Source of the DNA: Massilibacillus sp.
GTDB taxonomy: Bacteria > Bacillota > Negativicutes > JARBTT01
Assembly (NCBI GenBank): GCA_029240055.1
Contig: JARBTT010000002.1
Coordinates: 1 to 59,148 of the forward strand
Reading direction: 5' to 3'
DNA length: 59,148 bases
Below, piece by piece: positions 1 to 59,148 of this stretch. The notes beneath the pieces were generated by a model. That model searched no databases. It saw only the letters and a list, made by a program, of their open reading frames with translations, and was not told the origin of the DNA. How positions within the stretch are numbered: the first letter of the stretch is position 1; the number at the start of each line of letters is the position of its first letter. The translations under genes were made by a program, and so were the position numbers.

Positions 1-52
1 CGGTTTCTGGTGCATTTTGTGGTTTACTGCATAAAAAACAATTTACTCTCAT
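1..52 (-). CDS. hypothetical protein, 5' end only (runs off left edge)
   Basis: ATG at 52-50 with AAAGGAG about 8 nt upstream. Reads MRVNCFLCSKPQNAPET to the window edge. Lies beyond the late-operon terminator. Confidence 0.3.
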   Translation of the reverse strand, partial: MRVNCFLCSKPQNAPET

Positions 53-139
53 ATGACACAGCTCCTTTTAGTACTAATATTATTAAAACATTGTAGTTTA
101 TTTCTGCAAAACATTGATTATTCCTTCTAAAATAAAAAA

Positions 140-169
140 ATCCCCAACCTAAATTAATAGGCTGGGGAT
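140..169 (-). terminator. rho-independent terminator ending the late/lysis operon
   Basis: Minus strand AUCCCCA-G-CCU ... AGG-U-UGGGGAU stem followed by a U7 run (A-run 134-140 on plus strand). Sits directly after the stop of 175..561. Confidence 0.75.
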
Positions 170-174
170 TTTTA

Positions 175-561
175 CTATAGTTTAGCTAGTTTTTCCATTA
201 ACTTTTCAACTAAATAATCGTCTGCACCATTTAGCAACGCAATATACATTGTATTCCTAAATTTTACATATGAGCTAGATGTGGTTGTAATTTCTGCTTT
301 TAATTTTGCAAGTAATTCATCTTTCTTTTCTTCGACCGCATCAATGACTACAGGTGCTACCGTTGCAGCTACCTCGCTAGTTACTGTTGTTGCTGTAGTT
401 GTGTTTTCTTCTGACATTTTAACATCATCCTTCTTTTTATTATTTTTAATTTTATTTATGATATCTTCTAAAAGTTCCGGCAAATACTTGTCAGCTAGTT
501 TTAGAAAATATGGCAATAACCATTTTAAAACTGGTGTTATATAAGGTGTTATGTATTGCAT
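175..561 (-). CDS. hypothetical protein (last gene of late operon)
   Basis: 128-aa ORF with a hydrophobic/amphipathic N-terminus, a T/A/V-rich linker and a helical C-terminus. Same strand and spacing as the lysis genes. Confidence 0.6.
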   Translation of the reverse strand: MQYITPYITPVLKWLLPYFLKLADKYLPELLEDIINKIKNNKKKDDVKMSEENTTTATTVTSEVAATVAPVVIDAVEEKKDELLAKLKAEITTTSSSYVKFRNTMYIALLNGADDYLVEKLMEKLAKL

Positions 562-562
562 A

Positions 563-670
563 TTACCCCTTCTTTTTTATCGCATTCACAATACTAGCTC
601 CAATTGCAGCCGCTCCTGCGTTATACGTTGCATCACGAATTTTTACCCATGCTGATTTTAGCCAGTTCAT
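563..670 (-). CDS. small hydrophobic protein (35 aa), possible lysis accessory
   Basis: Hand translation MNWLKSAWVKIRDATYNAGAAAIGASIVNAIKKKG with a Gly/Ala-zipper-like segment. GGTGG SD upstream. Below the track cutoff. Confidence 0.3.
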   Translation of the reverse strand: MNWLKSAWVKIRDATYNAGAAAIGASIVNAIKKKG

Positions 671-672
671 AA

Positions 673-1194
673 TTAAGCCACCACCTTTCTATATCTTGGT
701 GTTACATCTTTACCGCCATTTTGCATTGACCATTTGAAAAGCATTAGCGGTGATACTTGATTCTGCTTATACTTTCTTAAAACAGTTCTACCACCAGATC
801 GTACTAATTGAGTCCACAACTCTGAGCAATCACAAGTACGCATGAAGTCTGGAAGGTCAATATTGGCAATCTTTTTCAAGAAGTAGGCAATACAAGAACC
901 GATAGAATAAAAAGAACCTAACATTTTTCTAGCATCTTTTTCTAATGCTTTCATGTTAGGTATCTCTATTTCTATAAATCTTGCATGAGAGTTGTTTATA
1001 TACTTTTCGGGGTCATGCAACCAAACGCCAGCATAAGGGTCGCTTTCTTCTTTACAGCCTGTACTTTCTAGCGTGGAATTAAATAAGATTCCAAAACTAT
1101 GCGTTATGTCATAGTATTCAGAGTCAGAAAAGAACTTAATTGCACGATCTATATTTGTATCGCCACCAACAAAGCCTAAGACTAATTTGTCCAT
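673..1194 (-). CDS. cell-wall peptidase, permuted NlpC/P60 (YiiX/C92-like)
   Basis: His-before-Cys order (ITHSFGI ... CDCSELW), resembling the CSE[LF]V motif of permuted papain-fold amidases. Adjacent to the amidase. Confidence 0.5.
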   Translation of the reverse strand: MDKLVLGFVGGDTNIDRAIKFFSDSEYYDITHSFGILFNSTLESTGCKEESDPYAGVWLHDPEKYINNSHARFIEIEIPNMKALEKDARKMLGSFYSIGSCIAYFLKKIANIDLPDFMRTCDCSELWTQLVRSGGRTVLRKYKQNQVSPLMLFKWSMQNGGKDVTPRYRKVVA

Positions 1195-1209
1195 CTAATC
1201 ACCTGCCTT

Positions 1210-1743
1210 TCATTTGATATAATCGGTAATTCCTCTTGCAATAGCTCTGGCAAAATCATCTTGACGGTCAGCGAGCAATTGTTCATCAGAATCATTTGTA
1301 ATAAATGCAGTTTCGACTAAAACGCCTGTCATATTCGTATTAGTCAAAACATACAAACCATTTTTGTGTGGTACTGCTGATTTAATACCTCTATCAGTTG
1401 TGCCTAATGAATTGATGATTTGTTCTTGAATACAATACGCTAGGCTTTCCCCTTCTTCTGATTGGTCATAGTACCAAGTTTCTGTGCCGTTAGCTTGTGT
1501 TGATTCTGCACCATTACAATGTAGGGAAATAAATAAATCTGCTCCACAGCCATTAGCCACGTCACAGATTTCATTTAAATCATTTAGTTGTACGATCTTT
1601 GTTTCATAGTCAACATTTTCAAGATATCCAGCAAGCAAATTGCCGATATTTAGAACAACGTCAGCTTCTTGTAAGCCTGTATTTTGGTTAACTGCGCCAG
1701 AATCTTCACCGGGGCAATGACCGGGATTAATTACAATTAACAT
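1210..1743 (-). CDS. N-acetylmuramoyl-L-alanine amidase (Amidase_3 type endolysin)
   Basis: INPGH, SLHCN, GTETWY and LVETAFITN motifs typical of CwlD/Amidase_3 zinc amidases. 177 aa, with no wall-binding domain. Confidence 0.9.
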   Translation of the reverse strand: MLIVINPGHCPGEDSGAVNQNTGLQEADVVLNIGNLLAGYLENVDYETKIVQLNDLNEICDVANGCGADLFISLHCNGAESTQANGTETWYYDQSEEGESLAYCIQEQIINSLGTTDRGIKSAVPHKNGLYVLTNTNMTGVLVETAFITNDSDEQLLADRQDDFARAIARGITDYIK

Positions 1744-1782
1744 CTATATTTTCCTCCATTTTCTTAAATTAAAATACCGCGA

Positions 1783-2184
1783 CTACCTTCGCATATTGGT
1801 AATCACGGTATCAAAACGATTCTGCATATTATTTTGTAGATTAAGCAATTCATTTTTAGTTACTGAGTTCTCAATTAAATCAGATACATTAGATTGAATT
1901 GCATTTACATCGTTTCGTAATGCTTTTTGACCTTCATCATGCACAGCATAATTAGTTACCATATTTTGCAGGACATTACCTAACATATCTACTGATTTAC
2001 TCATTGATTCTGTAGCTTTTGTATTGTTCGCAATAAGTACGTTTTGTGTTGATAATATAGGTGGTAATTTTTTTGCAAAATAAATAGCCAATCCAATAAA
2101 TGAAAGGCAAATTAAAATTGTGATTGGCGTACTTATCGCTTTATCAATTAGTGGTAATGCATTTTCATATGTCACATAATTCAT
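1783..2184 (-). CDS. membrane-anchored coiled-coil protein, putative holin/lysis accessory
   Basis: One N-terminal TM segment (ITILICLSFIGLAIYFA) followed by an N/Q-rich coiled coil. Lies immediately upstream of the endolysin. Confidence 0.55.
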   Translation of the reverse strand: MNYVTYENALPLIDKAISTPITILICLSFIGLAIYFAKKLPPILSTQNVLIANNTKATESMSKSVDMLGNVLQNMVTNYAVHDEGQKALRNDVNAIQSNVSDLIENSVTKNELLNLQNNMQNRFDTVITNMRR

Positions 2185-2432
2185 TCCTTCCTTTTAAAGC
2201 CAAGTGCGTTGTGATTATGTTTTAATTCATCTTCAAAAACTCTCTTTTGCGACTCACTCATTGTTATCCCTGCTTTAGTTAACGCTGGATAAATTTCAGT
2301 TGATATGTCACCAAAAAGCACATTGATAACTATAGGTACATAACTTTTAACCACTGGTTTGATAATCCGATACGATAATGCTATTGAGATAATTAGTATT
2401 GCAAGATATACGATTGTTCTTGATACGTACAT
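2181..2432 (-). CDS. small membrane protein, putative holin
   Basis: 83 aa with an N-terminal TM (IVYLAILIISIALSY), a second hydrophobic stretch and a charged C-terminus. Overlaps the next gene by 4 nt. Confidence 0.5.
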   Translation of the reverse strand: MYVSRTIVYLAILIISIALSYRIIKPVVKSYVPIVINVLFGDISTEIYPALTKAGITMSESQKRVFEDELKHNHNALGFKRKE

Positions 2433-2433
2433 A

Positions 2434-2565
2434 TTAACCCTCCGTTTTTGTAGTATCTTCCGAAACTATACTTTTACCGCAAGTAGGGTTTGTGCATATT
2501 CCGTTTGCATCTTTTGGATATCCACAAAAATCACATCTTGGAGTATATGAAACAGCATCACTCAT
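2434..2565 (-). CDS. zinc-ribbon mini-protein (43 aa)
   Basis: Hand translation MSDAVSYTPRCDFCGYPKDANGICTNPTCGKSIVSEDTTKTEG. ATGA overlap with the upstream stop. Below the track cutoff. Confidence 0.4.
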   Translation of the reverse strand: MSDAVSYTPRCDFCGYPKDANGICTNPTCGKSIVSEDTTKTEG

Positions 2566-2930
2566 ACTAACGCCTCTTTCTTTGTATAATATTCTGTATT
2601 TAAAGCTGACCCTTCGGCTAATATTGTAGCAGCCATAGCTGTATCTCCACGTTTTAACGCTCCCATATATGCTTTCATATTTTGAACGTTATAAGCATCG
2701 TATTCAGTATCAAGGGCTATCCTAGCTAAATGTTTGTCTAGTACATAAGCTTTTGTTGTTGCATCCCAAGTATATGTATTGTCTGGCGGTTGTGGTGGCG
2801 TAAAATAATTATCTTTTAATTCCCAACCATTATCGTAGTAGGTTTGTTTAGTATCATTATTTACCCAACCATTTCCCCAAGGTGGCATAGTTTGCAATGT
2901 ATTTGTGTTTGTATTGTAATATTGACTCAT
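2562..2930 (-). CDS. tail-fibre-associated protein (hypothetical)
   Basis: 122-aa ORF abutting the fibre gene stop. N/T/Y-rich N-terminus. Confidence 0.55.
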   Translation of the reverse strand: MSQYYNTNTNTLQTMPPWGNGWVNNDTKQTYYDNGWELKDNYFTPPQPPDNTYTWDATTKAYVLDKHLARIALDTEYDAYNVQNMKAYMGALKRGDTAMAATILAEGSALNTEYYTKKEALV

Positions 2931-5018
2931 TTAATCATCCTCCAAGACTTCTGCATAACATCCAATGTAACCAGATGTTTGATATGCACCATACATACGA
3001 CCAGCGCCCCCAGGCATTACGTTTAATCGCAAAACGGTGTTCGGGCTAGGGTCCTGTAAACATCCATAGCTAGTTGTGCCATTATTAAAGAACTCTATTG
3101 TTTTTCCTTTATTTGTACCTATAGCATCCTGTGACCAATAACTATCAAAATTAATGTTTCTAGTTCCCTTGAATGGATTTACACTTTCCCAATCTAAAGT
3201 TACTGCTCCACTAAACGACTGCCATCCTAAAAACTTCTCACGATTACCGCCTACAGCTTTTTCGCGTCTACCTGTCCAGTAATCAGCATCGTTATACTCA
3301 ATAATTTCACTGCTATTTGTTCTTGCGAAAGCTAGTGCAACGGAATTAGTTGGTAGCACATCATCAATAATTGATCTACGTCCTGTTGCCATGAGCGCAG
3401 TGTAATATCGTGCTACTTCTGCTTGTGTTAGTTCAAAGTTGCCAAACATAGCGTATTCAAGTATCCCAGTAAAATAATTTCCAGGAGCATCATATCCTAA
3501 ATAAGCTGTATTACTTGTAGTATTTAGTGTTGTAATTGTACTAACTGTTGGAGATTGCGGTGAACCTATATACACCTTTGCAGTAGTCCCATTGATTGCT
3601 ACAGCTACAAAAGTTGGTGTTCCTGTAGTTATAGGGGTACTTGTTAATACATAATTTGTACTAGCATTATATAAACATAAATATCCACTAGTATTCACCC
3701 ATAACATGTTTCCTGCTCCACTAGCACTAGGGCGATTACTCCACAAGCATTGGGCTGTACCATATGAGGGGATATTAACTACTCCAATATAACTAAATAC
3801 TGAAGCACAAGCAAAATTACCGACAGAAATATTTCCTGCTCCTGCAAATTTCCTCGATTTTGTCAAACCTATTTCAGAGTCAACAATCGTTGATCCTGTA
3901 GCTGCGCCATTGAGTGGGCTTGTCGTATTGCTATCCGCAACGCTTGTACCACTTGACTCACTAAATAAATATTCATGATAAGTCGAAGCAAATGTACTAG
4001 GAACTGTTGGGGCTACTGCACTATTTTTATTGTAAAAACAAGGTAACATAAGTTTGTTTGATATTTGTGCAATTTGTTGAGCTGTCCGAATAGCATTGCG
4101 AATTTCTACATAATCTATTGTACTTGCGGAAAAATATGTTGTTCCTATTGATGCTCTATGTATGTAAACATTTGATGCTGTTGAAGCCCAAGTGATAGCC
4201 AATGAATACACTAGCATTCCGTTTACATATACATAAAGTGTTGTACCATTATATAACATAGATATTAAATAAAAACTACCAGTAGTTACCGTATATTTAG
4301 TATCACATAAAGTTGAGTTTACAATTATTTCAATGTTATTACTGGGATTTATTCTAACTGTAGTATAAGTTGAAGTAGTACCGCCCATGCTACAAAGAGT
4401 TTGTGTGGTACTGTTTGTAACCGCAAGAAAAGCAATATCAATTTGACGTGTTGAAGCACCTATTGGAATATTTGTATAATTGTTACTTACAAAGTATCCC
4501 GTGCTACCATCTGGCTTTAATGCGTAATCAGTCCATCCATCAACACTAGAAATACCACCATTTGGCGTTAAGTCGTTTGCCACTGCTATACTTGATATTC
4601 CTACCGCACTATTAGGAATAACTGCGCCACTAGTAGTTTGATTAAACACCCAAAAAGCTACTGTATTATTGTCAATATATGATGTTGGTATTGTCGCTAG
4701 TGTTGATGTTACTGTTGGTGTTGTGCCTGCATTTAAGCATACTAATGATGTGCTTCTCGCTGGCAATGTTATCGTAGAATTACTAGCTAATTGGTATGTT
4801 GTTTCGTTAATTCTTGCATAACCACTATTAACCGTCATATTAAGACCGGAAATTGAATCAACATCTAAGCCACTAGATATAAAATCACCAATGCCTAATC
4901 TAACCCCATTACCGCCAGCCGTAATTGTTTCTTGCAGTCCTTCGGTATGGTTATGTGCGTTTAAATTTTCAATTGCAACATTTCTTTTTGTTCCGTCTGT
5001 AAGTGGTGTAATTGCCAT
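2931..5018 (-). CDS. tail fibre / receptor-binding protein with LamG (concanavalin-like) domains
   Basis: Two segments of the LamG_3 type (..LYVYVNGMLVYS.., ..AKVYIGSPQS..) and a T/S/N-rich beta-type composition. Last large gene of the tail module. Confidence 0.55.
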   Translation of the reverse strand: MAITPLTDGTKRNVAIENLNAHNHTEGLQETITAGGNGVRLGIGDFISSGLDVDSISGLNMTVNSGYARINETTYQLASNSTITLPARSTSLVCLNAGTTPTVTSTLATIPTSYIDNNTVAFWVFNQTTSGAVIPNSAVGISSIAVANDLTPNGGISSVDGWTDYALKPDGSTGYFVSNNYTNIPIGASTRQIDIAFLAVTNSTTQTLCSMGGTTSTYTTVRINPSNNIEIIVNSTLCDTKYTVTTGSFYLISMLYNGTTLYVYVNGMLVYSLAITWASTASNVYIHRASIGTTYFSASTIDYVEIRNAIRTAQQIAQISNKLMLPCFYNKNSAVAPTVPSTFASTYHEYLFSESSGTSVADSNTTSPLNGAATGSTIVDSEIGLTKSRKFAGAGNISVGNFACASVFSYIGVVNIPSYGTAQCLWSNRPSASGAGNMLWVNTSGYLCLYNASTNYVLTSTPITTGTPTFVAVAINGTTAKVYIGSPQSPTVSTITTLNTTSNTAYLGYDAPGNYFTGILEYAMFGNFELTQAEVARYYTALMATGRRSIIDDVLPTNSVALAFARTNSSEIIEYNDADYWTGRREKAVGGNREKFLGWQSFSGAVTLDWESVNPFKGTRNINFDSYWSQDAIGTNKGKTIEFFNNGTTSYGCLQDPSPNTVLRLNVMPGGAGRMYGAYQTSGYIGCYAEVLEDD

Positions 5019-5021
5019 TCT

Positions 5022-8000
5022 TTAATACCCCCTAATTATTGCTTTCTGTAATTTACCTGTGATCATTGCACCGTTTGCATCTAATATACACATATCGAAA
5101 TACTCATTGGTTTGATTGACAATATAACAAGTTGCTTGAACACCAGATATATCTTGCGTATATGGTGCAATTGAGCGTACTTCTGTAAATTTCTTAACGT
5201 AAGTAAATCGAGTAATTTCAGCAGCAATAGTTTTATTTTCAATAACTTCTTCAATATCTGGAACATCAATACCCACACTTGCGCCTGTAATAAATACCTG
5301 TCCCATTCCATCTGAGCTAGTTGGCAACAATTTAATTTGCACATACCTTCCAGAGAATTGTTTATTGCTTATAGATATCCAATCACTCCAAGCAACCCCA
5401 TCAAGAGACACTCTATATTCAATATCAATATAAGCATTTCCAGTGTATGTATAATCTACATTTACGCCAACAAAAGTGTCTTTAGCATAAGATGGTGTCA
5501 TATATTCATATGGTTTACCGCTAAATATATCAGCGAATAGTTCATAATCTCCAAGCGTATCAGTGCTTAAAAGTTTCAATGTTCCATCATGCGATATATA
5601 GTAGCAACTATCATCAATAATATTTTCACCTAAATCAATAGTTGGGAATGTTATTGATGCACCAGCAACAAAATAAAAAGGATGTTCAAATATATCAGCA
5701 AATATGTCATAATCGCCAAGAATATCCGTTGTATTTAAACAGTACGTATTATCTAAATTCAAGTACATCCCCTGTGTTACCCATGTACTCATATCTTCGG
5801 TGCGTTCGTAGATAATGTTTTTTACTGGCAAATTAACTACATTTACAATTGCTCTACCTGCCGTTTTTGAATAGTTATTTTTACCATCTATTGCTTTCAG
5901 CCAAAAAGTAAGCGTCCCTTCGGATGGAGCTGCAAACGTATATGAATTTGATGTGAACCTTCCAACGAGCGAAGAAGTTCCCCAAGTGTTACCGATTCTT
6001 AATTCGTAAGTATAGTATTGGTTACTGATACTAGAATCAAGTTTAGCAATAAGATTTTCGCCATCTTGTGTTACCGTAAAACTAGGCGCATCTATTGCGT
6101 CAGTACCTTCTATCGTATATGTGTAAGGTTCAACGTCTGAAAGTAACTGTTCAGCCGAATTAAACACATTGAAACTAGTTAGTTTTATATAAAGCTTTTT
6201 CCCTATGTCCTCTGTTTTGTAAGTATATCTAAATATAGCATCGTCAAGTCGAACAAACCTTGAACCTGCCAAATGTGATTCGATATCTGAACCGTAAACG
6301 CCACGTGTCAACTTACTTAAATCATATTGATTAGTTGCGGTTAATGTAGCATTTTGATAACCTATAATTTCACCATCAACCCAACAAAGAGTATTATTAC
6401 TTTCGGCATCAGCTTCTGACGATGTAAGTAATTCGCCACGAGAAATGGATAAATTCACACTCAAAGTATTGACTATATCATTAGAATATCCTTGATTAAT
6501 CGCTTTGGTTAATACCCCATGACGTGACGGTGCTGTTACTCGCCCAATTCTTTTATAAGTTTTGTCGTCATAAGATGCCCAAACGCTACATCCACCCCAA
6601 ATAAAACCTCCAGCGGTAGCCAAGCACAAAGTCATTGTATTGGCAATTTGTGCAGGTGGCTCGAAAATAATAGGGTCGTTTGCATTGCCCGGGTCGGCGT
6701 TATAATCAACATTTGCTCTTGTTGCGTCTTGGGTAGCATAAGTTGGAGCTGAATGAGTACCGCTAGGATTATCTTCGAAAGTAATTTCTAAAGTGTAATC
6801 TTCTTTTGATTCTTTAATGGAAACAACTCTTACTGCGGTTTCGTCAAGTCCTGCAAGTTTACAAGCTGTTGTTACTGCATCCATAGGGTCAAGCAATACA
6901 AACTCTTGCCCTAATTTTTGCACATATTGATTACGAACATAAAGCTGTTTTTGTAAAATGTTTTGTGCTACTGCTTGTGCTACTGCCTTAGAAGTAATTT
7001 CTTTATGTGAGCTCGTGCTAGCTTGTCTTATACCATATTGGTCAATATGTCCTTGATCGGTTGCATAGACAGTATCGGTATTATAATCGTTGTTTCTATC
7101 CGAAAATTCAAGTGGTTGAATATTGTAAGCATCTGCTTGTCGGCTACGAGTAATAACAATAGTATTGTCTTCTTGTCCTATAATATTATCGTCTATTATG
7201 TCATATATTGGATTTAAGCTGTCGTAATAAGGTATGAGTTTAAGCTTTCCTTGCGACCATACAGCATCGGAATTTGTAGCTTCTAAAGCTGCAGTGATAA
7301 TATCACTAGCTTGTGTTTGTGAAGTGATGGAAGGTGACAATAGGAGCGAATTATTTTTACAATAATTACTATAGTCTGACCAATCAGGAATATAGTCAGT
7401 AGGAAACTGACAACCAAATACTTGGTTAGCTACTAATTCGTAGATTACATCTCGTGGATTTGCATCTCTTGGAGTATATTGAACAGAGTTAGAAACGGCT
7501 TTATAACTGATTTTTATAGCTAATGGATCTTCTCTATCGTACCCATCGTCCCTATCGTCAAAATTAAACTTATAAATATAAACATTTTCAATATTATTAC
7601 CATAACTATCTTTTTTTTGTGTAATAGTATAATATCGGCTGTCAAGTTCTATATAACTATTAGGATATGAATACTCATATACGGCGATATTAGCAACAAA
7701 GTTGCTTACTTCAATTTCTTGTTGGTATGCATATTGATAAGTCAATTCATTGGATGGTGTACCATATTGATCTTGGCATAATCCATATACTTCAAAATTA
7801 TAATTAGCTAAACTAGCACTATCGCCTAGGTCTACTACGCCAGCAACGTAAGATATTCCAGAATACCCTAGTGCTTTTTCTGGATGTTTGGATACCATGT
7901 ACCCCCAAGGAGATTGACCTACTGAACCATTGAAAAATGTCAGCCCTTCTGCTCCCAAAGTTGTTACACTTTTGCTTTTCCATATCTTACCTACGTTAGT

Positions 8001-8276
8001 ACATTGCCCTTCACCTAAACAAATATCTACGGCTACAGTGTAAGTATAGGTTGTATTTGATGATGTTACGCCACCACCACCCTTGCCGCCAGATTCAGTG
8101 GTTGTAGTATGAGCAATTGCGACAAAATCAGACCAATCAAGCATTCCGCCAGAAACACGGTTAGTTCCAAACAAAAGGCTAATTGGCTTTCCATACGAAG
8201 ATTCAGTTACATTAAATGTTGACACCCTAGATGCAGTTGTACTTACACTACTACTACCGCCAAATAAACTACCCAT
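5022..8276 (-). CDS. central tail fibre / host-specificity protein (lambda J / GTA gp15-like)
   Basis: 1084 aa. N-terminus is GSLFGGSSS...GGKGGGG, as in J-like proteins. Follows the L/K-like tip genes. Confidence 0.7.
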   Translation of the reverse strand: MGSLFGGSSSVSTTASRVSTFNVTESSYGKPISLLFGTNRVSGGMLDWSDFVAIAHTTTTESGGKGGGGVTSSNTTYTYTVAVDICLGEGQCTNVGKIWKSKSVTTLGAEGLTFFNGSVGQSPWGYMVSKHPEKALGYSGISYVAGVVDLGDSASLANYNFEVYGLCQDQYGTPSNELTYQYAYQQEIEVSNFVANIAVYEYSYPNSYIELDSRYYTITQKKDSYGNNIENVYIYKFNFDDRDDGYDREDPLAIKISYKAVSNSVQYTPRDANPRDVIYELVANQVFGCQFPTDYIPDWSDYSNYCKNNSLLLSPSITSQTQASDIITAALEATNSDAVWSQGKLKLIPYYDSLNPIYDIIDDNIIGQEDNTIVITRSRQADAYNIQPLEFSDRNNDYNTDTVYATDQGHIDQYGIRQASTSSHKEITSKAVAQAVAQNILQKQLYVRNQYVQKLGQEFVLLDPMDAVTTACKLAGLDETAVRVVSIKESKEDYTLEITFEDNPSGTHSAPTYATQDATRANVDYNADPGNANDPIIFEPPAQIANTMTLCLATAGGFIWGGCSVWASYDDKTYKRIGRVTAPSRHGVLTKAINQGYSNDIVNTLSVNLSISRGELLTSSEADAESNNTLCWVDGEIIGYQNATLTATNQYDLSKLTRGVYGSDIESHLAGSRFVRLDDAIFRYTYKTEDIGKKLYIKLTSFNVFNSAEQLLSDVEPYTYTIEGTDAIDAPSFTVTQDGENLIAKLDSSISNQYYTYELRIGNTWGTSSLVGRFTSNSYTFAAPSEGTLTFWLKAIDGKNNYSKTAGRAIVNVVNLPVKNIIYERTEDMSTWVTQGMYLNLDNTYCLNTTDILGDYDIFADIFEHPFYFVAGASITFPTIDLGENIIDDSCYYISHDGTLKLLSTDTLGDYELFADIFSGKPYEYMTPSYAKDTFVGVNVDYTYTGNAYIDIEYRVSLDGVAWSDWISISNKQFSGRYVQIKLLPTSSDGMGQVFITGASVGIDVPDIEEVIENKTIAAEITRFTYVKKFTEVRSIAPYTQDISGVQATCYIVNQTNEYFDMCILDANGAMITGKLQKAIIRGY

Positions 8277-8723
8277 TTACTCACCAGCCCATTTATTAAA
8301 ACGATAAATTCCAACTTCATATTGTTTGTACCCTCTACGGTTAGAACGAATCACACCTTGTCTTGTATAACTGTGAATTATAAACTCATTGTCAATACAC
8401 ACAGCCGCATGGTGAGGTACTTTAGCTCCTTTAAAGTGATAAACAATAATATCACCTTTAATCGGTTCGCTTTCTACTTCTCGACAATACTCTTTAATCT
8501 TCATTAAATAAGTAGGTACAGCACAATGACATGCCACATCTTGGGCATAATGAGGTAAATCAATATGTTCTATTAATCCAACGTTTTCAAATGACTGTAG
8601 AATTAATGTACCACAATCGCAACCACCCTGTTTTACTCTAGCTTCTGGATGGTATTGCGTGTTTTCCCACGTTAACAATTCTTTTATTAAATTTTCACGT
8701 TCTAACTTTTCTTGTCCTGTCAT
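8277..8723 (-). CDS. tail-tip NlpC/P60 peptidase (lambda K / GTA gp14-like)
   Basis: Catalytic Cys context GGCDCGTL and His context PHHAAV. Size and position are typical. Confidence 0.7.
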   Translation of the reverse strand: MTGQEKLERENLIKELLTWENTQYHPEARVKQGGCDCGTLILQSFENVGLIEHIDLPHYAQDVACHCAVPTYLMKIKEYCREVESEPIKGDIIVYHFKGAKVPHHAAVCIDNEFIIHSYTRQGVIRSNRRGYKQYEVGIYRFNKWAGE

Positions 8724-8736
8724 ATAATATCGCCAC

Positions 8737-9621
8737 CTATAATAAAGTTTCTGGAACTGGGATAAATGGCATTCCTCTAAATCTAGCTAAGTTGTTAAAT
8801 CCTTGGCATGCTGTAATTGTTTTACTACATCCGGGATAAATCCTAAAAGTATCACCAACACTGACAGCTAGATTAAAAGGATGAAACAAAGAAGCAACAC
8901 CGGAAGTAAAGACTTTGACTGTCCTTGTAACGCCTATATTTGCACCAGTAATACCAACGATTGTTCCTTGTGTATAATAACCGCTACCAGTAGAAGTAGA
9001 AACAATACTAGTTTTCGAACTGCCTGCCTGTGCGGTAAATGTTACGCCAAGATTTTCCTTATTGATGCCACACATAAAATCACCAAATGTGTTTAAACAA
9101 GACGGTGACATTAAGTTTCTAGGCAATTGCGTATTTAATAATTCAAGTGCCGATTTTACCGTTAATGTTGCGGAAGTAAAACGTAATTCATCGGTATCCA
9201 TCCGTCCAACAAAACGCCCTTTTAAAACATAGTTGCTTGAAATATTAGGCATGATATAACTCCAAGGGTCAGGAGAATACAAACGGTCAATGCTAACTGT
9301 ACAATCATCGAAAGCACCACTTTGTAATGCTTGATACCAAGTTACGCCAAGCCCTGTAATTTTATCGAAAGGATTAAAATATATATCAATTGTTGTATCG
9401 GAAACCTTTATTCCTCGTTCTTCAGTTATATCGCCATGATCAATGGGCCAATGTTCGTAAATATTACCGCCAATACTTAATGTTGTATCATGCCCTGTAT
9501 ATAATAACGTTTGTCCGCTACTTAATTTAAACATATACAATTCTGCAATATACCAAGTACGCCGCTTACCCAACATATATTCTGTAAATAAATTTTGAAG
9601 AGCTGTAGATGCTGTTTTCAT
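8737..9621 (-). CDS. tail hub protein (DUF2163 plus BR0599-type C-terminus, GTA gp13-like)
   Basis: C-terminal CSKTITACQGFNNLARFRGMPFIP motif. Start set at the ATG in an ATGA overlap with the upstream stop (the track start at 9660 is less likely). Confidence 0.65.
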   Translation of the reverse strand: MKTASTALQNLFTEYMLGKRRTWYIAELYMFKLSSGQTLLYTGHDTTLSIGGNIYEHWPIDHGDITEERGIKVSDTTIDIYFNPFDKITGLGVTWYQALQSGAFDDCTVSIDRLYSPDPWSYIMPNISSNYVLKGRFVGRMDTDELRFTSATLTVKSALELLNTQLPRNLMSPSCLNTFGDFMCGINKENLGVTFTAQAGSSKTSIVSTSTGSGYYTQGTIVGITGANIGVTRTVKVFTSGVASLFHPFNLAVSVGDTFRIYPGCSKTITACQGFNNLARFRGMPFIPVPETLL

Positions 9622-10217
9622 AGCTTCACCGTTTCTAATTCCAACTCTTCCAGTGACCAACCGCCATAAAATATTTGTTGAAATTCGCTAGTATCGTTTT
9701 TGAAATGGCAACGATAATACCATTGACCAGACCATGCTAATTCTGCGCCAGAAGTGACAATGCTAGGGAAAGTTATTAATGCAGTAGTATCCCAAGTAAA
9801 ATCAGTTGTTGCTACTCCGGCAATCGTAATAATTGGTTTAGCCGTAATGCCAAAAACAGGTTCGGTGAAACCTCCATAAGTGCGAGCTAAGCGAAAACTA
9901 GTACTTTGCCCATCCCCCACGCCAAAAACTTGATTAGTTGCCGTATTATCTTCGAATAACGGATCGGCAAATAAGAAGTCTTGTCCTGAGCCGCCAACGC
10001 GATTATAAAATCCCATCAACGAATGTATATCATCGTTTTGGTCGTTACTATCCTCTAAATATTCAAATTGTAATTTCAAACTATAAAATGGATATGTATA
10101 AAGTTGTAAAAACTTTGGAATACCTGTCATTCCTTTTTGCTGAATAGTGCTCCAATTATTAGTTTTTATTATTGGATATGTCAGGCCGCGGAATATTGGT
10201 AAAACTAAATCACTCAT
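9618..10217 (-). CDS. distal tail protein (DUF2460 / GTA gp12-like)
   Basis: 199 aa, first gene after the tape measure. Sequence style FRGLTYPI...FADPLFEDN. Confidence 0.5.
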   Translation of the reverse strand: MSDLVLPIFRGLTYPIIKTNNWSTIQQKGMTGIPKFLQLYTYPFYSLKLQFEYLEDSNDQNDDIHSLMGFYNRVGGSGQDFLFADPLFEDNTATNQVFGVGDGQSTSFRLARTYGGFTEPVFGITAKPIITIAGVATTDFTWDTTALITFPSIVTSGAELAWSGQWYYRCHFKNDTSEFQQIFYGGWSLEELELETVKL

Positions 10218-10246
10218 AATTAACCCCCTTAAAAGGGAAAACCGCC

Positions 10247-13200
10247 CTATTTATTAGGACGGTTAAAATTTCTATATTCTTTATTTATTACTGTTGCCAT
10301 ATCGCGACTTGAATTATTTAAGGCATGCTTCATGCCTCGACCATCAATAGCAGAAGCATTTACATTAAATGTTGTATTTCCTGTACGCGTACGACTATTG
10401 CCACTACTAGAATTACCACTACCAAGACTACGAATATTATCCGCTAGGTCTGGTGTTAAAATCATTTCATTTTTGTGAACCATAGCCAATGTATCTTCTG
10501 GTAATTGTTGCGCCCCTATATCAAAACTAGGAACGGTAATTTGCGATACAGGGGTAGGAGTTTGATAGTAGCTATTCGGACTTCTTCCAAGGCTTACAGA
10601 GCTTGTACTTTCAGAAGTAGAAGAACCGCCACCGCCAAACAATGCTGATATCGCCCACATTATCGCCATCATTTCAAGCATTTGCATCATTGCTAATTGA
10701 GTCCCTTTGACTGCATTTGCATTTGCTTCTTGGTCACTAGCTGTCACTGCGGCATTTTTAGTAGCATTTGCTGTAATTTCTGTTGTGTTTTTAACTTGGT
10801 CTGTTGCAATTTCAGTAGCATTTTGAGTAGTTTTTAAAGATGCTCGTTGCGTTACGCCTTGTTGAACAACGGAAGTAAGCTGGTTCTGTACTGCTTTTTC
10901 TTGTGCTACTTGATTATTTTTTGCGCCAGAACCTTGCTTGTTGTCTTTTGTATCTTTTTTACCATAAACAAGCTGAGTTAAGTTTTTAGTCATCTTTTGC
11001 GTAAAATCAGTAGAAAATTGACTAGCTACACCTTTCCACATGCTACTAAAAATATTTTTCATCGCTTGCGCCCAAGACATTGTTTTATTCAATATCCCAT
11101 TTAGAGATTGTTCAAGTCCAGACTTATAAGATGTCAATGCCGCAATTTCATAACGATTAACATACTCAAAAGTTTCTTGACTTAAGTCCCGCTTTTTCTT
11201 TTCGTATTCAGCTTGTATCTGTTCGCCTTTAGCCAAGAATTCTTGTGTTTTGATAAAATCTTTTGATAATTCTTCTATTTGCTTTTCAGTATCAGCACGA
11301 TCTAAATCTGTTTTTGCATTAATGTAAGCACGATAGGCGGCAATCATATCATCAGCATTGCCCTCTTTAGGGTTAACCATCCCACCTATAGCTTTTTCAT
11401 TTTCAGCACTCTTTTGACTGTAAGTAGACTCATTTTGCTGAACTTTGTAAGCAATTGCCTGTGATTTACTAATAAGTCCTACTTTTTCGTTATACTCAAT
11501 CTGCTTGTCAATCAATGCTTGAATATCAGTAATGTATTGCTTGTTTATTTCGGCTCGTTTTTTAGCGATTGACATTTCGTAATCATTACGCTCTTTGATC
11601 TTTTTGTAAAGATTTTGTTCAGCTTGTTCGCGTTCTGTAGAGTTAAGAAGTGCTTTATCGCGAATAGTAGTAAGCATTTCAATTTCTTTATCAAAAGCAT
11701 CACGTTTAGTAATTTTTTCTTCTGCAATAGCTGTTTCAAGTTGCGCTTTTTGTAAATCTAATTGTTCCTTTTGTTTTTTGGTCATCAACTCATATTGACC
11801 TTTTTGGAAGTCTAACGTTTCTTGGTGATTTTTATTGTCTGTTTTAGGAACATCGCCAAGCATGGAACTATATAGATATAATTGATCGTTTGAAGTAAAC
11901 TTCTTGCCATCTACTGCTTCTGATTGGTATTTAGCCGCTGCAACAGCTTCTTCATATGCTTTTTTAGCTTGTTGGTATGCGGTTTCTCCTGTACCTTCTT
12001 TGCGACCTTTTTTGCCTTTAGGTTCGTATGGTGTAGTTTCGTTACCGCCGATTCTATTTTCGCTTCCAGAACCATATCCAGATAATTCCGTTTTATTAGC
12101 TTGCATCTTTAAATCAGTCATTTTTTGCGTTAAAGCATCTATTTCCTCTGTTACGGAAGAAGGTTTCCATTTAGCTAATCTATCTAACTCCGCTTGTAAT
12201 GCTTCGTTATCGCTAGCTTTTCCGACCAACGCTTGATAGTTATCTTTACCGACAATATTTGATGCAGCATTATTAAAATCAATCTCGCCTTGTACAAAAC
12301 CAGCGTATGTATTCATAGCTAATTGTTGTGCTTGCGCTAATAAACCCCATGCGGATGTTTCTGATTTTAAAGCATCTATTCTATCTTGTGTTAATTGAAT
12401 TTGGTTGTTAGTATATTGTACTTGTTGATTTATAAGATCTTTTATTTCCCCTTGAATTGAAGAACTTTTTTTACTATGAGCTTCTTGTTCTAATTTAATA
12501 GATTCTTGGATATTGTCAGATGTTGTAATCCTTTCAAGCCCATCTTGTCCTACAATTTTTGCGAGCTCATCTTCCGTTGCGCCTAAATCTTTTTTGATTT
12601 GAGTCGCTTTAGATTCATCGTTACCGACATCTTTTAAATTTTGTTGAAGCTTAATATATGATTGTCCAAGAGTACCAATGAATTCAACTTGCTTTTGGTT
12701 CATTTCAATTTCTTGTTTTTTAGCGGCAATTAAATCGTTATTCTTTTGTATAGTATTTTCTGCTGCAGTATCAGACGAACCTAATGCTGTAGCGTATACA
12801 GCACCACCAGCAGCGGCGGCAATTAAAGCACCTATTATTAAGTTTAATCCGCCTGTTGCAACGGTTGCAGCTATACCTAATCTACCAGTAGCTGTAGTGG
12901 CTGCATTAGTAGCTACTGTTTCTACGCCTAAAGCTGCGCTTTTTACACCACTAGCAACTGTTCCTTCGGTTTCGACTACTGCGGTGGTTTTTAATGCTGT
13001 GCTTAATCCAATCAATCCAGCATTTAAAAAAGATAATGTTTTAGATAAAACTAAGAAACCTGTGCCAGCAATCGCGGTAACTCCTGCAATCTGATAAGCA
13101 CTAGCAGGTATTTTTTGTAACCCTTTCAAGAAGTCGTTTATAACATCAAGCATTCCTTTAATACCTGTAGCTAAACCAGAATTGCCTGTATTGACTAAAA

Positions 13201-13366
13201 GACCTTCCATGCTAGCCTTAACTTGTTCTATTTTACGGTTGATTGTATCAAGTTGTGCTGCGACTTGTGTCTCAGCCATACCGCCAGAATTAATAGATAG
13301 ATTGTATGATTTAATAAAGTCAGCATATGAACCGAACATGGCAGCGGCACGACCCCATTGGAACTT
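10247..13366 (-). CDS. tail tape measure protein, exon 2 (C-terminal 1039 aa)
   Basis: Begins KFQWGRAAAMFG..NSGGMAETQ, which continues a TP901-type TMP core. Followed by long coiled-coil and Gly/Ala TM-like segments. Joined in frame to exon 1 by splicing. Confidence 0.8.
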   Translation of the reverse strand, partial: KFQWGRAAAMFGSYADFIKSYNLSINSGGMAETQVAAQLDTINRKIEQVKASMEGLLVNTGNSGLATGIKGMLDVINDFLKGLQKIPASAYQIAGVTAIAGTGFLVLSKTLSFLNAGLIGLSTALKTTAVVETEGTVASGVKSAALGVETVATNAATTATGRLGIAATVATGGLNLIIGALIAAAAGGAVYATALGSSDTAAENTIQKNNDLIAAKKQEIEMNQKQVEFIGTLGQSYIKLQQNLKDVGNDESKATQIKKDLGATEDELAKIVGQDGLERITTSDNIQESIKLEQEAHSKKSSSIQGEIKDLINQQVQYTNNQIQLTQDRIDALKSETSAWGLLAQAQQLAMNTYAGFVQGEIDFNNAASNIVGKDNYQALVGKASDNEALQAELDRLAKWKPSSVTEEIDALTQKMTDLKMQANKTELSGYGSGSENRIGGNETTPYEPKGKKGRKEGTGETAYQQAKKAYEEAVAAAKYQSEAVDGKKFTSNDQLYLYSSMLGDVPKTDNKNHQETLDFQKGQYELMTKKQKEQLDLQKAQLETAIAEEKITKRDAFDKEIEMLTTIRDKALLNSTEREQAEQNLYKKIKERNDYEMSIAKKRAEINKQYITDIQALIDKQIEYNEKVGLISKSQAIAYKVQQNESTYSQKSAENEKAIGGMVNPKEGNADDMIAAYRAYINAKTDLDRADTEKQIEELSKDFIKTQEFLAKGEQIQAEYEKKKRDLSQETFEYVNRYEIAALTSYKSGLEQSLNGILNKTMSWAQAMKNIFSSMWKGVASQFSTDFTQKMTKNLTQLVYGKKDTKDNKQGSGAKNNQVAQEKAVQNQLTSVVQQGVTQRASLKTTQNATEIATDQVKNTTEITANATKNAAVTASDQEANANAVKGTQLAMMQMLEMMAIMWAISALFGGGGSSTSESTSSVSLGRSPNSYYQTPTPVSQITVPSFDIGAQQLPEDTLAMVHKNEMILTPDLADNIRSLGSGNSSSGNSRTRTGNTTFNVNASAIDGRGMKHALNNSSRDMATVINKEYRNFNRPNK

Positions 13367-14582
13367 CATATTGTTACTTTTTCTATGTTTTTGGGCATAG
13401 AAAAGGCACGGTCATTTCTGCCGTGCTCTATCGTTTATTATTAGGTTATGCGATAGTTCGGACTGTATCTTCCTCTACGTGAGAGGGGGTTATGTCAGTC
13501 TCTCGGGGTTTATTATGCAAGTTCTTTAATTGTAGTCATTAAAGAATTTAAATCATTCTTTATATCTTTCCCCCATAATTCGTAAAACTTCATTCGGTAT
13601 TTTTTGTAGTATCCAAACTTTCTTTTATCTCGGTTCATGTGGTCAATCTGTTGGCTATTTAAATCTTCTAGTTTATATATTTCTGGATTACCGTGCCAAT
13701 AATCTCCTTGTACCTCAAGGAATATATTTGCATCAACAATATAAAAGTCTGGATAATATTTACCAAAATTATATTGAAAAATATATTTAACATTATGAAG
13801 GTCTAGCCATTCTTTAACCATTAATTCAATATCAGTATTGCTTGAACCGCCAATAATTTGGCATTTTACACTACAGTATTTACCTCTATGATGTGTTTTG
13901 TGATGGGGATAAATTTTCATTTCTTTACCACAATATTGGCAATGCCCTATTTCTGTTTCTACTGTTGCATCGTGATTCCTACAATCCAAACTGCAATATT
14001 CAGTATCCTTATCTTTCCGGTTATAAAATTTATTACCGCAATATTTACAGAACTTAATATCTTTTGGATTATAACGACTGCAATCCTTTGAACAATACTG
14101 CGCTAAAGAATTATTAGCCATAAAAACTTTCTCACATATAATGCAAGTCTTTTTATATGGTCTGCCATTTCTTCGGCATTCTAATCCACAAAACTTTTTA
14201 TCTGGATTAGAAGAAGCTATTTCAAATTCTTTACCGCAAACTAAACATTTTTTATCTCCAATAATTAAACGTTTTTTAGGTTTGCAATCAATAGAACAGT
14301 ATACTTGTCTATTGTACTTTCTTTCAAAGACAACTCCACAAGTAGGACAAATCTTTTGTGCCATATTTATCATCCTCTCCAATGATACTCTCAATAATAA
14401 TATAGGCAGGAGGTGAGAGCACCTCTTTTCGACCCGTCGGTCTAGCCTATATCAATATTATATCATATTTAAGGTTGATTTTGCATAATAATTTCCCACG
14501 GTCTTGACCTCCTCAGGCTTTTAACCGTTATAAAACCCTGTTCTTGTAGTACATCGCTGTACTAGGCGGCAAGTTTAGGTCT
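13367..14582 (-). mobile_element. group I intron (1216 nt) with homing endonuclease ORF
   Basis: Pairings that fix the junctions: P1 is exon GGCGGU (14588-14583, U.G at the junction) with intron GCCGCC (14570-14565). P10 is intron AACUU (14575-14571) with exon-2 AAGUU (13366-13362). The intron ends in G (13367). P2 UAGUACA-GCGA-UGUACUA lies at 14564-14547. Several 3' hairpins are present. Confidence 0.85.
13513..14364 (-). CDS. intron-encoded homing endonuclease: 5 zinc-ribbon repeats plus Vsr/DUF559-like PD-(D/E)XK domain
   Basis: Five tandem CxxC(G/E)..F..(Y/F)C(S/G)xxC modules, then YPDFYIVDANIFLEVQGDYWHGN (Vsr-like). Start taken at MAQKICPTCG with a GGAGAGG SD. Confidence 0.7.
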   Translation of the reverse strand: MAQKICPTCGVVFERKYNRQVYCSIDCKPKKRLIIGDKKCLVCGKEFEIASSNPDKKFCGLECRRNGRPYKKTCIICEKVFMANNSLAQYCSKDCSRYNPKDIKFCKYCGNKFYNRKDKDTEYCSLDCRNHDATVETEIGHCQYCGKEMKIYPHHKTHHRGKYCSVKCQIIGGSSNTDIELMVKEWLDLHNVKYIFQYNFGKYYPDFYIVDANIFLEVQGDYWHGNPEIYKLEDLNSQQIDHMNRDKRKFGYYKKYRMKFYELWGKDIKNDLNSLMTTIKELA

Positions 14583-16631
14583 ACCGCCAGCTATATGTTC
14601 TAAATCTTGTTGCATATCTTGGCTTGTCTCATGTACGGTTAGCATTAAATCAGTGATAACGCTCGAAACATCCCTAAAATGAGCAGTACCGCTTTTATCA
14701 AAGTCATATACAGCTATCCCAAGGTTTTGTAAATCTTGAATTGATTTATCAGAATGAATGCTAGAAAAAATAGATTTTAAAGCATTACCAACAATAGAAC
14801 CACTTTGCCCTGTAGTCTTAATCATTGTACTTGCTAAAGCTGTAGTAGTATCAAAAGATACACCGACAACATGAGCAGCAGCACCACTACGCATTAATGC
14901 TTCGGCTAAATCGGTTGCGCTTGATTGTGCATTATGTGCAACGTTGGTAAATGAATCAACGGTATGAGTAGCGAAACTAACTGCATCAGATTGCTTGCCG
15001 TATGAATTGATAATTGATTCTACAGCTCTGTTTGCTAGTGTTACATCCATCATATCAGCGATCGCCAATTTTGCAGATAATCCAGTAAGAGACATTACAT
15101 CTCCGATTTCTTTGTATCCTCTCGACCATAATTTTCCAGCTTCAATAATCTTATCTACTTCCATACCATATTGCTGTGCTATGCCAATAAATTGCCTAGA
15201 AACATCATTTACAGCAGATTGATTATTATGTAGTTGGGGTAAAGTTTGTATCATACCAGCCATTTGCTGTTCAATATCGGCTATAACTCTTACTGATTCC
15301 ATTGGAATAGCAATAGCAGCACCAACAAGTCCAGCGGTTGCCATCCACGATACATGGCTTTTCATTTTTTCTAGAATATTAGTAAATGATTGTGCGCTAT
15401 TACTAGCTTTTTTAATTGACTTATCAATGTTTTCAAAACCAGCAACATATTCACCATAATTAGAAAATCCAGAAAGCGGGCTTGCCTTAGTAGGTGTTGC
15501 CCCTTTTGCTCCCATTTGAGCAGTAACCGTATCCATATCGGACTTCATTTTTGTGAATGATTGTGCTGAAAGTTTTGTATTAGTATCAACATAACTAGCT
15601 ACACGGCGATAAAGATTATCATATGATGTATTAAGCCGCTGAATTTCAGCTTGTTCCTGTTGAAATTGTTTGGTTTTAGTTGCAACATAACTTTCATATT
15701 GTTTAGATTGAGACAGTTCAGTAACACGTTCACGGTTTGTCATTAACGACTGTAGTTTTTGCTCGTCAGTAAGATATTTCGCATAGCTTTTTTGTTGCAT
15801 ATTGTCAATAGCCATGCGGATTTTTTGCTCTTGCTGTAAAGCTTTCTCACGTTGAACCGCATTTGCTTCATACGCTTTTGTGTTGGCTAATTCTGTCGAA
15901 CGTTCTCGTTCTGTCATAGAATTTTGTAATTTTTGTTCTGCGGAAATATAGTCGTTATATGATTTAAGTTGTTGTTGATCTATAGCACGGCGTAACTTTT
16001 GTTCTTCCTGTAATGCTCTTTCACGATCTGGTGAAACATCACTAACAGTGGTTGGCGCATTAGATACTTTCGGTATTGTTGTCGATTCTTTAAACCGTTG
16101 TTGTTCTGCATTTAGTTCTTTAATTCTATCGGTCAATACCTTAAATGATGCGCTACCTTCATCTACTCCACGTGCTAAACCAGAATAAATTCCTTTTTCC
16201 GAACCTACAGAAAGAGTTCCTAGCTCCTTTTTAAAAGAAACAAGAGAATTTAATGCATCGTTAAAATTACCTTTAGCTTCTGTAAATCCAGTGCCACCCT
16301 GCCAAGCTTTATCTGCTTCTTTTGCAGCTAACGTTACTTGTGCTTGTAATGACTTATACTTTTCTTTTGCTTCGTCAGCAGATTTGCCTGTATTGCTCGT
16401 AGCATTACTTACAGCAGCCAATTGGTTTGATTGGTCAACCATTGATTTCATACTAGCAACAATACCGCTATAGCCTTTTGTAGACGTTTCGGTCATAGTA
16501 TTCATAGTTGCGGCTATTTTGTCAGCAGATTGTTGGACTGAATTCGTAATACTATTTATTGATGAAATTAAACCCGCAAAATCAGCCGAGACGACTACAC
16601 GATATTCGCCAAGGTTTGTATTATCAGCCAT
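14583..16631 (-). CDS. tail tape measure protein, exon 1 (N-terminal 683 aa)
   Basis: Coiled-coil repeats followed by a TP901-type core (..LQNLGIAVYDF..). The reading frame ends ..HIAGG at the 5' splice site. The track tail RPKLAA-stop is intron sequence. Confidence 0.8.
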
Positions 16632-17421
16632 TATATACCTCCTTTCTTAGCTAATTTAGAAAGGTCAGCCATCTTTCTTTTTGGCTTCTTAGGAAGATTG
16701 CTTAAATCGCAACCAAAGTCAGAAACTAAATTGCGAAGTTGTTTCTTTTCCCACATCAGCCGTTCTTCTTCGGTTTTAAATGTTGGTTTTTTCGTTTGCT
16801 TAACAGATTTTTTTTCGTCACTACTGCCAAGTGCTTCCATGAATAGCTTTAGCATTTTACCAGCAGGAGGATTGTCGGCTAAATAGTCAATACAACCATA
16901 AACATCAACGATAGACATTTCCCATTTAACGTAATCTCTTGTATATCCAAAGTTCGCAGATAGTTCAGCAAAAAGTTTTATTTTTTTTATTTCTGGATGG
17001 TCTGGTTCTTCTTCTTGTCTGCTTGTTCCGTCTGCGTTTCCTCGTTTTTTTCAGTCACCTGTTTAATAATTCCTTGGATTTCTATTTCTCGGTCAACAAG
17101 TTTCTTAAAAGCGGCAAGTCCATTACCGGGATTAATTTGATCTTTAAATTCTTCTTCGGTTAATTCTGGATAGTTACGGCGAATTGCTAAGTACAACAAT
17201 TCTCTTATATTCGCAAACACTTCTTTTTTAAGTGGTTTTAAAAATGGAGCGCTTTCCATTTCAGCCACGGACATTACTGTCTTTGCAATTTTTTCAAATG
17301 CATCAAATTCTTCATATGCTACATATGGTAAGTCTGGCATTACATATTTTTTATCGCCAAATTCTACTTCTTGCCCTTTATATTTAAGAGTTTCCATGTG
17401 TAAAATCTCCCTTATTTTCAA
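16631..17421 (-). CDS. tail assembly chaperone GT (-1 frameshift fusion)
   Basis: The -1 frame is open from the slip site through ORF 16631..16918. Canonical G/GT arrangement upstream of the TMP. Confidence 0.65.
16987..17421 (-). CDS. tail assembly chaperone G
   Basis: 144-aa acidic ORF between the major tail and tape measure genes. Contains the slippery heptamer. Confidence 0.7.
   Translation of the reverse strand: MKIREILHMETLKYKGQEVEFGDKKYVMPDLPYVAYEEFDAFEKIAKTVMSVAEMESAPFLKPLKKEVFANIRELLYLAIRRNYPELTEEEFKDQINPGNGLAAFKKLVDREIEIQGIIKQVTEKNEETQTEQADKKKNQTIQK
17044..17050 (-). other. -1 programmed frameshift heptamer A AAA AAC
   Basis: The zero frame reads GAA AAA AAC (E-K-N, codons 124-126 of G). 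The X XXY YYZ phasing is correct. Confidence 0.65.
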
Positions 17422-17428
17422 ATTAATA

Positions 17429-17454
17429 AAGCCCCACCAATTAAGGCAGGGCTT
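17429..17454 (-). terminator. putative terminator/attenuator after major tail gene
   Basis: AAGCCC..CC-loop-GG..GGGCUU stem followed by a U-rich tract on the minus strand, between 17486 and 17421. Confidence 0.4.
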
Positions 17455-17485
17455 AGAGTTTATTTAACTAAATAGTGTATTGTTG

Positions 17486-18556
17486 TCATTCGTCGAGATA
17501 AAGCATTCCTATAACGTCGGAACTATCAGACATAGCACTAAAGCTAAACGATGGGATTAAATAATCTTCGTTTTTGAAGTTTAGGTCTAATTTGTCGGTC
17601 GTACATTTATTCAACACAAGCGTAATATTATGACCGTCAAGTACTGTATAAAGTTCAACTTCGAAAGTTGGTGCAGTACCCATCATATTATTAGTAAGTG
17701 TGATTGTTTTACCAGTGGTTACGTTATAATCATACTGATATTGTACTTTTTTATTAATATCAGCCACTGCAAAAGTCAAAGTCTTAGTTGATGCAGTGCT
17801 AGTAGTTGCTGTGCCACTAGATACAACACCAGTACCTACGACAATAGCCGTACTTGGGGTATTGCCTACACCTGCTACTGTTTCCGTTAACGTAAAAGTA
17901 TCGCTAAGCTTAGTTACTGTATAAATGGCGTTTACCGTTGAATTTGCATCTAATATCGTTTGGATGTTAGTAACTGAATCGGCGATTGTTGCACCAATAT
18001 TAAACTGTAATCCAGTTGCGCCACTTGTTTTAGCTGTTAAAGTTACACCGCCAACCGCAATGGTATCGTCAGCAACAAAATTAGTTGTTACAGTATACGT
18101 TCTAGCTCCTGCTACAGCCGCTACAGTTGCAAAAGCATATTGACCAGTTAAAGGAGTTCCAGTTACTAAGGTCATAGGCTTTTTAGTATCGCCACTTACA
18201 TCATATACAACACGTAATGCATTAAAAGTACCGCTATTAGGAATAGTCCCAATTGTAACGGTATATGGTGAACTATCTGGCACTACCGCATTAATCGGTT
18301 CGGCAACGATACGTTGTCCAGTAGTTTCAGTACCATTTAAAATTAAATTAACAGAAGACGCTTTAATATCAGCCCATTCCGCTTTACCTTCTGCCTTACC
18401 TTTGCCACGTGCTACATGTACAGGCATTTGTTTACGTCCGTAGAGTTCCTTTTTATCAAAACTAAACCCAAACGTACTATTTTGTAATGTTCCAAATTCA
18501 ATGCTTGTCCCATCATTTTGAACTGCAAACATTGAACCTATACCAAATTCATACAA
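17486..18556 (-). CDS. major tail protein with C-terminal T/V/A-rich Ig-like extension
   Basis: Position is upstream of G/GT. Start reassigned to the TTG at 18556 with an AAAGGAGGA SD. The protein begins (M)YEFGIGSMFAVQNDG. Confidence 0.6.
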   Translation of the reverse strand: MYEFGIGSMFAVQNDGTSIEFGTLQNSTFGFSFDKKELYGRKQMPVHVARGKGKAEGKAEWADIKASSVNLILNGTETTGQRIVAEPINAVVPDSSPYTVTIGTIPNSGTFNALRVVYDVSGDTKKPMTLVTGTPLTGQYAFATVAAVAGARTYTVTTNFVADDTIAVGGVTLTAKTSGATGLQFNIGATIADSVTNIQTILDANSTVNAIYTVTKLSDTFTLTETVAGVGNTPSTAIVVGTGVVSSGTATTSTASTKTLTFAVADINKKVQYQYDYNVTTGKTITLTNNMMGTAPTFEVELYTVLDGHNITLVLNKCTTDKLDLNFKNEDYLIPSFSFSAMSDSSDVIGMLYLDE

Positions 18557-18618
18557 ATTAATTCCTCCTTTATTTTTGGAAATAAAAAAAACACCTAATT
18601 TTCTCGAATTCGAGCTAA

Positions 18619-19086
18619 TTAAGTGTTTATAAGTGATTTCTTGGCGTGTATTAACCAAGATGTTATCATATAGTGTGTTCTTACCGTACCGTCATATAGA
18701 GGGCATTTAGTGGGCGATACATTGCGAATCATTGCAAATTCTGGTACTTTATTACCTCGTATTGGGTCGTAATCCAATATATCAATAACTAAGTTTTTTA
18801 AATATGCAACTTCGTCAGGACTATTTTTTGACCATCCATGTATGTAGTACCATTTTTCCTCATAGCCAGTGCGGTTTTTTAATGTTTTACCATTATCCAT
18901 ACAAATTGTAATTGACGGATAAACCGGATTTTCTACCTCATCCATATATGATGGGTAAATAGCTTGATCTGGATTACCATCACTATCTGTATAAGTAACA
19001 AAAGAAGCCAGCTCACTATTTGATAGTAAGTGGTTTCTTAATATTTCGATTATGGGGTCGTATGCTTTTATAGGAATATTAATCAC
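18619..19086 (-). CDS. tail terminator / tail completion-like protein (weak)
   Basis: 155 aa immediately upstream of the major tail gene. Assignment is by position only. Confidence 0.4.
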   Translation of the reverse strand: MINIPIKAYDPIIEILRNHLLSNSELASFVTYTDSDGNPDQAIYPSYMDEVENPVYPSITICMDNGKTLKNRTGYEEKWYYIHGWSKNSPDEVAYLKNLVIDILDYDPIRGNKVPEFAMIRNVSPTKCPLYDGTVRTHYMITSWLIHAKKSLINT

Positions 19087-19529
19087 CTGCCCTGCGTAAT
19101 GGCAATAACTTCGTCAACTTTATCTTTGTATGCGCCACCTAAGAAATTTCTAGGGCGTTGTCTACCATTTCCTGCAATCAAATCACCAATGTATGGTACT
19201 TTGCTTTCATCTACTCCGACCTCTACAGTGGAATGAATCATATTTAAGTTTTCATGCTTTTCGATATTGTCAAAAAGTAAACCAGATTGGCGGTGAACAA
19301 TGTCATCTGAATGCGGTCCCGAATCAACACCATATCTTTTAGAATATGGATGCCCCATATCAGCTAAATCTTTGAGCGTATGGTCGGTAAGTGAAGCATG
19401 TTCCTTTACGCCAGATTCTAATACATTGCCAGCGATTGATAACTTAGCATTCATTTTAGCGGCTTCAATTGGGGTTATGTTGCGGATGTTTTGCAGGACG
19501 TTTGAAAGTCCTTCGACTTTAGCTGACAT
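19083..19529 (-). CDS. head-tail joining protein, HK97 gp10-like (weak)
   Basis: Size and position are typical. Start set at the ATG in a TGATG overlap with the upstream stop. Confidence 0.45.
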   Translation of the reverse strand: MSAKVEGLSNVLQNIRNITPIEAAKMNAKLSIAGNVLESGVKEHASLTDHTLKDLADMGHPYSKRYGVDSGPHSDDIVHRQSGLLFDNIEKHENLNMIHSTVEVGVDESKVPYIGDLIAGNGRQRPRNFLGGAYKDKVDEVIAITQGR

Positions 19530-20131
19530 CAGATAACACCGCCTTGTAAGTAGCAATAAGTATAAGCAACTTGTGTTAATTGCTTAACATTAATCACCTT
19601 GTATTTAACTTCGCTGTTCAAGTCATCAATAATATCATTCTGTTTAATATCCGTCATATCACAATACATTTTCATGTAAGTTATTGATGTTTGACCAGAA
19701 GTAACGACAACTATATTCCCTTTGTCTGGGATTAAATAGCAAGGCAAAGAATCAACGATTGCTTTATCAATAGCTGGTAAATTAGCACCACTTGGAGACT
19801 TACCACCGCTTTGTTTTCTGGTTACTTTTACCGAATCATCCATTAATACTAACGCAAGAAATGCTTGCCAATGTGTACCCCAATTTTGAGGGTCAGATAT
19901 TAAGTATTTGCTTGTACCGTCAACAATCCGCATATTAAAACCAAGAGTGCGCTTAGTAAATAACTGTGCTGAATTTTTATACGGCAAACCTATACCGTCA
20001 GAGTTAGTGCTTGAAGATTTTTTTAAAGGTAACAATTCACCTTTTATCGTATCAACATCAACCCATGCGCGATTAACTACTTTTTGCAGTATCAAGTCTC
20101 GTTCTTCTGAAAAATTAATTGGAAATATCAC
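19529..20131 (-). CDS. hypothetical neck/structural protein
   Basis: 200-aa ORF in the head-tail connector block. Confidence 0.55.
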   Translation of the reverse strand: MIFPINFSEERDLILQKVVNRAWVDVDTIKGELLPLKKSSSTNSDGIGLPYKNSAQLFTKRTLGFNMRIVDGTSKYLISDPQNWGTHWQAFLALVLMDDSVKVTRKQSGGKSPSGANLPAIDKAIVDSLPCYLIPDKGNIVVVTSGQTSITYMKMYCDMTDIKQNDIIDDLNSEVKYKVINVKQLTQVAYTYCYLQGGVI

Positions 20132-20453
20132 GAATAATCACCCCAATCCCAACACCGGGGAAATCACTATTGCCGATTCTAGCTTTTGCTTTATAATCTT
20201 TAATCGTATCGGTTAAATCAGCTAACGTGCTAGACACACCACCACGACTAAAAGTTTTAGGCAGCGCGGTTATAGCACTTGATAATGCTTCATAAATAGC
20301 ACGGTTCATGTTGTACAACTTATCGTTTTCCAATGCGCTACCAACGCTTTTACTGTTTTTATTTAAAAAATATAATAATTCAGTATCAGTTAACGCATCA
20401 GATAAAATTTTGCATTCTGTTTTTATGGCGATTAATGCTTCTGATTCTGTCAT
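20115..20453 (-). CDS. hypothetical head-tail connector-like protein
   Basis: 112-aa helical ORF in the connector block. Confidence 0.55.
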   Translation of the reverse strand: MTESEALIAIKTECKILSDALTDTELLYFLNKNSKSVGSALENDKLYNMNRAIYEALSSAITALPKTFSRGGVSSTLADLTDTIKDYKAKARIGNSDFPGVGIGVIIRDISN

Positions 20454-20464
20454 ATCATCACCGC

Positions 20465-20737
20465 CTACAATTTAGAGTTTAATGAAGTAGCGGTGACAAG
20501 ATCGTCACCAGTAAGGCTTGAAAGAACTTTTGCAATTACTGTCTTAGCTAGTGCTTTTTCTTCATCTGTTAGTACGGTTGTATCATAATCGGCAAGTAAA
20601 ATATTTAATGGTTTTGCTACTTTAAGCTTTTGCCACTTAGTATCAACAAGAATTTCGGTAATTGAAATATCAAAATTATCTGTTCCAACCGTAGATATTA
20701 CCGCTTTTAATTCAACTTTATCGTTTTCAGTTATCAT
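20465..20737 (-). CDS. hypothetical protein
   Basis: 90-aa ORF with an SD, in the structural operon. Confidence 0.55.
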   Translation of the reverse strand: MITENDKVELKAVISTVGTDNFDISITEILVDTKWQKLKVAKPLNILLADYDTTVLTDEEKALAKTVIAKVLSSLTGDDLVTATSLNSKL

Positions 20738-20748
20738 AATTAACCGCC

Positions 20749-21051
20749 TTATTTAGTAGCTTCGGCTGTTTTAATCACTGCAAGAATATCTTCTTTTTTG
20801 GTTGCATCTCCAATATCAATACCATTAGTTGTGGCATATTCTTTAAGCTGTACAACGGTCATATTATCAACGTCAATTTTATCAACAACTACTTCTTCTA
20901 TGATTTTAGATAAGCGTTTTGCCTCAACCAATGCATCAACTGAATATATTTTAATCTCTGCATCAGTTAATTCAATCGGTTCAGCTCCGGGAATGCTGAA
21001 TTTTTCTCCAAAAGCTAAAACTCGCTCAGTTTTATTTTCAAATTTAGCCAT
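20749..21051 (-). CDS. hypothetical protein with SAP/Rho-N-like motif
   Basis: MTVVQLKEYATTNGIDIGDATKKEDILAVIK resembles the Rho-N/SAP helix-extended-helix. Confidence 0.5.
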   Translation of the reverse strand: MAKFENKTERVLAFGEKFSIPGAEPIELTDAEIKIYSVDALVEAKRLSKIIEEVVVDKIDVDNMTVVQLKEYATTNGIDIGDATKKEDILAVIKTAEATK

Positions 21052-21080
21052 TATATCAATCCTTTCAAATTAAAATAGAA

Positions 21081-21108
21081 AATGGCTTGCTGGTTAAGAC
21101 AAGCCATT
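21081..21108 (-). terminator. terminator after major capsid gene
   Basis: Perfect 9-bp stem AAUGGCUUG/CAAGCCAUU followed by UUUUCUAUUUU on the minus strand. Begins 8 nt after the capsid stop. Confidence 0.7.
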
Positions 21109-21115
21109 GTTTTTA

Positions 21116-22105
21116 TTAGCACCCTTCTGATTTGCAGATAGAAAGTGGATAATAGATAATTACACCGCCGCAACGAGAATGACAAGCAGTAACAAACTCT
21201 AATCCTTCTGGTTGTGGAGGGAATTGTTCGAATGGTTGCGGAATTTCAAGAGTTAATTTATCTGGGTCTTTTTTATAAACCAAACACAAATCAACGCCAC
21301 CAGTTCCAGCTCCTTGTGCTTCTGGTACGACTTCAACGTTTTTAATGTATGGATTAGTTTTAAGGAAAAATTCAAGAATAGTCGTATCTGTTCCAGTGGT
21401 ACGTGCGCGACTTGAAATATCACCGTGTACATTATGTGGTAAAACTAATGTATCTGGACGTTCAACTTTCTTAGTAATAGTTATTACAGTATTAACCATG
21501 CCAGTTAAATCACGTAAAACTTGATCAGGAGTTTTATTAATAAATTTTGCAGCAGCAGCAGTTCCGGCAGTTACACCATTTAGTGTGCCATCGGTAGGTA
21601 ATGTATAACTAGTAATATTAGGATGCGTAAACAATCCATTTAATCCATTTGCGGCATCGCCAGAATAAGCAATGTTATTTACTTTTTGGTCGTTGGCTCT
21701 ACGTGCAGCATTGGCTTTACGTTGTTCAAGTGGTTTGCCTGCCATTTGAGCAGCACGAATGTCTTGGATAGAATAACCATAACTTGTACCAATTGATTTA
21801 ACCTTGCTAGAAAATGGTTTTCCTACTAAATCAACACGTGGTAAGTCTGTAGCATAATTACTGATAATATCAGCGAACCCCACTACATCATATTGATAAT
21901 ACGTTATTGTTTCAGCACCAGCACCAGCATCTGTAGAAACAGGAATAATTTGAATTGCTGTAAATTCCGGATACAAAACATCATAGGATTTAGCTTTAAT
22001 TTTTTCTAGTTCACGTGCAAAAAAAATCGACTCATTCGCATCAAAGCGACCAGTCGAAATAATTGCGTTATAATCTTTTTCGTCATATCTTAATTCTTCG
22101 GGCAT
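21116..22105 (-). CDS. major capsid protein (DUF2184 / encapsulin-like HK97 fold family)
   Basis: The N-terminal FFARELEKIKAKSYDVLYPEF and ATDLPRVD style is typical of DUF2184 capsids. Sits in the DUF1073/DUF2213 context. Confidence 0.75.
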   Translation of the reverse strand: MPEELRYDEKDYNAIISTGRFDANESIFFARELEKIKAKSYDVLYPEFTAIQIIPVSTDAGAGAETITYYQYDVVGFADIISNYATDLPRVDLVGKPFSSKVKSIGTSYGYSIQDIRAAQMAGKPLEQRKANAARRANDQKVNNIAYSGDAANGLNGLFTHPNITSYTLPTDGTLNGVTAGTAAAAKFINKTPDQVLRDLTGMVNTVITITKKVERPDTLVLPHNVHGDISSRARTTGTDTTILEFFLKTNPYIKNVEVVPEAQGAGTGGVDLCLVYKKDPDKLTLEIPQPFEQFPPQPEGLEFVTACHSRCGGVIIYYPLSICKSEGC

Positions 22106-22120
22106 TTATACGATTCCTCC

Positions 22121-22594
22121 TTATGATAACTCAACAGCAACAATGCCGCCAGTTGTAGATGTATTTGAAGTGATAAATTTTGCATCAGTTACGGCAACCG
22201 CTGTTGTACTTGCACCAGCTGCATTAGTCCATTTACCAGCATCAGCACCGGAAAATACTAAATAAGCAGCAGTTTCAGCAGTTATTGCCTGTCCGCTAAT
22301 AAAAGGAACCCAAGCACGACCCTTGCGAAGTACAGGAACAGTATCTTTCGTTACATAAGTTACAGTTCCATCTGCCGCCTGTTCTTTAGCTTGGTTTAAA
22401 GCAATTCCTTTAAATCCGGTAGAAAATGTAGCCGCTGGTACTTTAGCTTGTACTTGTGGGTCTGTTCCAACAATAAGACCAAATCCAAGTCCAATAGTTC
22501 CCTCTGCAACATAAGAATCAATAGTACGTGGTGAAATATCGTACAGTGTACCTGCAATTGCAGGATTCATGTTCATTCCATAAGATAATTGCAT
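22121..22594 (-). CDS. capsid cement/decoration-like protein (weak)
   Basis: 157-aa G/A/T-rich ORF between the DUF2213 and capsid genes. Confidence 0.4.
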   Translation of the reverse strand: MQLSYGMNMNPAIAGTLYDISPRTIDSYVAEGTIGLGFGLIVGTDPQVQAKVPAATFSTGFKGIALNQAKEQAADGTVTYVTKDTVPVLRKGRAWVPFISGQAITAETAAYLVFSGADAGKWTNAAGASTTAVAVTDAKFITSNTSTTGGIVAVELS

Positions 22595-23733
22595 TATTTC
22601 GTTTCCTCCTTGTAAGCATTTTTAAGACGTTCAGCCATTGCATCCCTGCGTTCTTGTGATGTCATTTCTTTTTCATCTTGACGATTTTCTTTAGTTTTTT
22701 TATTATTTACCGTTTTTCTTTGTTCTGCCATAGAATCATTACGGATAGTATCTTCTTTGCAGAAGTCAAAAGCTGCATCGATATAAGCATCTGATTTTTC
22801 GGTAAGATCAGCGGAATCACCGCGAACCACTTTAATTACAGCAAGTTTAATATCCTTATCTGTCATTTCATCTGCTTTTTCTACCTTGTGAGTAGAAGCT
22901 ACAGATAATAAAGAAACACGTCCTTTTACCAGCTTATCTATGCTGTCGGCGTGTTCTTTGTCTTTCGCTTTTAATTGTTCGTCAAACTTTGCTTTTTCGT
23001 CTTTCAATCCGTCTCGTTCAGCCTCTAAAGCATCCATTTTTTTCGCATTTTCGGCATCTTTTTCTACTGCGGCAGATTCCATTTTTGTAATTTTGTCTGT
23101 ATTACATTTTGCATCTTTAGACATAGAATCGAATTCCGCCGCAACTTCGGCAGGTACTTCGTAATCAATTCCATTTTTTAGTTTTAATTTTGCCATCTTT
23201 CTTGGTTCCCCCTCGTCTTGTTTTGTATCTTCTATTGATTGTTCACCATCCATATTTAGCCTTGCCATATCACCAGCACGACCGCGCGGTACTACAGCAA
23301 GATGGTTGTATCGTATATTTCTTTGTACAGCATCATAAGGCATACCGTTATATATACCCGGGGTTTCGTCAAGGTCAACATTATAACCGCATGACAATTC
23401 CCTGCCTTTGGTATCAAGATTATATATCACCACATCAGCGCGGATGTTATCGCCATCTTGTTTACCTTCGGTTAATACCGTGCCAATCGGTTTTACTTTA
23501 GTTACGTTTTTAGCACTAACTAAACCAGGATGACCAACAGTAACGGGTTTCCCCCTTATAGTAGCAAGTGATTCTGGTTTAAATGCTTCTTCTGGTGGTC
23601 TAAATTCATTTCTTACACTACCGTCTGCATTCGTATATTTAAGTATTCCAACACGCCCTATAATTGGTGAATCCTCAATAAATCCTTCGGCTGTTTTTAC
23701 TGCTTTAATTTCTACTGTATCAAATCTTTGCAA
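22594..23733 (-). CDS. DUF2213-type prohead protease/scaffold protein
   Basis: N-terminal [33 protein letters not shown] followed by a K/E/D-rich scaffold-like tail. Confidence 0.6.
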
Positions 23734-23768
23734 TTTATCACCTCCCTCCTAACAGGGCATAAAAAATA

Positions 23769-23810
23769 CCTAGTCGACCATATTGTTGAAGTTAACAAAA
23801 TGGTACTAGG
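23769..23810 (-). terminator. hairpin plus U-run between portal and protease genes (partial terminator?)
   Basis: CCUAGUACCAU ... AUGGU(CG)ACUAGG stem followed by UAUUUUUUAU on the minus strand. Confidence 0.45.
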
Positions 23811-23899
23811 CTAACGTTTTCCTAAAACTTTTTCTAAGAATAACAACCAGATAAATAATAACAATATCGGGATAGTACAAGAAGTTAACTCAACGGTGG

Positions 23900-25336
23900 T
23901 CAAGTTATCACCGTTTCGCTAGGAATATTGTTATCTGGTTTGTTTATAGTTGGCTCTGGTTGCTCTGAAATTTCTTTATTAATACCAACTATCTCGTCTG
24001 GTGTATAACCAGCCTTACGTTGGCACTCTGCTACGCTGACAACTTTGTTTGTAATCATCAATGAATCAGCTTGTGCGTTTTTGAAATTAGCATCTGCATC
24101 TAATTGGTTTGCTTCTGCAACTTCTTTATCACTAGGGCTCCATAATGGATTAAATTTAAGTGTCCAATTTTCAATAGGTTTACCTTTAAATAAGCCGTTT
24201 TTAGCAAGCATACAAAGGCGAATAAGTCTTGATAATGGATTTTTTATATGGCGTTTTTGAATTTGGCTAACATAGTTATACCAGTTTTCTAAATCAGTAC
24301 CGCCGGACTGTGCAAGCCCTGAACCTTTTGGATTATGTCCAAATAAAATTACAAACGGTATATTGCTTACTGCGCTATATGCAAAGCCAAAACGATCTAT
24401 TAAGTCAGCCATACCAGAGATAGACAAGTTTTCAATTTTGAACTCATCATCAGCATCAATGGCTATAGTATTAAGTATTGATCTTGCCATATCTATTAAG
24501 TCCAGTCTTGTTTTTACTGCTTTATCCCCGTCTTCGCCAAGGTCAAGAACATCTGTAAGTCCCGATAGTTTAAGAATGGCTTGTCCTTTGCGCTCCATTA
24601 CTGTGATTGCAAGCTTCATACTGTGTTGGTTATTAGTTAATTCTTCGATAAGCCCTTGCAATGAACTTTTACCCCAACCGTTATTGGATAATCGCCAATA
24701 ATCCGGTACAGGGTCGCCAGTAAATAGTAATAACCTGCTTTCATGCACCATAAACGGCAATCCATCCATAGGGTTTATTTGATAATATTGTGGTTTTCCG
24801 TACTTTACATTGCTAGGGTCTTCATATAATACAGCATCGTTCCACCAAATTTGTGTCTTATCAAAAACTCGAAGTTCCTCAATATTACTTATATTAGTTT
24901 CATCTATTGGTTCATCAAGCATACGACCATCATTTACAAGCATTAATATTCCACTACCACCAAATAGTCTTGACCATCTAACAGCATCAGCAAAGTGTAT
25001 TTCTGCATTTAAATCTTCAAGCATACTTAAAGCATTATCGTTTTTATCTTGCGGAATTTTCACCCAATTTTTTACCGCTTCATCTGCCGGTAATGATATT
25101 GTTCTATTAGCCAAGGAACAATCTATGAAAATATTCTGTAACATATGGTCATTCATACGCATAGATGGCATAAAAAGAAAATTAGAATATGGGTCATGCT
25201 TTGTTTGATGCCCAATAACTGAATTCGCGAATCCGTCTTGCCTTATTCTATTTGGTGTTGATTTTGGTTGTTGAATTGAGTCTGTTTTCATCTTTTGTTT
25301 GTATCGTTTCAAATTATCACCTGCCTTTGTTGCCAA
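23900..25336 (-). CDS. portal protein (DUF1073 family)
   Basis: 478 aa directly downstream of terL. N-terminal DGFANSVIGHQTKHDPYSNF style of DUF1073 portals. Confidence 0.75.
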   Translation of the reverse strand: MATKAGDNLKRYKQKMKTDSIQQPKSTPNRIRQDGFANSVIGHQTKHDPYSNFLFMPSMRMNDHMLQNIFIDCSLANRTISLPADEAVKNWVKIPQDKNDNALSMLEDLNAEIHFADAVRWSRLFGGSGILMLVNDGRMLDEPIDETNISNIEELRVFDKTQIWWNDAVLYEDPSNVKYGKPQYYQINPMDGLPFMVHESRLLLFTGDPVPDYWRLSNNGWGKSSLQGLIEELTNNQHSMKLAITVMERKGQAILKLSGLTDVLDLGEDGDKAVKTRLDLIDMARSILNTIAIDADDEFKIENLSISGMADLIDRFGFAYSAVSNIPFVILFGHNPKGSGLAQSGGTDLENWYNYVSQIQKRHIKNPLSRLIRLCMLAKNGLFKGKPIENWTLKFNPLWSPSDKEVAEANQLDADANFKNAQADSLMITNKVVSVAECQRKAGYTPDEIVGINKEISEQPEPTINKPDNNIPSETVIT

Positions 25337-25361
25337 TGAAAAATAGACACCGTTTAAGTGT

Positions 25362-26795
25362 CTAACTAATTAATCCTGACCAGCTCTTGCCTGTTTGCAA
25401 TTCTTCAAAGCAGTCACTAAGACCATCGACTATATCATCATGTTTCCCTTCTGGGAATGAATCACATTCATTTAACAATATTTCGTTCCAGTCACCAGCA
25501 AGCATTAATATATTGCCAGCCTGCCACTGGCTACTTAGTGGTAAACATCTTGTAACCTTATCTCCCGTCATTCTTCTTGAACGGACAATATACCCAGACA
25601 AGAGCTTAATGAAGTCGTCGCGGACGCTCTTACCAGCAGCGCCTGGATCTTGAGGTATGAAATTTATAACTCTATTGAATTTATTCTTATCAAACTTAGC
25701 GGTTTCAAGGACTTTCTTTTTTACGTCATTCGAAGTCCATCTTCCATGTAATAAATCTAGTATTATATATCTACCATCATCTAATTTACCCATTAATGGG
25801 CCTGCTGTTGCATCTGGTGATGGTCGACTTGGTGTGGGGATTGTAGCGGCTAAATCGTATGCTCTGCAAAATTTTCTTATTTTACCGGGTATCTGGTTAA
25901 CTATTTCAATCTTGGCTTTAGGAAGATACATCCCTGCACTTTCTTTTACACGCCAATTTCCATACAGCAATCGTCCTTTTTCTACTGTATTTAGTGCATT
26001 CAAGTTAGCTAAATACTCAGGATTTTGCTCTAATAGTATTTTATTATCAAATATCGAACTAGCAATAAACGTAAACGATTTTATAAGTTTAGGGTCTGTA
26101 TTATATTTAATAGATAATTCTTCACGGCTATCTCCCCATTTAAATTCATCATCAATAACTAAAAAGTAGCGCAAAATCCCACTTTTTTCTTTTACAGGAA
26201 AACCATCATCGTCAATATACCACTCAATTAATTCAGCTACAAAGCTGTTAGGGTCTGGATTGCACGTGCCAATTACTTTCGGAACTACGCCGCATACGCT
26301 ACGATTTCTCGAAAGCATATACATTATCTGAGCCTTGGTGAAATGCGTCATTTCATCAAATGCTATAAGTGCAATAGCGGCACCTTGAAAATCATATACA
26401 GTATTATCCAGTTGAAGATGTTGGAAAGTTATTCGTGCTCCACTAGGAAATTTCATCGTTGGCTTTGGGCTAACTACAGGAATAGCACCTTTTAACGGCA
26501 TTAATTTTAAAGCATCTGACCATAATCCGCCTTCGTTCATTATCTGAGTTGAATTTCTACGGAATATAGTGGCAGTAAAACCCTTTACGTTAATATTAAG
26601 CATACTACGTAAAAGCAACGCATAGGTTTTACCACCTCCGGCTGCTCCCCCGAATATTGTAATATCAGCTTGACTATTTAGAAATGCTGTTTGTGGTCCC
26701 TGTTGTGGCTTAAAGTTCTTATCAATCTCTTTTTTCTTCGCTTCTGCTTCTAAAAGCAACAAGTATTCAATTTCCTGCTCTTTAGTTAACGCCAC
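25362..26795 (-). CDS. terL: terminase large subunit
   Basis: Walker A is FGGAAGGGKTYAL, followed by a nuclease-half acidic motif. Start is most likely the GTG at 26795, after GGTGGTGG (the track start at 26852 lacks an SD). Confidence 0.85.
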   Translation of the reverse strand: MALTKEQEIEYLLLLEAEAKKKEIDKNFKPQQGPQTAFLNSQADITIFGGAAGGGKTYALLLRSMLNINVKGFTATIFRRNSTQIMNEGGLWSDALKLMPLKGAIPVVSPKPTMKFPSGARITFQHLQLDNTVYDFQGAAIALIAFDEMTHFTKAQIMYMLSRNRSVCGVVPKVIGTCNPDPNSFVAELIEWYIDDDGFPVKEKSGILRYFLVIDDEFKWGDSREELSIKYNTDPKLIKSFTFIASSIFDNKILLEQNPEYLANLNALNTVEKGRLLYGNWRVKESAGMYLPKAKIEIVNQIPGKIRKFCRAYDLAATIPTPSRPSPDATAGPLMGKLDDGRYIILDLLHGRWTSNDVKKKVLETAKFDKNKFNRVINFIPQDPGAAGKSVRDDFIKLLSGYIVRSRRMTGDKVTRCLPLSSQWQAGNILMLAGDWNEILLNECDSFPEGKHDDIVDGLSDCFEELQTGKSWSGLIS

Positions 26796-26883
26796 AAAAC
26801 CACCACCTATAAAACGACATAAAAAATAGACGTTGTTCAGTACAACGCCCAAAACTTATAATTTTATATATAAAAATAGCGTG

Positions 26884-26925
26884 TCCTGTTTGACACACTT
26901 TCGATAATCCTATTATATCCTGTTT
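26884..26925 (-). promoter_or_regulatory. possible activator-dependent late promoter / packaging-region repeats
   Basis: Minus-strand TATAAT (26917-26912) with a poor -35. Direct repeat TCCTGTTT at 26884-26891 and 26918-26925, and a GTGTC..GACAC inverted repeat. Confidence 0.25.
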
Positions 26926-26959
26926 TTCGCCTACTTTGGCACAGTGCTAAAGTATTTTT

Positions 26960-27439
26960 TTATAGCGCACCATCTTTAATTGCAATTCTGATCGTAACGT
27001 CCATTATTTTACGCATCCACTCGGTCATTGTGCCTTTGGTCGGTGCATCAATTTCTCTGCCATAACGATATTTAAACCACTCAACATACTTAACTTGGGT
27101 ATAATCAACCCAACCCGGTCTGCCCATTGTTTTGCCGTTGCTAATTTGACTTGCAGCATCCCTTCTGATTTCAAGATATTTTCTACTTTTCTCTGATAAT
27201 GTTTGCTCTGCTTTCTCAATAACCATAATCCATTTACGAGATTCTTCTAAGTCTAGTAATGTCATAGTTTTATTCGCACACGGATTTCCAACGCTCGTTC
27301 CATGTGGCATACCGTCATAATTTGTCGCTCCTAGAGTGCTAAATTGGGCTGATCGTTCAGCATACGCTTGTTTAAATTCGTAATAGTTTAAAATCCATTT
27401 CATTGCAGTTTTGTTTTGTTTATCAATATCTATAATCAT
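26960..27439 (-). CDS. ArpU/RinA-like (sigma-like) late regulator
   Basis: DGMPHGTSVGNPCANKT motif and a helical C-terminus, as in ArpU/DUF1492-type phage regulators. ATG at 27439 with a GGAGCGTG SD. Confidence 0.5.
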   Translation of the reverse strand: MIIDIDKQNKTAMKWILNYYEFKQAYAERSAQFSTLGATNYDGMPHGTSVGNPCANKTMTLLDLEESRKWIMVIEKAEQTLSEKSRKYLEIRRDAASQISNGKTMGRPGWVDYTQVKYVEWFKYRYGREIDAPTKGTMTEWMRKIMDVTIRIAIKDGAL

Positions 27440-27465
27440 ATAATCACGCTCCAATTATTTTTATA

Positions 27466-27642
27466 TTACTGTACTTCAAATTCATCTATATTAAGCCACA
27501 CACAACCATCTTTACAGTACTCCTGTGGATTATCTAATTCTTCTGTTTTCTTATACGCTTCGGCTTTTTTATTATTACCAAATACAGCTTGTGGAGAGCC
27601 ACATTCACATTCCCAATTTTTCGTAACAACATATACTTTCAT
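27466..27642 (-). CDS. hypothetical Cys-containing protein (58 aa)
   Basis: Hand translation MKVYVVTKNWECECGSPQAVFGNNKKAEAYKKTEELDNPQEYCKDGCVWLNIDEFEVQ. GGAGCGTG SD. Confidence 0.45.
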   Translation of the reverse strand: MKVYVVTKNWECECGSPQAVFGNNKKAEAYKKTEELDNPQEYCKDGCVWLNIDEFEVQ

Positions 27643-27725
27643 TTGTAATCACGCTCCAAATTATTAATTTTAGGTATAAAAAAAGACCAAGAAATTTAAT
27701 TCTTAGCCTTAATCAATATATGTAA

Positions 27726-27863
27726 TTATTCAATGTAAACTTGACCTTCGCTATCAATATCTACCTCGGTTGCTTCTGTATAACCTTCACAATCTCGAAC
27801 TATTACAACTTGTTCTTTATCTTTTATTGCTTGTAATCTCTCGATTAGCTGTTTGATTTTCAT
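27726..27863 (-). CDS. hypothetical protein (45 aa)
   Basis: Hand translation MKIKQLIERLQAIKDKEQVVIVRDCEGYTEATEVDIDSEGQVYIE. AAGGAG SD. Confidence 0.4.
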   Translation of the reverse strand: MKIKQLIERLQAIKDKEQVVIVRDCEGYTEATEVDIDSEGQVYIE

Positions 27864-27882
27864 TTTTAATTTAGCTCCTTAT

Positions 27883-28218
27883 TCAGACGGCTTTCTCATT
27901 TGTTTCATCTGTGCTTTTAACGTTATCGCCAAAACCTTCTCTATAATCGCTTTCTTTTTTGACTGGTTCTTCTTCCGTATTATCTAGTAAATTAGCTGTA
28001 CGCCTAGTGTTTTCCTCAATATGTATAAATATGGTCAACAATTGCCCGACAGCGTATATACTCATAGCTCCAATTGTACCGCCAAATAAGCCTGTAAAAG
28101 ACTCCATACCATGACCAGTAAATCCAGCAAATAACCCTATAAGCAATACTATGACGGCTAAAACTTTATATAATCCAGATAATATTTCAACTGCAAAATA
28201 ACCTCTTTCTACTTTCAT
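27883..28218 (-). CDS. membrane protein (2-3 TM)
   Basis: Hydrophobic segments LYKVLAVIVLLIGLFAGF and GGTIGAMSIYAVGQLLTIFI with an acidic tail. Confidence 0.6.
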   Translation of the reverse strand: MKVERGYFAVEILSGLYKVLAVIVLLIGLFAGFTGHGMESFTGLFGGTIGAMSIYAVGQLLTIFIHIEENTRRTANLLDNTEEEPVKKESDYREGFGDNVKSTDETNEKAV

Positions 28219-28295
28219 TCAACACACATCCTTTGATATTTTTATATAATATTTCTACAAAAGCCAATATATTCCTGCTTTAACCGCTTAATTAT

Positions 28296-28994
28296 TTATT
28301 TTGCGGTTTGTTTGTATATCTCATTTTTAACTTTTTCAATATTTTCACCAGCGTTTTTATGTGCCGCCAATGCTTGTTTAATATTATTTTCAAAATTCAT
28401 TTTGTTTTCCATGTAATTTTTATTATTCATAACATTCATTAACGAACCGACAGCTTCTTTACCTGTCAATGCGGAAAGCGACAAATATTTTATACATTGT
28501 TCTACTTCTTTACTTTGGCTATCATCTAATCCTTTAGGAACTTCCATTTTATCAGTATCAGACCATGCAATCAAAAGTAAATTTTCGGTGGCTTTTAAAT
28601 AATTGTAAAAATCAGTAGGATTTATCCCACCTTTATCCATCATATCCATTGAGTTTTGTAGTTTACTAAAAGCGTCTCCTAATCCATCATGATATTTTTT
28701 AAAATTATTATAAAAAGCATCAAATTCCTGTTTGGAATTATTAACAGGTTTATTTGTCGTTATTGATGCAACATTATTGCTTACATTTGACTGTTTAATC
28801 GTACTGTCATGATTAATCGGTGGCATTGTATACGAATCAAAGATTAAAAATATTAACGTCAAAGTTCCATATAAATTCAAAACATGCTTTCGCGTTTTAT
28901 CTTTATTGCCTAAAAACATAATTTTAGGTTTAAATAGCCCTATTATCAGTCCTATAAAAGAAAATAAAAATAATGTTGCCCACAAGTCGTGCAT
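28296..28994 (-). CDS. membrane-anchored protein (2 N-terminal TM, helical ectodomain)
   Basis: LFLFSFIGLIIGLF and LYGTLTLIFLIF segments followed by ~170 aa of helical domain. Co-oriented directly after the XRE gene. Confidence 0.6.
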   Translation of the reverse strand: MHDLWATLFLFSFIGLIIGLFKPKIMFLGNKDKTRKHVLNLYGTLTLIFLIFDSYTMPPINHDSTIKQSNVSNNVASITTNKPVNNSKQEFDAFYNNFKKYHDGLGDAFSKLQNSMDMMDKGGINPTDFYNYLKATENLLLIAWSDTDKMEVPKGLDDSQSKEVEQCIKYLSLSALTGKEAVGSLMNVMNNKNYMENKMNFENNIKQALAAHKNAGENIEKVKNEIYKQTAK

Positions 28995-29015
28995 GCGTTC
29001 ATCTTCTTTCGTTTA

Positions 29016-29234
29016 TTATTTATATGGCGTTGAATCGTCTGTCATGCCTACTAGATAATCAACCGAAACATTAAAATGGTCAGCTAAAATAACTAATGCT
29101 TTAATTGATGGTTCTCTATCCCCTGTTTCATAAAACCTCCAAGCTCTAGGAGTAACATTTATTAATGCAGATATCTCCTGTTGACTTATATTATTTTTTT
29201 TGCGAATTTCTCTAAGTCTATATGATAAATTCAT
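29016..29234 (-). CDS. XRE/Cro-CI family HTH repressor
   Basis: LREIRKKNNISQQEISALINVTPRAWRFYETGDREPSIKALVILADHFNVSVDYL. ATG at 29234 after GGAGGAAATT. Confidence 0.8.
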   Translation of the reverse strand: MNLSYRLREIRKKNNISQQEISALINVTPRAWRFYETGDREPSIKALVILADHFNVSVDYLVGMTDDSTPYK

Positions 29235-29253
29235 AATTTCCTCCAAAAAAATA

Positions 29254-29282
29254 TTGACAGGTACATATCGTACCTATATAAT
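29254..29282 (+). promoter_or_regulatory. consensus sigma-A promoter for antirepressor operon
   Basis: TTGACA (29254-59), a 17-nt spacer, then TATAAT (29277-82). Confidence 0.75.
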
Positions 29283-29310
29283 CTAAATCAAAAGAGGTAC
29301 ATTGAGTACC
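29260..29310. promoter_or_regulatory. two operator palindromes GGTAC-N5-GTACC
   Basis: 29260-29274 fills the promoter spacer. 29296-29310 lies just downstream of the -10. Confidence 0.6.
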
Positions 29311-29329
29311 AAACAAAGGAGTTGTTATA

Positions 29330-30067
29330 TTGAATAGTTTAATAAATGTAAACGAAGCAGGTAAAACCACATCTAGAGAGTTATATGAGTTTTTAGGGCT
29401 TGATTCTAAAAATTATTCTAGATGGTGCAAAAGCAATATTACTGATAACCAATTTGCAATTGAAGAATCTGATTATTTTCCATTCCTCATAAATGAAGAA
29501 TGCGGTGGACAAGCATCAATTAACCATTACTTATCGATTGACTTTGCTAAAAAGCTCTGTATGGTTTCAAAATCAGAACGGGGTGAACAAGCTAGAAATT
29601 ACTTTATTGAGATTGAAAAGCAATTTTCCAATATCACAAACGGTGTTAAACAAATACGTTCTAAACAAATTATACCACGAATCAAGCCTGCGATAAAAGA
29701 TGCACTTGATACCGCTGAATATCTTACTAAGAAACTAGGTATCAAAATTGGAATTGCTCAATCAGTGTGTATCGCTATGGTGGAGAAAACTACTGGCTTA
29801 GAATTAGAACCAATCAAGAAGTTATTACCACCTGCCGAACACGATACTGGATTCCTAAACGCTACTGAGATTGGCAAACGTATTAATTTATCTGCAATTA
29901 AGGCAAATGCTTTACTAGTTGATAAAGGCTTGCAAGCTAAGATAGATAATACTTGGCGTTTAACCGATGAAGGGAAAAGCTATGGGGAAGAAATTCCTTA
30001 TACCCGTAATGGTCATAGTGGTTATCAAGTTCAATGGAATGAATCAGTATTAAGCGTTTTACAATAA
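29330..30067 (+). CDS. phage antirepressor (AntA/Rha-like N-domain, KilA-C/ORF6C-like C-domain)
   Basis: TSRELYEFLGL..NYSRWCK and ARNYFIEIEKQF motifs. TTG start after AAAGGAG. Divergent from the XRE gene. Confidence 0.6.
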   Translation: MNSLINVNEAGKTTSRELYEFLGLDSKNYSRWCKSNITDNQFAIEESDYFPFLINEECGGQASINHYLSIDFAKKLCMVSKSERGEQARNYFIEIEKQFSNITNGVKQIRSKQIIPRIKPAIKDALDTAEYLTKKLGIKIGIAQSVCIAMVEKTTGLELEPIKKLLPPAEHDTGFLNATEIGKRINLSAIKANALLVDKGLQAKIDNTWRLTDEGKSYGEEIPYTRNGHSGYQVQWNESVLSVLQ

Positions 30068-30097
30068 TTAATATAAATTTAAGGGAGAGATTTTATA

Positions 30098-30367
30098 ATG
30101 GCTAGAAATTTATTAGAATCAATAACAGAAAACTTGGTTGATTTTCAACCGGCGAAAGAAGATGCGACTATTGACGAAATCGTCTCGGATAGTGTACAAA
30201 CTACTTATGATTTATTTGAGAAGTTAAAAGAAACATCACACGACAAGAATATTGTGGCTGATCTTGATATAGCTGCTAATAAAATGGCTGCGTTTTTCGA
30301 ACAAAGAGGATTTAATGATGGTTTTGCCGCTGGTATAAAGTTAGTTTTGCAAGCTGCATTAAAATAA
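30098..30367 (+). CDS. hypothetical acidic helical protein
   Basis: 89-aa ORF with a GGGAGAG SD, second gene of the plus-strand cassette. Confidence 0.6.
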   Translation: MARNLLESITENLVDFQPAKEDATIDEIVSDSVQTTYDLFEKLKETSHDKNIVADLDIAANKMAAFFEQRGFNDGFAAGIKLVLQAALK

Positions 30368-30383
30368 AATATTTGTATTTTGG

Positions 30384-30411
30384 GAGGGCGATTAATTTCG
30401 CTCTCTTTTTT
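30384..30411 (+). terminator. rho-independent terminator of plus-strand cassette
   Basis: GAGGGCG-loop-CGCUCUC (one G.U pair) followed by a U6 run. Confidence 0.65.
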
Positions 30412-30574
30412 ATTTTATCGCCACATCTTCCGATTACCTGTGATTTTTCTTAAAGAACCTCTAGCTCTCAATTGTCCCGATCTAGCCCCTCTATGTGGCG
30501 CATCTTTAACACCTAACATGTTTAGTATTACCAGTAGGATTATAGCTAGTATTAATACCATGGTAATCAACTCC

Positions 30575-31159
30575 CTATAGATTCATATTCTTATACAGAA
30601 CGTTGTTTAATTCGTCAGCAGTGATGCCAATATATCGCTTTGTGTGAACTAGGTCTGAATGGTTTAATGCCTCCATGATAAAAGCTATGTCTACGCCATT
30701 CCTTAATGCCCAATATGCGAAGCTTTTTCTCATAGAGTGAGTACCAATGTTTTCAGTAATACCAACATAATTAGCAGCCTTTTTAAATATTGACCACGCA
30801 TACTCTCTTGTGATCGGCTTTCCCCTTGTTCTGCAGCTGGCACTAGGGAAAAGTGTACCTGTCTTTATTCCTGTGTTTTCTAAATATTGATTAATAGCCC
30901 TTATACAAGTATCCGACAATGCAAACTGTTTCGTCTTATGTGTTTTCTGCTCCCTGATTATTACTGAACCGTCTTTGACATCTTCAACCGTTAATTTAAG
31001 CAGGTCAGTTATCCGTAATCCGCTATTGATACCAAGTACAAATAAAAGATAATCTCGCTCATTATGCTTGAGTAGCCAATCTTTCATGTCGTTAAGTTTG
31101 TTGATATCTTTTATTGCATTTGCTGTAGCGACATTACCTTTTGGATTCATATTTACCAT
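30575..31159 (-). CDS. tyrosine recombinase, catalytic domain only (194 aa)
   Basis: The catalytic series is present: GLRITD (R), KTHKTK (K), HSMRKS (HxxR), LNHS (H), TKRYI (Y). There is no N-terminal arm- or core-binding domain. Confidence 0.8.
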   Translation of the reverse strand: MVNMNPKGNVATANAIKDINKLNDMKDWLLKHNERDYLLFVLGINSGLRITDLLKLTVEDVKDGSVIIREQKTHKTKQFALSDTCIRAINQYLENTGIKTGTLFPSASCRTRGKPITREYAWSIFKKAANYVGITENIGTHSMRKSFAYWALRNGVDIAFIMEALNHSDLVHTKRYIGITADELNNVLYKNMNL

Positions 31160-31230
31160 TCCTTTTTAGATTAACTTTTATACTGTAATGTTAACAGAAG
31201 AATCTAGTAAAATCAAGTAGTTTTAAAAAT

Positions 31231-31563
31231 TTATTTATTTTTATTTTCTTCTTCGTTAGCCATAGTAAACAGCATCATCATTCTTGCCATTGCATGTCCT
31301 AAATGATCGTCCTGTTTATCTCCAGTTTTCCATGCCATCAAATGAATTATTAGGTGATTCCAATGACTTTCAGCATCGATCTTTTTCCAATTATCTCTTT
31401 CGTATCTATCTGCTCCTATTTGCATTACTTCGGCAAGTTTTAAAAGTGCCATTGGGTCGCATAAGTGAAAAGCATATTCAGTCTTTGATTGCATACCACC
31501 GTTTTCATTAGTAATTATTTCGGCTTCTGGCGATACTCCCTTTATTTCTTCCACGTTATTCAA
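31231..31563 (-). CDS. DUF5664 / dATP-dGTP diphosphohydrolase N-domain-like protein
   Basis: ALLKLAEVMQIGADRYERDNWKK...HLIIHLMAW..DDHLGHAMARMMMLF matches the remembered pattern of this phage family. Confidence 0.45.
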   Translation of the reverse strand: MNNVEEIKGVSPEAEIITNENGGMQSKTEYAFHLCDPMALLKLAEVMQIGADRYERDNWKKIDAESHWNHLIIHLMAWKTGDKQDDHLGHAMARMMMLFTMANEEENKNK

Positions 31564-31927
31564 CCTCCAATAAATTTTTAATTAGATTCCAATCAATTCC
31601 GCCGGGGTTTTTATCATCAATGTACATATCAGCACATATTTTACGTCCGTCTGGTTCTACGTCTGGAAATGAATTTCTATATTCTTCAATTTGCCAAGGT
31701 AAATATCTGTTTACCGAATCAAAAGGTATATTATTTTCACGCAAAAAAATAACCGCATCTTGAAGGTGAATTCCAGTACGGCATGTCCAAATCACTATTT
31801 GACCACCTTTAGCGTGGTATTTTGTTAATATTTCTTTTGATTCTTGTATCAATCCATCAACTATAGGGTAATTGGTCACTTTTGCTATAGTGTTGTCGAA
31901 ATCTACACAAATTACTTTATGCTTCAT
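31556..31927 (-). CDS. HAD-superfamily phosphatase-like protein
   Basis: N-terminal VICVDFDNTI (DxDxT nucleophile motif). 123 aa. Confidence 0.5.
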   Translation of the reverse strand: MKHKVICVDFDNTIAKVTNYPIVDGLIQESKEILTKYHAKGGQIVIWTCRTGIHLQDAVIFLRENNIPFDSVNRYLPWQIEEYRNSFPDVEPDGRKICADMYIDDKNPGGIDWNLIKNLLEVE

Positions 31928-31938
31928 GCTACACCGCC

Positions 31939-33024
31939 TTAATAATCGTTCTCTATAAATTTGTAATATGGAATAAATTCGCCCTTACAGCGTTTAATAG
32001 TTCCTTCTGAATCAACTTCAACCTCTAAAATCCACCCGCCCACGTTAGCGGCCAACCTTTTCCCTTGCATCCATTTAGTCTGTTTTTGGAATGTACCTGC
32101 TTCAAATGCTGCAATATTACGATAAACAGGTAGCATAAACGATTTATGATGATGTCCGATTATTAAAATTGAACTTTTACTGCCACCACTTAAAGAATCT
32201 ATGTATTTCTGTGTTGAATATGAAATTGCGTATGACGCTCCATCGAGAGGATGCACTAAATCCATTGAACAATTAGGCGTAAGCATTACACGTGCTGATT
32301 GTTTACCTAGATAAATCAGATCTTCTCTTTCATTGTTTATCATCCGCCCAATATCTACCCCTGCGGATTTAATTCCACTATGGTCATGGTTCCCAGTAAT
32401 ATAATATGTTTTTATTTCTGCTCTTTCAGGATAATTTTCTATAATGTATCTAGCCTGTTGATCTACCCCCTGTTTAAAAACCTCGTATTGGTGTCCTTGT
32501 CGCATGTTAACACCTTCGCTAATATCTCCAGCATGGTAGCATTCGCTAATACCTTCTTTTACAAGCAAGTCATAGAATGAGTTTAAATGCGTTAACTGTT
32601 GATCGTTTGAGCATAAATGCGTATCTGACACGACGCCAAACTTTATAATTTTATTTCCGTTCCAATCAGCAGAATATTCATTGTCTTTTGGCACAATATA
32701 TTTAGATAATTGATATGTACCGTCAATTTCTTCTATGTTGTATCCTGCATCTTTGTAATCTTCAATCTGAGCCAATATAATGCGTTTGCTCAATCCGCTT
32801 TTATTGACCAACTCGTCTATTGCATGGGGCTTGTCCAGTAATTTAAGCAAATCACTTGATTCTATGACAGGTTTAGTTGCTTTCATTTTTTCATTTCTGA
32901 TAAATCCCCTTATTGCGGATGGTTTAACAATCTCGCCTGTTTCTTTTTCTATTTCAGATGAAATTTTCTCCCATTTGTTGCCGATAACTTCATGTTTTGA
33001 TAGTACTAGTTGTTTCCAGTCCAT
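31939..33024 (-). CDS. metallophosphoesterase with N-terminal wHTH-like domain
   Basis: Calcineurin-like motifs VVSDTH, AGDISEG, ITGNHDH and GHHH. About 115 aa of N-terminal extension. Confidence 0.75.
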   Translation of the reverse strand: MDWKQLVLSKHEVIGNKWEKISSEIEKETGEIVKPSAIRGFIRNEKMKATKPVIESSDLLKLLDKPHAIDELVNKSGLSKRIILAQIEDYKDAGYNIEEIDGTYQLSKYIVPKDNEYSADWNGNKIIKFGVVSDTHLCSNDQQLTHLNSFYDLLVKEGISECYHAGDISEGVNMRQGHQYEVFKQGVDQQARYIIENYPERAEIKTYYITGNHDHSGIKSAGVDIGRMINNEREDLIYLGKQSARVMLTPNCSMDLVHPLDGASYAISYSTQKYIDSLSGGSKSSILIIGHHHKSFMLPVYRNIAAFEAGTFQKQTKWMQGKRLAANVGGWILEVEVDSEGTIKRCKGEFIPYYKFIENDY

Positions 33025-33028
33025 GTTG

Positions 33029-33190
33029 TCACTCCTTTTTATCCAAAATAAGTTGTAAAAGTAAAATTATTATAGCTGATTCTCCGAACGTAGGCGGTTG
33101 GTTGTTAAATATATACGCCCAAACGTCAATTGCGTATAACACAACAAGAATTGCTACTATTTTAACAACCCAATTAATAAGATTTTTCAT
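33029..33190 (-). CDS. small membrane protein (53 aa)
   Basis: Hand translation MKNLINWVVKIVAILVVLYAIDVWAYIF.... GGAGAGGA SD. Below the track cutoff. Confidence 0.45.
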   Translation of the reverse strand: MKNLINWVVKIVAILVVLYAIDVWAYIFNNQPPTFGESAIIILLLQLILDKKE

Positions 33191-33193
33191 AGT

Positions 33194-33736
33194 TCATCCT
33201 CTCCCTAACAAGTAGTTGCGAATTCCATAATATAAAGTTGACCAAATAAAAAAGCCAGACAATTCATTGTCCGACAAAAAGTTAATATGTATATCGTATT
33301 GTGATTCCATACTTTTTAATGTGCCAATAAAAGATTTTTCATTGTACTGGCTACGGTAATTATGTGTCAGAATGTCTCCGTATCCGTTTGGCGTGTTTTC
33401 GATCATTAAGAATAGTTTTGTATTTCCTTTGCGGATTAGCTCGTTAACAAAGCGTTCACGGTCATTCGATAGGTTGTTTGATAGCTCTGTTAGAGAATTT
33501 TTCCTTTCAATTACGACAGTATCGGTAAAATACATATCTCTCATTATTCCCAACTCTGGATTAGCTCCAATATAGCAACAGTAGTCACCGTAATCTAATT
33601 TTTTTGTTATGTATGGTATTTTCTTCTTGGTAAAGTAGTCAATTACGTGATTATTGGCTTGCTCACGTGTATCTACGATGATAGTAAGAGATTTTAGTAG
33701 TGTTTTTAGCTCGGTTTCGGTGTATGAATAGATCAT
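33194..33736 (-). CDS. ERCC4 (XPF/Mus81-type) nuclease domain protein
   Basis: VDTREQ, DYGDY and VIERKN (ERK) motifs in canonical order. Confidence 0.7.
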   Translation of the reverse strand: MIYSYTETELKTLLKSLTIIVDTREQANNHVIDYFTKKKIPYITKKLDYGDYCCYIGANPELGIMRDMYFTDTVVIERKNSLTELSNNLSNDRERFVNELIRKGNTKLFLMIENTPNGYGDILTHNYRSQYNEKSFIGTLKSMESQYDIHINFLSDNELSGFFIWSTLYYGIRNYLLGRG

Positions 33737-34005
33737 TATTCGTCTATAGCTCCCTTACCTCCTGAGTTTTTATTCTCTAATGCCGTTTTTATCCACGAAT
33801 CAGTTATTTTATTTGCGGTATTTAGTATGCGTTCAATTTTTTCTTTACCAAGTATTATCGCTGAATAACCTGCTGTGCTTGCTTGATAGTGTATTTCTAC
33901 TTCTAAACCTGCATTTTTAATTTCGTCTATATCTTTAGCAATAGCTTCGCAAAAATCTTTTTCCTTGCCAAGTGGTGAAGCTGCGAACATTGTCTTTTTA
34001 ATCAT
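33736..34005 (-). CDS. hypothetical protein
   Basis: 89-aa ORF whose start overlaps the upstream stop. Confidence 0.55.
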   Translation of the reverse strand: MIKKTMFAASPLGKEKDFCEAIAKDIDEIKNAGLEVEIHYQASTAGYSAIILGKEKIERILNTANKITDSWIKTALENKNSGGKGAIDE

Positions 34006-34283
34006 GATTGATAACTCCCTTTCCTCAGTGCTTTTACCGATTCCATAAACTCGTACATATGTCTAAGCATACGGCTATGCTCAATTTGTAGCCATAAGAA
34101 AAAATCGTTGTTAACTTTTACATTCTTAAACGTTCCACGAACTTTTTTAGTGAGTATCGGACGTTTGCCATTATCAGAACCAATAACATTATCACTAATT
34201 TTTATATCGTTAGCAATTCCGATTTTTGTTTGTTTTCCATCGGCATCTACTGTACAAAAACAGCCGTTGTCAAAATTAATCAT
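34002..34283 (-). CDS. hypothetical protein
   Basis: 93-aa ORF, translationally coupled. Confidence 0.55.
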   Translation of the reverse strand: MINFDNGCFCTVDADGKQTKIGIANDIKISDNVIGSDNGKRPILTKKVRGTFKNVKVNNDFFLWLQIEHSRMLRHMYEFMESVKALRKGSYQS

Positions 34284-34294
34284 AGTATCACTCC

Positions 34295-34549
34295 TTAATT
34301 TTTAAATGTAATAACGCAACCAGATATTGTGCATAACTCTTTATAAGTTCCGTCCTGTTGTTCTGTATACATTGTGCCATTATCGAAATGCTTTTCGTTT
34401 AACGGAACCATATTAGGGGTTACTTCTTGGATTTGAAAATAATTATAGTCATAATCATACATGACTACCTTGACAGCATCTTCTCTTGATTTTGCACTTA
34501 AAATAAAATACCCAGTTTCCAGTGGTGGATAAATTGCAAATTTAGGCAT
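34295..34549 (-). CDS. hypothetical protein
   Basis: 84-aa ORF. Confidence 0.55.
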   Translation of the reverse strand: MPKFAIYPPLETGYFILSAKSREDAVKVVMYDYDYNYFQIQEVTPNMVPLNEKHFDNGTMYTEQQDGTYKELCTISGCVITFKN

Positions 34550-34553
34550 GGTA

Positions 34554-34700
34554 TCATTCCTTATCTTTAATTTTTAAATTTATCCGTAACAATGTAGCTA
34601 AAATCATAACAAGCAAACAAACAATCGCACGGTCTGTATTGACGTTAAAAGCACAAAACGCAACAATAACAGAACATATCGCATTTATTAAATCAAACAT
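34554..34700 (-). CDS. small membrane protein (48 aa)
   Basis: Hand translation MFDLINAICSVIVAFCAFNVNTDRAIVCLLVMILATLLRINLKIKDKE. Confidence 0.4.
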   Translation of the reverse strand: MFDLINAICSVIVAFCAFNVNTDRAIVCLLVMILATLLRINLKIKDKE

Positions 34701-34705
34701 AAATA

Positions 34706-35206
34706 TCACTCCTTGCTCATTTTCCCTTTTTTAATCAGTTTGCTGGAAATAAAATAACCTTCCGGCGTATGTGTCAGAAGGTCGTTGTTTTTCAGTATTT
34801 TCATTGTCTTTTCAAACTTATATTTGCTACCACTATATGTTTTTTGTAAATCAACATATTTAAGCGGCTTTTTACTGCGCTTATTGATTAACTTTCCTGT
34901 ATTCCATTCTATATTTTCAGCTAACAGTACAAGAAAACCAATAACTTCTTCGATATTTTCAATACTAGTTTTCTTTAGTTTAATTACTTCTTGTACCATA
35001 AGCATTATGTAAGGCTTTTTACCTCCTGTACTTTTAGGTTTAACGTTATTATCATTGGAGTTTTTCCAGACTTGATATAGTTCTTTTTCTCCGACAGAGA
35101 AGTGAATTAACTCAGTTCCTTTATTTGTTGGTTCTCTTGATATAATCACCTCTGTTTTAATAACATTTATCTCTTTATTTAAAAAAGCTAATAAATTTTT
35201 ATCCAT
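34706..35206 (-). CDS. hypothetical protein, possible winged-helix DNA-binding
   Basis: The ATG at 35206 (MDKNLLAFL) is preferred over the track TTG start. K-rich. Confidence 0.5.
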   Translation of the reverse strand: MDKNLLAFLNKEINVIKTEVIISREPTNKGTELIHFSVGEKELYQVWKNSNDNNVKPKSTGGKKPYIMLMVQEVIKLKKTSIENIEEVIGFLVLLAENIEWNTGKLINKRSKKPLKYVDLQKTYSGSKYKFEKTMKILKNNDLLTHTPEGYFISSKLIKKGKMSKE

Positions 35207-35221
35207 TTTCGACCTCAATAG

Positions 35222-35240
35222 TCTCCCTGATTATCAGGGA
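35222..35240. promoter_or_regulatory. perfect palindrome CTCCCTGAT-T-ATCAGGGAG
   Basis: 9-1-9 inverted repeat about 15 nt upstream of the 35206 start. A second hairpin, AAACCATA..TATGGTTT, lies at 35257-35277. Confidence 0.4.
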
Positions 35241-35339
35241 GTGTAAAAACATCAATCAAACCATATACCGTATGGTTTCGTAAGTATTTTCCCTTGTAAA
35301 CGCTTTCTTAATACCTAAGTTCTATCTTTCGCTATCGCT

Positions 35340-35504
35340 CTAATTAATGTTTTCCCATCTCTTATTGAAGCAGTCTTTGCATTCACCAGTACTGAAATAG
35401 CAGCAATCACAAATTATTCTACCGCAAACCTCACACTTAAACATGTTTTCTTCCATATCTTCATCTTGGCATATTTCGCATTTAATCCATTTTTCACTAG
35501 ACAA
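35340..35504 (-). CDS. Cys-rich mini-protein (54 aa)
   Basis: TTG start after AAGGGGTG. (M)SSEKWIKCEICQDEDMEENMFKCEVCGRIICDCCYFSTGECKDCFNKRWENIN. Confidence 0.4.
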   Translation of the reverse strand: MSSEKWIKCEICQDEDMEENMFKCEVCGRIICDCCYFSTGECKDCFNKRWENIN

Positions 35505-35516
35505 ATAAATCACCCC

Positions 35517-35843
35517 TTATCCAATAACATGATTGTGAGGGCATGTCTTGTAAACACGTACAGGATAAACATTACCACCCACATAGCATTCTTTTATACT
35601 TTGCGGTAAAATCTCACCGAATTTAAACATGCAATGTTGGCAGTAACCATTTTTAAATTTATGCTTAAAATATTCGTAGTTAAACTTTAATGTTTTTGAC
35701 AACTGCTTGTCTCCTTTATGCTTAAATAGGTCAAAGTATAATATATCTTTTTCTAAAGTTACTATCACATACGTAAATAGGCTATCCTTATCTTCATATT
35801 TAAATGAATAATAATTGATTTTGTTATCTGACATATTAATCAT
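35517..35843 (-). CDS. hypothetical Cys/His-containing protein
   Basis: 108-aa ORF with C..HC..C and C..H residues near the C-terminus. Confidence 0.55.
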   Translation of the reverse strand: MINMSDNKINYYSFKYEDKDSLFTYVIVTLEKDILYFDLFKHKGDKQLSKTLKFNYEYFKHKFKNGYCQHCMFKFGEILPQSIKECYVGGNVYPVRVYKTCPHNHVIG

Positions 35844-35945
35844 TCCTTTATTTGTAAATTCGCTTCATGCGTAGTAATTTTTAAAAATAAAATTTTGAAT
35901 GTTGTTTTTGAGAAAAGTTTGTGGAATTTAAGTAAATGACGGTGG

Positions 35946-36098
35946 TTATTCATCATGATTAAAATCGTAATAATTCCTAGTACCATCAAAATGACCATCT
36001 TTATATCCTTTTGCCTTGCCAAAATAGTAGCTTATTTTTAAAGAAAAATACCAAACAACAGCAATGATAATATATATTAATGATAATGAATCAAACAT
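35946..36098 (-). CDS. small membrane protein (50 aa)
   Basis: MFDSLSLIYIIIAVVWYFSLKISYYFGKAKGYKDGHFDGTRNYYDFNHDE with an AAAGGAAG SD. Preferred over the overlapping track ORF 35840..36022. Confidence 0.4.
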   Translation of the reverse strand: MFDSLSLIYIIIAVVWYFSLKISYYFGKAKGYKDGHFDGTRNYYDFNHDE

Positions 36099-36485
36099 TT
36101 ATTAACTTCCTTTTGTTCTAAAATTTCTTCACACGTGTATATTTTTTGAAAATTTTATTTATATATAGAAAACTTGGTTTAGTATGTCTGTGACAAGCGG
36201 CGACAAAAACGAAAGAATTACTATAAAAGTTTATCAGATTGAAAAAGTTTTGTGCGTGAGTAGTTTTTGTAGTTACTCAGATCGTAAAGAAGCACGCAAC
36301 GCATTGCAATCTCTCACAATTTATGACGGGGCGTATATGTAAGCATATGGCAATAATATCACTACATCTATGCTTTAGATTAACTATTACATAAAAGTTA
36401 ACTAGATAAATACAGTAATATCAACGGTTGTTGGCATGTACTACTAACAATGCAGCAATAGTCCATTACTAGTGTACAAAACTAA

Positions 36486-37412
36486 CTAATCAATCTCCGT
36501 ATAGCTGGCATCAATTTCCATTTCTTCTTGTAGCTGCTTTATGCGGTTACGTCTATCTTCATCTGACATTAGTTCAACCTTGTTCGTGATGTTAATCTCT
36601 TTCTTATCAACTAACATTCCACTTGCTTTCATGTATAGTTCAATGGCTTTGGTCTTATCGTGGAACTTTACTTCGCGCTCAGTTATCTCTCCACCGCCCT
36701 TACATGGCGTTACTTTTACTTTAATTGATTGGATTGCCGCGAGGTCATCATCACTCGCACTCTCTAATATACTTCCATCTTTTCCCACTATACGAGCAGG
36801 ATTAGCTAATGCAATTCTACCTAGTTCTCTTAGTGTTGTATCAGCATTTATACCGCTTCTCTTGCGTCTCTCTGCCAGTGCAACTTGTATGTGAGCGTTA
36901 ACATCTGGTCTATCATATAACCTACTGCCAAGACTTGCTGCGCTCTGTACACTATAGCCTGCTCTAATAGCTGCATCCTGCTTGTTTAAGTCTATTAAGA
37001 ACTCTTCAACAAACCGTGCTTCTCTATCACTTATCTCTGGTAGATTATCACGGCTATAACTCTCATATACCAATGCTGGATTAGTATCATTGATCTGCTT
37101 AGTAACGATAGGTACATACATCTCTTTAGTCCTTGATATATCTAGCCTAACGCCATGCTCTTGCGTAACATCCGCATTGCCTTGCATTATATCGCCAGTG
37201 TTTTGCATTGTCGCATTGTCTGTTTGCTCGTTTTGCATTGCATCCCATTTAGACCAATATCTAGTCCTCCAACTATTCACACTTGCCGGACTAACTTTGT
37301 ACTTTTTAGCTAACTGCTCGTATGTATAGTTACCTATCTGGTAGTCAATGTATGCTTTGTAATATTGTTTAGATTTGGTTTTATTGTCTATATCTAGTGC
37401 CAAATAAATCAC
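36486..37412 (-). CDS. terS: terminase small subunit (Terminase_2 type) with N-terminal HTH
   Basis: EARFVEEFLIDLNKQDAAIRAGYSVQSAASLGSRLYDRPDV is the classic Terminase_2 core. Exact start is uncertain (GTG at 37412 or TTG at 37403). Confidence 0.8.
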   Translation of the reverse strand: MIYLALDIDNKTKSKQYYKAYIDYQIGNYTYEQLAKKYKVSPASVNSWRTRYWSKWDAMQNEQTDNATMQNTGDIMQGNADVTQEHGVRLDISRTKEMYVPIVTKQINDTNPALVYESYSRDNLPEISDREARFVEEFLIDLNKQDAAIRAGYSVQSAASLGSRLYDRPDVNAHIQVALAERRKRSGINADTTLRELGRIALANPARIVGKDGSILESASDDDLAAIQSIKVKVTPCKGGGEITEREVKFHDKTKAIELYMKASGMLVDKKEINITNKVELMSDEDRRNRIKQLQEEMEIDASYTEID

Positions 37413-37629
37413 CTCGTATCATTAAGTTCTCTGTTATTCGCTTATTCATGTCTTTAATAAAATCATCGTACTGATTGTTTGTGTTAGGCTTTATTTTTTC
37501 AAGCTTATTTATTGGATTATTATCTATACTTAGAAAGCCAATAGCTTGTTTTATCCCACATATTTCACACTGATAACAATCAATTGCTATTCTTTTTAAG
37601 ACTCCTCCACACTTACATTTCAATGCCAT
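37381..37629 (-). CDS. zinc-ribbon protein
   Basis: MALKCKCGG..CYQCEICG, two CxC/CxxC pairs. Confidence 0.55.
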   Translation of the reverse strand: MALKCKCGGVLKRIAIDCYQCEICGIKQAIGFLSIDNNPINKLEKIKPNTNNQYDDFIKDMNKRITENLMIRGDLFGTRYRQ

Positions 37630-37633
37630 GTTG

Positions 37634-38287
37634 TCACCTCTTTATCTCCACTTGCCAATATTGTTTAGTCAGCACATCCATAGCTGTCAACCTACCGCCA
37701 TAAGCAACACCTGTATCTAAGAATATCTTATCTTCACCATATATCGGTGTCGACTCTGGTTTAATGCTTAATGCTTGTTTAATCATCTGTACTGGTGTAT
37801 GCCCTGACACAACAACCTTATCAGTAGTGTTTTTATTGAATATGTATTCATCTCTAATCCAAAGCAAATCGTCTTTTGATTGTTGCTTTATTGGTTTGCT
37901 AAAATCAACTCCGGCATGACAAAAGAAAAAGCCGTCCAATTCATAGCTAATCGGAAGACTTTTAATAAAATGCAGATACTTGTATACGATTTTATCGTTT
38001 AACTGTTTATGTGTTTTATCCCCTCCGTTGCTATGCCACAAGTGATAATTGTCATTAATAAAGGAATCGATCATCATATCTTCGTGATTGCCAAGCAAAG
38101 CAATTGCACCGTTACTTACTAAACTCATTACCTTGTCTAAGACTTCTTTAGATTGTTTCCCTCTATCTATATAGTCGCCAAGTAATATTAGTTTATCATT
38201 CTTGTAATCGTATTTAACATCATGAAGTAATTTGATAAACGCTTCATACTCACCATGAATGTCACCTATTGCGATTATTCTGTTCAC
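37634..38287 (-). CDS. Ser/Thr protein phosphatase (lambda-PP / ApaH-like metallophosphatase)
   Basis: GDIHG, GDYIDRG, GNHE and SGHT motifs. Confidence 0.85.
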   Translation of the reverse strand: MNRIIAIGDIHGEYEAFIKLLHDVKYDYKNDKLILLGDYIDRGKQSKEVLDKVMSLVSNGAIALLGNHEDMMIDSFINDNYHLWHSNGGDKTHKQLNDKIVYKYLHFIKSLPISYELDGFFFCHAGVDFSKPIKQQSKDDLLWIRDEYIFNKNTTDKVVVSGHTPVQMIKQALSIKPESTPIYGEDKIFLDTGVAYGGRLTAMDVLTKQYWQVEIKR

Positions 38288-38291
38288 GTTA

Positions 38292-38453
38292 TCACCTACC
38301 TATATTAATATCCGGCAACTTAGCTGTCGGTATCTTATCCGCATTCTTGCCATTACAAACTGGGCATATCTCTAATCCTTTAGCCCGTATCCCAAATGCG
38401 TTTACCATCTGCACTAGCCCTGTTCCATTACATCTTTTACATTCGTTACTCAC
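38292..38453 (-). CDS. DnaJ-type zinc-finger mini-protein (53 aa)
   Basis: GTG start after GGAGGTG. CKRCNGTG ... CPVCNG (CxxCxGxG-like). Confidence 0.45.
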   Translation of the reverse strand: MSNECKRCNGTGLVQMVNAFGIRAKGLEICPVCNGKNADKIPTAKLPDINIGR

Positions 38454-38507
38454 AAAATCACCTCCAAATATTTATTTAAATTAATATATTTATTTTGATT
38501 TTGGGGG

Positions 38508-38536
38508 TTGTAAATCAATAATGATTATGGTATACT
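38508..38536 (+). promoter_or_regulatory. sigma-A-type promoter of plus-strand cassette
   Basis: TTGTAA, a 17-nt spacer, then TATACT. Confidence 0.5.
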
Positions 38537-38601
38537 TAAATCAAGGTTAAGAGATACAGTGACAGAAACAACAAGGTTTCGGCTGATAAGGAGAAAATAA
38601 A

Positions 38602-38913
38602 ATGAAAGTATTAGTAACTGGAGAATTAAAAGAATTAAGAATGGTTGATTTAAAATCTGGTTGTGACTGCGCCAATGATATTATCGGGAATATGGGCGAT
38701 TTAAATTATGATGAGAATTTACAAGAATACGTAATGGATACAGAAACTTTTGAATGGTGGAAAGAACTCTTGGCAATCATGGAGGAAAACGAAGAATTAT
38801 CCACTGAATTATCGGAAGATAAATTAATTGAATTGCAAAAAGAAGCTAGTGGGCGTGATTTTGATGACGAGATTAAATACTTAAACCAATTATTAAGGAG
38901 TTTAAAATCGTAA
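38602..38913 (+). CDS. hypothetical acidic protein
   Basis: 103-aa ORF with an AAGGAGAA SD. Confidence 0.6.
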   Translation: MKVLVTGELKELRMVDLKSGCDCANDIIGNMGDLNYDENLQEYVMDTETFEWWKELLAIMEENEELSTELSEDKLIELQKEASGRDFDDEIKYLNQLLRSLKS

Positions 38914-38914
38914 A

Positions 38915-39919
38915 ATGACGGATGAACGGACAATAAAAAAAGAAAAAACTTGTATTGATTGTAGCGAAACTTTCATCGGCGGAAGAAGCGCTACGCGATG
39001 CGAAGTGTGCAGAAAAAAAGAAAAATACAAAAAAACCCAAGAAATCGTTCAAAGGAGGAAAAACGGTCTGCCCCCTAAACAACTTAGGTACAGTGTAAAA
39101 ATTGGGCAAATTTCTGGATACCAAAAAGCTATTAAAATAATTGACGATAGCCATGTACTAAGTAGATGCGTTTGTGGAAAAGAAGAAGTTATTTATAACC
39201 ATGTATTTTTTAGGCGTACCTCATGCAGCTGTATGTCAAGGGTGGGGAAAGCTAATAAAGGCAAAGAATGTGCAGGGGTATATAAGAACATTAAAGGAGA
39301 TGGCTACAGAGCAGAAATAAGTGTTAATAAAACTAATATTTATTTAGGGTTTTACAACAAGCAAGAGGATGCTATAGCAATCAGGCAAAGAATAACGGAA
39401 TTATATATCGAAGCTCAAAAAAGAGTTGTAGAAATGATGCCAGTAGGTAATTATAGAGGTGCAAAACATAGAAATATAACAGGACAAACTTTTGGCAAAT
39501 CTATCGCTATAGCAATGAATGGCACTAAAAAAGGCAGTAATTTGGAATGGATTTGTATTTGTGGCTGTGGCAATGTTTTTATAACAACTGCAATAAACTT
39601 ATTGCGTGGAGACACAACAAGTTGTGGATGCGAACATAAAAAACAATGTATAAAAAATGTAACAAGCGATCTTATTGAAGATACAAAAATAAGTAGTCTA
39701 AATGCCAATCTTAGGATAAATAATACAAGCGGACATAAAGGCGTATCTTGGAGTAATAAATCTAATAAATGGTATGCGTATATAACGTTTCAAGGTAAAA
39801 TGAAAAGTTTAGGTCTTCATGATTTTGTTGATGATGCAATAAAAGCGCGCGAAAAAGCCGAAGAAAAGTACTTTAAACCAATAATAGAAAAATACGCGGA
39901 GGAAACAAGCAATGATTAA
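38915..39919 (+). CDS. DNA-binding protein with two AP2 domains and Cys clusters
   Basis: GVYKNIKGDGYRAEISVNKTNIYLGFY..EDA and GHKGVSWSNKSNKWYAYITFQGKMKSLGLH..DDA. Each is preceded by a C.CG...SC.C cluster. Confidence 0.7.
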   Translation: MTDERTIKKEKTCIDCSETFIGGRSATRCEVCRKKEKYKKTQEIVQRRKNGLPPKQLRYSVKIGQISGYQKAIKIIDDSHVLSRCVCGKEEVIYNHVFFRRTSCSCMSRVGKANKGKECAGVYKNIKGDGYRAEISVNKTNIYLGFYNKQEDAIAIRQRITELYIEAQKRVVEMMPVGNYRGAKHRNITGQTFGKSIAIAMNGTKKGSNLEWICICGCGNVFITTAINLLRGDTTSCGCEHKKQCIKNVTSDLIEDTKISSLNANLRINNTSGHKGVSWSNKSNKWYAYITFQGKMKSLGLHDFVDDAIKAREKAEEKYFKPIIEKYAEETSND

Positions 39920-40133
39920 GCAATATTGCACTCAAAACAACGGTGATTGCGAAACCTGCTCACTCGTTAACTACGGCTTAGATTGCCGAAACAACCCTGT
40001 TGGTCAAGGTGGTGCTGGTAGAGGGCAAGGTCGCAAATCTACTGGCAGAAGCAAACATAATTACTATGTAACTCCCGAAGAGGATTTAAAAATCAAAGAA
40101 TACATCCAACACCTAAGGGCTACCGCAAAGTAG
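39912..40133 (+). CDS. hypothetical protein
   Basis: 73-aa ORF overlapping the upstream stop. A CxxC pair and a G/R-rich centre. Confidence 0.5.
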   Translation: MIKQYCTQNNGDCETCSLVNYGLDCRNNPVGQGGAGRGQGRKSTGRSKHNYYVTPEEDLKIKEYIQHLRATAK

Positions 40134-40145
40134 CTCTTTTTATTT
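40116..40145 (+). terminator. terminator of plus-strand cassette
   Basis: AGGGCUAC-CGCAAA-GUAGCUCU stem followed by a U-run. Overlaps the stop codon. Confidence 0.55.
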
Positions 40146-40151
40146 ACCTAA

Positions 40152-40334
40152 TTATTTTTCTAGTTCGGCTATTTCAATTTTTAATTTAAGTATATCCCTT
40201 TTACTTTCTAACTTTTGAATGTTGTCTCTATCCTCATCTGCAAATAACTCTCTAATTTCTTCAACAAACGAATCTCCTCTATCTCTATGTTTTTGTATAA
40301 TCGTCATGATATTACATTCTTGCTGATTACGCAT
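40152..40334 (-). CDS. hypothetical protein
   Basis: 60-aa charged helical ORF. Confidence 0.45.
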   Translation of the reverse strand: MRNQQECNIMTIIQKHRDRGDSFVEEIRELFADEDRDNIQKLESKRDILKLKIEIAELEK

Positions 40335-40357
40335 ATAGCAACCTTCTTTCTTTTTAT

Positions 40358-40567
40358 TTACCTAACCAACAACCTTAAATTTCTCCACTCTCTCCGAATA
40401 AAGCACATCCACCCCATATACGGCTTACTACTCGGTATAAACGTCCACCATTGCATACAGTTTGACCTATCTAGCCATATCATTACCGTATATTTTCCAT
40501 CATGCCACTTAACAGGATGTTTTCTTATATCTATATTAAGTGCAAACTTTTTAGTTCCGATACGCAT
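40358..40567 (-). CDS. hypothetical Trp-rich protein (uncertain)
   Basis: MRIGTKKFALNIDIRKHPVKWHDGKY.. after an AAGGTGA SD. The C-terminal half has odd composition. Confidence 0.3.
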   Translation of the reverse strand: MRIGTKKFALNIDIRKHPVKWHDGKYTVMIWLDRSNCMQWWTFIPSSKPYMGWMCFIRREWRNLRLLVR

Positions 40568-40592
40568 ATATTCACCTTCTTCCAAATAAAAA

Positions 40593-40611
40593 AGCCACCA
40601 TTAAGGTGACT
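40593..40611 (-). terminator. rho-independent terminator
   Basis: Minus strand AGUCACC-UUAAU-GGUGGCU followed by U6. The G.U pair forms only on the minus strand. Confidence 0.7.
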
Positions 40612-40618
40612 TAGTTAA

Positions 40619-40801
40619 CTATTCTATATTTATCAATTCGCCACCTTCGGTGTCATAAGATATATCTTCGCCAAATTCTTTAGTCCAGCTACCATCATTA
40701 ATTTTATTTCTTGCATCTTCTTCATTCTCGGCATATATACCCAGCATAACAGTACCCTCGGCTTTAACTTTAAATGTAAAATATTTAGACATGTTGTTCA
40801 C
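40619..40801 (-). CDS. hypothetical protein
   Basis: 60-aa ORF. Confidence 0.5.
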   Translation of the reverse strand: MNNMSKYFTFKVKAEGTVMLGIYAENEEDARNKINDGSWTKEFGEDISYDTEGGELINIE

Positions 40802-41141
40802 TATCCCCCATCACCGCAACTAACGCAGCTCTGCAAATCGCTCCTGCTGGTGTTTGGCATCCATGTACATGATGATCGTTTATATTGCAGTGCCAACCTT
40901 TGCCACGATCTGCACTTTTAAGATAGTTTAATATAAACTTGCCTTGTATTATAAAATGTCTAGCTAATTCCATCGCATCGTTCATATCTGTGCTGTAATT
41001 TAATAACTCAATGATACCTTCTTTATCTTTGCATTTACACCAATTGCCGCCTTCTTGCGTTTCATATCCAAATACTTTTTCAGCAATCACCCTGTCAAGT
41101 TCACGCCCTGCCGGAATATTCATGATTTCATTATTAGTCAT
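40785..41141 (-). CDS. phage ABA-sandwich-domain-like protein
   Basis: N-terminal ELDRVIAEKVFGYE is typical of this small phage family. Confidence 0.45.
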   Translation of the reverse strand: MTNNEIMNIPAGRELDRVIAEKVFGYETQEGGNWCKCKDKEGIIELLNYSTDMNDAMELARHFIIQGKFILNYLKSADRGKGWHCNINDHHVHGCQTPAGAICRAALVAVMGDSEQHV

Positions 41142-41142
41142 T

Positions 41143-41310
41143 TTATTTCACCTTCCAGTAATCGTTTATCATCCGTTTAACGTTCCCTGCATCATCTATA
41201 ATAACATTTCCTCTTCCCTCAGTTCTGCCGCAACCTTCGCATGGATGAGTTCTGTGTGACAAGCAACCTATATGTTCACACGGTTGACCTTCTCTATATA
41301 TTTTAGTCAA
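41143..41310 (-). CDS. Cys/His-rich mini-protein (55 aa)
   Basis: TTG start after GGAGGG. (M)TKIYREGQPCEHIGCLSHRTHPCEGCGRTEGRG... Confidence 0.4.
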   Translation of the reverse strand: MTKIYREGQPCEHIGCLSHRTHPCEGCGRTEGRGNVIIDDAGNVKRMINDYWKVK

Positions 41311-41477
41311 TCTTCTTTACCCTCCATTTTATACCAAGTTAATTCAACATTATTGCCTAACCATGCATCAAATTCTTCTTGGATATCTTCTTCCGTATAA
41401 TCATCTGGTAACTCTACAATATCTTCTCTTTCAGCACCTACATAACCAGTCGATGCATAAAACTTATACTTTGCCAT
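41307..41477 (-). CDS. hypothetical acidic protein (56 aa)
   Basis: MAKYKFYASTGYVGAEREDIVELPDDYTEEDIQEEFDAWLGNNVELTWYKMEGKED. Confidence 0.45.
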   Translation of the reverse strand: MAKYKFYASTGYVGAEREDIVELPDDYTEEDIQEEFDAWLGNNVELTWYKMEGKED

Positions 41478-41686
41478 TACTCCTCATCCTCCCTATGCTC
41501 AATCAAATCCTCAACCTCGCACTTAAACACCTTGCAAAACGCATCTATATGCCGTTTATCCATGCGTAAAACTGTTTCGTGGTAATACGCACCAATAATA
41601 CTTGGATGTATGCCTGTGTCTTTCGATAACTTTCTTTGAGTCATTTTATTCTTTCCTAATAAGTCGGATAATTTTATCTTTATCAT
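41477..41686 (-). CDS. XRE-family HTH regulator
   Basis: LLGKNKMTQRKLSKDTGIHPSIIGAYYH. Divergent from a strong plus-strand promoter. Confidence 0.7.
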   Translation of the reverse strand: MIKIKLSDLLGKNKMTQRKLSKDTGIHPSIIGAYYHETVLRMDKRHIDAFCKVFKCEVEDLIEHREDEE

Positions 41687-41744
41687 TCAATCACCATCCT
41701 TAAATATATTATACAACTAATTTGCACTTATTACAATATTTATG

Positions 41745-41773
41745 TTTACAAATACGTGTTAATTGTATATAAT
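41745..41773 (+). promoter_or_regulatory. near-consensus sigma-A promoter
   Basis: TTTACA, a 17-nt spacer, then TATAAT. AAAGGAG SD before the ATG at 41807. Confidence 0.65.
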
Positions 41774-41806
41774 ATATTTAACAGGTAAATTAAAGGAGCG
41801 ATCAAG

Positions 41807-42040
41807 ATGACTAAACAAGAAATTCTCACTAAATGTGCTGAAGGTATGGCAAATAAATGTAAACAAGAAATGGAATCAAAAGGGAAACAATGGGATTTGG
41901 GAGATATGCAAACCGTTAATACACTACCTAGATACTGGTACAATTTATATAAAAAGTATCCTATTAATTCTAAAACATACCCTGCTTTTTCTTTAAATGT
42001 CATCTTTACAAAACTAACAAAAGAAGGTTTTATAATATGA
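41807..42040 (+). CDS. hypothetical protein
   Basis: 77-aa ORF with a good SD. Confidence 0.6.
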   Translation: MTKQEILTKCAEGMANKCKQEMESKGKQWDLGDMQTVNTLPRYWYNLYKKYPINSKTYPAFSLNVIFTKLTKEGFII

Positions 42041-42237
42041 GTGTTAAACGTGGAGCAATTCGTAAAAATGTGCCAAAAACATGCGCTGATTGCATTTATT
42101 TTGATGGTGGAAATGAATTGCAATTAAGGCTTGGAATAAGTTTTTGTACTATAACTAACGAACAAACAGATTACTTCATTAACCCCATTGATAGATGTGT
42201 TCCAAGACCTACTAAATGCCCATATAATCCTATGTAA
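42037..42237 (+). CDS. hypothetical Cys-containing protein
   Basis: 66-aa ORF with ATGA coupling. A hairpin plus U-run follows near 42280-42310. Confidence 0.55.
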   Translation: MSVKRGAIRKNVPKTCADCIYFDGGNELQLRLGISFCTITNEQTDYFINPIDRCVPRPTKCPYNPM

Positions 42238-42316
42238 CCATATTGTTAACGCCAACAAAATGCTGAATTAAATACATTTCTACGATTAAGTCCTTAATAG
42301 GGGCTTTTTCTTTACC

Positions 42317-42478
42317 CTAAACCTTGCCAACAATCTCTTTTTTACCATGCTTACTAAACTCGCTATGGCATACATTAATTGGGTCAAATCCAGAGCATCT
42401 TAAGCAAGGCGACTGGCTTTTGCATCTATCGTTTTTGCTGTCATAATGAAAGCATTCATTGCATTGTCTGTGTTGCAT
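42317..42478 (-). CDS. Cys-rich mini-protein (53 aa)
   Basis: ATG at 42478 after AAAGGAG. MQHRQCNECFHYDSKNDRCKSQSPCLRCSGFDPINVCH.. Confidence 0.5.
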   Translation of the reverse strand: MQHRQCNECFHYDSKNDRCKSQSPCLRCSGFDPINVCHSEFSKHGKKEIVGKV

Positions 42479-42514
42479 TACTTGTCTCCTTTCTACGCAT
42501 TTAAAAAGCACCTA

Positions 42515-42991
42515 TCAAAAGGTGCTAATTAATTGCAATATATAAATATAGTAAGCAGTATGTATTACGGCTGACATTGTACCGTATTTAGTACGCTTGT
42601 CATTAAGCGTTGATGTTAGTTTCGCCTTATAAACAATCAGCCCATCCAGATCATTGTTTTTTGGCGCTATCGACTTTTTAAATAATGGTAACCAAGTCAG
42701 TATGATGCATATGATTGTCGGGTATTTATAAAAATCATAATCAAACAGATATGTAAACAATACAGTTTCGATAACCATCATTGTAAACGAATAGATAAAA
42801 ATCACTACTAAATCTACGCTGTTTTTCTGTTCTTCTTCTCTACCCATAAAATCGCCATTTATTTTATCGATATTAAACTCAGTAGCCTTTATTAAGTACT
42901 CTTTGCATGTTCTATACAACCCTATGCCGTTTACTAGATACTTGACGTTGTACATCAATATCAAAATACATAATGCTATTAACATTTTCAT
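42515..42991 (-). CDS. integral membrane protein (about 4 TM)
   Basis: 158 aa with several hydrophobic spans. Confidence 0.6.
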   Translation of the reverse strand: MKMLIALCILILMYNVKYLVNGIGLYRTCKEYLIKATEFNIDKINGDFMGREEEQKNSVDLVVIFIYSFTMMVIETVLFTYLFDYDFYKYPTIICIILTWLPLFKKSIAPKNNDLDGLIVYKAKLTSTLNDKRTKYGTMSAVIHTAYYIYILQLISTF

Positions 42992-43006
42992 CCTCCTAAA
43001 AGTTAA

Positions 43007-43032
43007 AGCACCCTATTATAGGGTGCTTTTTG
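43007..43032. terminator. bidirectional-looking terminator
   Basis: Perfect AGCACCCUA/UAGGGUGCU stem with U-runs on both strands. Follows the stop of 43046..43267 on the minus strand. Confidence 0.6.
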
Positions 43033-43045
43033 TTTGTTCTATTAT

Positions 43046-43267
43046 TTAATCACAAACCTGCAAACCAGTCGACATTTCACCGCTAATTATTTCAACTCTA
43101 CCCTCTGTTACTATTGCGTAAGCATGAGGATGATAATATTTATTTAAAAATCCTAGCAATGGTAAAGACGCTTTTTGCAGTTCTTCTGCTTTTTGTTTGT
43201 ATTCTTCTGTATTCACGTTAAGCACATCCTTTAATTTATTTATATTTATATGTATCCAAACATACAT
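43046..43267 (-). CDS. hypothetical protein
   Basis: Natural-looking 73 aa from the ATG at 43267 (MYVWIHININ..). The track TTG start at 43285 would overlap the tRNA-like element. No clear SD. Confidence 0.5.
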   Translation of the reverse strand: MYVWIHININKLKDVLNVNTEEYKQKAEELQKASLPLLGFLNKYYHPHAYAIVTEGRVEIISGEMSTGLQVCD

Positions 43268-43280
43268 GTTTTTGTTTTGA

Positions 43281-43375
43281 TGCAAGCGGTTGGAATCGAA
43301 CCAATTTTCCTGTTTCCACCAAATAGTTTAAATTCGGAATTTGTTCCTGGCACTTCCCACAGTGCAGCCACTTGC
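43281..43375 (-). tRNA. tRNA-like element, non-canonical core (95 nt)
   Basis: Canonical parts: a 7-8 bp acceptor stem (GCAAGUG(G)/(C)CGCUUGC), T-arm UUGG-UUCGAUU-CCAA and D-arm GCAC-UGUGGGAA-GUGC. Non-canonical part: 44 nt between the D and T arms, with only an atypical arm CCGAAU-UUAAACU-AUUUGG. Confidence 0.4.
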
Positions 43376-43385
43376 ATATTTTTTA

Positions 43386-44150
43386 AAAGCCGAAGTTATT
43401 AGCTTCGGATTTTTGTGTTGTTAGAGTGGTAAGGATTTGCACCTTACATGAGATTATTTGCGCGTTAGTCGGCACTCTTTACAGAGGATAAATGGTTTTA
43501 TGATTTTCACGCAATTTATTGGCTAACCCTATCTTCCGGCTATTTACCCGACCTGTCTTCCAGCATAGGCTTGAGCGTTAGCCATCCCTTGACCATTATT
43601 TAGCGTCTACCTATTCACGCCACACCCTATTATCCTTATGCCTATCAAGTATAAGAACGTTATTTAGTTGGCGGTTTAAGCATCACCGCCAAGCATCTGA
43701 GCCACCCGTAAATCAGTCTCTCAATTGAGCCACCTTATTACTAAGTCTCTCTTTATGCCGTTTCCCCACCCTTTCAGCTCTGAGCACTCCATTGGTACAC
43801 GGCAGGCAACCATATCATTTAGGCGGTAATCGTGAGCCACGCGCTCGTTACCTTCGGTTGCCTCTTACCCTTCAAGTCTGATAATAAATGATATATTGTA
43901 TTTTAGATTGGTTAGGCAGGATTTTCATCCTATATTTCGTATTTTGCACTTCGTAAATGCTTTTAGCTACTTACGTTCAGATTACTTCTCTAACCCTCGT
44001 TATTGTCTGCTTAACCAATCTATTATTACGTTTGCCCCACACGCGCAAAACGTTGTCATGCCCAACCGCTTTTTAATGAGATGCTACTCTGCCGGTACGC
44101 CTTGGCATGTCCAAATGTATTAAAAGTGTATTTCTACAACTCTTCACACT
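43386..44150 (-). ncRNA. candidate large structured ncRNA (class unverified; GOLLD/ROOL-like size and context)
   Basis: ORF-free in a gene-dense genome. The plus strand is C-rich, so the minus transcript is G-rich. It has several 8-15 bp long-range helices. GNRA-capped hairpins form only on the minus strand. Boundaries are approximate. Confidence 0.55.
43390..43408 (-). terminator. hairpin CCGAAG-N7-CUUCGG at the 3' side of the candidate RNA
   Basis: 6-bp stem with U4 after it on the minus strand and U5 on the plus strand. It could be a terminator or part of the RNA. Confidence 0.35.
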
Positions 44151-44164
44151 ATCATTTTATTACA

Positions 44165-44617
44165 TTACGCACCCCTAAAAGTGACATGTTTTTGACATTC
44201 TAAATTATCAACTAATCCTAATTCAATACTGACAGCCAATATAATCACATTTGTCCATCTATACATGGTTCTCTTATCAATGTTTAATTCCTTGGCTATT
44301 CCTTCATCAGTTCTGGTTTGTGGCTTAGTCCAGTATTTTAATACTACTAACTTGTACTGCTCTTCTGTTAGTTCGTTAAGTACCGATTGTATAGCAGCTA
44401 TTGTCCGTTCTATTTGTTTAATTCGCTTACTAGTAATTAACTGTAATGCCTTTTTCTCGCACGTCCTACTAATATCTGTACCTCGAATACCACTATCATC
44501 AAATGCAGGTGAGTTATAAATAATTTGTTGCCGTTCTTCGCCTAAATCGCGTATTGTCTGCAAATAATCACGCAATTCACACTCAACATATGCTTTTATC
44601 TCTTTTTTTATTGCCAT
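44165..44617 (-). CDS. rinA: RinA-family late transcriptional activator
   Basis: ECELRDY, GIRGTDISRT, EEQYKLVVLKYW and GIAKELNIDKRTMYRW (sigma region-4-like HTH). Confidence 0.6.
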   Translation of the reverse strand: MAIKKEIKAYVECELRDYLQTIRDLGEERQQIIYNSPAFDDSGIRGTDISRTCEKKALQLITSKRIKQIERTIAAIQSVLNELTEEQYKLVVLKYWTKPQTRTDEGIAKELNIDKRTMYRWTNVIILAVSIELGLVDNLECQKHVTFRGA

Positions 44618-44621
44618 TCGA

Positions 44622-44870
44622 TCAGCTCCATTTACTCATTTCATCAATATTTCTAGCAAATTTGGAAGGGAATATTTCATATGGTCTATATTCATCCCAT
44701 AGGTACTTAGCTAATTTGTAATAATATTGTTTTTCTTTTATTTGTTCTTTAATTTCAATTTTATTTTCATCTATTTCAGTTGATAATGTTTTTATAACAC
44801 CATTTTTATACCAAATAAGAATGAATTGTAGTACAATCGCTGTTATTAAAAATAATGTAAAATTATCCAT
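44622..44870 (-). CDS. small membrane protein
   Basis: N-terminal TM FTLFLITAIVLQFILIW. Confidence 0.55.
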   Translation of the reverse strand: MDNFTLFLITAIVLQFILIWYKNGVIKTLSTEIDENKIEIKEQIKEKQYYYKLAKYLWDEYRPYEIFPSKFARNIDEMSKWS

Positions 44871-44879
44871 TCAACCACC

Positions 44880-45038
44880 TCAATAATCGAATTTCCCAAT
44901 TTCCCCACGTTTTACCGCAAACTTATCGCAATATTCAAACTTATTATAGGTTTGACCGTTACTTACTTTGCCCTCTGTACATATATTTTGATATTTGCAG
45001 TTGCCACATGATTTGCATAATATTAGTTTATTTTTCAT
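44880..45038 (-). CDS. Cys-rich mini-protein (52 aa)
   Basis: MKNKLILCKSCGNCKYQNICTEGKVSNGQTYNKFEYCDKF... ATGA overlap with the upstream stop. Confidence 0.45.
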   Translation of the reverse strand: MKNKLILCKSCGNCKYQNICTEGKVSNGQTYNKFEYCDKFAVKRGEIGKFDY

Positions 45039-45970
45039 ATGCTAGTGTTGTCTCCTTTGTAGAGTTTAGCGAACTTCCACGCACTAAAAAAATCATAATA
45101 ATTTTCTAAAGGTGCTGTGAATGATGTATATCCATTATGCCATGCATATATTAAACCATTTTCATATTTTGCAAAATGCCTTCTTTCCCATTTTATATTG
45201 TCCATACTAACTAATATTTTTGAATCTGCTTCGACTTTACTCCAATCAAAAGCATCACGTTCCCACACTAACTCAAGCGAATCATAATTACCGTTCAGCA
45301 CTTCGATTAGGTTGTTGGTTGTGTAGATTTTTGCTATGTCCATATCTTCGGTTAACGATTGGTGTATCAAGTTAACGTCATAACTATTGATTTGATAACA
45401 ATGTCCTTGCTCGATACTTGCGATTATTTGTTTTTGTACTACACCTTTATCGCCATCTCTCATTTCAACAATCATCCCAACCCTTAAATCGTCTTTTGTA
45501 AATGTTGGTTTGTCTTGTTGTAGGTCGCTTGCTGTAAAAGTAGCTTTATTAAATCTAATATAACTCGATGAGATAAAAACCATTCCATCTGTATTGTTTT
45601 CTACACCTTGCGTAAAATCTTTATTTGCTTCAAATATTATCGACATATTATACATTGCTTTATCACCATCACACCATTTGATATTTTGTGTATCGCACCA
45701 TTCCATCAATGCCTTAAAATCTTCGAATGTAGGTGTATATAATATTACTTCACCTTTTTTAAATTGTTCTAGCAGTTTGTTATTCATTTTTTTTAATTTC
45801 CTCCCCATGATATCAATCCAATATGGATATCTAGAAAACACCCATAACGGAGCAATAAAAGCATATAAAAGTTTAATATTTTTTATTTTGTGATTGATAA
45901 CAAAATTAGCTATTGTTCCAACCGTAAAGCTAAAATATAGCACTAACCCAACAACTATCATGAAATCCAT
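45035..45970 (-). CDS. hypothetical protein with N-terminal TM segments
   Basis: 311-aa ORF. Confidence 0.6.
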   Translation of the reverse strand: MDFMIVVGLVLYFSFTVGTIANFVINHKIKNIKLLYAFIAPLWVFSRYPYWIDIMGRKLKKMNNKLLEQFKKGEVILYTPTFEDFKALMEWCDTQNIKWCDGDKAMYNMSIIFEANKDFTQGVENNTDGMVFISSSYIRFNKATFTASDLQQDKPTFTKDDLRVGMIVEMRDGDKGVVQKQIIASIEQGHCYQINSYDVNLIHQSLTEDMDIAKIYTTNNLIEVLNGNYDSLELVWERDAFDWSKVEADSKILVSMDNIKWERRHFAKYENGLIYAWHNGYTSFTAPLENYYDFFSAWKFAKLYKGDNTSI

Positions 45971-45972
45971 GG

Positions 45973-46335
45973 TTACACCGCCTTTGTCGATGTTGTGTTA
46001 TTTAATAATCCGCTATAATACTCACGATATAACTCAATCCAAAATTCTAACGGCATTGTTACAAGCCATTCGCAATTGCTCCGCTTATGGAATACTGCTG
46101 GCAAATTACCTGTACTACAATCGCTTTTAGCTTGATTTACCGCATCATAAATATTTAACTTTTCAACAAATTTACATTCAATGTGTATTTTTGGCAATCC
46201 GATCACATCCGCTGATTCTCCACCCTTACCGCAAAACTGCTGTGTACGTCTGCAATCGAATCCATGTTCTTTTAATGCCTTTACAAGCAATAATTCTCCC
46301 CGCTTGCCTTTGTTCTTGCTATTAATTTTACTCAT
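45973..46335 (-). CDS. Holliday-junction-resolvase-like PD-(D/E)XK nuclease (Hjc-type)
   Basis: NKGKRGE ... ADVIG ... IECK arrangement. Confidence 0.55.
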   Translation of the reverse strand: MSKINSKNKGKRGELLLVKALKEHGFDCRRTQQFCGKGGESADVIGLPKIHIECKFVEKLNIYDAVNQAKSDCSTGNLPAVFHKRSNCEWLVTMPLEFWIELYREYYSGLLNNTTSTKAV

Positions 46336-46376
46336 TTAATTGCCACCTTTGCAGGGAATGTCCCCTGCGTTTTTAT

Positions 46377-46631
46377 TTATTTCAATTCTTCATTCCAATT
46401 TTTATCAAAATCTTCATATGCCTTACTTGGTGATTTTCCGAATCCTGCGACACCTTCTTGTAAATTGTCACCGTACAACGCGCACCACATATTGCCGTCA
46501 ATTGTTAAATTTGGTTTGTAAATTGTGCTTGGTCTTGTTGCTTGATAGCCGATATCTTGATAATAAATTTTCATTTGGAACTCTTCTTGGTTATACCGTT
46601 CATTCCAGTATTCTTCTTCTGTTTTAATCAT
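46377..46631 (-). CDS. hypothetical protein
   Basis: 84-aa ORF. Confidence 0.55.
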   Translation of the reverse strand: MIKTEEEYWNERYNQEEFQMKIYYQDIGYQATRPSTIYKPNLTIDGNMWCALYGDNLQEGVAGFGKSPSKAYEDFDKNWNEELK

Positions 46632-46644
46632 TTTAAATCACTCC

Positions 46645-47223
46645 TTATGCTAATTCTCTATAAGCTTCACGCCCATACTTGCAATAAACCTTATTCCTAA
46701 ATTCACTATGACGACTCTTTTCGGTTGTTAAATCTCTTTCTAGTCTAGAAATACGAGTTCTTTGCCTAGTCAATAAATCAACATCTTGACTATTTATTGC
46801 TTTTTCTACATCGCGTGATAACGACCGTATCATGTATGATTTTAAATTTTCCTTGTCAACCTCTTTATTACGTTTTGGTTTTTTTATACACACAAAATCA
46901 TCAAATCCATATTCTGATCTTCGTTTTGTGTATACGCCTATTTCCTTTGGTATTTCGTCTTTTACCTGCTCGTACAACTCTATTGGCATAACATAATAAT
47001 TAAAATCACCAACGAAATTATGACCGTTTTTGCTATGAAAATCTGACTTAGAAACTTTAATTTCATAGCACCTAATAACATTTTTCGTATCATAAGTCAT
47101 ATAGTCTACACGTCCACCGTTTCCAAACCATCCAATTGACACTTCAAAGCAGCCGAACGTCCCCATTTTCACCGTATGGCTATAGATTAATTTTTCAAGT
47201 TCTAAAGTTTGCTGTGTTTTCAT
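46645..47223 (-). CDS. MmcB-like PD-(D/E)XK nuclease
   Basis: GRVDYMTY ... CYEIKVSKSDFHS ... NYYVMP, as in the MmcB/DUF1052 family. Confidence 0.55.
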   Translation of the reverse strand: MKTQQTLELEKLIYSHTVKMGTFGCFEVSIGWFGNGGRVDYMTYDTKNVIRCYEIKVSKSDFHSKNGHNFVGDFNYYVMPIELYEQVKDEIPKEIGVYTKRRSEYGFDDFVCIKKPKRNKEVDKENLKSYMIRSLSRDVEKAINSQDVDLLTRQRTRISRLERDLTTEKSRHSEFRNKVYCKYGREAYRELA

Positions 47224-47234
47224 AGTTTAATTAC

Positions 47235-47438
47235 CTAACATGCACTAGTTTCTATATAGAAATCAATAATTTGTGGCAAAAGATGTGAGTTTAATTCGCT
47301 CCAATGCTTTCCTGAGTCTTTTAGGATTTTATCTAATTTCCAATTAACTTTACGAACTTGACTTACAATTTTATCAAATTCATCTCTTGTTAATTTATTA
47401 TCTTCTAAAAATTTATCTATTTCTAAATATGTTGCCAT
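47235..47438 (-). CDS. hypothetical protein
   Basis: 67-aa ORF. Confidence 0.55.
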   Translation of the reverse strand: MATYLEIDKFLEDNKLTRDEFDKIVSQVRKVNWKLDKILKDSGKHWSELNSHLLPQIIDFYIETSAC

Positions 47439-47465
47439 CTTAAATCTCTCCTTAAATTTTATAGA

Positions 47466-47861
47466 TCAAAAAGGTATATCGGTATCGTCTGGAATAATTT
47501 CACTACCGAACGAATTTGCCCCACTATTATCTGCTTGTCCATCACTCGGTTTTGATTGTTTACTGCCCATAAACTCAATATTTTGAGCGATTACCTCTGT
47601 CACATAACGTTTTTGACCGTCTTGTGTTTCATAATTACGAACTTGAATGCGACCTTCAACTAAGATTTGGCTGCCTTTTAGCAGATTATTGCCAACAATT
47701 TCAGCCAATTTTTCCCACGCTACACAATTTATAAAGTCAGCTTCATTATTTTTACCATAACGGGTTACCGCTAATGTAAAAGTAGCATTTGCTTTGCCTG
47801 ATTGTGTATAGCGTACTTCTGGATCACGTGCTAGACGACCAACTAGGATTACTTTATTCAT
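47466..47861 (-). CDS. ssb: single-stranded DNA-binding protein
   Basis: MNKVILVGRLARDPEVRYT OB-fold start and an acidic C-terminal DDTDIPF tail. Confidence 0.95.
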   Translation of the reverse strand: MNKVILVGRLARDPEVRYTQSGKANATFTLAVTRYGKNNEADFINCVAWEKLAEIVGNNLLKGSQILVEGRIQVRNYETQDGQKRYVTEVIAQNIEFMGSKQSKPSDGQADNSGANSFGSEIIPDDTDIPF

Positions 47862-47863
47862 AA

Positions 47864-48259
47864 TTATTTTTCCTCCAATAAGTTTATTTTTGTAACATTT
47901 TTAATTGTAAAAGCCTGTGATTTGATATTGTGCTTTTCAACCCATTTGTTAAATGTTTCTTCTAGCATTAGTTCTAAATCTATCTCTTGTTCATTGGTTA
48001 AACTGTTGAAAAAATTTTCTGAATATCCAGAGTCGCCACTATCTATTTCGTCTATAGACTCGCCAACCGATTCAATTATGCCGTCTATATCAATACAGCA
48101 AGGTACTGGTTCTTGCTTTATTTGACCTACATATAAATTTCCCCATTTTTCATCCTTAGCGTATTCTATGCCTGCTTTAATCGCTTCTTTTTTTGTACTA
48201 AATTCATCATAACCCCACATACCCTCTTCTTGGCTGTTAAATGTCCATTGATTTTCCAT
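47864..48259 (-). CDS. hypothetical acidic protein
   Basis: 131-aa ORF. Confidence 0.6.
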   Translation of the reverse strand: MENQWTFNSQEEGMWGYDEFSTKKEAIKAGIEYAKDEKWGNLYVGQIKQEPVPCCIDIDGIIESVGESIDEIDSGDSGYSENFFNSLTNEQEIDLELMLEETFNKWVEKHNIKSQAFTIKNVTKINLLEEK

Positions 48260-48433
48260 TTATTTGTCCTCACTTTCTTTCGTCGCATATAGCAATTCAA
48301 AACCTTCCGCTAACTTCGTGCTTGCTGGGAAATATTGAACACTGCCAAACTCTGTGTAAACTGCGATTATTTCCATGTTTGTCTCTATCTTTAACTTTTC
48401 TGCTTGTGCTTCTATTGCTGACTGGTTAATCAT
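48260..48433 (-). CDS. hypothetical protein (57 aa)
   Basis: MINQSAIEAQAEKLKIETNMEIIAVYTEFGSVQYF.. by hand translation. Confidence 0.45.
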   Translation of the reverse strand: MINQSAIEAQAEKLKIETNMEIIAVYTEFGSVQYFPASTKLAEGFELLYATKESEDK

Positions 48434-48581
48434 TACCGATCACTTTCTTTCTAATGTCTTGCAACTCATTTAAATATGACAATATCTCTGCTACTGCATT
48501 TTTAGAAAATTGTACTACGTCTATGTTTTTTCGTTCTTCTAGGTTGTAAATCATATTTTTCAAATCATGATCTCTTAGCAT
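48426..48581 (-). CDS. hypothetical protein (51 aa)
   Basis: MLRDHDLKNMIYNLEERKNIDVVQFSKNAVAEILSYLNELQDIRKKVIGND. Confidence 0.4.
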   Translation of the reverse strand: MLRDHDLKNMIYNLEERKNIDVVQFSKNAVAEILSYLNELQDIRKKVIGND

Positions 48582-48598
48582 TTATTTCACCTACTATT

Positions 48599-48748
48599 TT
48601 AAATACTTAATAATCTTTTTAGTGCTTTTTCACGTTTTTCTAATTGCTCTATGTACTCAATCAATTCATTGATACATTGTTCTGCACCAATCCTACCCAT
48701 TTCATCAATAGTCATATTCTTAAATCTTTCTATATCCGGAATTTCCAA
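48599..48748 (-). CDS. hypothetical protein (49 aa)
   Basis: TTG start after GGTGAGG. (M)EIPDIERFKNMTIDEMGRIGAEQCINELIEYIEQLEKREKALKRLLSI. Confidence 0.35.
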   Translation of the reverse strand: MEIPDIERFKNMTIDEMGRIGAEQCINELIEYIEQLEKREKALKRLLSI

Positions 48749-48753
48749 TTACC

Positions 48754-48924
48754 TCACCTCTTCACAATCGTTCTCATGATCCTATCCTTCGTTTCACTGC
48801 CAAACTTTTTGTACTTTTTACGCTCTTGATACTCGCCAAATTTGCAATAAATGTACGCTAGGAATATTACTGTTGTTAGTATTTTAATTGCTGTTAAAAA
48901 CACGGTTAATAATTCATCTATCAT
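48754..48924 (-). CDS. small membrane protein (56 aa)
   Basis: MIDELLTVFLTAIKILTTVIFLAYIYCKFGEYQERKK.. Confidence 0.4.
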   Translation of the reverse strand: MIDELLTVFLTAIKILTTVIFLAYIYCKFGEYQERKKYKKFGSETKDRIMRTIVKR

Positions 48925-49164
48925 CAAAATGATCTCCTTTGCGAAATTTACATATAACCTTTTTCTTTTTATCGCTGATTATAATTAAACTATCGTCATC
49001 TTCTTTCATATCTAATTCAAATGCCATACATGCCCCAACTAATACACCTTTTGCATATGTATAGCTAGTTGCGTTTTCTCTGTTATATACTTCGTTTTTT
49101 CGCTTTCAATTATATAGTTTGATGCTAATGCATATAATAAATCTTTTCTTTCATCTACTGTCAT
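48914..49164 (-). pseudogene. small gene interrupted by a frame change at an A6 run (error, pseudogene or recoding)
   Basis: Frame 1 reads MTVDERKDLLYALASNYIIESEK.. and stops at 49039. The adjacent frame stays open from the A-run (plus-strand T6 at 49095-49100) to 48914 (..NATSYTYAKGVLVGACMAFELDMKEDDD..). Confidence 0.35.
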
Positions 49165-49322
49165 TCATCCTCACCTGCCAATGATTTTTGCCAACACTCT
49201 TTACAGTCTCCATCACATTCGCCTTGTTTTTCTATTCCAGCATCATTTGGACAAAGTGGGATATCTTCATCATTGGCAATTGTTTCAATCAACTGGTCTA
49301 CTAATTTATCACTGTATTTCAT
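49161..49322 (-). CDS. Cys-rich mini-protein (53 aa)
   Basis: MKYSDKLVDQLIETIANDEDIPLCPNDAGIEKQGECDGDCKECWQKSLAGEDE. Confidence 0.45.
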   Translation of the reverse strand: MKYSDKLVDQLIETIANDEDIPLCPNDAGIEKQGECDGDCKECWQKSLAGEDE

Positions 49323-49326
49323 TTAA

Positions 49327-49575
49327 TCAGCTCCAATCAATTTTTTGACCGCAAAATTTACAATATTTTTCATCCCCATTTAGTTCAGCTAAGCAAATTG
49401 TACAAATACAACCAGATAGTGAGTGTTTTCTTTTAATTACTTTCACCGCTACTTGTTTTTTTAACGCTAATAATATAGTTTTATACGCTTGCTTAATGCT
49501 AGAATCCATCAATTTATCTTCATTGTTTTTTATCTGAATTTTTATGTAGTTTATTGCAGTTTGTATTTCGCTCAT
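49327..49575 (-). CDS. hypothetical protein with C-terminal zinc ribbon
   Basis: CICTIC ... CKFCG. Confidence 0.55.
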   Translation of the reverse strand: MSEIQTAINYIKIQIKNNEDKLMDSSIKQAYKTILLALKKQVAVKVIKRKHSLSGCICTICLAELNGDEKYCKFCGQKIDWS

Positions 49576-49586
49576 TTAATCAGCTC

Positions 49587-49856
49587 CTATTCATTCCAAC
49601 GCTTGCTAAATATTTCATAGTAAACGTCTTTACAATCGGCAAAGTTATCACAATCAAAATAAAAACTATCACATATATTGCAATTATTCCGGTCATCTTT
49701 ATCATTGGCATTATATTCTTTAAACTCTTTATCGCTACATTCACACAACGCACCGATAAACATGTCATACTTAGTGTAATATATAATAGGTCTGCTCATT
49801 AAATCGTTATATATTTCTATCACTTGTTGTCTTGATTTAGGTATTGTGTAATTCAT
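49587..49856 (-). CDS. Cys-rich hypothetical protein
   Basis: The MNYTIPK start is preferred. CEC..CNIC..CDNFADC. Confidence 0.5.
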   Translation of the reverse strand: MNYTIPKSRQQVIEIYNDLMSRPIIYYTKYDMFIGALCECSDKEFKEYNANDKDDRNNCNICDSFYFDCDNFADCKDVYYEIFSKRWNE

Positions 49857-50040
49857 TATTATCACGTTCCTTTATTGCTTGTTCTCCAAATATTTTTATT
49901 TCACATTCATTACAAAATTCTGGATTGATCGGTCTGCCCATACAGCCGCAATCTTTACCACTACAGCAATATTCTGGTTCATAATCATCTTCTACTTTTA
50001 TTTCGCAACCGCAAGCTACACATTTCCAATCTTTCATCAT
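49837..50040 (-). CDS. Cys-rich mini-protein
   Basis: CVACGC..CCSGKDCGC..CNEC. Confidence 0.5.
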   Translation of the reverse strand: MMKDWKCVACGCEIKVEDDYEPEYCCSGKDCGCMGRPINPEFCNECEIKIFGEQAIKERDNNELHNT

Positions 50041-50564
50041 TTAACCTCGCTTTGAAGTTGTTTCTTTATTTCTTCCGCTAATCTAGGTAATAATTCTTTA
50101 GCAAATTCCATTTCATCTAATCCGTATGATTTACGATAAAATTCACAAACATCATCAATTTCCGTTTCATCATAAAATCTTGTGAAATTTACATCTGTTT
50201 CAAGCCATTCGTTATCTTTTAGCAAGTCCCATTCTCTACGTGCTTCTTCTTTTGCAAAGCTACCATCCCTACGTAATTCAATAATTAATTCTTTTATGTC
50301 TTTGCATGTTTGCTCTCCGTCATATTCTTTTTTCGCGACTTTTCCTAGTACATAACCGGGATTATTTGATATTTCAATTACAAATTCTCTAAAATCATCA
50401 CTGCCAAAACTACTCCACATAAAAGCATAATTACCGTAGTCCGTAACCGCCGAGAAATATCCTTTTTCATCGATAATGAATATTCCCCAACCTTTCCTTT
50501 CAGTGTTAGGTAGGTAATATCTCCATATTTTTATATCATTACTTTTAGGTTGTAATTCACTCAT
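50037..50564 (-). CDS. hypothetical protein
   Basis: ATG at 50564 after GAGGTGA. About 175 aa. Confidence 0.6.
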   Translation of the reverse strand: MSELQPKSNDIKIWRYYLPNTERKGWGIFIIDEKGYFSAVTDYGNYAFMWSSFGSDDFREFVIEISNNPGYVLGKVAKKEYDGEQTCKDIKELIIELRRDGSFAKEEARREWDLLKDNEWLETDVNFTRFYDETEIDDVCEFYRKSYGLDEMEFAKELLPRLAEEIKKQLQSEVK

Positions 50565-50677
50565 TTGTTTCACCTCAAATTAGTTTTAAATCACTTATTT
50601 TATGCTCGTCCATATAAGTATGCTAGTCGTGCATATTTTGTTTGATGTTGGGGAAACTAGGTGGGGTATGTTTTATT

Positions 50678-50965
50678 TTATGGTTTACTGTAGTACCCTG
50701 TTTCTATTCTTTCTAGAGTTCGCTGGATTTTTTGTTGCTTAACTTCTTCAACATATTGATTAATTCCAATTAAATATTTAAGTTGTGATAAACATATTTC
50801 TAAATCTGCTATTTCTTCTGTTAAATGTTCTAAATTTTTAACATTTTTATTGTTATGATATTCTTCTAAAGCTTCCAAAAATTCTTCTGCTTCTTCTATT
50901 GTCTTTGACTTTTGATTATCATATTTAAAATGATTTGCTATTGTTTTTAGGTCTTTATCGATCAT
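50678..50965 (-). CDS. MazG-like nucleotide pyrophosphohydrolase
   Basis: EEAEEFLEAL ... EEIADLEICLSQL four-helix NTP-PPase signature. Confidence 0.7.
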   Translation of the reverse strand: MIDKDLKTIANHFKYDNQKSKTIEEAEEFLEALEEYHNNKNVKNLEHLTEEIADLEICLSQLKYLIGINQYVEEVKQQKIQRTLERIETGYYSKP

Positions 50966-51264
50966 TTATTTACCTCCAAATAATTTACAACCCTATCTAT
51001 TGATTTAGCATAATTAATTTCATTCATCGTACTTTCACCAATGTATCCACCAACATTAATAACAAATATTTCATCTGAACATTTTATTTTTTCTATATGT
51101 AACTTATCTAGCATTTCTTTTGTTTCTGTAGTTAATTCAATGTTATCTGCATGTCCAAATAATCCAACTGATAAAACCATATTTCCCTGTAAAGTTAATT
51201 TTCTGTTTGCATCTTCAAATTCTTTTTTAAATTTTGTGGAACCGCATAATGTAATTATTTTCAT
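50962..51264 (-). CDS. nucleoside 2-deoxyribosyltransferase-like Rossmann protein (weak)
   Basis: MKIITLCGSTKF.. start after GGGAGG. Function recalled only loosely. Confidence 0.35.
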   Translation of the reverse strand: MKIITLCGSTKFKKEFEDANRKLTLQGNMVLSVGLFGHADNIELTTETKEMLDKLHIEKIKCSDEIFVINVGGYIGESTMNEINYAKSIDRVVNYLEVNK

Positions 51265-51265
51265 T

Positions 51266-51718
51266 TTATTTACCTCCCTCATTCCAATATGGGCATTTAC
51301 CGCCATCCTCACTGATCGGCACATCATACTTTATAAACATGTCTCGCAAACTACATTTATCTGGCTGTCGGCAACCTTTGCAACATTCTTGCACATAATA
51401 TTCAACTAGTTTATAAAAATCGTCTCGTTCCACTTCTACCGTTCGCACATCGTTTCTAACTTCACCTTTTCTGATGATGTGCATCTTTGCAGTTTTCCAC
51501 GAATTTAATCTATTAACTAGCAATTTACCCTGTTTCTTATCAAGTTCACTGCAAATTGATATGTACGCCTTGTCGGTATAGGTTACTGCCATACTTACAG
51601 ATCGTTTGGTTTCTGCCGACCAATCCTTGTCGATTCTGGACCGCATTTCTTTTAGATTGCCGCACATATATCCCATTACGCCTAAGTCATTTATGCCTTG
51701 TGAGTTTAGGTATTTCAA
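51266..51718 (-). CDS. hypothetical Cys-containing protein
   Basis: 150-aa ORF. Confidence 0.6.
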   Translation of the reverse strand: MKYLNSQGINDLGVMGYMCGNLKEMRSRIDKDWSAETKRSVSMAVTYTDKAYISICSELDKKQGKLLVNRLNSWKTAKMHIIRKGEVRNDVRTVEVERDDFYKLVEYYVQECCKGCRQPDKCSLRDMFIKYDVPISEDGGKCPYWNEGGK

Positions 51719-51743
51719 TTTTTATCACCGCCTTAGTAAGCAA

Positions 51744-52160
51744 TTATGCTCCATATTCTCTAATAACATTTCCTTTGCTATCAAAATATTTTGTTTTATA
51801 CCATGGGTGGCAATTGTCTATATAACATGTTCCGTCCTTAACTACATTAAGGTTTAGCCCTCTATTACTACCAACAATAGTCCCCATCTTACCGCAAACT
51901 TCAATTTTCATTCCCATGTAAGCAAAAGGTATATCACGCATTCCTTTCATCCTGTCAAATTGTTCTTTATCGCCAAATAAATCTTTTGGTTTGAATTTAC
52001 CTAATGCTTTACATTTTATAAATCCTAAGAATTCTTTAAATGTGCAATTAAAACAATCTGACAGTTCTAAAAATAAATTATATTTAGCTTTACCAGCTGT
52101 TTCAGCACTAACATTCCTCGTGTGACCATCATAGTTAAATACTATTTCATAGGTATTCAT
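51744..52160 (-). CDS. hypothetical protein
   Basis: 138-aa ORF. Confidence 0.6.
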   Translation of the reverse strand: MNTYEIVFNYDGHTRNVSAETAGKAKYNLFLELSDCFNCTFKEFLGFIKCKALGKFKPKDLFGDKEQFDRMKGMRDIPFAYMGMKIEVCGKMGTIVGSNRGLNLNVVKDGTCYIDNCHPWYKTKYFDSKGNVIREYGA

Positions 52161-52706
52161 TTACTTTATTCCTCCAATCTTTTTAGTTACATTACCAACC
52201 AACTCTGCCGTTTTATTTTTACCGCCCATTATCTGAATGACGTTGTTATTTATACGATCTTCTTTTTTACGCTTGCATACGCTTTCATACATTCGTAAAA
52301 ACTGTGCTCTAGCCGTTCCTATTTGGTCAGTAGGAGTTTCACATAGTCCAATCCATCCCATTGCTAAAGCTGCCGTTTTAATCTCTTGTGTTGAAAATTT
52401 AGGTTCTTTATAGACGAATGCTTCTTGCATCTGCTTCTGGACTTCATTCCATGCTTCATCCGGTGATTTAACTTTTGTTTTTGTGGCAACTTGTACCATT
52501 TCATTAGATACTTCCATGATTTCAGCAATACTAGGGAAGAATTTACATGTACGCATACACTTTAAAACGCCAGCTTTTAGCTCATGTTCCGATAACTCCG
52601 ACAAAACCGTTGCGTACAGGTTCATGTTATCCTCATTCATTCCCGATCTAGAAAAAGCTAGTATCAATGGTGCTAGTATCTTTAATGTTTGTTTCTGCTC
52701 CATCAT
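52161..52706 (-). CDS. possible helicase-loader (G39P-like) protein
   Basis: Lies directly after the replisome organizer. ..CKFFPSIAEIMEV.. style. Weak assignment. Confidence 0.35.
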   Translation of the reverse strand: MMEQKQTLKILAPLILAFSRSGMNEDNMNLYATVLSELSEHELKAGVLKCMRTCKFFPSIAEIMEVSNEMVQVATKTKVKSPDEAWNEVQKQMQEAFVYKEPKFSTQEIKTAALAMGWIGLCETPTDQIGTARAQFLRMYESVCKRKKEDRINNNVIQIMGGKNKTAELVGNVTKKIGGIK

Positions 52707-53508
52707 CTTCTCCTAACAGATTTTTAATCATATCTAGCTGGCTTTGGGGCTTATTATTGGGCTTATTGCTGGCTAGTTGATTAAGGTATCCATCAAATTT
52801 ATTACCAAACAGTGTTTCTGGTCTTAAAAATTTAGCTTGTTCTGTGTTTAGCCATTCCGTAGCCTTTTTATCAATAACCATTTTAAAATCATCAAGCGTA
52901 TACTTTTCATTCCATCTAGCACGAATATGTTTTTTATGGCTTTCTGCTGTGTGTTTATAGTTCGTTCCACACACTTGATTTAGATGGTCGATAATTTCAC
53001 GGAACGGTATATATATCTCTTTATCTTCTTCTTTTTCTATCTCTATATCTTTATCTATATCTGTGTCGTGACTGTCAAAGACTTGTCCTGACTTGTCATT
53101 GACGTTTTTAGAGGATAAAAGGCGTTGTTTTTCTCTTGATTTTTTCTTTGCTAATCGGTTATGTTCCCTTATTTCTTCTAGCTTTGCAGCGTTTTGGTGT
53201 TCTTCCCAACCGATAACACATATAAACCCTTGTCCATCAACTTCTATCATTTTTAAATATTCAAAAGTTTTAAAAGCAAGGTCAACTATGCTCGGTTGTA
53301 GTCCAAATTCATTAGCAAAGGTTTGACATTCGTAAGGAACATTTTCAGTCAAGAAGATAAACCCATTAGCATTACAGCGACCAGCTTTGACCAATACCAT
53401 TATCCATATAAGCAATATGTCATTTCCTTGCGGCAAATTACGAATATACTTAATTTTTGCGTTATCAAACATATCCGTATTCATTTTTATCCATGTTACT
53501 TGTGCCAA
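52648..53508 (-). CDS. phage replisome organizer (N-terminal organizer domain plus conserved phage C-terminus)
   Basis: WIKMNTDMFDNAKIKYIRNLPQGNDILLIW.. and ..HLNQVCGTNYKHT..HIRARWNE..FKMVIDKK..W..FLRPETLFGNKFDGY. Confidence 0.75.
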   Translation of the reverse strand: MAQVTWIKMNTDMFDNAKIKYIRNLPQGNDILLIWIMVLVKAGRCNANGFIFLTENVPYECQTFANEFGLQPSIVDLAFKTFEYLKMIEVDGQGFICVIGWEEHQNAAKLEEIREHNRLAKKKSREKQRLLSSKNVNDKSGQVFDSHDTDIDKDIEIEKEEDKEIYIPFREIIDHLNQVCGTNYKHTAESHKKHIRARWNEKYTLDDFKMVIDKKATEWLNTEQAKFLRPETLFGNKFDGYLNQLASNKPNNKPQSQLDMIKNLLGEDDGAETNIKDTSTIDTSFF

Positions 53509-53537
53509 GTTATCACCACGCTTTCAAACTTGTGTTT

Positions 53538-53852
53538 TTAAAATAATACTGCACCGCACAATCTGCAATAATCATAATCGGGTTCTTTTACGCATTCACC
53601 GGGTATGTAACGCCATTCAGTATCAATAAACTTTTCTGGATGTATACACTTATCTGTAAATTTTACATACCGTTCACTATGGTGATTGCCGTAATAATTA
53701 CATTTGGCGCATACTTTATATTGCCACGCATAAACCTTATCGTCTTCCGTGAATACTTTGCGCTTAGTGTAATAAACATCACCTTTTATAATCTGTTTAC
53801 CGCATTCATCACAGCCGTTTTTATGCTTTTTGATGGCGATTAAGCGTTTCAT
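53538..53852 (-). CDS. Cys-rich zinc-finger protein
   Basis: CDECG, CAKC and CRLCG pairs. Confidence 0.55.
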   Translation of the reverse strand: MKRLIAIKKHKNGCDECGKQIIKGDVYYTKRKVFTEDDKVYAWQYKVCAKCNYYGNHHSERYVKFTDKCIHPEKFIDTEWRYIPGECVKEPDYDYCRLCGAVLF

Positions 53853-53864
53853 TTATTCACCTTC

Positions 53865-54062
53865 TCAATTCCTCTCAAACGTTACATACATCTGTATAAT
53901 TTTCAAGGTTTCTGCTTGACTTTTCGATGTTTTCATATGCTCCAACATTTTCTCTAATTCTTTCTGGTTGCCGCTTTCGATCAATGCGTTTCGTGCAATT
54001 GTGTACGCTGTAAAATTGTCCATCTTTTTGAGTGAGTTGTTGTATTTTACGGTTGGCTTCAT
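53865..54062 (-). CDS. hypothetical protein
   Basis: 65-aa ORF. Confidence 0.5.
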   Translation of the reverse strand: MKPTVKYNNSLKKMDNFTAYTIARNALIESGNQKELEKMLEHMKTSKSQAETLKIIQMYVTFERN

Positions 54063-54121
54063 GTAATCACTCCGTATAAAATTTATTTTTGTGGGAAGGC
54101 TAGAATTAACTAGCCTATAAA

Positions 54122-54685
54122 TTACTTATTGTCAAAATAGCAAGCTGCCATATCTGCCATTTGTAGAGCTAGGACAAGTTTCCATTTACCCATTGCTGCA
54201 CTTAAAGATTGTCCACCACCATAACTTTTTGCTGCATCATCATAACTTCCCATATGCCAACGAATAGCTGCTATTTCTTCATCTTTTAATTGAATAAACT
54301 TTTGAATAATCATTACTGATTTTTCGCCATGCCCAAAAGGTAGTTGATCGTCAATTTTATAAAAAGGAACCTTCTCCCATACGCCAAACTCATTTTTCTT
54401 ATTACGGAAATCAACTGTATAAAAATTCGCTTTACAAAGGTCGTGAAGTAATCCGCAAATGATTAACGAATCATTGTCAACCTCAATATTAAATGTGCTA
54501 CAAACCTTAACTAAGTTTTCGTAAACTGCCAAACTATGCTCAACTAAGCCGCCTGCATATGCACCGTGATATTGGCTTGAAGCTGGTGCGGTAAAAAAGT
54601 CTGTTTCGTTTTCTATGTAATTTGGAAGTTTTGGAATCCCTCTTCGAACAACCGATAAAAGAAGTTCTAAAAACCGTTGTTTCAT
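54122..54685 (-). CDS. HD-domain phosphohydrolase
   Basis: YHGAYAGGLVEHSL ... CGLLHDLCK. Confidence 0.7.
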   Translation of the reverse strand: MKQRFLELLLSVVRRGIPKLPNYIENETDFFTAPASSQYHGAYAGGLVEHSLAVYENLVKVCSTFNIEVDNDSLIICGLLHDLCKANFYTVDFRNKKNEFGVWEKVPFYKIDDQLPFGHGEKSVMIIQKFIQLKDEEIAAIRWHMGSYDDAAKSYGGGQSLSAAMGKWKLVLALQMADMAACYFDNK

Positions 54686-55614
54686 CTTAACTCACTCCCC
54701 AAGTCAAGCCAGTGAATGGGCTTAGTAATCTTCTTGGTTGAACGGCAATATTCGCACCGTTCGCACCGCATAGGTTCTATTTCTCCGTTTCTTACTGCCA
54801 CAATATGCGGTAATTTAAATTCAATTTCCTGTAGCTTTTCTTTTATGAATCCGTCCAAGTCCATAAAAATTATTTCATGGTCAGGGATTTCTTGCTTGTC
54901 TACCGCCAAAATATAGCAATCAAGATAACGATTATCTTTAACTAATTTAATGAATTTTTCTAGCTGCTTTTCGGTATAAATATTCAATGCATCTTCTAAA
55001 ATTTGCTTGTAATTCTGCCGTAAAATTTCAGCGTAAATTGAGAATTGCAACAAATAATCGAATTTCTGAATGAAAGTTTCTCTTTCTTGAGTTTGTGGAT
55101 TGTAATGTGTTTTGCTTATGTTTTCAGTAGTTTTAATATCGCAAAATCTACACTCTAAAACATTTAAAATATCAACTTGAATTTTAAAATCTACACCGAA
55201 AATTTTACCAACGAATATCTGCTCTTTTTTCCCTTCTCTCATTTTTTCTATTGCGGGATCGTCTTTTAAGCAAGCAATCATTTTATCTGCTTTAACAAAA
55301 TCAGCATACATTCCACCTTTTGGTTTATATATTGCACTAGAATTTTCTTGGCAGAAATTTTTAAAATCCTCTTCGGAACTAGACCATGTATGAATATAAT
55401 TACCAACCAAGAAAGCTAATTTTTCTTTATCTTGCCATTCTCCTTTACGTTTAGCTACTTCCCTAGCTTCACATCCTCCGGCGACTGTATGACCAAATAC
55501 TTCTGTAGCTCCATGTTCTTTATCCCATGCCTTAAAACTTGATGACCCTAGAAATAATGCTTCGGCTTCTGGTGAAAAGTAATTATCTCGTGTTAAAACA
55601 AATGGGTTAGACAT
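54682..55614 (-). CDS. PD-(D/E)XK exonuclease, Cas4/AddB-like with Cys cluster
   Basis: ..QVDIL..CDIKT.. nuclease core. An N-terminal Cys plus C-terminal CERCEYC suggests an Fe-S cluster. Partners the annealing protein. Confidence 0.6.
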   Translation of the reverse strand: MSNPFVLTRDNYFSPEAEALFLGSSSFKAWDKEHGATEVFGHTVAGGCEAREVAKRKGEWQDKEKLAFLVGNYIHTWSSSEEDFKNFCQENSSAIYKPKGGMYADFVKADKMIACLKDDPAIEKMREGKKEQIFVGKIFGVDFKIQVDILNVLECRFCDIKTTENISKTHYNPQTQERETFIQKFDYLLQFSIYAEILRQNYKQILEDALNIYTEKQLEKFIKLVKDNRYLDCYILAVDKQEIPDHEIIFMDLDGFIKEKLQEIEFKLPHIVAVRNGEIEPMRCERCEYCRSTKKITKPIHWLDLGSELR

Positions 55615-55865
55615 TATTTTTCACCTTTTTCTGGTTCATCAAACCAAGTTGCATATGTTCCGTTTTTAAATCTTGCAATTGCATTGCCGTTTTCGTCAAA
55701 CAAATCATAGCCAGTAAAAATACTACTTTCAAATTCCGCACCGATATCTTTTATTTCAGCGATTTGTCTAGCTTTTTCTGTTGCGCCAACCAATTGACCA
55801 ACCTTAAAAATATCACTTCTATTAGAGTGGAAAACAACTAAAGTATTTATCTTTCCAAACGCCAT
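55614..55865 (-). CDS. hypothetical protein
   Basis: 83-aa ORF, coupled on both sides. Confidence 0.55.
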   Translation of the reverse strand: MAFGKINTLVVFHSNRSDIFKVGQLVGATEKARQIAEIKDIGAEFESSIFTGYDLFDENGNAIARFKNGTYATWFDEPEKGEK

Positions 55866-56722
55866 TATTTTTCACCGTCTTTCGCATCAAAATGAGATAC
55901 TTCATTGCTTAGTTTCAAGTCTGGCACTTCTCTTTCAGTTTTTGGTTTAGCGATATTAAAAACATCTTCACGTTTTGCCATCCCATCTTTTAGAGAATTG
56001 AAAACCTTTCCAAGTCTCAACACATCATTTTCGCTAAATGCTGTATCTTCACAACCAATATATTTTTCTAACATTTCTTTAGATACTTGGAACTTTTCAT
56101 CAAAAGCAACAATCATTTTCCGAATACGATCGTTTAGCGGTTCGCTATTACCATTTCTTAATGTAGAACGGCACTGGTCAACCGCAGCATCTACAATATC
56201 ACCCGGGATAATTCCTAAGATGCAAGCCCTTACACGCCTAGAACCGTTATTTGCGACTAATTCATAAATATCTCTAGGGTCATCAAGTGAATTAATTTTA
56301 CCTTTCGCTTTGCGTTCGTGGCGTACTGCAAATACTTTAGTTTGCCGTGTATTAGTTTCCAAATCCCAAGCGTAAGCCATCATTGTACTTTCGCCGTTTC
56401 GCTGTTCTAATTCAACGATTCCATAATCCAAGTTGCCCCAATTTCTAGCTAATGTTTCCGCTAGTCTGATTGATGGACCGATAACCTTTTGACCGCCTCT
56501 AGGGAATTCATATTCAGCCTGTTCAGCTAATGATTTTCTTTTACAAGACTGCATTATGCGTGCATACGCTTCATTTTCATCACGTGGGAATCGTTTAGCT
56601 ACTACCATAGCCGCCTGTACTTCCTGTGCTTGACGACTTATAACCGCTTCTGTATTTACTGGTTTAATAGCGTTGCCAGTATTAAAAGTAGGTTGTTGGT
56701 CTAAAGTTGTTACATTATTCAT
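55865..56722 (-). CDS. putative single-strand annealing recombinase (RecT/ERF/Rad52-like; family not resolved)
   Basis: Sits between the SMC-like ATPase and the exonuclease. ..GPSIRLAETLARNWGN.. core. ATG at 56722 after AAAGGA. Confidence 0.5.
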   Translation of the reverse strand: MNNVTTLDQQPTFNTGNAIKPVNTEAVISRQAQEVQAAMVVAKRFPRDENEAYARIMQSCKRKSLAEQAEYEFPRGGQKVIGPSIRLAETLARNWGNLDYGIVELEQRNGESTMMAYAWDLETNTRQTKVFAVRHERKAKGKINSLDDPRDIYELVANNGSRRVRACILGIIPGDIVDAAVDQCRSTLRNGNSEPLNDRIRKMIVAFDEKFQVSKEMLEKYIGCEDTAFSENDVLRLGKVFNSLKDGMAKREDVFNIAKPKTEREVPDLKLSNEVSHFDAKDGEK

Positions 56723-56903
56723 TGTTAGCACGTCCTTTTAAATAATTAATTCTATTTTTCAACCAAATGCAGTCGTCATTTACGATATTCCAATACATAG
56801 AACCGCACATATTATCACGCATTTTGATTTGCTCTTTAAATTGTTTCTCTAAAACTTCAATGTCTGTACTGTTTACTATTTCGGCTGGTATATGATTTGG
56901 CAT
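56715..56903 (-). CDS. hypothetical protein
   Basis: The MPNHIPAEIV.. start (TAATG overlap) is preferred. Confidence 0.5.
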   Translation of the reverse strand: MPNHIPAEIVNSTDIEVLEKQFKEQIKMRDNMCGSMYWNIVNDDCIWLKNRINYLKGRANNE

Positions 56904-58582
56904 TATTCTAAGCACCCCTTAACTCCATAATGATCTTTATTCCAAGTTCCATTAACAATATTAAAGCTACCATTTTCCATATCTTTAGTAATAGTGACAA
57001 ACGCTTGAATATCGTTATCTTCGCAAATTTTGATAATCTTATTTTGTTCAGATTCATTGAGTTTTTCAAAACCATCGAGGCACATGATGCGTAATTCCCC
57101 AATACGCTGTAATGCAATTTTAAAAGCTGCTTCTAATTTTTCACCATCGGATAGACCATCGAGTAAAGTACCATTAATCCGAATCATGCTATTTTCATCA
57201 ACCGAAATACCATCAATCGGCAATTTATGTTGTTTTAAAAGTTCAGCAGGTTTGTTTCTAGCGGTTGTGACGATGTTTGTTAAGCTATCAGAATATGCTT
57301 TTTTAGTAGCCAGTTTACCATCGCGAATATCAAGCATTCTATCCCATTCACGAAGATAACTTTGCATGTTAGCCACTTTATCGGCTTCGGTTTGTAATGG
57401 CTGAGTATCGGTTTTAACATGTGATTTTAAATATTCAGTAGCTTTGCCAGCTCTTAATTTTTCTTTTTCAATAGCTGATTCCTTCTTGGTATCTTCGGCT
57501 TTCAACTCTTGTTTTTCAAGGTCAGCCAGCGAAGTTATTTCCTGCTCTTTTGCGGCAATCTTTTGATTTTGAAGGTTGATTAATTTCGCCTGTTCTTCAA
57601 CATTTTTATCCATATTTATTTTTTCAAGGTAAAACAATTCTTCGTACTTTTTCTTTATATCTGCAATTTCCTGTTTCATTTGTTTGTCTAATTCAGCATC
57701 TTTTAAATTAAGTTTATCTTCTGCGGATGCAATAATATTTTGAGATGCAGTAATTTTACCTTTTGATAATTCGATAATATCTTTCAAGTCTTGCCGTTGC
57801 TCTGTGAATTTGATTTTAATTTGTGATTTATTATTTTCGGTTGCCGTTTCAATTGATTCAACTTTTTCAGCAATACCAGTAGTCAACCGTTCAGCTTCAT
57901 CAATAAAGTTGTTGGTTTTCTGGGCTTCGGAAACTTTATTGTAATAATCCTGTATTTTCAGCACTTTCCACTCTTCACCATCGTAATTAGGCGGTAATTC
58001 AGATTCAATTCCCTTTACTTGACCTTCTAATAATTTAATTTCACGGTTTGTTTCTTCACGCTGTTTGTAGTTAGCCATTTCAATATCTTTAAGCACCTGC
58101 AATAAATGCTTGTCCGTATTAATTCCGCTTAAAACATCTTGACTGAACCAACCTTTAATTTCTTCATCTGTGTACTGCATTTTAATCATGCCTAAGATAA
58201 TTTCAGTCTGTTTAGCGGCTGGCATATTAATAAAATCAAGTGGTCTAAAAATGTCGCCAGAAATTAGTTTTCTCAATTCTGATTCAGTCGATTTAATTCC
58301 AGTGCCCTGTTGGCGAAGTTTCAAGTAATCTGTTTTGTCTTTGCGAATACGGCGATCAATTTCTAAGCCTGTGTCAGTTTCAATAAATAACGTAGACTCA
58401 CCCTCGCCATGCTTGATTACCTCTGTACGCCTTTTGGTGTTGCTTATAGCGGTTTCGATACCTTCTAGTACGCTTGATTTCCCAGAGCCTTTAACGCCCT
58501 CTAATACTGTCAAGTTACTAGGATTTAGATTAAATTCATCAATCCCTAAAAATTTGCTAATTTTAATTGTTTTTATTTTCAT
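56903..58582 (-). CDS. SMC/Rad50/RecF-like AAA ATPase with long coiled coil
   Basis: Walker A GVKGSGKSS, a central E/K coiled coil and a C-terminal ..MCLDGFEKL.. Walker B/D-loop. ATG at 58582 after AGGAGG. Confidence 0.75.
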   Translation of the reverse strand: MKIKTIKISKFLGIDEFNLNPSNLTVLEGVKGSGKSSVLEGIETAISNTKRRTEVIKHGEGESTLFIETDTGLEIDRRIRKDKTDYLKLRQQGTGIKSTESELRKLISGDIFRPLDFINMPAAKQTEIILGMIKMQYTDEEIKGWFSQDVLSGINTDKHLLQVLKDIEMANYKQREETNREIKLLEGQVKGIESELPPNYDGEEWKVLKIQDYYNKVSEAQKTNNFIDEAERLTTGIAEKVESIETATENNKSQIKIKFTEQRQDLKDIIELSKGKITASQNIIASAEDKLNLKDAELDKQMKQEIADIKKKYEELFYLEKINMDKNVEEQAKLINLQNQKIAAKEQEITSLADLEKQELKAEDTKKESAIEKEKLRAGKATEYLKSHVKTDTQPLQTEADKVANMQSYLREWDRMLDIRDGKLATKKAYSDSLTNIVTTARNKPAELLKQHKLPIDGISVDENSMIRINGTLLDGLSDGEKLEAAFKIALQRIGELRIMCLDGFEKLNESEQNKIIKICEDNDIQAFVTITKDMENGSFNIVNGTWNKDHYGVKGCLE

Positions 58583-58605
58583 AAACATATCCTCCTAAAT
58601 TTTAT

Positions 58606-58827
58606 TTATCTGCTAATTTGCGGTCTTCTGGAACTATCGTGATAGTCGCCATCCATACCGATTATTTTTGCGATTTTTTCTATTGATTTTATTAGTTCAA
58701 AGCTATCTTTGTGTGTTACTAACTCGATTGCAGTATCTAAAAGTTTTTGATTGTCAACAACCATTTTATATGTACCTCCATCCGAAAATAATTTACATCC
58801 ACAAAGGGATTGATAACAATATTCCAT
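58606..58827 (-). CDS. hypothetical protein
   Basis: 73-aa ORF. Confidence 0.5.
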   Translation of the reverse strand: MEYCYQSLCGCKLFSDGGTYKMVVDNQKLLDTAIELVTHKDSFELIKSIEKIAKIIGMDGDYHDSSRRPQISR

Positions 58828-58859
58828 TGACTATGCCTGTTGCTGGTTTTAAATCATTA

Positions 58860-59148
58860 TTATTCATTGCTTCTTACTCTGATCGGGGTTAATATAGCAA
58901 TTATGTTTTTATCTGTAGTAAACTTCATTGGTTTGTCTTTCTCATTGATTCCTAAAGTCAAATGTTGCACGCCAGCATCAATCATAAAAGCTAAAATATC
59001 ATGTAAATACTTTGCGGAAAAACTAATTTTGGGGTGTGATTTATAAATTTTTACGACTGGCAAAATAGCCGTTAATTTTATACTTTCACTATTTACAGAT
59101 AACTCATTCCCAATAAGGCTAACCACATCATAGTCATATCTTCTACCA
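58860..59148 (-). CDS. DNA polymerase III beta sliding-clamp-like protein, C-terminal part (truncated by window edge)
   Basis: The frame is open to the window edge. ISFSAKYLHDILAFM...KPMKFT...IAILTPIRV matches the clamp domain III ending. Confidence 0.6.
   Translation of the reverse strand, partial: GRRYDYDVVSLIGNELSVNSESIKLTAILPVVKIYKSHPKISFSAKYLHDILAFMIDAGVQHLTLGINEKDKPMKFTTDKNIIAILTPIRVRSNE

Follow-up and report, generated by a model that had tools for sequence, protein, structure and literature searches.

The gene for the tape measure protein (TMP) in the window, by which we mean the whole 59,148-nt stretch of DNA analyzed, is very probably interrupted by a mobile group I intron (14582..13367, minus strand). 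We put the probability of this reading, which is built on sequence comparison, at about 0.9. Removal of the insert restores an uninterrupted host gene, as judged by the reading frame, by the allele of a relative (L003) and by alignment to TIGR01760. This kind of element is already described in phage TMP genes and the window is a further example.

The tape measure gene and its junction

Two TMP open reading frames about 1.2 kb apart had been noted on the minus strand in an earlier, sequence-only reading, and the coordinates given there were correct: 16631..14562 (689 aa) and 13369..10247 (1040 aa), with 1216 nt from 14582 to 13367 intervening between the exons. The 689-aa ORF carries a PhageMin_Tail/TP901 domain. 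It ends with six intron codons (RPKLAA) and a UAG stop (14564..14562) when the RNA is left unspliced. The apparent start of the downstream ORF, the ATG at 13369..13367, is the final three bases of the intron, and direct reading found no ribosome binding site (RBS) upstream of it.

Joining 14583 to 13366, as that reading had proposed, yields a single open frame of 1722 aa. Across the junction the spliced TMP reads ...EHIAGG followed by KFQWGRAAAMFG.... The break was also said to lie inside the TP901 core, and it does: TIGR01760 (tape_meas_TP901) gives one unbroken alignment over residues 14-359 of a 378-aa spliced segment, with the exons meeting at residue 253/254. Estimating tail length from the size of the TMP would require the spliced 1722-aa product. 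The window's 59-kb genome is siphovirus-like with complete terminase, portal, capsid, and tail genes, and its terminase is at most 46% identical to those of isolates.

Table 1. Coordinates of the tape measure exons, the predicted intron with its helices, and the genes and motifs within it
Feature	Position	Strand	Description
TMP exon 1	14583..16631	-	683 codons; PF10145 match at residues 486-675
TMP exon 2	10247..13366	-	1039 codons + stop
Group I intron (probable)	13367..14582	-	1216 nt; begins directly past the U.G pair, ends at the terminal G (omega-G, 13367)
P1	14565..14588	-	exon GGCGGU (14588..14583) pairs with internal guide GCCGCC (14570..14565), U.G at the splice site
P10 candidate	14575..14571 with 13366..13362	-	AACUU with exon-2 AAGUU
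P2	14547..14564	-	UAGUACA-GCGA-UGUACUA, GNRA loop
Core, 5' half	14483..14538	-	P3 5' strand to P6a 5' strand
P3 5' strand	14538..14534	-	GGGUU
P4	14528..14524 + 14502..14498	-	ACGGU/ACCGU
P5	14518..14507	-	GCCU/AGGU
P6	14497..14495 with about 13508..13506	-	GGG with CCC
P6a 5' strand	14491..14483	-	UUAUUAUGC
Extended -10-like box	14457..14465	-	TGATATAAT; lies in the P6 loop and is conserved in both L004 and L042
int-alpA RNA (RF02996)	14387..14452	-	three-way junction; 52.2 bits vs gathering 35.8
Homing-endonuclease ORF (predicted)	13513..14364	-	283 aa (283/293-aa ORF); RBS GGAGAGG at 14380..14374
Core, 3' half	13379..13518	-	P6a 3' strand to P9.2
P6a 3' strand	13518..13510	-	GCAUAAUAA
P7	13500..13496 + 13465..13461	-	GACUG/CAGUC
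P3 3' strand	13491..13487	-	AACCC
P8	13486..13472	-	CCUCU/AGAGG
P9	13456..13428	-
P9.1	13426..13406	-	invariant loop CAGAAAUGA
P9.2	13404..13379	-

Structure of the insert and its covariation in relatives

The RNA elements on which the sequence-only reading had fixed the junctions were mostly borne out. Direct reading confirmed that exon and guide pair as P1 and that a U.G pair marks the 5' splice site, that the GNRA-capped P2 is present after P1, and that the last base of the insert is a G, the expected omega-G. The hairpins the sequence-only reading had seen in the 3' 145 nt are P8, P9, P9.1, and P9.2. It made no mention of the P3/P7 core, the position of the ORF in the P6 loop, the int-alpA motif, or the earlier published TMP introns. 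In all 14 family copies compared, the terminal G directly precedes the restored codon. A search for the P4-P5-P4' pattern gave a single match in the window and none in shuffled sequences. With the ORF trimmed, the minimum-energy fold of the window intron consists of P1, P2, and P4-P9.2, at -83 kcal/mol versus -51 +/- 4 for shuffles (z = -7.4). The P6a stem, UUAUUAUGC paired with GCAUAAUAA, encloses the endonuclease ORF. In the window, 4 nt separate P7 from the 3' strand of P3, and the P7.1/P7.2 hairpins used as the criterion for classes IA1 and IA2 are lacking; one extra hairpin is found at this position in L006, L028, and L009.

P10 is the exception. The 5-bp helix with exon 2 claimed for the window does form, and is good in L007 and L010 too, but it is not conserved. 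In L001, L002, and L011 it is broken by an A.C mismatch, and about 2 bp are all that remain at a second TMP site (site B below), where P1 is also limited to 4 bp. From these pairings we take P10 to be an optional, not a conserved, feature.

To assess the fold across the family, 12 TMP inserts were aligned with MAFFT after cutting ORF-bearing P6 loops back to the stem. Unguided, RNAalifold recovered P1, P2, P4, P5, P6, P6a, P7 (bulged), P9, P9.1, and P9.2 from this alignment; P3 is invisible to the program because it is pseudoknotted with P7. Paired cells make up 96.4% of the total; displacing the partners by 1-3 columns lowers this to 31-42%. These slid controls have covariation scores of at most 0.115, compared with 0.558 for the predicted structure, a value that none of 500 shuffles reached. 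Compensatory changes on both sides were seen at 32 of 54 pairs, a count that partly reflects shared ancestry as the 12 inserts belong to a few sub-lineages. All seven P2 pairs show compensatory changes across relatives. The helix opens with the in-frame stop codon that closes exon-1 translation, which occupies its first three bases (UAG, UAA or UGA in all phase-matched relatives). Wherever the 12 relatives show no variation in a column, the window copy agrees with them, and all of its helices are intact.

P3 and P8 were excluded from the formal pair count because MAFFT misaligns the 3' strand of P3 and P8, some members carrying the extra hairpin there; both helices were instead checked by anchored extraction. 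P8 is a covarying hairpin in each member. P3 covaries as well (GGGUU/AACCC, CGUGG/CCACG, GACCU/AGGUC, UCGGUU/AACCGA, GUGAC/GUCAC, and GUAGC/GCUAC), with a cross-sequence control that is only modestly lower (4.6 vs 3.5 bp). The guide likewise tracks its exon. At site A, the site of the window intron, the pairing is GGCGGU/GCCGCC, and elsewhere it is GGGGU/GCCCC in L005, CGGGU/GCCCG in L006, L028, and L009, and GGGGGU/GCCCUC in L046.

Occupied and empty sites in related tape measure genes

A search with the spliced junction region retrieved 34 TMP relatives. None is uninterrupted across all sites and 32 of them stop with an intron-type tail. Nine stop at site A (...ISGG+RPKLAA or RRKLAA). Another 20 stop at site B, about 70 codons upstream of A (...GAEVG+RPKLAA/RVIAA/RMIAA/RLKLAA/RQKLAA), and three at site C1 (...IIEAG+K(R)KLAA or QYCPIAA). 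A fourth site, between KLWG and RTYK, holds one of two ORF-less inserts in L005. At least four sites are thus used within one TMP domain, all of them after a GGU glycine codon and before AA or AG. The window TMP is uninterrupted at sites B and C.

The relatives differ in what the inserts carry. Copies without an ORF, about 245 nt long with a short hairpin in its place, are found in L001, L002, L003, and L005; the L001 copy (245 nt) is at site A. L002 is interrupted twice, at B by an ORF-less copy and at A by a copy bearing a GIY-YIG ORF; GIY-YIG ORFs are also present in the inserts of L040 and L044. An endonuclease ORF of the window's type is found in L004 and L042, in both cases at site B. 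L003 has an ORF-less insert at B while its site A is empty, with ...LLAISGG running directly into KFQWSK... (nucleotide sequence around ...TCTGGCGGTAAATTCCAGTGG...). The comparison with an intron-less homologue, suggested as a check in the earlier reading, therefore came out as anticipated, L003 matching the predicted ligation product across the junction. Taken at the sequence level, occupied and empty sites, with either no ORF or two unrelated types of ORF in the inserts, are the classic picture of a mobile group I intron.

In this clade of uncultured phages, one intron family would thus occupy at least four sites between GGU and AR in a single conserved TMP domain, exchanging its endonuclease cargo between none, GIY-YIG, and zinc-ribbon EDxHD. 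Retargeting appears to take changes at a few guide bases, and the family is a compact natural data set on this process. Both "TMP" ORFs, along with the many truncated proteins ending in ...RPKLAA in metagenome catalogues, would be halves of one gene. In blastn searches against 50,697 phage records, no match was obtained for the intron region or for the ORF-less copy of L001.

Relatives in tRNA genes and the Rfam group I model

The P4-P5-P4' pattern was found at 24 loci in bacterial genomes, mostly within elements that interrupt the anticodon loop of a tRNA. By visual inspection, these inserts follow ...CCAUGGU, precede AA, and have the same core. Like the window intron, they are inserted after GGU and before AA with a GCC guide, and the P3-P7 core is near-identical (AUAACGGUYAAAA...CAAGACCGUG, CCGA(A/G)(C/A)GACUGACA, and AGAUACAGUC). 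Unlike it, they are short, lack an ORF as well as P9.1 and P9.2, and reside in tRNA genes of Patescibacteria and other bacteria.

A scan with the Rfam group I model, put forward in the sequence-only reading as a confirmation, did not provide one. RF00028 (Intron_gpI) has no match in the whole window at the gathering threshold, nor in 13200..14750 at E <= 10, and formally the window insert does not reach the curated threshold. On the ORF-less L001 copy the model aligns over its full length with the same helices P1-P9, matching the classical GACU.../AAGAUAYAGUC elements, at 11.7 bits versus a gathering threshold of 50. The tRNA-borne relative L035 scores 13.9 bits and L007 gives nothing. None of 20 loci with the same core is called at the gathering threshold. 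We do not count the miss against the intron because ORF-less and tRNA-borne relatives score below threshold or not at all. The model appears insensitive to this subgroup, which it misses entirely, tRNA-borne members included, and the 1-kb ORF in P6 appears to break the window copy further.

Alternative explanations for the split gene

Gene callers annotate two TMP ORFs in all relatives, and exon 2 happens to begin directly after an ATG, as might be expected if the TMP were made as two polypeptides and the insert were a free-standing selfish endonuclease cassette that is not removed at the RNA level. We regard this as very improbable. ATG 13369 is without an RBS, and the break falls within one conserved domain that is continuous once spliced. 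In relatives the same domain is broken at four points, each of which is unbroken in others, and this pattern of occupancy is irreconcilable with a TMP naturally made in two pieces. A protein cassette would not explain inserts of 245 nt that have no ORF and a conserved, covarying RNA fold. There is next to no likelihood that the insert is another type of element. It lacks the GUGYG start, AY end, and six-domain layout of a group II intron, it is out of frame and contains stops as an intein would not, and at 1.2 kb it is far longer than any translational bypass known to us. The group I helices, moreover, explain the entire non-ORF sequence.

[quoted passage not shown] Introns lacking mobility do persist in prophage TMP genes (PMC2504315), and the window has no match to the Rfam model. 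However, a decayed copy would hardly be expected to retain all invariant columns and helices, both exons open across 1722 codons, and an intact endonuclease ORF with its catalytic residues, in a 59-kb genome whose remaining sequence has complete genes for terminase, portal, capsid, and tail. We therefore favor an intact mobile group I intron.

Proposed splicing and homing

By analogy with the standard two-step transesterification, the intron would self-splice in a guanosine-dependent manner. The pre-mRNA would fold as a P1-P9.2 ribozyme, and free guanosine held in P7 would attack after the U of the GGCGGU/GCCGCC helix of P1. The terminal G (13367) would then take the guanosine site, and the 3'-OH of exon 1 would attack after 13367. 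Ligation would join ...GCUGGCGGU to AAGUUCCAAUGG and restore the 1722-aa TMP. In unspliced RNA, the UAG at the base of P2 would halt translation a few codons into the intron, presumably keeping ribosomes off the ribozyme core. The P6 loop may form a separate expression cassette, with a -10-like box, an int-alpA leader, an RBS, and the ORF. The endonuclease presumably cuts intron-less TMP alleles during co-infection, and repair would copy the intron into them.

The predicted intron-encoded endonuclease

The endonuclease ORF is located in the P6 loop and its stop codons fall in the 3' strand of P6a. Pfam gives weak zinc-ribbon and Vsr matches only. PHROGs labels the product an HNH endonuclease, by way of its zinc-ribbon repeats. 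A phmmer search against PDB sequences also returned weak zinc-ribbon matches only, with 3R3P not among them, and the nuclease family was for this reason taken from fold comparison. The AF2 model has a pLDDT of 88.5, and its top Foldseek matches in the PDB are Vsr (1cw0) and the catalytic domain of I-Bth0305I (3r3p), with probability 1.0 and E about 1e-3. The 3r3p match has a TM score of 0.75 (normalised to 3r3p) at 24% identity.

In the alignment, five CxxC...CSxxC zinc-ribbon repeats are followed by a C-terminal Vsr-like nuclease. Residues E180, D206, H224 (in G-D-Y-W-H224), and D246 are invariant in 18 sequences. Homologues carry DUF559 (PF04480), PF18741, or Vsr (PF03852) domains, and the three that were looked up are also in TMP introns. 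By sequence and modeled fold, we take the product to be an EDxHD (Vsr-like) homing endonuclease of the I-Bth0305I type with a different DNA-binding module.

The EDxHD family was defined on a phage recA intron (PMC3239194), that of I-Bth0305I from Bacillus phage 0305phi8-36 (PDB 3R3P). Like I-Bth0305I, the window ORF encodes a Vsr-like domain within a phage group I intron and has the conserved E, D, H, and D at matching spacing (E-D = 26 and D-H = 18 here, 26 and 17 in I-Bth0305I). It differs in having five zinc ribbons at its N-terminus in place of NUMOD2/HTH, a 13-residue insertion between H and the last D, and the TMP gene as its presumed target.

The int-alpA motif upstream of the endonuclease

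The match to RF02996 in the P6 loop is full length (1-71) and above the curated threshold. The motif sits between the conserved TATGATATAAT box and the endonuclease RBS, and the same layout is seen in L004 (55.7 bits) and L042. A simple -35/-10 scan did not call the TGATATAAT box; from its sequence and conservation it may be an internal promoter for an endonuclease transcript.

To our knowledge, int-alpA is an orphan motif whose only description so far is as a presumed sRNA found close to integrase and alpA genes. Its core pattern was found at at least 120 viral loci, with the expected hairpin complementarity in 109 of 121 core-pattern matches (all loci and the window). It is almost always 30-70 nt upstream of an ORF, and the ORFs are of many kinds. 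In the window the loop of hairpin 2, CUCUCA (14419..14414), has its complement in UGAGAG (14393..14388), immediately before the RBS. Complementarity of at least 6 nt between this loop and the stretch before the RBS is present in 70 of 96 instances versus 32% of cross-sequence controls. This placement and complementarity suggest a cis-acting leader. A fuller proposal, that int-alpA is a 5' leader with a three-way junction and a pseudoknot reaching the RBS that controls the gene downstream, and that in the intron it belongs to a cassette of promoter, leader, and endonuclease, is tentative and somewhat short of even odds. If true, the P6-loop cassette would time endonuclease production independently of TMP transcription and splicing. 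In any case, the intron gives int-alpA a defined, testable context. We also considered a leader specific to endonucleases and rejected it, as the downstream ORFs are diverse (99 viral loci) and the endonuclease homologues in L046-L048 are without the motif.

Comparison with other phage introns

The organization of the window intron has a parallel in the td intron of phage T4, which encodes I-TevI. In that phage group I intron, too, P6 is the helix from which the endonuclease ORF loops out, separate signals for expressing the ORF are present within the intron, and translation of the upstream exon ends shortly past the 5' splice site. The td intron differs in its host gene, which codes for thymidylate synthase and not a structural protein, and in being without an int-alpA motif. 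Its endonuclease is of the GIY-YIG type, which here is encoded in the relatives L002, L040, and L044 and not in the window.

The earlier reading called an intron in a TMP gene uncommon, which stands as to the intron and is overstated as to its rarity: 32 of 34 TMP relatives end in an intron-type tail, and such introns were published in 2008. Tourasse and Kolsto reported that TMP genes in prophages of the Bacillus cereus group have group I introns at three sites, named TMP-IVS1, IVS2, and IVS3 and assigned to classes IA1/IA2 (PMC2504315). Among them were related introns with P1 differing to fit the sites, and copies with and without an endonuclease gene (PMC2504315). Like the B. cereus introns, the family studied here resides in the TMP genes of siphovirus-type (pro)phages, at several sites per gene, with the guide varied per site and copies with and without an endonuclease, and has spread between unrelated phages. 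Unlike them, it uses at least four sites, all after GGU, and the window copy has an int-alpA leader and no P7.1/P7.2, its core matching the tRNA-inserted introns rather than IA1/IA2. The intron DNA showed no similarity to any of the phage records searched, the hosts are all uncultured, and the terminases are at most 46% identical to those of isolates.

The RPKLAA tail of unspliced exon 1 resembles an ssrA-type degron, a role we considered and set aside. Other sites yield KQNCPSTWKLVA and RVCPKIW, and a by-product is the simpler account: the tail ends in LAA because the guide, GCCGCC, being the complement of the exon's Gly-Gly codons, itself reads Ala-Ala.

An int-alpA module inside the tape measure intron

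The P6 loop of the window intron, which interrupts the tape measure protein (TMP) gene, contains an int-alpA motif (RF02996). A conserved TATGATATAAT box lies upstream of the motif and the endonuclease RBS lies downstream. The loop of the second int-alpA hairpin, CUCUCA, is complementary to a UGAGAG sited immediately 5' of this RBS. Loci L004 and L042 from relatives also have the module; the endonuclease homologues of L046-L048 are without it.

The int-alpA core pattern, TAGNNNGACGNNNCGAAAAG, is abundant in phage contigs. Our pattern scan gives a lower bound of at least 120 loci (viral contigs L049-L167), and a complementary hairpin is present in 109 of the 121 core matches listed from all fetched loci and the window. 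Among these matches an ORF almost always begins 30-70 nt downstream of the core. The encoded proteins are varied (antirepressor-like, HNH, GIY-YIG and zinc-ribbon proteins), with a 955-aa primase-like protein in 16 of the matches listed. Covarying complementarity between the int-alpA loop and a downstream stretch suggests that int-alpA is a pseudoknotted 5' leader. Certain int-alpA copies start straight after the 3' end of a tRNA.

Features located in the window and in relatives
Feature	Location	Strand	Remarks
int-alpA module (box and motif)	window 14387..14465	-	RF02996, 52 bits
int-alpA module	L004 5451..5533		
int-alpA module	L042 about 7420..7500		
Exon-1 tail	window 14562..14582	-	
P9.1	window 13406..13426	-	
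tRNA-borne intron example	L035 about 170..560		
Two TMP introns	L002 9494..9729 and 9934..11182		
Two TMP inserts	L005	-	about 600 nt apart
Site-C1 intron ORFs	L040 1420..1575 (-) and 1663..2448 (+)		
334-aa ORF	window 38915..39919	+	
ROOL RNA	L010 1..430	-	186 bits; adjoins tRNA genes
6A RNA motifs	L006 6129..6180; L008 1623..1674		54 bits

Related introns interrupt tRNA genes

The core of the TMP intron interrupts a tRNA anticodon loop in most of 24 bacterial genome loci (L016-L038). Their hosts are mostly Patescibacteria/CPR MAGs, together with Bdellovibrionales and Pedobacter. The inserts are flanked by ...AUGGU on the 5' side and AA on the 3' side, and the GGU|AA context is common to them and the TMP sites. 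Read by eye, the insertion point would be between positions 36 and 37 of tRNA-Thr(GGU). None of the six tRNA-borne loci scanned was called at the Rfam gathering threshold.

All TMP-type introns, from the window and from each of the 12 relatives in the alignment, share an unchanged P9.1 loop, CAGAAAUGA; the tRNA-borne relatives lack it. That the loop is invariant while its stem covaries freely suggests it makes a tertiary contact.

Exon-1 tails and additional cargo

Without splicing, the predicted exon-1 product has a ...LAA or ...IAA terminus, both in the window and among retrieved TMP relatives (P0001-P0034), because the guide GCCGCN, complementary to Gly codons, translates as Ala-Ala and the next element, where P2 begins, is a conserved stop codon. 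The resemblance of these tails to the end of the ssrA tag is probably a by-product.

Two introns of the family occur together in one TMP gene in L002 and L005. The 75-codon middle exon between paired introns is annotated by gene callers as a separate small protein. At C1, the third TMP insertion site, the L040 intron carries a GIY-YIG/NUMOD3 ORF and, on the other strand, a 51-aa ribbon-helix-helix (RHH_3) ORF.

Elsewhere in the window, a 334-aa ORF is opposite in strand to almost all other genes. Its C-terminal match to the AP2 domain is weak (23 bits, below threshold). An opposite-strand ORF with an AP2 domain is a layout typical of free-standing HNH-AP2-type homing endonucleases. Phage contigs bearing TMP introns of this family also carry ROOL RNA and 6A RNA motifs.

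Follow-up and report, generated by a model that had tools for sequence, protein, structure and literature searches.

The gap of about 770 bases that follows a RinA-family late activator gene in the analysed window (59,148 nucleotides of a Massilibacillus sp. contig) is an island of non-coding RNA modules carried on the minus strand, and comparison with other phages identifies positions 43422-43629 within it as a predicted autonomous 208-nt gene of a large tRNA-Leu-derived phage RNA family, here called the scaffold RNA. The gap is probably a patchwork of small structured RNA modules and not one giant RNA. The minus strand is assigned because tRNA polarity and G.U pairs fit that strand alone. 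Structural support in the gap derives from comparison with relatives and is strong for 43422-43629 only. At a probability of roughly 60%, the module island carries an autonomous tRNA-Leu-derived 208-nt RNA that is late-transcribed, processed and non-decoding, with its variable arm as the working part. The elements of the scaffold RNA, defined by a composite motif and a scaffold alignment, and the five helices of the pseudoknotted domain within its insert are as follows.

43422..43629, minus strand: tRNA-Leu-derived scaffold RNA, 208 nt
43623-29 with 43422-28, minus strand: acceptor stem, 7 bp
43603-22, minus strand: U8 G9 and Leu-type D arm
43447-43602, minus strand: insert in place of the anticodon arm, 156 nt
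43442-47 with 43429-34, minus strand: T stem, 6 bp
43435-41, minus strand: T loop UGCAAAU
43447..43597, minus strand: pseudoknotted domain with five helices (model R1)
43584-88 with 43450-54, minus strand: helix Ha
43577-83 with 43521-27, minus strand: helix Hb
43548-52 with 43468-72, minus strand: helix Hc, the pseudoknot
43508-14 with 43458-64, minus strand: helix Hd
43483-86 with 43475-78, minus strand: helix He

The composite scaffold motif occurs once in the window and in none of 100 shuffles. The family retains the features of a bacterial type II tRNA-Leu: a 7-bp acceptor stem, U8, a D arm of the form GCGG-AAUAGGUAG-ACGC with A14, A15, G18 and G19, a U48 equivalent, a T arm with a 7-nt loop, and a long arm at the variable-arm position. 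A real phage tRNA-Leu(UAA) in one compared locus (L149) has a D arm nearly identical to that of the scaffold RNA. The family departs from tRNA-Leu in lacking the anticodon arm, which is replaced by a linker of ~10 nt together with the long arm, in a 6-bp T stem that gives a 13-bp acceptor/T stack, in having no encoded CCA, in a variable discriminator base, and in G at T-loop position 55, where 235 of 238 real tRNAs of the compared loci have T. The sixth T-stem pair is G-C in 53 and A-U in 5 of 58 sequences and unpaired in none. Specifically, the window conforms to the D-arm consensus, U8 G9 followed by GCG(U)GAAUAGGUAGACGC, but for one inserted U that is also present in L002 and L005, and its T arm reads CAU-GUAAGG-UGCAAAU-CCUUAC, with an A-U junction before it and the stem stacked directly on the acceptor. 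The acceptor stem is UAGGGUG/CACUCUA in the window, UGGGGUG/CGCCCCA in L002 and UGGAGUG/CACUCUA in L010; in L002, acceptor and T stem alike show compensatory changes.

Covariation supports this architecture across the family. In the 58-sequence scaffold alignment, 99.7% of cells are paired and covariation is seen in 7/7 acceptor and 4/6 T-stem pairs, acceptor pairing having been a selection rule of alignment A3; the covariation score is 0.71-0.74 against 0.17 for shuffled alignments, a value reached by 0/500 shuffles. Because the search patterns included G55 and the D-arm core, the invariance of both is partly built in. The insert length is too variable for a full-length covariance model of the scaffold, and model R1 thus describes the insert domain only. 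Its alignment has 93.8% of cells paired, with covariation in 24 of 27 pairs (score 0.83 vs 0.24 shuffled). The pseudoknot Hc, which was left out of R1, is 98.3% paired and covaries in all 5 of its pairs. R1 recovers 11 further full-length members (E 9e-17 to 3e-3); the 184 bits of the window against it arise by construction, the window being one of the R1 seeds. Three pairings proposed by eye in the sequence-only reading coincide with this covariation-supported structure: 43520-27/43577-84 is helix Hb, the CUCU-GUAA-AGAG hairpin (43475-86) is helix He, and the hairpin 43429-34/43442-47 is the T arm. Its call for covariation is answered strongly in 43422-43629 and poorly in modules A to E, which are lineage-specific and have little comparative support, with 1 to 3 compensatory changes each.

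The scaffold, with varied inserts, is found in well over 250 phage or prophage contigs, mostly of Bacillota. The short-insert pattern gives at least 120 matches in IMG/VR, and 97 of the 120 matches listed have at least 7 acceptor pairs; the long-insert pattern gives 61 contigs, 57 of which have an acceptor of 6 bp or more. At least 93 matches of a genome scan pass the scaffold test (among 120 listed), most named hosts being Bacillota; the few matches in Proteobacteria and one in an archaeal genome were set aside as chance matches. A 16-nt pattern proved too short for the metagenome collection, where 119 of the 120 matches listed are due to chance. A sister set has the normal U55 loop and ordinary 7/5 or 8/5 geometry. 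The family is apparently undescribed: ARAGORN, Rfam 15 and GenBank annotation detect none of it, and open-access literature searched by topic and by conserved sequences yielded no description of it, one elsewhere being possible.

Members occupy two genomic positions. In the first, the RNA lies between a late-activator gene (RinA or DUF1492) and HNH/TerS/TerL, on the strand of its neighbours; in the second, it lies inside phage tRNA arrays, co-oriented with real tRNAs, as in Lactobacillus phage LP65 and other phages. LP65 and Lactobacillus phage Sha1 are carriers of the element that exist in culture. The first position is compatible with a doubtful alternative in which the late operon has a long 5' leader that spans the whole gap and acts in cis, by antitermination, pausing, stabilisation or RNase P processing, with the tRNA-like body as no more than a processing or folding signal. 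The gap does begin at a conserved -10-like box beside rinA, some 50 nt of the initial transcribed sequence are near-invariant, and members in temperate phages are mostly located between late-activator and packaging genes. The second position speaks against such a leader, since these members reside in tRNA arrays of virulent phages, far from late promoters. In other phages, moreover, the same slot is filled by real tRNAs (also PMC10763512). In the window a terminator-like hairpin follows the element, and the genes for the small and large terminase subunits come 6 kb and 16 kb later, respectively. As a separate observation, the best matches of the terminase large subunit are at most 46% identical and come from unrelated phages.

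The coding content of the gap agrees with an island of RNA modules. From 43386 to the RinA stop (44165), a recount bears out the earlier statement that there is no minus-strand ORF of 60 aa or more, the longest being 30 and 39 aa, and only one such plus-strand ORF, of 75 aa. None of the six short ORFs of the gap matches a PHROG family, and a disrupted protein gene as the origin of the gap was rejected on that ground. The G+C enrichment noted earlier is likewise real (0.42 in 43386-44150, 0.33 in the flanks and 0.35 in the entire window), the C/G counts of 22/8 (43741-43800) and 18/11 (43561-43620) are exact, and each helix listed by the sequence-only reading is present as given, including both minus-strand GNRA hairpins; its caveat on G.U and A.C positions in the long helix 43904-19/44007-22 is correct. 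A helix density above chance is not borne out. For the region as a whole, the MFE z-score reaches only -1.6 (minus strand) and -1.9 (plus strand), and 120-nt sliding z-scores in the gap (mean -0.54) are not distinguishable from those in the flanking genes (mean -0.29, p = 0.2). The sole folding-energy outlier is a 128-nt unit at 43903-44030 (z = -5.45). The core of the earlier proposal, a non-coding stretch with structured minus-strand RNA, is upheld.

Its more ambitious part, a single giant RNA in the class of GOLLD and ROOL, does not survive comparison. Rfam searches at gathering score and at permissive thresholds yield nothing in the gap, either in the window or in the relatives searched. 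No ROOL (RF03087) match reaches the gathering score (99.1 bits) anywhere in the window, and 43150-44300 has none even at E<=10; GOLLD (RF01998) has none at gathering score or E<=10, nor in L001-L003, L011 and L012. The niche that had been invoked for these classes, phage DNA beside a tRNA-like gene, is confirmed: ROOL and GOLLD occur in phages of Lactobacillales and relatives beside tRNA genes, and in LP65 a true ROOL (128.4 bits) lies in the tRNA cluster that holds the scaffold RNA, ~1.1 kb away. Both classes measure 570-800 nt, whereas the well-supported unit here is 208 nt, tRNA-derived and without a covariance-model match. A single ornate RNA of ~770 nt, as a distant relative or analogue of GOLLD/ROOL, would suit this niche and the contiguous, ORF-free, G+C-enriched stretch, and is nevertheless highly improbable: the ROOL model that gives 128 bits in LP65 finds nothing here even at E<=10, the folding energy is unremarkable, the part with the best support belongs to an autonomous family that stands alone in other phages, and the relatives share no core.

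Six relatives were compared (L001, L002, L003, L010, L011 and L012). RinA-based retrieval gave three relatives from IMG/VR and none from the genome collection, and protein homologues with their contigs gave three more short contigs representing two further phages (L010/L011 and L012). A large ornate RNA was looked for as a conserved core over the full length, which is absent from the six. They instead carry modules of 26-250 nt in differing, freely exchanged combinations and have only ~35 promoter-proximal bases in common. L001 is without modules B, C and E and the Leu-like RNA; L003 is without most of A, B, C, D, the Leu-like RNA and the second tRNA-like element. In more distant RinA phages the gap is just 114-372 nt long. 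BLAST against GenBank phages, which the sequence-only reading had proposed, returned no match for the gap, 24 kb of the window or the 208-nt element, and modules A to F, H and the second tRNA-like element had none among ~320 other phage loci by nhmmer or blastn. In order of transcription, the remaining features of the island are as follows.

44165..44617, minus strand: RinA-family late transcriptional activator gene, 150 aa, directly upstream of the gap (PHROG 36 and 248, transcription regulators)
44154..44159, minus strand: -10-like box next to the rinA stop codon, TAAAAT in the window and TGnTATAAT in relatives
44029..44151, minus strand: module A, promoter-proximal leader, found in 5 of 6 relatives
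43903..44028, minus strand: module B, hairpin domain, window only (z = -5.45 folded alone)
43773..43902, minus strand: module C, common to the window and L002 only
43699..43772, minus strand: module D, irregular hairpin 43738-51/43699-711, common to L001 and L002
43668..43692, minus strand: module E, 8-bp hairpin UUGGCGGU / ACCGCCAA, 95-97% identical with L003 and L010/L011
43390..43408, minus strand: G+C-rich hairpin CCGAAG...CUUCGG followed by CUUUU, terminator-like in both directions, in the window only (L002 is without it)
43282..43375, minus strand: irregular tRNA-like element, common to L001 and L002

The RinA homologues carry a precomputed PF05263 match and the JGI name RinA. At the position of the -10-like box, L002, L010 and L012 have TGATATAAT, followed in the six-relative alignment by the invariant AGTGTGAAGAGTTGTAGAAATACAC. 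A late promoter with a conserved leader is likely at the start of the gap, with a putative transcription start at ~44147-44150. The first 49 nt of module A are near-identical among relatives despite RinA protein differences of up to 27%. Hairpins are predicted at 44117-44149, at 44104-09/44057-62 around 44078-44089, and at 44028-35/44045-53; covariation is seen in 1 of 31 predicted pairs, so the fold of module A is not established.

Module B combines a 16-bp closing helix (44007-22/43904-19) with the GGAU-GAAA-AUCC hairpin (43919-30) and forms an inverted repeat. It is missing from all relatives, in which one AATA marks the junction of the flanking sequence; the window has this AATA twice, and the module resembles an insertion. 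A mobile-element origin, considered for the inverted ends and the AATA duplication, was rejected, as no second copy is found in the window, the compared loci or IMG/VR. Module C contains the helices 43855-63/43804-12 and 43799-803/43757-61 and a nested hairpin at 43825-52; in L002 its outer helix shows one compensatory G-C to A-U change and the tip of its third helix a 29-nt insertion. Module D contains two GGUGGCUCA repeats (repeat family D1). One of its pairs changes from U-A to C-G, a compensatory substitution, and several of its G.U pairs are possible on the minus strand only. The neighbours of module E differ between the window, L003 and L010/L011, and its sequence is invariant and therefore offers no covariation test of the pairing. 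For the terminator-like hairpin, the plus-strand call comes from a terminator scan and the minus-strand reading was made by eye.

The sequence conservation of module A without covariation also bears on a reading in which the conserved object is a site in the DNA and not an RNA, for example a late promoter or RinA operator, a recombination hotspot, or a cos or pac site. Packaging genes are close by, the match in phage phiJL-1 stops 2 bp short of the end of the linear record, and the 3' part is identical among many L. plantarum phages. For the family as a whole this reading has very little to commend it: stems stay paired through G.U intermediates that would be A.C on the opposite strand, double compensatory changes are frequent, and the orientation is always that of the neighbouring tRNAs and genes. 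It can still hold for the first ~50 nt of module A.

Under the favoured reading, a processed and non-decoding tRNA-Leu-derived RNA, the island would be transcribed from a RinA-dependent late promoter, and its tRNA-like bodies would be excised by RNase P and RNase Z, as in phage tRNA arrays, to leave a stable RNA. The excised RNA may engage host readers of the tRNA elbow and acceptor end, namely processing enzymes, the CCA-adding enzyme and possibly LeuRS. It is uncertain whether LeuRS would charge this RNA, since only half of the Bacillota branch has A as discriminator base and CCA is not encoded. The 13-bp stack, G55 and the absent anticodon would keep the RNA off EF-Tu and the ribosome. The hypervariable arm would be the working part and may serve as a decoy, sponge or guide against a host factor, perhaps a defence factor; neither a protein partner nor a target came to light in the analysis. 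Our guess is that the scaffold RNA is a processed, non-decoding tRNA mimic that presents its variable arm.

Known RNAs offer partial parallels. In the window, ARAGORN finds no tRNA gene, 43422-43629 has no Rfam tRNA match (RF00005 gathering score 29), and neither ARAGORN nor Rfam reports a tmRNA. The scaffold RNA resembles tmRNA in its tRNA-like acceptor/T-arm body and in having a large pseudoknotted domain where the middle of a tRNA would be; both RNAs can be phage-encoded. The tmRNA body is of alanine type, lacks a D stem and carries a tag reading frame, whereas the D arm of the scaffold RNA is complete and Leu-type and no tag frame is seen. The stable RNA species 1 and 2 of phage T4 (rnaC and rnaD) are tRNA-like, tRNA-linked and non-decoding, with tRNA-like processing; we know of no function for them. 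tRNA-Other of B. cereus (cited in PMC5389517) is also tRNA-like, non-decoding, encoded with tRNAs and processed as they are, and differs in being chromosomal. The T4 species and tRNA-Other are likened to the scaffold RNA by description only, no sequence relation being known. The tRNA-Sec and allo-tRNAs (8/5, 9/4, 8/4 and 9/3) likewise depart from the canonical acceptor/T geometry, and some are members of phage tRNA clusters; elements neighbouring the scaffold RNA give weak tRNA-Sec matches. These RNAs differ in that the anticodon arm is kept and a decoding role is ascribed to them (Mukai et al. 2017, PMC5389517). The 7/6 split of the scaffold RNA is not among the geometries in the excerpted text of that paper.

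A bolder and rather speculative joint reading extends the favoured one to a widespread, unrecognised phage class of non-decoding tRNA-Leu mimics, processed by the host, perhaps leucine-charged, kept off EF-Tu and the ribosome, and bearing the arm as a programmable anti-host effector. It would apply to Bacillota phages and, through the U55 sister set, probably to other phages too, and the arm would, for example, occupy LeuRS or a tRNA-directed defence system as a decoy or sponge. The usual explanations for tRNA genes in phages are codon usage and evasion of tRNA-cleaving defences; a tRNA-Leu body without an anticodon fits neither and so points to another role for the tRNA fold. Standard annotation does not detect the family in spite of its abundance and strong constraint, and its genomic place is fixed, behind a late-activator gene or within tRNA arrays. 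It provides a natural tRNA scaffold that displays inserts of ~50 to 170 nt. ORF-free gaps behind RinA, ArpU or DUF1492 genes accordingly merit checks for RNA genes in annotation. Since ROOL and the scaffold RNA occur in the same RNA-gene clusters, joint study is perhaps worthwhile.

The second tRNA-like element (43282-43375) has an 8-bp acceptor, a D arm and a UUCGAUU T loop on a 3-4-bp stem, and is without a standard anticodon arm. ARAGORN makes no tRNA call on it, and it scores 26.4 bits against Rfam tRNA-Sec, for which the gathering score is 47. Its weak T stem and missing anticodon loop, together with the insertion-like module B and the zero ARAGORN tRNAs in the window, could be taken for a decaying phage tRNA array in which the tRNA-like pieces are insertion-disrupted pseudogenes and the rest is neutral spacer. 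As an account of the whole island this is improbable: the D arm and T loop are near-constant and compensatory changes occur among hundreds of diverse phages, and the insert has a covarying pseudoknotted fold of its own, neither of which is expected of pseudogenes. For 43282-43375 itself and some of modules A to E, decay to tRNA pseudogenes or neutral spacer is plausible. The central 6-bp hairpin of this element, compared by eye, stays paired through one compensatory change.

The ORF-poor gap downstream of the RinA-family activator gene contains, within a mosaic of modules, a tRNA-derived non-coding RNA termed here the scaffold RNA. The surrounding phage genome is low in GC (35%) and carries nearly all of its genes on the minus strand. 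As the sequence-only reading had stated, the gap is poor in ORFs: between the RinA stop and 43386 the longest minus-strand ORFs span 30 and 39 aa, the plus strand holds a single ORF above 60 aa (75 aa), and none of the short ORFs matches a PHROG family. The gap is also richer in GC than its flanks (0.42 vs 0.33), and the base counts and all helices of that reading prove exact. Folding energy gives no backing to the unusual helix density it had seen, with whole-region z-scores of −1.6 (minus) and −1.9 (plus) and 120-nt windows averaging −0.54 in the gap versus −0.29 in neighbouring genes (p = 0.2, no difference); the only outlier is 43903–44030 (z = −5.45).

Relatives were retrieved via the RinA protein as IMG/VR contigs L001, L002 and L003, together with three short assemblies of two phages (L010/L011; L012). 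An ORF-free gap follows rinA in all of them (376 to ~940 nt), and distant RinA phages have a gap of 114–372 nt. The six gaps have blocks of 26–250 nt in common at 75–100% identity in differing combinations, which argues against the proposal that the whole region is one giant RNA. The modules are arranged as follows.

Modules of the gap and their occurrence
44165–44617: RinA-family activator gene; the gap begins at its stop
44029–44151: module A, in five of the six relatives
43903–44028: module B, window only
43773–43902: module C, window and L002
43699–43772: module D, window, L001 and L002
43668–43692: module E, a hairpin, window, L003 and L010/L011
43422–43629, minus strand: scaffold RNA, window and L002; L010/L011 carry this scaffold around a different insert
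43282–43375: tRNA-like element, window, L001 and L002

The relatives also carry modules absent from the window, and the universal part of the gaps is confined to ~35 bases that follow a −10-like box, itself conserved and adjoining the rinA stop codon (TGATATAAT in L002, L010 and L012; TAAAAT in the window), which we infer to be a late promoter. Module A is conserved in sequence, but covariation is seen in only 1 of 31 predicted pairs; its role may lie at the DNA level, as promoter or operator, or in an RNA leader. Between the window and L002, three compensatory changes fall in modules C and D taken together, and several G.U pairs there can form on the minus strand only. Module B, of which no second copy was found, resembles an inserted element in its 16-bp inverted repeat and the AATA duplicated at its borders. 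The tRNA-like element combines an 8-bp acceptor stem with a tRNA-like T loop and lacks a standard anticodon arm. Apart from the scaffold RNA, no module has a detectable relative in ~320 other phage loci. A 79-aa ORF with a TTG start (43046–43285, minus strand) overlaps the tRNA-like element; it is probably overlong, because a conserved protein of 56 aa (MNTEEYKQKAEELQKASLP...) in the relatives uses a start further inside, and the matching start in the window appears to be a GTG.

The suggested kinship with GOLLD or ROOL RNAs finds no support in Rfam 15, which has no match in the gap either at gathering score or at E<=10 with permissive filters; the ROOL model is functional in such a setting, scoring 128 bits in Lactobacillus phage LP65. 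The sole weak match near the gap is tRNA-Sec at 43282–43375 (26.4 bits vs a gathering score of 47), and ARAGORN calls neither a tRNA nor a tmRNA anywhere in the window. The int-alpA RNA (RF02996) at 14387–14452 on the minus strand is the window's sole Rfam family at gathering score (52.2 bits vs 35.8).

The scaffold RNA retains a tRNA-Leu-type body, built on the minus strand from the following elements.

Anatomy of the scaffold RNA (43422–43629, minus strand), 5' to 3'
Acceptor 5' strand: UAGGGUG, then UG
D arm of tRNA-Leu type, after UG: GCGUGAAUAGGUAGACGC
Insert after the D arm: 156 nt, with CAU at its end
T arm after the insert: GUAAGG-UGCAAAU-CCUUAC
Acceptor 3' strand after the T arm: CACUCUA

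Compensatory changes in the L002 copy affect acceptor and T stem alike, and L010/L011 and the unrelated phage L005 combine the same body with unrelated ~70-nt inserts. In an alignment of 58 scaffold-only sequences, from which the inserts were taken out, 99.7% of cells pair versus 73% in shuffles. Covarying pairs comprise 7/7 in the acceptor, whose pairing was a selection criterion, and 4/6 in the T stem, whose pairing, like the flanking UGGCGGAAUA and the CAU junction, was no selection criterion. The D stem, D loop and T loop are invariant, the D-arm and T-loop cores being part of the search pattern. Moreover, the base preceding the 5-bp T stem pairs with a supposed linker base in every sequence (G-C 53, A-U 5, unpaired 0); the sixth pair is always formed, giving a 6-bp T stem and a 13-bp acceptor/T stack. 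Inserts open with a linker, mostly of 10–13 nt, followed by a long hairpin that in most members ends two bases before the T stem, at the site of the tRNA-Leu variable arm. The discriminator is A in 50% and U in 30% of members, and CCA is not encoded.

The long inserts fall into similarity groups, with the window in one and LP65 in another. A covariance model seeded with the inserts of the window, L002 and L400 and comprising helices Ha, Hb, Hd and He recovers 11 more full-length members (E 9e-17 to 3e-3); in the resulting alignment 93.8% of cells pair versus 62.5% in shuffles, and 24/27 pairs covary. A fifth helix outside the model, Hc, links the Hb loop to the Hd internal loop and is 98.3% paired, with 5/5 pairs covarying. 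The window's insert is thus a conserved pseudoknotted domain. Helices listed earlier by eye fall within this structure: Hb corresponds to 43520–27/43577–84, He to the CUCU-GUAA-AGAG hairpin, and the T arm to 43429–34/43442–47.

The short-insert pattern GGTAGACGC-N55-85-GGTGCAAATCC has at least 120 matches in IMG/VR; among those listed, 97/120 show an uninterrupted run of 7 or more acceptor pairs where it is expected, and 114/120 a run of 5 or more. The genome collection likewise gives at least 120 matches, 93 of those listed passing a strict scaffold test. Named hosts among the listed matches are mostly Bacillota (Lactobacillaceae, Leuconostoc, Weissella, Enterococcus, Listeria, Bacillus and Paenibacillus relatives, Clostridia, Erysipelotrichaceae); matches in a few Proteobacteria and one archaeal genome failed the test and fit chance expectation. 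The pattern with a 140–170-nt spacer occurs once in the window, in 0/100 shuffles and in 61 IMG/VR contigs, 57 of which have an acceptor stem of at least 6 bp.

Replacing the T loop of the scaffold pattern with GGTTCRAATCC defines a sister set (L441–L560) with at least 120 matches in IMG/VR, 100/120 of those listed having an acceptor of at least 6 bp. These are tRNA-Leu bodies with a normal UUCRAAU T loop, the D arm UGGCGGAAU(U)GGUAGACGC, mostly ordinary 7/5 or 8/5 geometry, recurring acceptors such as AGUCAGG/CCUGACU, an A discriminator in nearly all inspected matches and a 52–82-nt insert replacing the anticodon arm. With introns allowed, ARAGORN assigns them scattered isotypes, and the set therefore has no consistent anticodon.

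Building on the observed anatomy, family and genomic context of the scaffold RNA, a pathway can be proposed in which transcription would start at the late promoter, RNase P and RNase Z would free the tRNA-like bodies, and the product would be a stable RNA recognised by host tRNA-binding proteins. Its exclusion from translation would rest on the 13-bp stack, on G55 and on the lack of an anticodon, and the variable arm is likely the effector. In Staphylococcus, GUGC in place of GTPsiC marks the non-translating cell-wall glycine tRNAs. Recognition by bacterial LeuRS relies on the discriminator and on D-arm and tertiary features, not on the anticodon; relative to tRNA-Leu, the scaffold RNA retains the D-arm features and the U48 equivalent, whereas its discriminator is not conserved in the Bacillota branch, and charging by LeuRS is uncertain for this reason. 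The family is apparently new, with no earlier description in Rfam 15, ARAGORN, GenBank annotation or the open-access literature. Its nearest known counterparts are tRNA-Leu, tmRNA, phage T4 stable RNAs, B. cereus tRNA-Other, and tRNA-Sec and the allo-tRNAs (PMC5389517).

The scaffold RNA and its neighbours always share a strand, and 0/23 GenBank phage records annotate it. Upstream genes include a ~150-aa protein (RinA or DUF1492 where named), YopX and DUF1642, and downstream genes include an HNH endonuclease (21 loci), TerS and TerL. Lactobacillus phage Sha1 shows the order RinA, 520-nt gap with scaffold RNA, HNH, TerS, and phage H1-Guo has DUF1492 instead of RinA. The surrounding ORF-free gap has a median of 503 nt and reaches at least 790 nt in one quarter. 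Real tRNAs occur in 33/114 IMG/VR loci, all those within 600 nt being co-oriented with the scaffold RNA, and tRNA arrays harbour several of the long-insert members. One long-insert copy, in the virulent phage LP65, is embedded in the tRNA array on the tRNA strand and overlaps the 46-aa 'orf80'. LP65 also carries its ROOL RNA (RF03087; L259 3687–4261, NC_006565.1; 128.4 bits, E 1e-26) inside the array, ~1.1 kb downstream of this copy and directly after tRNA-Pro, just upstream of which lies a weak tRNA-Sec-like match (L259 3504–3591, 30.3 bits). Other expanded tRNA-like genes are present in the same phage tRNA arrays as the scaffold RNA, matching the Rfam tRNA model end to end over 116–125 nt (L440 4178–4293 and 4473–4597; L393 9117–9237).

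In L005, an abiF RNA motif (RF03085; 3899–3934, minus strand; 43.2 bits vs a gathering score of 37) follows the scaffold RNA after ~20 nt; the next ORF has 93 aa, no AbiF-like gene lies nearby, and the motif may be a phage-borne orphan copy of a defence-associated RNA. Many L. plantarum phages of differing types share an identical stretch of 34–36 nt at the scaffold RNA 3' end. In phiJL-1, the T arm and acceptor 3' strand (L260 1501–1533; NC_006936.1 36640–36672) stop 2 bp short of where the linear record ends, a placement that could reflect a link to the genome end or a mere record cut point. Some phages may carry two copies, as L230 (IMG/VR) has separate T-arm-end matches near 488–510 and 2538–2560. 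In the window, the terminase genes lie ~10 kb apart (small subunit 36486–37412, large subunit 25362–26852), separated by ERCC4 nuclease, metallophosphoesterase, integrase-family, AntA and dGTP diphosphohydrolase-like genes, and one gene between the subunits is on the plus strand.
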